Shown here piece after piece: positions 1 through 64,000 of a DNA stretch of 64,000 nucleotides. The notes beneath the pieces were generated by a model. The model ran no database searches and was not told the DNA's origin. It was given only the letters and a program-made list of their open reading frames with translations. Positions within the stretch are counted from its first letter, which is position 1. Every line of letters begins with the position of its first letter. The translations under genes and the position numbers were made by a program. The DNA is from Felis catus (taxonomy: Eukaryota). The stretch covers positions 12,586,001-12,650,000 of the forward strand of contig NC_058382.1 in NCBI RefSeq assembly GCF_018350175.1, read 5' to 3'.

Positions 1-259
1 AGGGAGTGGGGTAGTACTGGCAAAATGATTCAGGGGCCGGTTCGGGCCAGTGTACAAACCAACACACGCGTTCTTTGGGGAAGTGGAGCATCAGGAAAGA
101 GTGGAACCAGGACAAGGGGCCAGGCGTGGCAGTAGTTTGAGGGGCGTGACACGTAAAAGCGCGGTTAGTTGTGTGGATTGGTTTACAAGAGCAGCAGCGA
201 TGGGGCCAGGCTGGGACTGTGCTCTGATGACCTGGTCCTGCGCCCTGTCCCTCTGGCAG

Positions 260-388
260 ACCCGGGTGCGGTGGTAGAGGCTCAGACGTCGGTGCCCTAC
301 GCCATTGTGGGCGGCATCCTGGCGCTACTGGTGTTTCTGATCATATGTGTGCTGGTGGGCATGGTCTGGTGCTCTGTACGGCAGAAGG
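260..388 (+). CDS. CADM4: CADM4 penultimate coding exon (transmembrane segment)
   Basis: cag| at 257-259, |gtgagt at 389; encodes DPGAVVEAQTSVPYAIVGGILALLVFLIICVLVGMVWCSVRQK, the SynCAM4/Necl-4 TM region. Confidence 0.95.
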
Positions 389-931
389 GTGAGTGGGGGC
401 GGGGACTGAATTCTGCAGGGGGTGTGGTTGGTTGTGGGATTCGGGAAGGGCGGGGCCCTAGAGCCCGGGTTGCAAAGCGGGAGGGCGTACAGCCCAGAGG
501 ATAAGAGGGCGGAACCTAGAGCCGGGATTCGAAACCTGGCGGGACCTGAGGCCAAGATTCCGGGCTGACTTTTCGGCCTTGACTCTGAAAGGGGTGAAAC
601 ACTGAAGGTGAAATTAAGGCCAAGAGTTTGAATAAAACAATTCATCTCCCTAAATTGTTGGATTCGTTGGGAGCAGAGTAAGGGGACACCACCAGGAGAA
701 CAGATAAGGGTTGGTCTTTCTTTGAACTTTCGGAGTCTTCCTAATTCTGCTTTTACCTCTTTCTCTGCCCCTGTTTTGCAATCCCCTGCACTTGATTCCC
801 TCCCTGAATGTTCCGTTTCTCCCTCTTCCTTCGCCTGGTATGTCTTGTCTGTCTCCCCTTCCCGTATATTTCTGTCCAACTCCTGGGTCCACATATATGT
901 CACCTCTGTCTGGGGGTCTGTCACCCCTCAG

Positions 932-1041
932 GCTCCTATCTGACCCACGAGGCCAGTGGCCTGGATGAGCAGGGAGAAGCAAGAGAAGCCTTTCTCAATG
1001 GCAGCGACGGACACAAGAGGAAAGAAGAATTCTTCATCTGA
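932..1041 (+). CDS. CADM4: CADM4 last coding exon (cytoplasmic tail)
   Basis: cag| at 929-931, phase matches previous exon; GSYLTHEASG...RKEEFFI-stop, with protein 4.1-binding motif and C-terminal PDZ ligand typical of CADMs. Confidence 0.95.
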
Positions 1042-1946
1042 CCCCACCTCCACCCGGGCCTGGGCCTGGGCCTGGGCTGGGGTCCACCCCACTGCCAGCT
1101 GCAAAGACATTTACCAGAGTCTGGGATGGTGGGCTTCTCCCCCCACCACTAACACCTCAGACGCTTGGGCAGGGATGGGGGGTGTCGGATCCCAGGTCTC
1201 TGCAAGGGCCAGAAGCAAGGGCCCAGAGGCCTGGGCCCCCCAGGGGGCAGGGGCCAAAGGTCCGGACCCCCCAAGTCCAGGGAGGGCGGTAGGGATTGGG
1301 TTGGGGGAAGATAACTGGGGGAAGGCCAGGGCCCCTAGGCTGCAGAACCAGGTCTTGTGGGGAGGGGGTCAGATTCTGGGAAGGGTGGGGTGGGCAGGGA
1401 AGGGGAACACAGATTTCTTTGGGGGTCCCAGACCCCATGCCAGCCATTGTAGGAGTTCCACAGAGCTCTGGGCACCTCTTTGCAAAGCCATGTTTGCACG
1501 GTGGGGGTAAGGGTGGGGGGGGAGGGCATGGAAACAGGGATTCTGTGTCTTTGTGTCATAACTTTGATGGGGGCGGTGAGGGAGACAGCCCCAACCCTTT
1601 TCTCCAATCCCCAGGTTCCTGGGCTCCCCTTCCCCACCTCCTCCCCCCATATCTGTCCTATCCATATTTGTCTCTCTGTCCACCCACTCCTGGGGGGGCC
1701 TTCCCCATCTCTCCTCCAGGCCCTCCAGGGAGAGGGAAAGGAGTCTGGGGGGTGCGTTGGTCTCTATGGTTTTATATATAATATATTAAAAAAAAATTAA
1801 AAATCTGTATGAAAATATCAGATTGCACCCCCCTCCCCTCATTCCTGGCTTTTGCCCCCTTTTTCTTGTTTAAAAAAAAAACACACACATTTTGTACGGG
1901 GCGGGGAGGGGAACGGGGAGGGGGTTTGGCAATCCCACTAACCACC

Positions 1947-1952
1947 ATTAAA
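1947..1952 (+). terminator. CADM4: candidate CADM4 polyadenylation signal (ATTAAA)
   Basis: ATTAAA followed by GT-rich sequence at the end of the G-rich 3'UTR; another ATTAAA-containing AT-rich block lies near 1785-1803. Confidence 0.5.
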
Positions 1953-3689
1953 CTGAGGAGAGAACAAGTGTCTGGGGTGGCTGTGTGTCTGTCCCTCTGC
2001 CCAGAGCTGCACTATGTTGGGAGGGGAACTGAACGAAGGGAGGGAGGAGGGAGCGAAGTGAGATGGTTGCTGGTGGATAGTACAAGCCAGGAGAAGTTCC
2101 TTACCTCTTCAGGGGCACCTCCACCCTTCCAAGAAATCTGGTTTTTTTCCCTGGCCACTCCTTCGGCCAAAAGCCACTGAGTCTTGAGTCAGTAGCCACT
2201 GAGCTACCCTGTCCTCGGCCAAAGGCCCAGATCCTTCCCCTGGTTTACCTCTAACCCGGAAATCAATCTCCAAAGGACCTTTCAATTAACTCACATCTCG
2301 CCCTGTCAAAACCTGTGCCTGCTCTGCTCAAAATCTTTCCCCAGCTCCCCATCACCTCTAGGTCAAGTCAAGCCCCCTTAGCCTGGCACTCCTGGCCCCT
2401 CATTCATTCGACTAAATTTTAAATGAGTGATCCTAATTGTAGATTAAAAAATACACTGACCTCTTTCTTTGTGCCAGGTGCTGCCCAAAGATCTGGAGAT
2501 GCCATGATGAATAAAATAGGCAAATGTTAGGTGTTCTAGATGGCTTCGTACTAATCTGAAACTTGATCCTGTTTCTAGGCACTGAGGACTGAAGGAAAAA
2601 GGGTGACTCCTTTCTTACCCTCACAAAGCTTCCATGAGGAAAACAGGAAGCAAAAAACCTTTAATTTCAGCTTGCCATAAGTACTCTTAAGATAAAATGC
2701 AGAGTGAGGGGATGGGGTACTATTAATTTATTATAGAAAACTTCAAATACAGAAGTAGACAGAACAGGACTATGAAGTCCCATGCACCCTTCACCCCAGC
2801 TCCCATAACCATCAACTCGTGGCCAATCCTGCTGTATCCACAAGCCTGCTCATTTCTCTAATGCAAATTCGACGTGCCATCTTTGAAAGATCAGGAAGAG
2901 CCTGTTTGACACCTGTGCCAAGATATGAATGATGAGTCAAAGATCAGAGGGAAAAGCATTTTCAGGCAAAGGGAACAGCAAGGGCAAAGGCCTGAGGTGG
3001 TAGGCACTGGTGTTCGAGGGGAAGTAGAGGTACACAGGGATGGATAAAGGAGTGAGTGAAGTCAGAGACAAGTAAGAACAGACCACATGTATAGCCCCTG
3101 GGCCATGATAACGTTTGATTTAAGTATAACGGGAGCTCTTGAGAGTTGAGCTAAAATATAAGTCAATTCTAAAAGCCTGGAATACTGCAGTAGCTTCCTA
3201 TGCCGTCAAACTGTATAGTCAGAGCTCTTAACTCTACCTTTAGGAGCCTTTCCCCTCTCTTAATTCTGTTTCAGGCATACGTAGCTGCTATCGCTTTCTC
3301 AATCAAACCATGCACTACTTTTTGCCTGTAGGCTTCTGCCCTTGCTGTTCCCTGTGCCAGGACTCCTATTCTATAGTTGGCTTCTATTCATCCTTGGCTT
3401 AAAGATCACCACCTCTTGGAAGCCTTTCCAGGCTGGGGCAGGCACTTCCTCTGGCTCCCACAGCTTCCTATGCTTCACTCATCCCAAATCTGACCACTCT
3501 GGGTTGTGGTTCTGATTTTGTGTGGATCTCCTTCCTTTGATTGGGGTGCCAGGATAGGGGCCAGGTATGTCTCGTTCACTGCGGAAACCACGGTGCCCAC
3601 CAACACAGGGCTTGACACAGACGACGGCAATAAATATTTCTGATGGTGGTGGGGGAAGGGGTTTGTGAGAGTTAGTAAGTGTCTTGGCC

Positions 3690-4520
3690 ATTGCGCCCCC
3701 TCTCCGGATGCAAACTGACGCCAACTAAAACAAGGCCACTCGCTAGTCCGCAATCCGTCAGCGCATGCGCTTTGCTCAGGCGCGCCCCCCGCCACCCCTC
3801 TCCCCCTATATGCTAATCACGACGTTCGGGAGTACAGCCTCTCCGGGGAATATGCAAATCACCCCTTCAGCGCCGTAGGGCTCCCATTGTCCCGCGCTAA
3901 GGTTATGCAAATAAGCCTCAAATCCAAGATCCAAGCCTAGTTGGCGCCCCCAACCCCTAGCTCATCTCATTTTCTGTAAGGCGCGTTCCTGCTGGCTCAC
4001 GCACGCGCAAGCCTCGCAGTTTCTAGTTCCGTCTAGCTGCGGACTGTACCAAGTAAACCTGGACAGCAAGGGGCAAAGTCCGGAAGCCCCTGCGCGGGCC
4101 TAGTCGATGGCCCGACTCGGAGAGCCCCTCTCCCCACTGTGCAATGGGAATGGTCCACCTCGCCGCGCAAGCGCCCTAGGCCCTTCACGCCGCTTGTACA
4201 CCCTCCTACCCGACTTGCAGCGCACGCGCAGAGCTCGGGCGTGCAGCCGCCGCCGCCGAGCCAGAGCGGGGGCAGCTAGTGCCGGTGAGTGTCCGGGATA
4301 GGGATAGGGGTGCGCGGGGCATGCTGGGAAGCGGGCGCTACGGCACCGCTGCATGATGGGAGTTACGGCTCCCATCACCGGGGCGAGCTGGCAGCGGTCT
4401 TGGCCCATCATGGCCGGAGGGCGAGACCCAGGCTCCCTTTTCTCCCCCAACACGGCTCCGTGCAGCCCTGGGGCATCCTGGGGAAACGGGACGCCCCGCC
4501 CTAAGGCATTGTGGGAGTCG
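3690..4520 (+). promoter_or_regulatory. ZNF428: ZNF428 CpG-island promoter and non-coding exon 1 (donor at 4284/4285)
   Basis: CpG-rich; NRF1 palindrome GCGCATGCGC 3761-3770; octamers at 3810-3817, 3852-3859, 3905-3912; CCG|gtgagt donor. Confidence 0.75.
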
Positions 4521-5086
4521 GTCTGCTAGTCGTTATGGGCCTGGTGCATTCTGGGAAGGATTATTGTAGCTCCTTTTGGGAAACCGGCCCGTTTTGTCAC
4601 ACACCTTCCGCTCAGCATCTTGGACGCTTGGAGTGCTTCGACGCAGAGCACCTTGAAAGGCGGTCATTATAGGCCCAAGGCATCCTGGGAAGAATTGCCG
4701 CAGGGCATTGTGGGGACTGGTCCTTATTGTCTGTTGTAAGGTTTTGCTCTGGCCTCCTTGCCCTTCCATTGTGGGAACGGGTGCCTTTTATGTTCTCACA
4801 GGGCATCTTGGGAGTTCGTTGCTGTAGGTTCAGAATGTAGTGGGGTCTTGGCACTGTGTTTTCCCTGTGGTAGCGAGGGAGTGTCATTTATAACCCTTTA
4901 AAATTGTGGAAGCCAGTATGGCCACCGTAGTCCTTATAGGAATGGGACTGCACCAAAGAATGCTTCCACCTAACATCTGGAGTACGCTGGAAGGGTCCTT
5001 GTGTGGTGTGGGCTTGGGGGAGGGTAGGCTGGACTGGTGAGCAGCGTCTCCAGGTAATCTCCTGGGTAGTCCTGATTGTAGTGTGT

Positions 5087-5263
5087 GGTTGCCAGGTAAC
5101 ATAGAACATCCACTTAAAATTTGAATTTCAGATAAATAATCTTTTAGAAATGTTTATCCCAAATACTGCTTGGAACCTATGTATATTAAATAATTTTCTG
5201 TTGTTTATCTGAAATTCACATTTAACCTAGCATTGTCTGCTTTTATTTACTTAATTTGGCAAA
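5087..5263. mobile_element. MER53-like palindromic hAT MITE
   Basis: ggttgcca...tggcaa termini and internal inverted repeat tgaatttcagataaa / tttatctgaaattca, matching my recollection of MER53. Confidence 0.7.
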
Positions 5264-5652
5264 TTATCCTGGCTTAAAGTAGAACTCCTCAGTTGAATGG
5301 GACCCTACAGGCAATAGGGTATTAGAAGAACTCTCCTCTGCCAGTTATGAATCTTCTGTCCTTAAAGCCCAGATTCAGGGGTGTCTTTAGAAAGCTCCTT
5401 TACCATTGATACCAGCCCTCCCATGCCTCAGCCTCCTCCAGGCTTCACTTTTAACTTTTTTTTTTTTCCCCTCCCCAGCATTAAACTTGACTTCCAGGCT
5501 TTGAAGGGATTGTGTATTTTCCATCACTGTATACCCAGTACCCAGCACGGGCCTTGGCATAAAGAGGCGTAGCTGAGGTTGCCAGTCCTTTCACTGACTT
5601 GCTCTTCCTAGCTCTTTACTGCCAAAGATTACAGTGGAAGACAAAAGAACTG

Positions 5653-5653
<1 letters not shown>

Positions 5654-5701
<48 letters not shown>
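5654..5701. repeat. (TG)24 microsatellite
   Basis: direct reading. Confidence 0.95.
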
Positions 5702-5702
<1 letters not shown>

Positions 5703-6775
5703 CGAGGTACTGGTGAAGAGGGATAGGAAGGAAAGGACTCAGAAGGCTTGGAAGAGGTGGAGGTGGTGTTTGGGCTGGGAGGAAGTACAGAGGTTCTTGT
5801 ATTTGAGGTGGGCTTTGGAGAACGAGTAGGAGTTCTCTAGGTAGACGGTGGGGAAGGAGGACATTCTAGGCAGCAGCAGCAGGATTTGCTGAGACCCACA
5901 GATGTGAAAAGTCCTGGTGTGCACAGGGAGAGATGATAAGTCTGGAATGGCTGGGGTGTATAGAAAGGGTTATGAGTGGGAGTATTAACAGCCACTGTTA
6001 CTGCAGTAACTGCCACATATCGAATGGTTTATATCGAATGAGCCCTACTGAATCTTCAAAAAAAAAAATTTCAGCTGAGGGGCCATTTATGAGAGGCAGA
6101 ATAACATGGCTTCAAATCCTAGTCCACCCATCAACCAGTTGGTGTGACCTTAAGCTACTTGTTAACCCTCTCTGTGCCTCAGTTTCCTCATCTGTACAAA
6201 GGAGACAGTCTGTCTCAACATAGTTATAAGGACTGCATGAGTTAAGCCCTGGAAGCTCCTTTTGTACTGAGAAGGAAACAGGCTAGAGAGATTAGGTCCT
6301 TCTTTGCTTGAAACTACACAGCTAGAATGTGGCAGACTTGGGGTTCAGACCTGGACACCATCTTGCCAAGGGATAGAACTAGGGCTGACGCGAACTAGGG
6401 CGGCCATACCGCTTGTTTAAGTATTGAAATACCTCTAGCCTGATTAGTATATCACCACTACGTCAAATAATCCCTACCCCCAACTGCCACTTTGGACCCT
6501 CTCCCAGCCCCCAGACTTTCCCACAGTCCAGCAACCAAAGCCTTAATTCCTGGATAGGCCCCTGTTCCACTCTCAGTTCTGATTGGTGCCCCCGCTAGTA
6601 CCCGCTGCTAAGTATTTGGAATGTTACCTTTCCCCATTCCGCTGAACAAGAACCACGGACGGCTTTGTTGCCCAGATGGGGAAATTAAGATCTACAGAGG
6701 AGCTGGGGCTATCTTTTCCTTTCCCCCAGCACTGAGCACACAGTTGGGCCCTGAGAGGCAGGTGCTATGTAAAAA

Positions 6776-6781
6776 TTTATT
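6776..6781 (-). terminator. SRRM5: candidate SRRM5 polyadenylation signal (AATAAA on minus strand)
   Basis: tttatt on + strand about 200 nt downstream of the SRRM5 stop. Confidence 0.65.
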
Positions 6782-6943
6782 GAGTCACCACAAGCCTTTC
6801 CTTCCCCTGTCCAGCATCCCGCTCTCTTTGCTGACATCCTGCATTGGAGAACTTGTGGCTGAGGTGTGGCTGTGGAGAGCTGGCCGGGGAGGGACACTGC
6901 CTAGCTGCTCCTCTGCTCCTGTCTCCTGTCTCCTCCCCTGGCC

Positions 6944-7019
6944 ATGACAGAGACCCGTGAGCCAGCTGAGACTGGGGGCTATGCCAGCTTGGAAGAAGAC
7001 GATGAGGACCTCTCTCCAG
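6944..7019 (+). CDS. ZNF428: ZNF428 first coding exon (exon 2; acceptor probably 6814/6815)
   Basis: gccATG Kozak; MTETREPAETGGYASLEEDDEDLSP-G; CAG|gtgagg donor, phase 1 joins exon at 11445. Confidence 0.92.
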
Positions 7020-9048
7020 GTGAGGCAGCCTTAGAGACGGCGGCGTTACCTTGAATATCATCCTGGTTTGGAATTGGGGCTCCACTGAGAAATCTGGAGG
7101 GGGAAGGGCACCTTGTCTTGCTAGGTGTTCTGTTCTGACTGGGACTATGTGCCCTGCTAGTGGAATCCTTGTGGCTGAGACTTCTGGGGGTTGTAGATTG
7201 GCTAGGATTGCTCTTCTTATTAGGGGTTCTAGATCGGCTGTGGTCTCTTTCCTTGCTGGGGGTTCTAGATCGGCTATGGTCTCTCTCCTTGCTGGGGGTT
7301 CTAGATTGGCTGTGACCTCTCTTGCTAGAGGTTCTAGATAGGCTGTGATCTCTCTCCTCTCTGGATTGGCTGCAGTCTCTTTCTTTTCTGAAGGTTCTGA
7401 ATTGGCTGTGATCTCTCTCATTTCTAGGGGTTCTGAGTTGGCTGCGCTCTCTTTCACTGCTGGAAGTTCTGGATCGGCTGTGATCTCTTTCTTTGTGGGA
7501 GGTTCCAGATGGGCTACCACTTCTCTCCTGGCTGAGTGTTCTCGATCGTCTGTGATCTCTCTCCTGGCTGGGGCTTCTTTCCCTTCTGGGCATTCTATAT
7601 TGGTTATAGTTTCCCCCCTTGCTGTGGATTCTAGATTGGCTGTGTCTTCTCATCTGACTGGGAGTTCCTTTCCGGGTACGACTTCGTGCTCTACTGTGAC
7701 TTCTCTTCCAACTGTGACTTCTCACCATACTATGACTTCTTGCCCTTCTGGGCATTCTAGACCAGCTCTCACTTCGGGTCCTGCTGGGGGTGCTAGACGG
7801 GCTCTCACTTCGGGTCCTGCTGGGGGTGCTAGACCGGCTCTGACTCTGGGTCCTGCCGAGGGTGCTAGACCGGCTGTGACTCTGGGTCCTGCCGGGGGTG
7901 CTAGACCGGTTGTGACCCTGGGTCCTGCTGGGTGCAGTATCCTGGTTGTAACTCTTGAGCCTGCTAGATACTTTGCTTGGGCTGTAACTCCATTCCCTGC
8001 CAGGGGTGACCATGTGACTATAACTCTTTACCCTCCTTGATGTTGATGGAGACTGGCTGGAACCTCTCTCCTTGAAGGGAGTTCCAGTGGGGCTGTAACT
8101 CTTTGCCCTACTTGGGGTTGTAACCAGCCCAGAACTCTTCCCCATGCCTGAGGCTCCTGGTGGGCTGTAACTCTTCTCTCTGCTCACACTTCTAAGCTGG
8201 CTCTTATTTCTTTCTCGGTTGTTGTTTCTAGGCCGGCTGCAACTCTTGCCCCCACTCTGTTTTTTCTGGGAAGTAGGAGTTCTCATCCTGTTGGGCACAC
8301 TTGGGGTGGCACCATGAGTTCTCATCCTGCTGGTCGTGCTGGCTCTGCTGGGTGACCTCTTGGAGCTGCGGCTTCCCCTTCTTCTGGGAGTTCTGCCCCG
8401 GCTGTGTGTGCCCCTCCGCTGGTGGAGTCTTACCCCACTGACCTTGCTGGCCTTGGTGTCGGTGCTGGCCTTGCTGGCCCTGGTGTCGGTGCTGGCCTTC
8501 CTCGCCCTGGTGTCGGTGCTGGCCTTGCTGGCCCTGGTGTCGGTGCTGGCCTTGCTGGCCCTGGTGTCGGTGCTGGCCTTCCTCGCCCTGGTGTCGGTGC
8601 TGGCCTTCCTCGCCCTGGTGTCGGTGCTGGCCTTGCTGGCCCTGGTGTCGGTGCTGGCCTTGCTGGCCCTGGTGTCGGTGCTGGCCTTCCTCGCCCTGGT
8701 GTCGGTGCTGGCCTTCCTCGCCCTGGTGTCGGTGCTGGCCTTCCTCGCCCTGGTGTCGGTGCTGGCTTTGCTGGGTGTTCTTGTCCCATTGCGGGCTCGG
8801 GACTTGTTGCTGGACTGTTTAGAAGCAACTGTCTTCGTATTTGCCCACTTGGGAGACCTAGAACTGCTTGGGCTTGTGACCGAGTTAGGGGCTGTTGATG
8901 GCTTGGTGGACACTGAAGCACTGTTGGGCTTTGCCGATTTGGTGGTCTTCAAGGAGGCGGGAGGCTTGGGAGGCACGGGGGACATCGAGGGTCCAGTGGA
9001 TGCCGGAGACGTGCTGGGCTTTGAGGGTCTCGTAGGTGGAGAAGGCAT
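6979..9048 (-). CDS. SRRM5: SRRM5 serine/arginine repetitive matrix protein 5, single coding exon, 689 aa from accATG at 9048 (ORF open to 9165; in-frame ATG also at 9093)
   Basis: S/R-rich ORF MPSPPTRPSK...RGTHSRGRTP...ERSSSSSSKLA-stop; nested antisense in ZNF428 as in human. Confidence 0.88.
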   Translation of the reverse strand: MPSPPTRPSKPSTSPASTGPSMSPVPPKPPASLKTTKSAKPNSASVSTKPSTAPNSVTSPSSSRSPKWANTKTVASKQSSNKSRARNGTRTPSKASTDTRARKASTDTRARKASTDTRARKASTDTRASKASTDTRASKASTDTRARKASTDTRARKASTDTRASKASTDTRASKASTDTRARKASTDTRASKASTDTKASKVSGVRLHQRRGTHSRGRTPRRRGSRSSKRSPSRASTTSRMRTHGATPSVPNRMRTPTSQKKQSGGKSCSRPRNNNRERNKSQLRSVSREKSYSPPGASGMGKSSGLVTTPSRAKSYSPTGTPFKERGSSQSPSTSRRVKSYSHMVTPGREWSYSPSKVSSRLKSYNQDTAPSRTQGHNRSSTPGRTQSHSRSSTLGRTQSQSRSSTPSRTRSESPSSTPSRTRSESWSRMPRRARSHSMVRSHSWKRSHSRARSRTRKGTPSQMRRHSQSRIHSKGGNYNQYRMPRRERSPSQERDHRRSRTLSQERSGSPSGTSHKERDHSRSRTSSSERERSQLRTPRNERDHSQFRTFRKERDCSQSREERDHSLSRTSSKRGHSQSRTPSKERDHSRSRTPSKERDHSRSRTPNKKSNPSQSTTPRSLSHKDSTSRAHSPSQNRTPSKTRCPSPSRFLSGAPIPNQDDIQGNAAVSKAASPGERSSSSSSKLA
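7195..7570 (-). repeat. SRRM5: degenerate 36-bp coding repeat (SRTPSKERDHSR-like units) in SRRM5
   Basis: recurring ctagat(c/t)ggctgtg(a/g)tctct units. Confidence 0.8.
7757..7935 (-). repeat. SRRM5: 36-bp coding repeat (RTQSHSRSSTPG-like, about 5 units) in SRRM5
   Basis: recurring gggtcctgc..ggggtgctagac units. Confidence 0.8.
8443..8774 (-). repeat. SRRM5: 27-bp coding minisatellite, 12 copies (KASTDTRA[R/S])
   Basis: near-perfect gccctggtgtcggtgctggcctt(cctc/gctg) array. Confidence 0.95.
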
Positions 9049-10825
9049 GGTAGGTACAAAAGGGCTTGTGATCCTGAAAGTCACAGTGGACATGAAAGAC
9101 CGGTAGCCGTGGACAACCACCTGACTGCCTCTCACAGGCCAGCTGCATGAAGTCATAGTGGGCATTGAGGCCCCTGGAGGGTGGGTGGTGTGAAGTCAGT
9201 GGTAGGAGGAGAAAGAGGGGTGAAGGCCAGAGGGGTTGCCTCCATGTTTGGCCGCCATTCGGCGAGTATCTTCTGAGGCTGACTGGGGATGCAGCATTGC
9301 TGGGGACATGGAGATGGGTCAGACCCAGGTCCTGCCTTCCCGGAGTCTCCAGGTCACTATCCAGGTGGTCAGGATATGTTGGGGTTTGGAGGGGGGGGCA
9401 GGGGCAGAAGTTCCCAGACAAGAGACACTAACCACCTGAGGAGGCATGGAGGACCTCACAGAGGAGGTGACGTGTGAGCTGGGACCTTAAAGAGGAGCAG
9501 GGGTTTGCTCTTAGAGAAGAAAAGGTCACCAGGTGGGGAAAGAGCAGAGCCAAAGGCCTGGAGCGATGGGGGAGATCAGGGCCTCGGGCCCCCCTTGTTC
9601 ACTCGACCCGCACGTCCTGGGCTGGGCAGTGTTGGGGACCCCAAGATGAGTCAGACCTGCCCTCAAGGGGTTCCCAGTCTGATGGGGGAGACCTGTTGGG
9701 GCCCAGATGGCTACAGCCTCTAGGACAGTCACAAAGGGAGACGCTGGGCCAGCAGGAGCCAGGGTGGAGGGAGCCACCGCCATAGACGACAGAACCTGTT
9801 CAGGGTCCTGAAGGATGAGTAGGAGGTCGCCAGGTGGGCAGAGTGGGGAACAGCCTTCCAGGCAGAGGGACAGCAGGACAGAGGCAGAAACGAGAGAGAG
9901 CTGCAGGGAGGGACATGAGGCCAACATTTATAACCCATTCTTCTAAGCTGGGTGATGCCGGGGACCCAGCAGTGAGTCAGACCTGGCCTGCCCTCCCTCT
10001 GGTCTGGTGGGAAAGGACTTTGTACCGGCACAGCCCTCAGGGCTGGGTGAGGACAGCCAGAGGGCAAAAGAAAGTGACTGGCTGCCTAGGAGACCTGGGA
10101 CAGTCTCACTGAGGAGGGAGGCTTCCTACGGAGTCCTAAAGAATGATGTGGAAAACCTGGCTGGGCCACTCCCAGCAAGAGGGAACAGCACATGTGAAAA
10201 GCCTCAGAAAAGGTTTGACAAATTGAATGAACGCCAGGCACAGAGAAGGTGTCCGGGATGCTCAGGATGCAGCAGTGAACCAAAGTCCCTGCTTTGGGGG
10301 ACAGGCAGTAAACACATGAGTAGATGTCACCTACAGTAAGTGGAGGAGAAGAACAAAGCGGTTAAGAGCGTAGAGGGAAGGATTGCTGTTTAGACAGTGT
10401 GACCAGGGTGAAACTGAGAAGGTGACACTTGAGCAGACCTGGCGAGGGGAGGGAGCAAGCCTTGTCTATCTGTAAAAAAGGTAGCAAAGGCCCTGAGGCA
10501 GGTGTGTGCCTGTAGGGTTGAGGAGCCCCGAAGAGCCCAGTGTGGCTGACTCAGTTCTCACAGGACTCTTCTGGGCTGCTGGAGGAACGTGAGGAAGAGG
10601 GGCCAGGATGGACACAGGGCAAGGCTGTTGCAGTCCTAGGGGATGCTTTTGGCAGACCGGTGCCGCTGTGGTGGGGACTCCCTCCTCCCAGACCCAGGCT
10701 CTGCATGCACTGGTGTCACCCTTTCCTGTATGGCGGCTTCAAATCCTTTTCCTCTTTTAACCTAAACTTGTCCTAGACATGTTCTGCATGCTCATGAAAT
10801 CACAGCAATATATCTGTACTTGCAA

Positions 10826-10899
10826 ATTTTCAATTTTCAATTTTCAATTTTCAAATTTTCATTCACTCAACTGCACACACACACACACACACACACACA
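10826..10899. repeat. (ATTTTCA)n plus (CA)n simple repeats
   Basis: direct reading. Confidence 0.85.
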
Positions 10900-11444
10900 T
10901 TTATCACACATATCATATATGTATGTGTTTTAATTTGCTTGAATCCTGTTCAGGTGTTTGTCTTCCTAAAATGATCTGGCGTAGGCTACCGCCCGTATTT
11001 AGCTTTCCTTGTTAGAGCTGTGTGATTGGAGGCGAGTGAGTCGCCTAACCGCCCTGTAGCTCAGTTTCCCATTTATCACTTAGGGATGACAACAGTACGT
11101 CCCTCAAAGGGTTGTTGTAAGGATTCGGTAGGTTAATATAGAAGAACAGGGCTCTTAAAGTAGCAGTGGATGCTGTTACTGGTACTGTTTTTATTACTGT
11201 TACTTTGTCCTTCTTAAACCCTGGAGATGCAGTTCTTGCAAGACATTCATCTGCTTAATACACAGACACTGAGTGTCTGCTGTGTGCCAGGCCGTGTTTC
11301 ATGTGACAGGGATTCTTCCATGGGAAAGAGCAGGGTTGTGTCCTGGCTGTCCCCTCCCTACTGTGGTGAGTCTGAATGGGGCCCCGGGAGGGGCACAGCC
11401 CTGTCCTCAGATGCCTCTGACTCTCCCTGTCCATCCCCCTACAG

Positions 11445-11947
11445 GCCCTGAGCATTCCTCTGACTCTGAATACACTCTCTCAGAGCCAGACTCCGAAGAG
11501 GAAGAAGATGAGGAGGAGGAGGAGGAGGAGGCCACTGACGATCCTGAATATGACCCTGGCTACAAGGTGAAGCAACGCCTGGGGGGGGGCCGGGGGGGCC
11601 CGTCCCGCCGGGCCCCCCGTGCAGCCCAGCCCCCGGGCCCCCCAGNNNNNNNNNNNNNNNNNNNNNNNNNNNNNNNNNNNNNNNNNNNNNNNNNNNNNNN
11701 NNNNNNNNNNNNNNNNNNNNNNNNNNNNNNNNNNNNNNNNNNNNNNNNNNNNNNNNNNNNNNNNNNNNNNNNNNNNNNNNNNNNNNNNNNNNNNNNNNNN
11801 NGGGAGGGTCGACCAGCTGGGAGGGAGGAGGAGGAGGAAGATGAGGAGGAGGAGGGCACCTATCACTGTACGGAGTGTGAGGATTCCTTCGACAACCTCG
11901 GGGAGCTGCACGGGCACTTCATGCTGCATGCCCGGGGCGAGGTGTAG
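11445..11947 (+). CDS. ZNF428: ZNF428 last coding exon (acidic tracts and single C-terminal C2H2 finger); interrupted by N gap
   Basis: cag| 11442-11444; GPEHSSDSEYTLSEPDSEEEEDEEE...YHCTECEDSFDNLGELHGHFMLHARGEV-stop; frame preserved across gap. Confidence 0.92.
11646..11801. other. assembly gap, 156 N
   Basis: run of n. Confidence 1.
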
Positions 11948-12087
11948 GCAGAGCCCCCCACCCAGGGAGCTTGGCTAAAGGGGTGGGGTGGGAGGAGGGG
12001 GCTGAGGAAATTGGGGTGGTCGCAATGGTCATGTGGGACGGGGTACCGCCGATCTGTGTCGTCTTAGCAGTAGATGTGTAAGGCCAG

Positions 12088-12093
12088 AATAAA
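12088..12093 (+). terminator. ZNF428: ZNF428 polyadenylation signal AATAAA
   Basis: AATAAA 140 nt after stop, followed by GT-rich tract. Confidence 0.8.
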
Positions 12094-14999
12094 AGCCAAA
12101 TTCTGTGTGTGTCAGTCCAGCGTGTTTGGTGTGTGTGCGTGCATGCATGTGTGTAAACGCTTGAGTGTGCGAGGCACGGGGCCTGGGGCATTTATCCCTC
12201 CCCCTCCCCCCTCCCCTGGCTCCTCCCTGGGGGAAGCTTAAGATCACTGTTGCCAAGACTATTAACATTTACTAAGGGCTTATGTTCAGGTGGCTTCCGT
12301 ATATTTAACTCATAGACCCGATGACGTACAACACAACGGTTTTGCACTCATGTAATAGAGTCCAGGGTGGGTGTTTCCAGTAGGTGGGCAACCCTTCTCC
12401 ATATAGTGATTTGGGGACCCAGGCCATTCCTTAAGCCTGCTGTCGTCCACATGGTCATGGCTGAGTGGCCGTGGCCTGGGTCCTGCCGGTGGAAGAGGAA
12501 GGTGAGCCTGGAGAGGTACACGTGATCTCGGACAGGCCCCCTGCCTGCAAGTAGCACAGCCTGCTCCTAGTTACGTTCCTTTGCTGAGAAATTCGTCACA
12601 TGACCACAGCTCCCTGCAAGGGAGTCTGGGAAAGGCAGGTCTAGCCAGTGCCCAGAAAGCAGAAAACGGTTTGTGGAGGACAGTCGATGTTCTCTGCCAC
12701 TGCCTGAGAACCTTTACAAAGAGGACTTTAATTATAATCAGAGCTGTGCTTCCCGGGTGCCAAGTGCCAGTCCAAGAGCTTTATATATATTGACTCATAG
12801 AAGTTGTGTATCTAGGAACTTACAAAAATAGAAGCTTAATTATAATTACAGCTGCCATTTCCCCAGCACTTCCAGAGTGCTGCATTTTATTTGCATGAGA
12901 TCATCAGGTCCTTAGAATAACTCTGTGAGGAAGGGATTGTGATCCATTAATTCATTTAAGCAGTATCTTCTGGGTCCCTGCTGTATGCCGAGCATTGGGA
13001 ATTTAGCAGTGAGTGACCTAAAATCCTTGTGCTCCTGGAGCTTACATGGGGCCGAGGCGGGGGGCGGGGGGGTGCAGTGGGCAGGGGCCACTGGTAGAGA
13101 CAGATAGTAATCAAGCTGGAGGGAATGCTGGGTGGTGGTAGATGCCATGGAGAAGAATAAAGCAGAGAAGGGAGAACACTTCCGGAAGGCGGTTGCCATT
13201 TTAAATAGTATAGCCCTCCCCGAGGAGGTGACAGAGACCAGAGAGAGCGAGGGGGCTGTGCACTTGGGTGGGAGGAGGCAGGAGCCTGCCACCTGTCAGG
13301 GCAGAGCTGGAAGGATGAGGGCAGAGGGGAGCAGAGGGCCAGCTCCTTACAGCTCTGTTGAAACCTTGGCTCTCGCTCTGAGAAGGGATGTGCTAATTCA
13401 TAGAAGTTTGGCACCAAAGCTCCTTTGAAAATAGAAGCCTAATTATAATGATAGCTGCCATTTATTGAGCATTTACTGTGTGCCAAGCCCCGTTCTAAGG
13501 CGCTTTACGTGTGTTAACTCATAGAAGCTTGGCAACTAAGAACCTTCAAGAATAGAACCTGAATGACCATAATGGCCATCATTAAATCAGCACTCACGGT
13601 GGACCAGGCCCTGTAAGCGCTTTGTATGGACAATCGCATCGGATCCTTATGAGGTAGGGGCTGTTTTATTTCTTCATTCATTTAACAATGACGTATTGAA
13701 TACCTTCCAGACGCAGGCGCTATTCTGGGAGCTGAGAGTAGAGCAGTAAACATGATGAACAAGAATCCCTGCCTTTGTGGAGGTTCTATTATAGAGAAGA
13801 CAGAGACTTAGATATTTAAGTAAAATATATAAAAAGTATAGAACGTTAGAAAGTAGTAAGTGCTGTGGAGAGAAACAGAGTGGGTGGGGAGGCTTGTGTG
13901 TGTGTGTGCGGCAGTTCCAAAGAGGGTGGTCGTGGAGGCTTCAGGGAAAGGGGGACTTCAGGCAGAGGTGGGGAGTAGGGAAGAGTGGGGCCCCTGCACT
14001 GTCTACAGGAGCAGTGAGTGCAAAGGCTCTGAAGTGGGGCCCTACTTGGGATGTTGGCGGAAGAACACTTAGGGCATGAGACCCGTTGCTGAGGAAGGCA
14101 GGGGAAGACTAGGGGAAGGACAAGGTCAGGGAGAGGCAGAGGGCCGGGCCCTGTCGGCTGTTCTACCAGTTTGGGCTCTGCGTCCCATGTCTGAGTCCTC
14201 GTCGTAGCCCTTAGAGGCACAGGGGCTATTATCGTGACCATTTCACAGCTGCTCCAGCTAGGGCACAGGGAACTTGACTTAGCTGCTACAGGTCGGTCAC
14301 ACGGCTAATAAGCAGAACGCAGCTGTGATTCCAGACAACTGGATGCGGTGCGTACCTTCTTAACCAGGAAGCCACATACCAGCAATGGCAGCCTGGCTCT
14401 CCACAGCCACCGTCTGACTGGCCAGGAGCGTGTTTGGTCTCCATAGAGTTGCTGGGGTCTTCTAATCATGTGGGTTACCAACATTTAAAACTGGGCAGAT
14501 TTCACCTCAAAAGGGAGGTTTTTTGGCTTCCCTTGAAAATCGTGAGATCTCGATCGCTGAGCCCACAATCCCAAGGAGCAGTAGCTTTCTGGAGCTGAGG
14601 AAGGCTTACCTCCTGCTAATGGGCGTTCCCTCCCACGTGCCCATTCCTCAGCATGTGGCATCTGGACCCCTCACACCTTGCCTGCTTCACTGCTTATGGT
14701 ACCCTGCTTGGCCACAAAGAGCGTTTGCATCCTGATGCCTGTTACAGGATCTCATACCAAAGCATCTGTCAAAGCCCACACTTTTCATCCTAGAAGCTCA
14801 GAATCTGGGAACCTGACATTTATCCACTCTTTGAATTGAGACTTTCATAACCATCACAGCTTAACATCAATGAATCTCAGAATCGTCAAGGCAGAAATTC
14901 ACAGCTCGTTAAAACACCACGGATGGATTTTAGTTCTTGGAGCAGCATGCTTAAGCCCTCTTCTGCCCTGAGACAGGGCTTTGTTTGTTTGTTTTTTAA

Positions 15000-15425
15000 A
15001 CCAGACTTTATTTTTTTAATGCAGTTTTAGGTTCATAGCAAAATTGAGGGAAAGATAGAGACATTTCCTGTGTACTTCCTCGCCCCCACACACTCATACC
15101 TTCCCCTGGCATCCACATTCCCCACCACAGTGGTCCGTTTGTTACAACTGATGAGCCTATATTGACACAGCATAATCACTCAATGTGCATAGTTTACACT
15201 GGGAGTCACTCTTGGTGTTTGTTGCACCTTCTGTGGGTTTGGACAAAGCGTAATGACCTGAGTTCATCATTATAATATCATAGACTGTTTTCACTATCCT
15301 AAAATTCCTCTTGTGTTCATCCCCCGACACAATCCTTGGAAACCAATGATTTTTTTTTTTTTTTTTTTTTTTTACTTTCTCCATAGTATTGCCTTTTCCA
15401 GATTGTCATATAGTTGGAATCATAA
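15000..15425 (-). mobile_element. old L1 (L1MA/L1MB-type) 3'-end fragment
   Basis: gttttaggttcatagcaaaattga...tgccttttccagattgtcatatagttggaatcata is typical antisense L1M 3'UTR. Confidence 0.65.
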
Positions 15426-16065
15426 GACAGGGCTTTCTAAGCATAGATGTAGAGAATTACCTGTTCATCAGAAAAAATTCCTAAGGATATGAGAGGACTA
15501 GGAATCAAGAGACATAGTCTGCTGCCAGGGTCGGTGGGGCGGTGGGGTCATTCAGTTCCCCAGGGCCTGGTTGAGCTATGGAAACCAAGCTAGGAATTCC
15601 AAAGAGAGGATTGAACACAGGGGATTGGGTGTGCAGCTGGTTGAAGGCTGAAAGCATGAATGTGGACAGTTGAGGCCCCCAAGATACTCGTGTCTGCACA
15701 AAGCTCCCACCTCTAGGACTGGGCACAGAAAGAGAAGGGACATTACCAGAACCCAACAGGAGTTTGGAGGGACAGGCCATGTGCGGCTGTACCTACACCA
15801 CAAGAGAGGCACGGTACCTTGTGCTGAGGGTGTAGAAATGCACTGGAGCCTGAGCCGCTGCTGTTAGAGGGGTTCCAGCAGCCCAAAGTGAGGGGAGTTC
15901 CTTCCCCCTCTTTCTGTCTACCTTCTTCCCAGACCTCTCTTGGGCAGAACTTGAGGAAGCCAGCTCTGGAGGGAATCTGGGAAATACAGTTGCAGAAAGC
16001 CCAGCATTACAGAGCATCATCGGGAGGGCTGCAGGCCGAGAGACTCTAGTGGGCACAGTCGAGCA

Positions 16066-16282
16066 TTTTTTTTTTTTTCCAACGTTTATTTATTTTTGGG
16101 ACAGAAAGAGACAGAGCATGAACGGGGGAGGGGCAGAGAGCGAGGGAGACACAGAATCAGAAACAGGCTCCAGGCTCTGAGCCATCAGCCCAGAGCCCGA
16201 CACGGGGCTCGAACTCCCGGACCGCGAGATCGTGACCTGGCTGAAGTCGGACGCTTAACCGACTGCGCCACCCAGGCGCCCC
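16066..16282 (-). mobile_element. young felid CAN-SINE (SINEC_Fc)
   Basis: full-length head, (CT)n and A-tail; TSD cagtcgagca at 16056-16065 and 16283-16292. Confidence 0.92.
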
Positions 16283-16770
16283 CAGTCGAGCATTTTTTTT
16301 GAGCCTCTGCAGTGAACATTGTCCTAGGTACTGGGGAAGTGAGGAAGACACACCGCCTGCCCTCAGGAGTTTGGATTCCAGAGTATGGACACAGATAATG
16401 ACATGCACAAGCGGGATAGTCCCAGGTGTTGAAGGGTGCTAGGAAGAAATAAAGCCAGGGTGAGGTTCAATGGTGCTACTTTGGCCAGACAGGTCAAGGA
16501 GGACCTGTCTGAGGAGGTGGCATGTGTAGAGTCCTGAATGATGTAGAGACAGCCTTGTAAAGTTCTGGGTTAGAGCACTCCAGGCAGAGGGAACAGCAAG
16601 TGCAAAGGCCCTGAGGCAGAAGCCAGCCTGTCATGTGTGGCTGGAGTGTAGCAAAGGTAGAGCAGAGAGGGAGTTGAGACTGCTTAGCGGGTGGGGGCCC
16701 CATCATTGTTGGATTTTCTGGGCCTGGGTAAGGTGTCTCTGGATGTTATTTATGGAATCTCTTTGGAGGA

Positions 16771-17000
16771 TTTTTTTTTTTTTAAGTTTTTTTTTTTCAA
16801 CGTTTATTTATTTTTGGGACAGAGAGAGACAGAGCATGAACGGGGGAGGGGCAGAGAGAGAGGGAGACACAGAATCGGAAACAGGCTCCAGGCTCTGAGC
16901 CATCAGCCCAGAGCCTGACGCGGGGCTCGAACTCACGGACCGCGAGATCGTGACCTGGCTGAAGTCGGACGCTCAACCGACTGCGCCACCCAGGCGCCCC
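16771..17000 (-). mobile_element. young felid CAN-SINE (SINEC_Fc)
   Basis: full length; TSD tctttggaggatttt on both sides. Confidence 0.92.
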
Positions 17001-17617
17001 TCTTTGGAGGATTTTAAATGAGGAGGTATATGAATTGACTTACACAGGGGGTGGTCTGTAGTCCACTGGAGGGGGCAGCAGTGGTGGCAGGTGCAGGGGG
17101 AGCAGTTAGGAGAGCAGCTGCAGGAAAGGCCGGTCAGACTCGGGAATCTAGTAGTATACAGTTGACCAATCTGACGGTAGTGGTGTAGGTGGGGGCCGTA
17201 GGAGTCACACTGGCCTGTTTTAAGGTTTTGAGACTCCTATTTGTCACCATCCAAGTGATTGTCTCATGGTTGGGGGGGCGTCTGGGGTTTGAGCTGAAGA
17301 TAAAGATTTGGAAGTCACCAGTGATGCTATTTAAAGTCCTGGGAATCTATGACATCTGGAGAGTGGAGAGAACAGGAAGAACACAGGCAGGGCGGCTGTC
17401 TGTCTCAGGGGAGCATGTGTGATTAGAGGCTTAGGTTTGGACATCTGGTTTGGAAACTTCTGGGCTGTCACCAGGTGCAGAGGAAATATTTGGCTTTGGT
17501 GAAGCCGACATTTTTGGGAAAAGTGATGGCCAACTGACTCCAACCCAGTTTCCCCACAAGTCACCCCAGCAAAGAGATCCAGGCTAGCTAGCCCTGCACG
17601 AATCTTGTACAAACAAA

Positions 17618-17627
17618 TACACACACA

Positions 17628-17658
<31 letters not shown>
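17618..17658. repeat. (CA)n microsatellite
   Basis: direct reading. Confidence 0.9.
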
Positions 17659-17659
<1 letters not shown>

Positions 17660-17744
17660 GAGCCCCCTACTAGAGGTAGTATTTCCCAGGGTGGGAATCC
17701 CGGTTTCCAGGCTCAGAGTAGATTGTATGTCTTATCACTTAGAC

Positions 17745-17860
17745 AAGAGGTCAGCAAGCTTTTATTATAAAGGGCCAGATGGCCCTTTACTATTTTAGGC
17801 TTTGTGGGCCATACGGCCTCTGTTGCCACGACTCAGATCTGCTGTTCTATGCTGCAAACA
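17745..17860. mobile_element. MER58-like DNA transposon fragment
   Basis: ggtcagcaa...aagggccagat...tattttaggctttgtgggccata. Confidence 0.6.
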
Positions 17861-18634
17861 GCCTGTAAGTTACGCTGCCTGTGACGGAGACCAAAAATAA
17901 TGGTGACTTCAACAAGATAGAGGTTTATTTCTCTCTTCCATGGTAGTATGGAAGTGGATCTTCTAGCGCTAGGATGAGGACTCCGTTCTGTGGAGTCAAC
18001 AAGCTTCTGCTGTCTTGTTGCTCTACCATGGTCCTAGGTGGTTGGGTGCCATGTCCACACTCCGGGCGGAAAGGTACAGGAAAGGCGTGTCCCTCTCTGA
18101 AGCTTGAGCACTCTACCCAGGAAAGAACCTGGGTCACAGGGCCACACCCAGCTGCAAGGGACTTTGGGAAATTGTGTTTGTAGCTACCACGTACGTAGCT
18201 AAAAATTGGGGGACAGCTATCAGTCTCTACCGTGTCCCCCACTGTGGGTTTTAAAAACATCCATCAGTTCGAATAGGATCTATAATTATTGCATGCAGGG
18301 CACCGGCCATTGACTCTAAGGGCAGGGCAGGTCACCCAAAGTCCTGACCACATTCAGCAGTGCCCTGGAGGGACACTCCACAGGGTTAGGCCTTTCAAGA
18401 GCTGAAAATAGGATCTTAATGGGAACTCTCCCAATGTTGGCCAAATACAACAGGAAACAGAAGGTATCTCTGTTTGATTCCAAACCAGATTCCCTGCAGG
18501 GCCAGGCCAGCTCTGACCTGAGCTCCCCCCTCCCTGTGCCCTTATATTTTCTGGGAATATCTGCTCAAAGGCCAGAGTTCCTTGTTTAGATATTTCAATA
18601 CAGACCTTTTCTGTTTTTAGATACTATTTGTTAT

Positions 18635-18640
18635 TTTATT
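18635..18640 (-). terminator. ZNF576: candidate ZNF576 polyadenylation signal (AATAAA on minus strand)
   Basis: tttatt on + strand about 710 nt downstream of ZNF576 stop. Confidence 0.45.
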
Positions 18641-19350
18641 CATGTCATCTCACCTACACCCAGAAAAAAATACTCTAAGACCAGAATGGTACATAAAATT
18701 ACTTAAGTGGGCAATAAATTATCAGGGTGTGTGTGTGTGTGTGTGTGTGTGCACCCGAATCCACCCAATACCATGGCTCCTCTGTGAGTGGGAAAGACTG
18801 ATGGGGGGTGGAGTGGGAGGAGATAAGAACTTGATTGCAACCCCTACATGACTCAGAATACAGCTCCCAACTTGGCTGCCCCATCCCCAAAGGCCCACGT
18901 TGCTGCACATCTGGGATCCTTCCAGTGACATTACAGTCCCACAACACCCCGCCTTCCCCTCCCCCATTCAGGCACAAATCTGGGGGAACTTGTTCCTACG
19001 GCCCATGGCATCCATCTGGGAAGAATTAAAGGTGATTACACAATCTGTAGCTAGTTGTGATTTCAAACTATTTAATTGGGAATGAGGGAGATACAACAAT
19101 TTTCCCTTTTGCTTGCTTTTTTTTTTTAAACAAAAGATTTCACTATTGTCTAATTTCACTGTATCCCTGAAGGCCTTTGTGTCCTCCAAAGACTGAAGCT
19201 CTAGATGAGAATCTTCTGGGTCCTATTTATCAGAAGTCCTTTGCCTGTCCCGGGAGGGAAGCAAATCCTTCCAAGGCCCCCATCCTATACCAGAGGTGGG
19301 TTTCAGCAGCCACAGAACCCCCGCTGCCATAGGGAGGGCTTAACCTTCAC

Positions 19351-19778
19351 TCAGAGCTCCCCCCGAGCATGCCGGATGTAGTGTTGATGCAGCCCAGCCT
19401 CCTGGGCAAAGTCCTGACCACACTCAGTGCAGGCGAAGGGGCCAGGAGGGGTGCGGGTCTCATGCGCCTGGCGGTGCCGCCTCAGAGAAGCTGCCTGCCC
19501 AAAGGTCTTGCCACAGTCAGGACAGGGGAAGGTAGGCGGGGCAGCGGCGGGTGCAGCTGGCACGGAGGGCCTGGTGGCTGGACCGTGGCCACGCTGATGG
19601 GCGATCAGGGCCTTGGAGGAGGGGAAGGAGCGGGCACAGGTGAAGCAGATGAAGAGAGCCCCCTGCAGCTTCTGGGCCACGAAGTCCGCTGGGTGCTCCC
19701 GCTTCATGTGACGCTCCTGGAACTTGGAATCGGCGAAGGTGATGAGGCAGCGGGTGCACTGCGGGGCCCCCAGGTGGC
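19351..19778 (-). CDS. ZNF576: ZNF576 last coding exon (four C2H2-type fingers)
   Basis: cag| acceptor; (C)HLGAPQCTRCLITFADSKFQERHMKREH...CTECGQDFAQEAGLHQHYIRHARGEL-stop; total CDS 513 nt = 170 aa. Confidence 0.93.
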
Positions 19779-21208
19779 CTGAGGGACGTGGGGAGAGGTC
19801 GGGGGAAGCCAGCAAGAGTCACCAGGACCTCTCCCAAGCCCCAGAGTCATGCCAACAATTCACATTCAGTGCTTACCACGTGCCAGGCTCTATGCCAGGG
19901 CTGGACAGTGGTCCAGACAAACTATTGCTGGGCCTGTTTTATGGATGAGCAGACTGAGGCTCAAAAAGGTGAGGCAACCTGCCTACAGTCATGAGGCTAG
20001 GTATGAAATGAACCCATGGAGTCAGAACTGGAACCCCGGGGGTCTGCCCTTCCAACAGAGCTGTGAGCACAGCCCCTGGAGCGAAACTGCCTGGAATCGA
20101 ATCCCGGGTCTACCTCTTCCTAGACAAATACAATAGTTTCCTCATCTGGAAAATGGGGTAATGACCCTATCAGAATCTACCTCACTGGGTGGTCGGGAGG
20201 AGTAAATGAGTTACTTTATATAAAGTGCTTAGAACAGTGCTACACAGTGGTTTGCAGTTACTGGTGCTGAGAAAGGGAAGAGCAGCCGGGGCCTTCGTAC
20301 CTCCCTCCCAGAGAAGATTTAAGATTGCCAACCTATCTTTTGCCTCTGCTTACTGGCAACATCCAACCCACCGCAAAACCCTTCCTTGAACCCTTCCCCA
20401 AATCACCTACCACAAAGCCCCAATCCTAGGATAAGTCCTAACTCTTACTGAGAAGCCTTCACAGTGCCCCAGGGTGCGTGTGCTTCCTTAGCGCTATTAG
20501 CAATAAACCAACTTGTTCAACTGTAGGCGTGTTCCTGGTGGTCTTTGGCTGGAGGGCCTTGACAGGGTGGCGGGCTCATTGTTACAGATAATCTCTTTGC
20601 CTCAATTCCCTCACCGGAAAGTAATACTTAACCAAGTTCAAAGGGTCTGTCCGGAGGACTGAGATTATGACGGTTTAACTCCTAGAACACGCCTAGCATG
20701 TAATAAGCATTCAGCAGAAGCTGTTGCCACCATTCTGTCGAACTGGCTACCTTGGTTAACATCAAACCTTCCCTTTCTCTGCCGCTAATCCCCATAACAA
20801 CAGCCGAGTCACCGGAGTAGCCGCAGCCTCTTGTGACAGACTGGGAAACCCAGGCCCAAGTCACACTGAAAGTCTGGGGGCCAGTTGGGACTGGAACCTT
20901 GGGCTTCCTCTCAGTCTCTGCCCTTTCCCAGTCACATCTCCCACCCCAAGCCCCTCTGGATGCTACTCTGTCCCTCTGAACGGTGGCCCCTTGAAGCTAA
21001 CATGGACAGATCAGAGTGGGTACATCTGAGCAGAATAAGAGTAAGGGTGGAGTGTGGCGGTTCCCGGTAGGGCAGCTCAGAAACCATTTGTTACAGCCCC
21101 TCCCCAGCAGGCAAGTCCTTGTAACGCCTTGGACATTGAGATGCTACGCAAATCCTTTTAGGAGCCTCAGCCCCTGCACCCCACCCTCCTCTGGCCAGCA
21201 GCACTCAC

Positions 21209-21293
21209 ACACGTCGCCTCCTGGACTGCGGGGACTCCTCTCCTTGGACGAATCCTGCTGCTCCATGGTCTCTTCAGGATGCGGGTCCTCCAT
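21209..21293 (-). CDS. ZNF576: ZNF576 first coding exon
   Basis: actATGg; MEDPHPEETMEQQDSSKERSPRSPGGDV; |gtgagt donor, phase 1 joins 19778. Confidence 0.92.
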
Positions 21294-21699
21294 AGTGGCT
21301 GGGATCCCTCTGGTCAAGAGTAGCACGCATGACAACAGTAAATCAAGTGAAGTCGCTCATCTGTCTACAGCGTTAAAGGGCCGCTAATCCTATGACCTTT
21401 GACGGGCTCTCTTGCCCCCGTAAGACACCATCTTCTTGAACTGTAACCTAATGGAGCTCTGCCCTAGAGAAGTTTCAACCCTCCCAAAAGATTCGACTCC
21501 CTAGGTTTGTGACACCCCTTAGAGCCTTCTCACCTGTGTGCGACCTATGACCTACATCAAACTAATTCCCTGAACTCAGGGCACGGAACCCTGGATCTTT
21601 GACACCAGCCTCGCCCCCGTCCCCCACGTGTCTTGAGGCAGGTAGTGGCATCCAGGCTTTAGCTCGCCTCTTCCCCGGAGGCATCTTTCTCTGACATCC

Positions 21700-47401: not shown

Positions 47402-47616
47402 TTTTTTTTTTATTTTTTTTTATTTATTTTTGGGACAGAGAGAGACAGAGCATGAACGGGGGAGGGGCAGAGAGAGAGGGAGACACAGAATTGGAAACAG
47501 GCTCCAGGCTCCAAGCCATCAGCCCAGAGCCCGACGCGGGGCTCGAACTCCCGGACCGCGAGATCGTGACCTGGCTGAAGTCGGACGCTTAACCGACTGC
47601 GCCACCCAGGCGCCCC
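47402..47616 (-). mobile_element. young felid CAN-SINE
   Basis: full length; TSD cagtgaatattttct. Confidence 0.92.
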
Positions 47617-47819
47617 CAGTGAATATTTTCTGAACTCCGACCCTGGGCCATGCCCTGTGCCGCGTGCGGGGGACACGGTGGCCCCACTCACCCTGGCCTC
47701 CACGGTGTCACAGAGTCGACATTGCAAGGAGCCCAGAAGGGGGTCGTCCCTCTCCCGAAGTGCCACAGTGAGCCCAGAGGCAGAGCAGGCACTGACGGCG
47801 GGCTCTCCCCCTCCCACAG

Positions 47820-47930
47820 CTGGAGAAGGAGGAACAGATACACAGCGTGGACATCGGCAATGACGGCTCGGCCTTTGTGGAGGTGCTGGTGGGCAGCTCG
47901 GCCGGAGGGGCTGGGGAGCAAGACTACGAG
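47820..47930 (+). CDS. XRCC1: XRCC1 exon 3
   Basis: LEKEEQIHSVDIGNDGSAFVEVLVGSSAGGAGEQDYE |gtaagc. Confidence 0.96.
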
Positions 47931-48541
47931 GTAAGCAGGGCCTTGAGATGGGCCCCACGCTGTTCCCTGCCCCAAGCACCCCCGTCACTGCTCCCCGCCC
48001 CCCCCGCCCAGGTGGAGATGAGTCACACTGCCCTCCGCCTCTGGAGGAGCAGACCCAGGTGATCCACTGCGCACCAGCACAGACACCCAAGTGCGCATCG
48101 GGGTGGTGTGAACAGCCAGAGGCGCTGGTCTGTTCTAAGAGGCCGTCGCTGCTTGAGAGCAGAACTGCTTTTCTCTGGTCCCAGAGGTTCTCACAGATGT
48201 CCTGGCAAATTGAGATTCCGTGCTGTTTGGGATGCCTCTGTTAGTCACTTTATACGCGCAAATGTTTACAAGGAGGAATGCCTTTTGCTCTATTACAAGT
48301 ATTTTAAGAGTTGGCACGATCTTTTGTTACTGGTTAAATTCATTAGCGCTGGGCTGGGGAGATCATAGTTAGCCAGCTGGCTAATTCACAGAATGTCTTG
48401 GGGTAGAAATAAACCTACTTGAAAAAGCAAGTTTATAATTGTAAGTAAACAAACCAGTTTTCTACAAGGTGAGGATTTTTCTTACAGTGACTAATGGTTT
48501 TTAATGGAAGTATATTTTGCATCCGATAAAATGAACAGATC

Positions 48542-48757
48542 TTTTTTTTTAATGTTTATTTTTGAGAGAGAGAGAGAGAAGGAGAGCACACATGAGCGAG
48601 GGAGGAGCAGAGGGAGAGGGAGACACAGAATCAGAAGCGGACTCCAGGCTCTGAGTTGTCCACACAGAGTCCGACGCGGGGCTTGAACTCACAAACCGTG
48701 AGTTCACAACCTGAGCTGAAGTTGGATGCTTAACCGACTGAGCCACCCAGATGCCCC
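48542..48757 (-). mobile_element. CAN-SINE
   Basis: SINE body in reverse. Confidence 0.87.
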
Positions 48758-49920
48758 TAAAATGCACAGATCTTAATGTACAGGTCAATGTGTTTTGACA
48801 GCTGTGTACATCTGTGTAACTGGCCCCAAATGAGGACACAGGGCAACAGCCCTGGAAGGTCCCTCACACCCCTTTGCATTCACTCCCCAAACCCACTCCC
48901 TCACCAGCTCAGGCAGCCTCTGGTCTCTTCTCTGTCACGACGGGCTAGCTTTGCCTGTCCTAAATTTCCTACAAATGGAATTTCACAGTTTATACTCTTT
49001 TCTTGTGGCTGCCCTTTTTCACTCATCGTCCCGTTTTTTGAGATTCTTCCCTATGGCATGTCAGCTAAGTAGTGTTCACCGTAGGCAGAGACCATGATTT
49101 CTTCCTCCATTCTCTTGTTGATGGGCATCTGGGCTGTGGCCACTTTTTGATTATTATGAATAAAGCTGCCGTGAACGTTTTCGTACAAGCCTCTGCATGG
49201 TGATCTCTTTAGGGTAAATACCCAAGAGTGGGATTGCATGGTCTTAGGGTAGATGTAGGTTTTAACCTTCTTAGATATCGACAGTTTTCCAAAGTGGTTG
49301 TACCATTTTATATTCCCTTCAGCAGTAGATGAGAGAGTTCTAGTTCCTCCACATCCTTACCTATATTGATGTTGCCAGAGTTTTTAATTTGTTAAATTTC
49401 AGCCATTCATATGGCAGGTGGTGGTACTTTAATATGGATTTAATTTGTATTTTCCTGGCAAGTAATGACATCGTATAACCCTTCGTGTACTTTTTAGCCC
49501 TTCATTTATCTTATTCTGTTTAGTGTCCATTCAAGTCTTTTTCTTGTTTTTTATTGGGCTGTCTTTCTGTCATGGATGTTAATGATGGGTTTGTTTATTT
49601 TTTTCCATCTTTTTTTTTTTTCAGATACTTATGTTGCAGACTCCCCCCTTCTCATTATCTTTAAATTTCTTGTATTAAAGTATAATTAACATACAGTTTA
49701 ATATTGGTTTCAGGTGTGCAGTGTAATGATTCAGCAATTCTATACATCACTCAGTGCTCATCATGATCATTATCTAACAGTGCCTTTTGATGAGCAGAAG
49801 CTGATGAAGTCCAGTCGATCAAGGTTTTTTGTTCTTTTTTCTTTTTTTTTTTCTTACTGCATAGTGCCTTTTGTGTCCTATAAAAAACATTCACCTGTCC
49901 CAAAGTAATGATGATAGTCC

Positions 49921-50620
49921 CTGTATTAATTTCTCATTGCTGCTACAACAAATGACCACAAACTCGGTGGCTTAAAACTGTAACACAGACTTACTATCTC
50001 ACAGTTCTAAGTCAGAAGTCCAAAATCAGGTTCAGGGGGCTGAACTCTTGGTGTTAGCAGGACAGTTCCTTCTGAAGGCTCTAGGGGAGAATCCATTTCC
50101 TTACCTACTACAGCTTCTAGAAGCCACATGCATATCTATTTCTTGGCCTGTGGCCCCTTCCATCTTCAAAGGTAGCAACCACAATACTGTAATATGTTTC
50201 CATCCTCACTTTGACTCTGACTCTCCGGCCTTGCCCTTTATTTATTTTTTTTAATTTTTTTTTTTAATGTTTATTTATTTGTTTTTGAGAAAGGGAGAGA
50301 GAACACAAGCAGGGAGGGGCAGAGAGAGGGAGACCCAGAATCTGAAGCAGGCTCCAGGCTCTGAGCTGTTAACATAGAGCCTGACGTGGGGCTCAAACCC
50401 ACGAACTGACGTTGGGTGCTTAACCCACTGAGCCACCCAGGTGCCCCTCACCCTTTCATATAAAGACCCTTGTGAAGACACTGGGCCCACCTGGATAACC
50501 CAGGCTTATCTCACCATCTCAAGGTACTTAATCACATCTGCAGAGTCCCTTTTGCCATATTCACAGGTGCCAGAGATTAGCACATGGCCCTCTTTGGGGT
50601 GCTGTTATTCTGCCTACTGT
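49921..50620 (-). mobile_element. MaLR (MLT1-like) LTR interrupted by a SINE (50237-50447)
   Basis: tgtattaatttctcattgctgct...ccacaaact...ttattctgcctac. Confidence 0.75.
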
Positions 50621-50665
50621 CATCTTCCGTGTTTTTTTTCTAGAAGCTTTATAATTTTAGATTTT

Positions 50666-50856
50666 ACGTTTATTTATTTGTTTGTTTTATTTTGAGAGAG
50701 AGATAAAGAGCTAGAGGGGAAGGGGCAGAGAGAAAGGGAGAGACAGAATCTCAAGCAGGCTCTGCACTATGAGTGCAGAGCCTGATGCAGGGCTCGAACT
50801 CATGAACCGTGAGCCGAAGTCAAGAGTTGGATGCTTAACCGATTAAGCCAGCCAGG
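50666..50856 (-). mobile_element. CAN-SINE (internally deleted)
   Basis: SINE body in reverse. Confidence 0.8.
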
Positions 50857-51132
50857 GATTTTACATTTAGATCTCTGATCCATCTCAAATGAATTTTTTT
50901 TATATTGTATGAAGTAGAGGACAAGGTCCTTTTTTCCTTTTTTTTTTTTTTTTTTATGTTTGTTGAAAATACTAAAAAAGAAAAGATTTTCCAGGCACCC
51001 ATCCTTGGGTCAGCCCATTCCTCTGTCTCTGGAGTGTACTGTCACTTTTTGCTAAAAAAAACAAAAACAAAAACAAAAAACTTTGCTACTTTAACTCTAA
51101 AGAAAGGAGAAAAAAAAAAAAAAGATTTTCCT

Positions 51133-51470
51133 GGGGCACCTGGCTGACTCTGTCAGTGGAGCATGTGACTCTTGATCTCAGTTGTGAGTTTGAGCCCCAC
51201 GTTGGGTGTAGAGATTACTTAGAAATAAAATCTTTAGGGGCATCTGGGTGGTTTAGTCAGTTAAGCCTCGGACTTTTGATCTCGGCTCAGGTCACGATCT
51301 CACCATTTGGAGTCTGAGCCCCACGTCGGGCTCTGCACTGACAGCATGGAACCTGCTTGGGATTCTGTCTCTCTCTCTCTCTCTCTGCTTCTCCCTCCCT
51401 CTTTCACCCTCTGGCTCTCTCAAAATAAATGAACTCCAATAAATAAATAAAGTAAAATCTTTAAAAAAAA
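51133..51470 (+). mobile_element. short older CAN-SINE with a second SINE (51237-51447) inserted in its tail
   Basis: two SINE heads; repeated taaaatcttta flanks the second. Confidence 0.8.
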
Positions 51471-52515
51471 AAGGATTTTTCTTTTCCTACCGAATTGTTT
51501 TGGCTCTTTTATTGAAAATTAATTGATCATAGATATGTAGGTTTATTTCTGTACTCTCTATTCTGTTTCATTGATATGTATGTTTATCTTTAGGCCAGTA
51601 CCCCACTGTCTTCATGATAAATATTGAAATCAGATTGTGTTGGACTTCCAACTTTGGTTTTCAAGAGTCCCTTGATTATTCTAGATCTTTAACATTTATT
51701 TCCATGTCCATTATTAAACCAGCTTGTCAGTAAGTTTATTTCTGACTTATAGAAAACTTACAAAAGTAGTACAAAGGATTCCCCTATAATCTTCACTCCG
51801 ATTTCTCAAATGTTAACACATATGTACGTATTTTTTACTGAACTGAAAGTCATTTGCCCATGTTATTCCTGTTAACAACAGCGGATGTTTCCTAAAAAGA
51901 GAGATATTCTCTTAACCTCAGTACATTTATTAACGGTAGGAAATTAATGTTGATCTAGTCCTCTGCCATCTGATCTCAGACCTTTTTCCGATTTTCTTCA
52001 TTATCCCAGTAACATTCTTAATAGCAGAAGAAAATTCAGGATCATGCATTGCATTGATTTGTCATGTCTGCTTGGTTTCGTTTCCCTGGGAGCGGTTCTT
52101 GTGACTTTCTTGGTATTTTATGCCGTTGACGTTTTGGAAGAGTAGAGGTCAGTGACTTTGTAAAATATCACTCATTGTACAGACTGTGTGACGTTTCCTC
52201 ATGACGAAATTTAGGTCATACAGCTTTGGCCCGAACACCACAGAGGGGATGTTGCGCTCTCAGCGCGTCGGATCACAGAGCACACGCTGTTGAGCTGCTC
52301 TAACACTGATGGTGTTAACTTGGGTCATTTTATTAAGGACCAGGTTTGGCCACTGTGAAATTATTGTCTTGCCCTTTGGAAATGAATAAGTATCGTTTAG
52401 GGAAATACTTTGAGGCTATATAAATACCTTGTTTCTGCACAAACGTGTAGTCACGAGTTTTCTCATCTGTTACTGGTTCTTGCCTAATTATTGCTGCTGT
52501 TTGAATTATACTCTA

Positions 52516-52741
52516 GGGGCGCCTGGGTGGCGCAGTCGGTTAAGCGTCCGACTTCAGCCAGGTCACGATCTCGCGGTCCGGGAGTTCGAGCCCCGCGTCA
52601 GGCTCTGGGCTGATGGCTCGGAGCCTGGAGCCTGTTTCCAAATCCGTGTCTCCCTCTCTCTCTGCCCCTCCCCCGTTCATGCTCTGTCTCTCTCTGTCCC
52701 AAAAATAAATAAACGTTGAAAAAAAAAATTAAAAAAAAAAA
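52516..52741 (+). mobile_element. young felid CAN-SINE
   Basis: full length; TSD tgaattatactcta 52502-52515 and 52742-52755. Confidence 0.92.
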
Positions 52742-52762
52742 TGAATTATACTCTAAAAAAAA

Positions 52763-52968
52763 TTTTTTTTTAACGTTTATTTAATTTTGAGACAGAGAGA
52801 GAGCATGAACGGGGGAGGGTCAGAGAGAGGGAGACACAGAATCTGAAACAGGCTCCAGGCTCCGAGCTGTCAGCACAGAGCCCGACGCGGGGCTCGAACT
52901 CACGGGCCGCGAGGTCATGACCTGAGCCGAAGTCGGCTGCTCAACCGACTGGGCCACCCAGGCGCCCC
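52763..52968 (-). mobile_element. felid CAN-SINE, inverted and adjacent to previous copy
   Basis: full length; followed by tgaattata. Confidence 0.92.
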
Positions 52969-53534
52969 TGAATTATATTTTTTAAAAAAATGTCATTTCC
53001 CAGTTGTTGATAGTATAATAACAACACAGTTGATATTTGTGTATCGACCTTGTGTCTTGTGACCTTGCTAAATTGAGTTACTAATTCTTGTAGGAGAATC
53101 CTATGGAATTTGTGTAGATCCCTGGGGATTTTTTTTTTTTTTTAACAAAGATAGTGACACTGTATGTGAATAAAGATAGCTTTCTTTCTAACATTTATGC
53201 TTTTGTTTTTCCTTTTTCTCATTTTCTCACCCTGGCTAGTATCTCGAGTACAATGTCAAATAGAGCTGGTGAGGGCACACATCCTTGTGTTGCCCCTGAT
53301 CGTACGGGGAAAGTGTTGAGTCTTTACCACGAAATACGATGTCCGCTGGAGATCTGGCTTACCCATGTCCATTGTCAAGTTGAGGATGTTCTTTTCCAGA
53401 CCTGCTTTCATGAGAGCTTTTTCGTGAACATGTGTGGACTTTAATCAAGCGCTTTTTCTGATCTGTGAGGTACATTTTCACAAACGCGAGGGTGTCCTTT
53501 AGCAAACATTCTCATTCTCAAGGTTATATTCAGT

Positions 53535-54211
53535 TGTAAAAAGGTAAACTGAAGCACGTTGAATTTTGGCCAGTTTATTTGAGCAAACCATGCAAATCGG
53601 GGGCCCAAACTGAAAATGATTAGGAGTGCTGTGTGGGCAGGCTAGGGCAGTTTTTTGTTGTTGTTGTTGTTTATAATTAAGCTAGCTCCTGCTGCCACAA
53701 CTTTGTTTTTAAATGTTTATTTATTTTTGAGAGACAGAGAGCAAGCAGGGGACGGGCAGAGCGAGAGGGAGACACAGAATCCGAAGCAGGCTCCGGGCTC
53801 TGAGCTGTCAGCACAGAGCCTGACACAGGGCTCGAACTCACAGACCACGAGATCATGACCTGAGCCCAAGTCGGACGCTTTACCGACTGAGCCACCCGGG
53901 CGCCCCAAGCAGAGGTTTTTGTAGAGAAGATGCCAAAGCAAACCGAAGAAATGACTTAACTGGCTGTAGCTTTAAACGATTGCCTCGTTTGGAAAAATCT
54001 AGTTACTTGGTAGCTGTTAGAATAGTTGTTCTTGAGTTTCATTCTCTCAGACTTGAGAAATTTAGTCCGCTGTTTATGATTCGTTGTGTATGCATTTAAT
54101 TTTCTGATTCTGGCTTAGGTTTGGGTTTATTCACAGAGGCTCCCTCATCACTAGAGTCACCCAGTCTAAAACCCCCACTTGGGTTACTGCCACCCAGTAA
54201 CTGTTTTAACA
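53535..54211 (-). mobile_element. ERV1-class solo LTR interrupted by SINE (53702-53906)
   Basis: TG...CA termini; aggtaaactgaagca...gtttatttgagcaaa resembles carnivore ERV1 LTRs as I recall them. Confidence 0.55.
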
Positions 54212-55661
54212 AAGTCAGCGGTCCTTGGAACTACTAAGAAAAGTTCTCTGTTCTTCTTGGCATAGAGATTTGGATCAACATTCTATTTATAACGATGACA
54301 ACTGAGGAAGTGTGTTTTTAGCTAAAATTCTATCGTATCTGTGTAGGTGAATGTCTATTATTCGCCCTCTATCTAGCAAGATGAAATGGCTACTCAGGGC
54401 TTTATCTTTTCAAAGTCTGAAAATGCCTATGCCCAAGAGTAACTCCTAACCAGGACTGAATTAAAGACTCCAGGACTTGTGATGTTTGGCTTCCACCCAG
54501 AGACCAAGTAGGGCTGGAAGAGTCAAGGAAGAAAAGGAAATTCAAGGGCAGAGCAGGGCTGGTCCACTTTGGTGTCGCCTGTCCAAATCAGGCGTAAGGC
54601 CCCGACTGTCATAACCGATACCACTTTCTACAAAATCAATGTGTTCTTTTCTTCCCTCTCCAAATTCTACAAGGGAGATACATAAGCTTTCGAGGTTAAA
54701 ACAGTCTAGAGAATAAAGGTTTAACCCCAGAGCCTCAAACACAGTGTTGGATAATAAAACAGTCTGGACAGCTAGAGTTGTTTTTGCCTTACAGTGAATG
54801 GGAGGAGCCTGTATTGAGGAAATGAACCTCCGAGTGCGGACCACAGCTGCCCACCACAGTCTTACCTTGCCCCTTCACCGTAGTTACTCAATGGTAAATT
54901 CAGCTCCCCTGTCAGCTCAAAATCGGGCCCTTTGCTAAACAACTCAAGGCCAGGGAGATGGCTTTCCTTCTGTATAACCGGCCTTGTCTTTGTTGTTTCC
55001 TTTTCATAATCAGAGCTGAGCACAAAGAGACCGATAGATTCCATGCTTTCCTGAGCGAAAGGCTTTGTTTTCTGATTTCACAAATCTCACGGCATGTCCG
55101 TGAGAAGACACTAAGTAAAACAGAATATACCCACCTCAAATTGGATCACTGTGTAAGAAAATTTATCGTTTCCTGAGGAGGGGAGTACGGCATTAGGCAG
55201 ACCCACAGTTGATCTGGCAGTCGGAGGTGGAGGGGGCTCGGTTGGCACCTGTTGTTTCTTTTGGACTTGCCTGCGGGATTACAAAATGATTGCTGCTGCT
55301 CCATCCATCATGTAGTAGCACCCAAAGCAGGAAGTGGAGGAAGTAGAATGGCAGAAATTCAGTGGCTCTCTTCCGTCCTGTTTCTCCGTGTTGAGGAAAG
55401 AAGATCTCTCCTAGCAGCCCCCAGCACCCTTCCTCTTACCATCCCATTGGCCGATTGGGTCATGTGCCCGTCCCCAAGCAGCCGTTGGCAGAGGGAATTG
55501 GATTGCTTGGACCAATCCTGGTTCACCCCTTAGTGTTGGGCACACAGCTCTCCCACTCTTTTTCAAAACTGCCTGGACCGTTTGATTCTCTTTTGTCCCT
55601 TCATCACGCTGTCATGATGGAGCTCCCTTTATTTCTTTAAACTATTAAATATATTTTCTTT

Positions 55662-56087
55662 GTGGCGCCTGCGTGGCTCAGTTGGTTAAGCGTCTGACTC
55701 TTGGTTTCGGCTCAGGTCATGATCTCACAATCTCATGAGTTCAAACCCCATGTCCGGCTCTGTGCTGGCAGCACGGAGCCTGCTTGGGATTCTCTCTCTC
55801 CCTCTCTGCCCCTCCCCAACTTGCACTTGTCTCTGTCTCTCTCAAAATAAATAAACTTAGGGGCGCCTGGGTGGCGCAGTCGGTTAAGCGTCCGACTTCA
55901 GCCAGGTCACGATCTTGCGGTCCGTGAGTTCGAGCCCTGCGTCGGGCTCTGGGCTGATGGCTCAGAGCCTGGAGCCTGTTTCTGATTCTGTGTCTCCCTC
56001 TCTCTCTGCCCCTCCCCCGTTCATGCTCTGTCTCTCTCTGTCCCCCAAAAAAATAAACATTGAAAAAAAAATTAAAAAAAAAAGAAA
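55662..56087 (+). mobile_element. head-to-tail CAN-SINE dimer (55662-55858 and young copy 55860-56087)
   Basis: two consecutive SINE heads and tails. Confidence 0.88.
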
Positions 56088-56403
56088 ATTAGGCCAGTCG
56101 TTAGGATTATTCTGTGCTGGAGGTTCCTTAGGTGGTGTAGCTGGCTCTATGGCCGGATATAGAAGACTCTATGAAAGAATTTAGAGGAGGTTCATTCAGA
56201 CTTGGCAGTGGAGGGCTCTCACTGGAGCCTGTGTCAGGAGGAAGTGACTGGAGGCCCAGAAGCAAGGGAAGGGACAGACGTTGAGGTGCAGGCTGGATCT
56301 GGCCTCCCTAGCCCCTACTTGGGCCCCTGTTCTTTTTCCAGCCACTAGGAGGTGTCATTGAAATCAGTCAGCCCTAGTTCTCCTTCGATGTTCCTTCTTC
56401 CAG

Positions 56404-56562
56404 GTCCTGCTGGTCACTTCGTCTTTCATGTCCCCTTCTGAGAGCCGCAGTGGCTCAAACCCCAACCGCGTTCGCATTTTCGGGCCCGACAAGTTGGTCC
56501 GGGCAGCAGCTGAGAAGCGCTGGGACCGCGTCAAAATCGTTTGCAGCCAGCCCTACAGCAAG
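56404..56562 (+). CDS. XRCC1: XRCC1 exon 4
   Basis: VLLVTSSFMSPSESRSGSNPNRVRIFGPDKLVRAAAEKRWDRVKIVCSQPYSK. Confidence 0.96.
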
Positions 56563-57434
56563 GTACCTGGGGTGGGAGCTGAGGGTGCAGGGTCCTCGGT
56601 CCTGGGCAAGGAGAGGGGCGAGGGGCCAACACTGAATCCCAGAGGACTGAGCTGGGAGGACGGGGCATCTGGTCTCCCTGGGGGATTATGAGGCGGCTGG
56701 GTCCCGGAGGTTTCTGAAGTGGGTTTGCGATCCTTCTCCCAGGTGAGGCTTCATTTCCTAGAGGATGTCTGAGAAAGGCAGACTGCAGGACCTCAGGGGA
56801 GGAGAAGGGGGGCTGCTGACTTGTTAGAGGAGTAGTCTAATAGTTACCATCATGGGATCCGGGGTCTGACGCTGGGCCCACCACTTCTTAGCTGTGTGAC
56901 CTTAGGCAAGTGACTTAACCTTCTGGCCTCAGTTTCCTGATCCTAATAGGGTTGCTGTGGGTTAGGGATGCTAAGCTGTGCTACCAAAGAGACTCAAGTA
57001 TATCATGACACCACACAGTAGAGGTAGACTTCTTACCCATGGACCTGTCTTTGGGAGTGTCTGGCCGGTCATCCAGGCTCCCCTAGCCGGTAGAGCGGGA
57101 AAGAGCCTGGAGCAGTTCTGTGCTCCCGAAGCGGTGCACAGTGCTCCCTCCCATTCTGTAGTCAGGAATTTGAGCATGTGGGAGAGGATTCGCTTGGACA
57201 CCGGCAGCCTTTGTCACTCGCTTTGAGGCTGACGGAGCTGATGCACGTAAAGGGCTTGTCGCCGCACCTGGCCCAGAGTTAGGGCTCACTGCCAGCTTGA
57301 TGCTGTATTGTCGCCATTGTCCTCTGGGCACCTCCCTAGACATGTGTGTCCATAGGAGGGAAAGAGCCAGAAGGGGGTTTCCCCAAGGGGCTCTGCCTTG
57401 GCCGCACTTCGTGACTCCCACCCTCCTTTCCCAG

Positions 57435-57509
57435 GACTCCCCCTATGGCCTGAGTTTTATACGGTTTCACAGCCCCCCAGACAAAGAGGAGGTGGAGGCC
57501 TCACCCCAG
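57435..57509 (+). CDS. XRCC1: XRCC1 exon 5
   Basis: DSPYGLSFIRFHSPPDKEEVEASPQ. Confidence 0.95.
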
Positions 57510-57604
57510 GTAAGCTCTGCCCACCACCTCCCGGAGCCCTCTCCCTACCTCTTCACCCCCACCTGCCAACAGCCACTCACCGTACTGACCTTGTGAGACC
57601 TTAG

Positions 57605-57710
57605 AAGGTGACCAAGCTTGGCCAGTTCCGCGTGAAGGAGGAGGATGAGGGTGCTAACTCCCTGAGACCCGGGGCCCTCTTCTTCAGCCGGATCAATAAG
57701 ACATCCCCCG
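57605..57710 (+). CDS. XRCC1: XRCC1 exon 6
   Basis: KVTKLGQFRVKEEDEGANSLRPGALFFSRINKTSP; tag| acceptor. Confidence 0.9.
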
Positions 57711-57928
57711 GTGAGTGCGGAAACATGAGTCCCCATTGAGTCCAGGGTTGGAACCTGGACTTGGGTCTGAGGGAGGAGGAGGCTAGAGGCTCCCAGGTCT
57801 GAGGGAGGAGGGGGCTGGGGGCCTGGATCACTACCGCGTTACGAGAACAACGCTCTGCCCCATGGGTAGGAGGTGAAGGGTCTTAGGGCCCAGCCCCCTC
57901 ACCCTGGATCCACTTTCTCCCTCTGTAG

Positions 57929-58038
57929 CCACAGCCACCGACCCAGCAGGACCCAGCTACGCAGCTGCTACACTGCAGGCCTCTAGTGCCGCCTCTTCGG
58001 CCTCTCCAGTCTCCAGGGCAGTGGGCGGCGCCTCCAAG
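57929..58038 (+). CDS. XRCC1: XRCC1 exon 7
   Basis: ATATDPAGPSYAAATLQASSAASSASPVSRAVGGASK. Confidence 0.93.
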
Positions 58039-58113
58039 GTGAGATTATCAGACCCTGGTGGGATGGAGAAGGAGGGGAGAAGCCACAGGCCTCGACTCAT
58101 CCCAACCCCTCAG

Positions 58114-58225
58114 CCTCAGGAGTCCCCCAAAGGGAAGAGAAAATTGGATTTGAACCAAGAAGAAAGGAAGATGCCCGGCAAAGCATCAGCCCAGCCCTCA
58201 CCACCTGCCCTCAAGAGACCCAAAT
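58114..58225 (+). CDS. XRCC1: XRCC1 exon 8 (bipartite NLS)
   Basis: PQESPKGKRKLDLNQEE...LKRPK. Confidence 0.94.
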
Positions 58226-58450
58226 GTGAGCCCTGGATTCCTTGTTGTCACAGGGGCCTGTGTTCCTGCCTCCTGGGAGAGGAGGGCTGGGGGCCTGGAA
58301 TCCTGGGGTCTGTGGGAGGAGGGGCTGGGGGCCCTAGACTCCTGGGTCTGCGGGAGGAGGGGCCGGGGCCCCTGGCCCTGGGTCTGAGGGAGGAGGGGCT
58401 GGGGTTTAGTCCCAGCAGTACTAAGTGAATCTACTCTTTGGCTTCCCCAG

Positions 58451-58709
58451 TGCCAGCTCCCACCCGTACCCCAGCCAGCAGCACCCCAGTCCCCGCTTCA
58501 GCACGAGGCACAGTGCCAGGGAAGACCCGAGAAGCCACGGAGCCCAGGGGGCCCCGAGCTGGCCCGCAGGAGCTGGGGAAGATCCTTCAAGGTGTGGTGG
58601 TGGTGCTGAGTGGCTTCCAGAACCCCTTCCGCTCAGAGCTCCGGGACAAGGCCCTGGAGCTGGGGGCCAAGTATCGGCCAGACTGGACTCCAGACAGCAC
58701 CCACCTCAT
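58451..58709 (+). CDS. XRCC1: XRCC1 exon 9 (start of BRCT1)
   Basis: ELGKILQGVVVVLSGFQNPFRSELRDKALELGAKYRPDWTPDSTHL. Confidence 0.96.
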
Positions 58710-59007
58710 GTAGGCCGGCGCCCTCCTCCCCGCCGTGCTCCCCGCCACCCCTCTGTCTCCTCCATCTTACTTTCTGTTTCTTCCTGTCTGCCCGTCTCTG
58801 CCTGTGTCTCTTCCGTTCTCTGTATCTTCTGCCTCTTTTCTGATTCCTACATCTGTCCCTTGGTCTCCTAATGTCGTTTTCTGTTTCTCTCATGGCCTTC
58901 TCTTTCTCTTTTATTCAGGTCTTTCTTCCCCTCTGTCCTCGACCCTCTTTCCCGTTTGCCCCTCAGACCACACCTGGCTGACCACACCTTCCTTCTTCCC
59001 CCACCAG

Positions 59008-59124
59008 CTGTGCCTTTGCCAACACCCCCAAGTACAGCCAGGTCCTAGGCCTTGGAGGCCGCATCGTGCGGAAAGAGTGGGTGCTGGACTGTCACCGAAT
59101 GCGGCGGCGGCTGCCCTCCCGGAG
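59008..59124 (+). CDS. XRCC1: XRCC1 exon 10 (BRCT1)
   Basis: CAFANTPKYSQVLGLGGRIVRKEWVLDCHRMRRRLPSR. Confidence 0.96.
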
Positions 59125-59685
59125 GTGAGGCCTCGCTGGATTCATGGCTACATACACGCGTGCGCGCGCACACGCCATTCCTGCCCCGCATCCCGTGGCC
59201 CGTGCCGGGCAGAGCTGGGGATCTGGAAGGAAATCAGACTGGGGCCTCCGTACGTGGAGAACACAGGGCGGGCTCGCCCAGCGTCAGCAGGCTTCTGAGA
59301 GGAGGGGCGGGGGCTGCGAGACTGCGGAGGAGAGAGGACTCGCCTGGCGTCCCCGAGGGCTCCGTGAAGTCTGCTTCGGGAGCGTGAGAAGCATGGCAGC
59401 CTGGAGAAACAGCATTCGAAAGGCTCTTGTGCCTGGCACGTAGGAAATGCCGCGTGAGCAGGAGCTGTTAGGGTGCAGCTAGGGGAGCCCCTTTCCTGGA
59501 GTGTCAGCCACGTAAGGAACCGTGAATGTGGCCTCAAGGTCTTTGAAACAGGTTCAGCGGGGCCCTTCCAAAGGTGGAAGGTGAGGCATCCTGAGTGCTT
59601 CACAAATGCCAGTCCCCGTGGCTTCCTGAGCACCCCTCCGCAAGACAGGATGTGCTGTTTATCTGAGGCCTGATTCCTCCCCTAG

Positions 59686-59779
59686 GTACCTCATGGCAGG
59701 GCCAAGCTCCAGCAGTGAGGATGAAGGGGGCTCTCACAGCGGCAGCAGCGGGGATGAAGCCCCCAAGCTCCCCCAAAAG
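59686..59779 (+). CDS. XRCC1: XRCC1 exon 11
   Basis: YLMAGPSSSSEDEGGSHSGSSGDEAPKLPQK. Confidence 0.93.
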
Positions 59780-59913
59780 GTCCTATGCCCCCTGTCGCGG
59801 TGGGGGAGGTGCGGTGGGAGGAGGACGTGGGTCTGTGGTGGTACCCCAGACTCTCCACTCCTGCCTTCTGTGAGAACACACGCTCACGCCCGTGCTGTCC
59901 CCTCCCTCCTCAG

Positions 59914-60046
59914 CGCCCTCAGACCAAAACCAAGCCCCCTCAGGCAGCAGGACCCAGCTCACCCCAGAGACCCACAACCCCAGAAGAGACCAAACCAGCC
60001 TCACCAGGGCCTCGGGAAGATACTGACACTGAGGGGGAACAGTCAG
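59914..60046 (+). CDS. XRCC1: XRCC1 exon 12
   Basis: RPQTKTKPPQAAGPSSPQRPTTPEETKPASPGPREDTDTEGEQS. Confidence 0.93.
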
Positions 60047-60347
60047 GTCAGAGCCTGAGAGGGGAGGGCCCTGGACTCCTGGGTCTAGGGAGGAGAAGGG
60101 GCTGGGGGCCTGGACTCCTGGGTCTGAAGGAGAATAAAGCTGGAAACCCAGGTTCCTATATCTAAGGAAGGTGGGGCTGGATCCCAGACAGTGGATCTGG
60201 GGGAGAGGAGGCTGAGGGTCCCAGGTAACTGGATCTGGAGGGCCCTTGAGCTTGGGGGTTGGCATGCCTGCATCTGTGTTTGGGCAAAAGACTGGAAGGG
60301 AGGATTACCAAGCACGTGCCTTGCATTGACTAAGCTTCCACCTGCAG

Positions 60348-60402
60348 AAGAACTGGGCAATGGGGCAGAAGATTCTGGGGATACTGAGGATGAGCTGAGA
60401 AG
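60348..60402 (+). CDS. XRCC1: XRCC1 exon 13
   Basis: ELGNGAEDSGDTEDELR. Confidence 0.92.
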
Positions 60403-60494
60403 GTAAAGCAGGGCTGGGGGTCAGGGTGGCCCCAGGCTCGGGTGGAGGGGATCTGAGCTGCACGCTCTTCCCCCACCCCTGTTGGCCCTCTCAG

Positions 60495-60634
60495 GGTGGC
60501 CGAGCAGAGGGAGCAAAAGCAGCCCCCTGACCAGGGGGAGAATGGCGAGGACCCGTATGCAGGATCCACAGATGAGAACACAGACAATGAGGGTCCCCCA
60601 GAGTCTCCTGACCTGCCAGTTCCGGAGCTCCCAG
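60495..60634 (+). CDS. XRCC1: XRCC1 exon 14 (CK2/FHA-binding YAGSTDEN motif)
   Basis: VAEQREQ...EDPYAGSTDENTDNE...DLPVPELP. Confidence 0.95.
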
Positions 60635-61685
60635 GTAGGAAATCCCTCCCTGCCTCCCGAAGTGGGATTGGTCTTTCTCACTTCTCCGCCAGCCCTGGGA
60701 TTGCTGCTGCTCCCCCTGCTCCTCGAGACTTGTGACTTGCCCCCCCACCTCCTTCCCCCGCAGTCCCTGCCTCTGCTACCTTCTTGTTGCCTTAGGCCTG
60801 TTCCCTTCTGCTTGGCATCCTCCCGCGACTTCTCTCTCGGTTCCCCCTCCTGACTTCCTGCTGTGACCACCTCCATCATAGCCCAGGGCTTTCCACCCAA
60901 GTGCGAACGGCACTTCCCTCATCTGCCCCCCCCGCCGGGTTCGGTTCTGTTGGTGTGGGATGTCACCCAGGCACACAGACGATGTGGGCACCGATCTCTG
61001 TTGGGACCCGGGTGCTGTTGGCATTGCTGTTTGTCACCCCAACATGAATGCAGGGGGCGCAGGCTGGGGGGCAAGGGTCAGAGCCTCGGCCAGTGGAGAA
61101 TGGAGGGAGAAGATGGGCAGCCAGCGCCTGAACAGAGGTGAGGGTCGGTGGCCACTGGAAGAGGCCGTTTCCACCCGGTTCCTTGTGGGTGACGGGCACG
61201 TAAGCGCTTTGATCCTCCATGGCCCCAGAAGTGGCATCAGCAAATTGATGGTCTGTAAAGTCCTGCTAAAATGGAACAAAGGAAAGAGGCATCCAGAAGG
61301 TCAGAGCCAGAGAAGGCACTGGCTGAAAAGGGGCGAGGCAGCCAAGGTGAAGAAGTGACAGGCTACAAAGCTTTTAACCGCACGGAGCTAGCTAAGTGCC
61401 ACCTGCCCATCTGGGATTTACCTCATGTAAGAAACACATTGCAGTAATAGTAATTCGTCTTTCACCATTAAAGGAAAAAAAAAAAAAAGCTCCAGAAAGG
61501 TTCTGATGGGCCTGCCCAACTGGGAACCGTCTGTGAGCGACATCTCTGCCAGGGTGTTCACAAACACCCCTCTCCGTCCACTCCACTGGCCTTCCAGTCT
61601 TGCCTCCAAGTGTTCTGCGGCTCCTGGCTGGTGCTTTGAAACTCCAGTGGCCTCACACTTGGCTCTCCCACCATCTCCCCTGCAG

Positions 61686-61776
61686 ACTTCTTCCAGGGCA
61701 AACACTTCTTCCTGTACGGGGAGTTCCCTGGGGACGAGCGGCGGAAGCTCAGCCGATATGTCACAGCCTTCAATGG
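61686..61776 (+). CDS. XRCC1: XRCC1 exon 15 (BRCT2)
   Basis: DFFQGKHFFLYGEFPGDERRKLSRYVTAFNG. Confidence 0.96.
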
Positions 61777-62163
61777 GTCAGTCTCCAGGGGGTGGGGGCA
61801 AGGGTAGGGAGGAGGGGTTGTGGGAAGGAAAGCGATCGGGCCCGTGGAGGAGGTGAAGGGCTGCAGGGTGGGCACAGGCCCTGCTCGCTCTGCTGGGCAT
61901 CCCTGGATAGATAGCTTCCCCTCCCATCCCCTTCTCTAAAATGAGGCTCCCCCGACCTGCCTTCTGAAAGGATTAGCAACAGTGGGAGGCCTCGGTTTTA
62001 GGGCTGTGGCAAGGTTGGCACGTGGGAGAACGGAAGGGGGTGCCCAGGTAGCCCTTGGGAGATGTAGGTGAGGAGGGAGGGAGGACGGCCTTGGAGAACA
62101 GTTGGGGGCTAAGATGTCCAGAGAGGGGACACCAGTCCTCTGCTTCCCTCCTTCTCCCGCCAG

Positions 62164-62239
62164 GGAACTTGAGGACTATATGAGCGACCGGGTCCAGTTT
62201 GTGATCACGGCACAGGAGTGGGACCCCAGTTTTGAGGAG
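62164..62239 (+). CDS. XRCC1: XRCC1 exon 16
   Basis: ELEDYMSDRVQFVITAQEWDPSFEE. Confidence 0.96.
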
Positions 62240-62343
62240 GTGAGTTCCGGCAGGGCAGGGAAAGGGCCACCCAACCGCCCTTGCGTCCCCTCCGTCCCCT
62301 CCTCACTCACACGTTCCCGTGTGCGCCCCACTCCACCCCGCAG

Positions 62344-62457
62344 GCCCTGATGGACAACCCCTCCTTGGTGTTCGTCCGCCCCCGATGGATCTACAGTTGC
62401 AACGAGAAGCGGAAGTTGCTTCCCCACCAGCTGTACGGGGTGGTGCCCCAGGCCTGA
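62344..62457 (+). CDS. XRCC1: XRCC1 exon 17 (last)
   Basis: ALMDNPSLVFVRPRWIYSCNEKRKLLPHQLYGVVPQA-stop; summed CDS 1896 nt = 631 aa. Confidence 0.96.
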   Translation, partial: ALMDNPSLVFVRPRWIYSCNEKRKLLPHQLYGVVPQA

Positions 62458-62534
62458 AGTGTGAGCCGCGTGTGCGTGCACGCGTGTACTCAGGCGCACA
62501 CACACCCGTGTGCGCACGCACACACGATGAGCTC

Positions 62535-62540
62535 AATAAA
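62535..62540 (+). terminator. XRCC1: XRCC1 polyadenylation signal AATAAA
   Basis: AATAAA 77 nt after stop. Confidence 0.85.
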
Positions 62541-63502
62541 GGTGACCTGTTGGGAACAGCTGGCCCTCTGTCTTACTTGGAAGTCTCCCAGAGGCTCCCA
62601 GCTTTCTGTCTTATGTTTGGTTTCTCCTTCCCTCTGAGGGCCAGGTGTCTCGGCCACCTTGAGACTCCTGTCCTGGGGTCCTGGAGAGAACGAGTAGCTC
62701 TCCATCAGGGGGTTGGTCGGGAAGAAGCTCTCTGTTACTTCTCCCTGGCCGTTTACCCCTAGGGTGGCAGGGAATTGAAGTTCTGAACCTCTGAGCCCAT
62801 TCCTGGGTCTTGTTTGTCCCTCGTGGGCCCTGGGCTGGAGGCCTGGGTGCTCATGAGGTATGCCTTTCTCTGGGAGTCCGTCTCAGCCCCCCTGGGCCAG
62901 GGACATCTCCCTTTCTCGGGGCTTTCAGAAGTGGCCGTATAACTGTCACCGGGATGTTTTACATTACCTCATTTGGGAAGTAAAATAGAGGAAGGGGCAT
63001 TTTAAGCAACCCACCCAAATCCTGGACCCCCTTCAAGCCTGCACCACATTTAAGTTGGGAACTGAGAGTGTGTTAGAGAGTCTGGGCGGAAGCTGGGATG
63101 GCATTCTGGGCGGAGGCCGTGGCGTGGGCCAAGGCCAGGACATGGGAACGAGCCTGGCTCCCCGGGGGCAGTTGCTTAAGAGACTTTAAGGGCAGATCTG
63201 TCTGGAAGGGTGGACGTAGCCCTTGCAGCTGTGCTGTCCAACGCGGATACAGGTAGCTATTTAAATGAACTGCACTGAAAGGAAAGGAAAATTTACTTCC
63301 TCGGCCACACTGGCCACACTTCAAGTGCTCAGTGGCTGCTGTAGTAGAGCGTACAGATAGAGAACAGTGACATCACTGCAGAAAGCAAGAGGACGGGGCT
63401 GTCCCGAAGGTCTGTGAACGCCAGGTCGAAAAGCTTGGACATTATCCTGTGGCCAGGGAGGTCAGGAAGGGGTCTGAGCAGAGCAAAGGGCAGTCAGAGG
63501 CA

Positions 63503-63945
63503 ACAAATTAGCCCAAACCCGGTGTCTTAAAACAACAGAAATGTAGAACCTTCCAGGTCTGGAGGTCTGAAGTCCAAAACGGGTCTTACTGGGCTAAAAC
63601 TCAGGATGTAGGCAGGGCCGTGTTCCTTCTGGAAGCTCTGGGGAAAATCTGCTTCCTTGTCTTTTCCCCAAATCCCCGATTCCCCTTCTGTATTCAAAGC
63701 CAGCAGTGGCAAGGGGAGTCTTTCACATCACCCTGACTTTGACTCTTCTGACGCCTGCCACCTTGAAAAGATCCTCGTGTTTACCTCGAGACCACCTGGA
63801 TACTCTGGGATAATCTCCATGTTTTAAAGTCAGCCAATTAGCAACTTTGATTTCTTCAACCGTAATTCCCCTTTGCCACATAGCATATTGGCGGGTTCCA
63901 GGGATTAGGATGTGGATGTCTTTGGGAGGCCATTGTTCTGCCCAC
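63503..63945 (-). mobile_element. MaLR (MLT1-like) LTR
   Basis: cttaaaacaacagaaat...tctggaggtctgaagtccaaaa...ggccattgttctgcc. Confidence 0.75.
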
Positions 63946-64000
63946 CGCGCCCGCTATGGGTGAGGCCGTGGAACTGCAGTGTGAAAAACAGATAAGGCCC

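What the first reader, a model, noticed from the sequence alone, without database searches (positions are those of the whole stretch)
11855..19443. ZNF428 and ZNF576 look like inverted paralogues sharing an unusual terminal finger ending HARGE[V/L]-COOH
Seen: last 30 aa are GTYHCTECEDSFDNLGELHGHFMLHARGEV (ZNF428, 11855-11947) and GPFACTECGQDFAQEAGLHQHYIRHARGEL (ZNF576, 19351-19443). That is 14/30 identical with no gaps, including non-structural positions TE, LHxH and ARGE, and the stop falls at the same place. Both genes also have a non-coding first exon, a short second exon (76 and 85 coding nt) ending in phase 1 near an SPG motif, and one final exon. They lie tail-to-tail 7.4 kb apart. Inference: ancient inverted duplication with a retained protein-interaction module. 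A lone finger in the very acidic ZNF428 is unlikely to bind DNA, so ZNF428 could partner with or compete against ZNF576 for a shared factor, while SRRM5 (same strand as ZNF576) lies antisense to ZNF428. This is my best candidate for an undescribed system here.
Basis: partly seen in the sequence, partly recalled or inferred. Interest (0 to 1): 0.7.

Follow-up and report, generated by a model that had tools for sequence, protein, structure and literature searches.

The report
Ancient zinc-finger docking tail, two genes
Two neighbouring, little-studied genes (ZNF428 and ZNF576) end in the same unusual zinc finger, kept almost unchanged in mammals and reptiles; it likely comes from an old gene duplication and likely grips a shared partner protein rather than DNA, but that partner is not identified.

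Summary
In detail: the fingers, the 14/30 identity, the exon sizes and the tail-to-tail layout are as stated.

Common descent of the finger is well supported. No third HARGE finger was found in this genome. A reptile/bird ZNF428 orthologue bridges the two (19/30 identical to turtle ZNF576), its profile picks out all 19 ZNF576 fingers above 3,108 background fingers, and several turtles carry both genes under consecutive accessions. Whole-gene duplication is less firm: the upstream fingers do not align by score, the tree is unresolved, and the SPG and intron-phase arguments are weak.

The invariant residues lie on one helix face plus a free Glu-Leu/Val end. The DNA-reading positions differ and the finger is acidic, so protein binding is likely. 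The partner is unknown; DCAF12 (C-degron) and ubiquitin (NEMO-like) are testable candidates.

New here: reptile ZNF428 has three fingers, and mammals appear to have remodelled two, one into a histone-chaperone-like acidic motif. No paper describing this was found, though Pfam PF27966 already hits both proteins. The scan's earlier notes held nothing on it.

The parts
11855..11947 (+). ZNF428 terminal C2H2 finger ending HARGEV, plus stop
   Evidence: named from orthologue hits
19351..19443 (-). ZNF576 terminal (4th) C2H2 finger ending HARGEL, plus stop
   Evidence: named from hits; fold
6944..7019 (+). ZNF428 first coding exon (76 coding nt, phase 1)
   Evidence: same N-terminus in orthologues
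11445..11947 (+). ZNF428 last exon, coding part: acidic tract, EYDP motif, (stretch reading N), second acidic tract, terminal finger
11498..11594 (+). Acidic tract followed by D-P-E-Y-D-P; DEF/YxP-like motif at the place where reptiles have finger 1 (approximate limits)
   Evidence: motif in 28 of 28 mammalian hits; motif definition from PMC12062221 passages
12088..12093 (+). AATAAA poly(A) signal candidate for ZNF428
21209..21293 (-). ZNF576 first coding exon (85 coding nt, phase 1)
19351..19778 (-). ZNF576 last exon, coding part with four C2H2 fingers (approximate 5' limit)
6979..9165 (-).

Best explanation
ZNF428 and ZNF576 end in the same rare, acidic zinc finger, conserved across mammals and reptiles, which likely derives from a local duplication older than the mammal-reptile split and likely serves as a docking site for one shared partner protein rather than for DNA. 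Shown: identity of the module, its rarity, its near-invariance, its presence in both genes in turtles, and its acidic, non-canonical DNA-reading positions. Predicted: a classical two-strand, one-helix fold whose helix runs to the Arg, leaving Gly-Glu-Leu/Val free. Inferred: the invariant His(+5), Tyr/Phe(+8), Met/Ile(+9), Ala and Arg form one helix face that, with the free Glu-hydrophobic C-terminus, binds a nuclear partner. ZNF576 would bring that partner to chromatin with its upstream fingers. Mammalian ZNF428, having lost its two upstream C2H2 fingers, would act as a DNA-independent adaptor or decoy for the same partner. My odds: finger homologous 0.9; whole-gene duplication 0.65; protein- rather than DNA-binding 0.75; one shared partner 0.55.
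For: Rarity: 2 of 8 genome-wide HA[RS]GE-x-stop matches follow a C2H2 finger, and they are these two; 2 of 7 for the LHxH[YF][MI]xHA pattern. Conservation: 89 of 95 search hits that contain the finger end ARG[ED][LV] at the C-terminus, and 105 of 111 cluster members. Bridge: the reptile/bird three-finger protein groups with mammalian ZNF428 (100/99) and is 19/30 identical to turtle ZNF576 in the finger. A profile from it scores 19 of 19 ZNF576 and 9 of 9 mammalian ZNF428 fingers above the best of 3,108 background fingers. Old adjacency: consecutive or near-consecutive accessions and equal contig lengths for the two genes in turtles, e.g. CAM2107880/881, CAM5176711/710, XP_065276033/032. Not a DNA reader: net charge -2.2 to -5.0 against a background of +2.3; the basic residue after the second Cys (91% of background) is absent in all 88; positions -1, +1, +2, +3, +6 differ between groups while +5, +8, +9 and the tail are fixed. 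The fixed positions cluster on one side of the predicted helix, the same positions FAAP20 uses to bind ubiquitin (PMC4370504 passages).
Against: No partner identified: no finger-level interaction data found. Plain identity is not exceptional from the ZNF576 side, and a ZNF576-only profile puts 0 of 9 mammalian ZNF428 fingers above the background maximum. The upstream fingers of reptile ZNF428 score no better against ZNF576's than background; only an S[RK]AL helix motif is shared (1 of 3,108 background), noticed after the fact. The best tree needs two changes for the terminal fingers. ZNF576's own -1 and +1 residues are invariant in 48 of 48, as a DNA-reading finger's would be. Damaraland mole-rat ZNF576 ends HARESSECN in all four named isoforms seen and two unnamed records of that cluster, so the tail can be lost. 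The background is rich in related many-finger proteins and is not independent. Turtle adjacency is read from accession numbers, not from DNA.
Confidence: 0.55

Rival explanations
1. The tail is a C-degron read by CRL4-DCAF12: Glu at -2 plus the free carboxylate, exposed mainly when the finger frays, loses zinc or lacks its partner, so both proteins are destroyed when unassembled. This could coexist with the best explanation.
For: E-[LV]-COOH with a fixed stop. DCAF12 binds -EL ends and possibly other -EX ends (PMC8161014 passages); the -2 Glu matters most and recognition depends on assembly state (PMC9929631 passages and title).
Against: DCAF12 needs about 8 residues of tail and shows little preference upstream, while the model leaves 3 residues free. 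It does not explain the invariance of T-E, His+5, +8/+9, A, R, G. Asp at -2 in 2 hits. Neither gene appeared in the supplements I could search, though these were mostly figure files without the screen tables.
Confidence: 0.2
2. The finger binds ubiquitin or a ubiquitin-like protein, like the terminal finger of NEMO.
For: Terminal and acidic, with a hydrophobic pair right after the third zinc ligand (Tyr/Phe, Met/Ile; 6 of 2,891 background) where NEMO has Val414/Met415; the invariant positions match FAAP20's ubiquitin-contact positions. Weak zf_UBZ matches in 2 of 10 members, best E 0.05.
Against: Lacks the Asp and Ala of the FAAP20/Pol-eta class and the Pro-Val of the WRNIP1/RAD18 class; the Pfam match is far below its cut-off; the fixed R-G-E-L/V end is not explained.
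Confidence: 0.12
3. Only the gene end was copied (partial duplication or old gene conversion between neighbours); the rest of the two genes is unrelated.
For: Upstream fingers and N-termini show no significant likeness; mammal versus turtle ZNF428 also aligns by BLAST only at the finger.
Against: The same exon plan and phase, three-finger spacing and the S[RK]AL motif fit whole-gene duplication; that last BLAST result shows upstream signal decays even between orthologues.
Confidence: 0.2
4. The two proteins bind each other or themselves through the finger (homo- or heterodimer).
For: A surface conserved in both paralogues would follow from mutual binding (inference).
Against: Both fingers are strongly acidic. 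ZNF428 keeps the invariant finger in murid and cricetid rodents and in squamates, where no ZNF576 was named among my hits (weak, as absence from a capped search).
Confidence: 0.1
5. Chance or convergence: an ordinary finger whose TGEKP linker decayed to ARGE twice.
For: 14/30 identity is reached by generic fingers from the ZNF576 side; one clade is not shown.
Against: HARGE in 0 of 3,114 background fingers, identical stop position, adjacency, and higher identity in reptiles.
Confidence: 0.05

Closest known systems
Classical C2H2 (Kruppel-type) zinc finger, Pfam PF00096/PF13894
   Same: Ligand spacing, Phe/Leu core and predicted fold.
   Different: No TGEKP linker, acidic, no phosphate-binding basic residue, helix extended to a fixed ARGE[LV] end.
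Pfam PF27966 (seen only as a precomputed label; not in the local Pfam copy)
   Same: Labels all 30 ZNF428 hits, 18 of 22 reptile/bird hits and 9 of 61 ZNF576 hits, so the likeness is already implicit in a database.
   Different: I could not read its name or description; it also labels ZNF428 records that lack the finger, so it is not a model of the finger alone.
Ubiquitin-binding zinc fingers (FAAP20, Pol eta, WRNIP1, RAD18, NEMO)
   Same: Terminal single finger using the same helix positions.
   Different: Class-defining Asp/Ala and Pro-Val residues are absent; only the NEMO-like hydrophobic pair is shared.
CRL4-DCAF12 Glu-Leu C-degrons (MOV10)
   Same: Conserved Glu at -2 and hydrophobic last residue.
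   Different: Here the end is attached to a folded finger with about 3 free residues, and residues upstream are invariant.
Protein-binding C2H2 fingers such as the last fingers of ZNF423/ZNF521 (their binding role is recalled, not read)
   Same: ZNF423/ZNF521 clusters rank near the top by language-model features.
   Different: Shared feature counts are low (127-149 of 256); a lead only, no alignment tested.
DEF/YxP motif of H2A-H2B chaperones (Swc5, Spt16, alpha-synuclein)
   Same: Acidic tract followed by E-Y-x-P in mammalian ZNF428.
   Different: D-P-E-Y-D-P rather than an exact D-E-Y-x-P; histone binding untested; absent in reptile orthologues, which have a finger there.

Membership tests
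Classical C2H2 finger | C-x2-C-x3-F-x5-L-x2-H-x3-H and two-strand, one-helix fold | tested here: met
   model pLDDT 93, helix 16-28
DNA-binding C2H2 array finger | TGEKP-type linker | tested here: not met
   HTGE in 1,554 of 3,114 background fingers; here HARGE-end
DNA-binding C2H2 array finger | Basic residue two after the second Cys and net positive charge | tested here: not met
   absent in 88 of 88; charge -2.2 to -5.0 versus +2.3
DNA-binding C2H2 array finger | Specificity residues (-1, +2, +3, +6) conserved among orthologues | tested here: inconclusive
   changed between mammal and reptile ZNF428, largely fixed in ZNF576
DNA-binding C2H2 array finger | Sequence-specific DNA binding | not testable with these tools
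   needs SELEX or EMSA
UBZ, FAAP20/Pol-eta class | Asp and Ala on the helix at the ubiquitin contact | tested here: not met
   His and Met/Ile at those positions
UBZ, WRNIP1/RAD18 class | Pro-Val in the beta-loop | tested here: not met
   Thr-Glu between the cysteines in 88 of 88
UBZ, NEMO-like group | Hydrophobic residue then Met after the third ligand; ubiquitin binding | tested here: inconclusive
   sequence feature present; binding not tested
DCAF12 C-degron | Glu at -2 with free C-terminus | tested here: met
   87 of 95 finger-bearing hits end ARGEL or ARGEV; Leu at -1 is documented, Val is extrapolated
DCAF12 C-degron | About 8 accessible terminal residues | tested here: not met
   predicted helix runs to the Arg, 3 residues free; would be met only if the finger unfolds
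DCAF12 C-degron | DCAF12-dependent turnover | not testable with these tools
   not in the supplements held; screen tables were not available
Tandem paralogue pair | Reciprocal best match in the genome | tested here: inconclusive
   best from ZNF428, row 19 of 150 from ZNF576; clear with the reptile-based profile
Tandem paralogue pair | Conserved adjacency in an outgroup | tested here: met
   indirect: accession order and contig lengths in turtles and echidna; orientation not seen
Tandem paralogue pair | Sister position in a tree | tested here: inconclusive
   one group in 74% of bootstrap trees, p-AU 0.236, 30 columns
Tandem paralogue pair | Homology beyond the terminal finger | tested here: inconclusive
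   not by score; S[RK]AL motif and exon plan only
DEF/YxP histone H2A-H2B chaperone motif | Acidic tract, aromatic anchor, Pro at +2 | tested here: inconclusive
   near match, invariant in 28 of 28 mammalian hits; binding untested

The most novel reading that the evidence does not exclude
The HARGE finger is an undescribed amniote docking module whose free Glu-Leu/Val end doubles as an assembly-sensing degron. Mammals turned one copy from a three-finger transcription factor into a DNA-blind decoy by rewriting finger 1 into a histone H2A-H2B chaperone motif and finger 2 into a four-cysteine site, so ZNF428 carries ZNF576's cofactor to histones instead of to DNA sites.
Probability: 0.12. Interest if true: 0.72.

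Novelty: new variant of a known kind. Interest (0 to 1): 0.42.

Why it matters
Both genes are in the human genome with almost no functional literature, and ZNF428 is listed as 'DNA binding' in at least one dataset. The comparison points to a 30-residue surface and a free C-terminus that have hardly changed across mammals and reptiles, which gives precise mutations to test. It also warns that C-terminal tags would mask the likely binding end. The reptile-to-mammal change in ZNF428 is a traceable case of zinc fingers being remodelled into other motifs. The impact is moderate: a small two-gene family of a known fold, with the partner still unknown.

Tried and rejected
Heterodimer prediction of the two fingers with zinc gave no verdict (score 0.03, alignments not used) and is no evidence either way. 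The profile search of 1.84 billion representatives was swamped by many-finger proteins, so its 150 hits served only as background. PDB sequence and fold searches gave only generic fingers. The metagenome pattern scan gave 1 match, with no cysteines upstream, so chance. The range outside amniotes is open: the bridging search had only 23 candidates of 157-503 aa and missed even mammalian members, so the lack of fish or amphibian hits means nothing. Full-length mouse ZNF428 folds only at the terminal finger (pLDDT about 90 there, mean 60), so the four-cysteine site is unsupported as a fold. No RNA holder was listed on record and no reads were laid, so first exons and SRRM5 splicing remain open. 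Collinearity of the upstream fingers was tested and not supported by score. The SPG argument was rejected (not conserved in ZNF576). ZNF576 is a bait in the LUMIER raw data of PMC13678222, but the raw signals could not be interpreted and the stored file was cut. HMGB1/2 two-hybrid hits (PMC5922377 passages) and a one-peptide BAF hit (PMC2739719 passage) are not mapped to the finger and may reflect the acidic tract. Earlier scan notes held nothing relevant.
Full report
Observation. The window is mammalian, likely cat family (the top ZNF428 hit is cheetah). The two terminal fingers, their stops, the 14/30 identity and the 7,403-nt tail-to-tail gap are as reported. The first coding exons have 76 and 85 coding nt and end in phase 1. 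Gene names come from the sources' names on the hits. Non-coding first exons were not checked against RNA. Part of ZNF428's last exon reads N, so what I say about that region comes from other species.

Is it more than chance? Yes, but not because of the raw identity. From the ZNF576 side, 10 of 2,891 and 6 of 225 background fingers reach 14/30, and ZNF428 is row 19 of 150 genome matches. From the ZNF428 side none reach it and ZNF576 is the best non-self match of 7. The distinctive part is the helix end: HARGE after the last His occurs in 0 of 3,114 background fingers and LHxH[YF] in 2. Two genome-wide patterns gave 8 and 7 matches, and in each only these two genes have the cysteines upstream. 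A finger split by an intron would be missed. The background comes from the 150 many-finger proteins and from genome loci, and its members are related to each other.

Relatives. The searches returned 30, 61 and 22 proteins (112 distinct). Of these 95 contain the finger and 89 end ARG[ED][LV]; 17 are isoforms or fragments without it. Of 111 further cluster members, 105 end this way. The clearest exception is Damaraland mole-rat ZNF576, which ends HARESSECN. Lizards, snakes, turtles and crocodilians have a three-finger protein (a manakin record shows the last two fingers) whose last finger is intermediate. It groups with mammalian ZNF428 at 100/99 and is 19/30 identical to turtle ZNF576. A profile built from it alone places 19 of 19 distinct ZNF576 and 9 of 9 mammalian ZNF428 fingers above the best background finger; the mammal-only and ZNF576-only profiles do not bridge directly (4 of 19, 0 of 9). 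In several turtles the two genes have consecutive or near accessions and share a contig length, which implies they were already neighbours in the amniote ancestor. Orientation there was not seen. The finger tree leaves the joint clade open: 74% of bootstrap trees, p-AU 0.236.

Whole gene or only the end? Reptile fingers 1 and 2 do not score above background against ZNF576 fingers 2 and 3. They share S[RK]AL at helix positions +1 to +4 (51 of 61 ZNF576 hits; 1 of 3,108 background), which I noticed after the fact. SPG is not conserved in ZNF576, and a shared intron phase has roughly one-in-three odds. I put whole-gene duplication at 0.65 and homology of the finger at 0.9.

Anatomy and mechanism. 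Across the 88 complete terminal fingers (24 of 112 hits dropped for lacking one), T-E, His+5, Tyr/Phe+8, Met/Ile+9, A, R, G, Glu/Asp and Leu/Val are fixed. Positions -1, +1, +2, +3 and +6 differ between groups, the phosphate-binding basic residue (91% of background) is absent, and net charge is -2.2 to -5.0 against +2.3. The model is a classical finger with the helix running to the Arg, and the fixed residues fall at 40-180 degrees on a helical wheel. That a protein binds this face and the free end is inference. ZNF576's invariant -1 and +1 residues leave some room for DNA contact in that protein.

Candidate partners. FAAP20 binds ubiquitin with helix positions that match these, but with Asp and Ala that are absent here; NEMO's Val-Met pair is the nearer likeness (PMC4370504, passages). 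DCAF12 reads Glu-Leu ends (PMC8161014, passages and its one held supplement) but needs about eight residues and cares little about upstream sequence (PMC9929631, passages). It could act only on an unfolded or unpartnered finger and cannot explain the whole patch. I therefore favour an unknown nuclear partner, with the degron as a possible second use.

Mammalian remodelling. Where reptiles have finger 1, the alignment places an invariant DDPEYDPGYK after an acidic tract (28 of 28 mammalian hits), and where they have finger 2 it places a CxxC...CxxC segment (24 of 28). BLAST does not detect this correspondence, so it rests on the multiple alignment. The first resembles the DEF/YxP motif of H2A-H2B chaperones (PMC12062221, passages). 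The second did not fold in prediction.

What is in print. One paper holds both names (search listing only); 54 hold ZNF428 (40 listed), 30 hold ZNF576 (29 listed), 35 hold aliases or SRRM5 (32 listed) and 3 hold ZNF428 with 'paralog'. No listed title or abstract opening concerns paralogy, structure or the tail. The library lacks most subscription papers, and I could not check Ensembl, PANTHER or interaction databases. Pfam PF27966 already labels ZNF428 and 9 of 61 ZNF576 hits. Screen tables that may list these proteins were not in the supplements held. PMC12871134, PMC13742170 and PMC11042367 were searched as passages, PMC13678222 as passages, one section and its supplement, and PMC10567573 and PMC12559739 as supplements only.

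Verdict. A real, apparently undescribed, amniote-wide variant of the C2H2 finger shared by two neighbouring genes, most likely a protein-docking module with a functional free C-terminus. It is a new variant of a known kind. Interest 0.42: well supported as evolution, open as mechanism.

Noticed in passing
window 6979-7019: The end of the antisense Ser/Arg-rich ORF overlaps ZNF428's first coding exon by 41 nt, so both strands appear to code there.
   Followed up: partly
window 6979-9165 (-): The 728-aa ORF has 167 Ser and 112 Arg and a tandem repeat with 12 copies of an AS-x-DT unit; no Pfam match.
   Followed up: no
P0067, P0323, P0326, P0332, P0335, P0336: Damaraland mole-rat ZNF576 has a changed tail (HARESSECN), a natural test of the tail's importance.
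   Followed up: partly
   Followed up: partly
P0082, P0278: Turtle ZNF576 has five fingers, one more than mammals; its first finger is as conserved as the terminal one (17-20 of 24 identical).
   Followed up: no
P0243-P0277: Reptile ZNF428 orthologues carry many unrelated automatic names (ZNF48-like, ZNF629-like, replication initiator 1-like, Cullin-9); their first finger is invariant in 20 of 22 hits.
   Followed up: partly
window 22711-23277 and 24271-25845 (+): Two coding exons with a weak interferon-inducible GTPase match (IRGQ, name recalled) start about 1.4 kb from ZNF576's start codon, head-to-head across a CpG-rich region.
   Followed up: no
window 240-1040 (+): Last exons of a transmembrane protein (CADM4, name recalled) upstream of ZNF428.
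   Followed up: no
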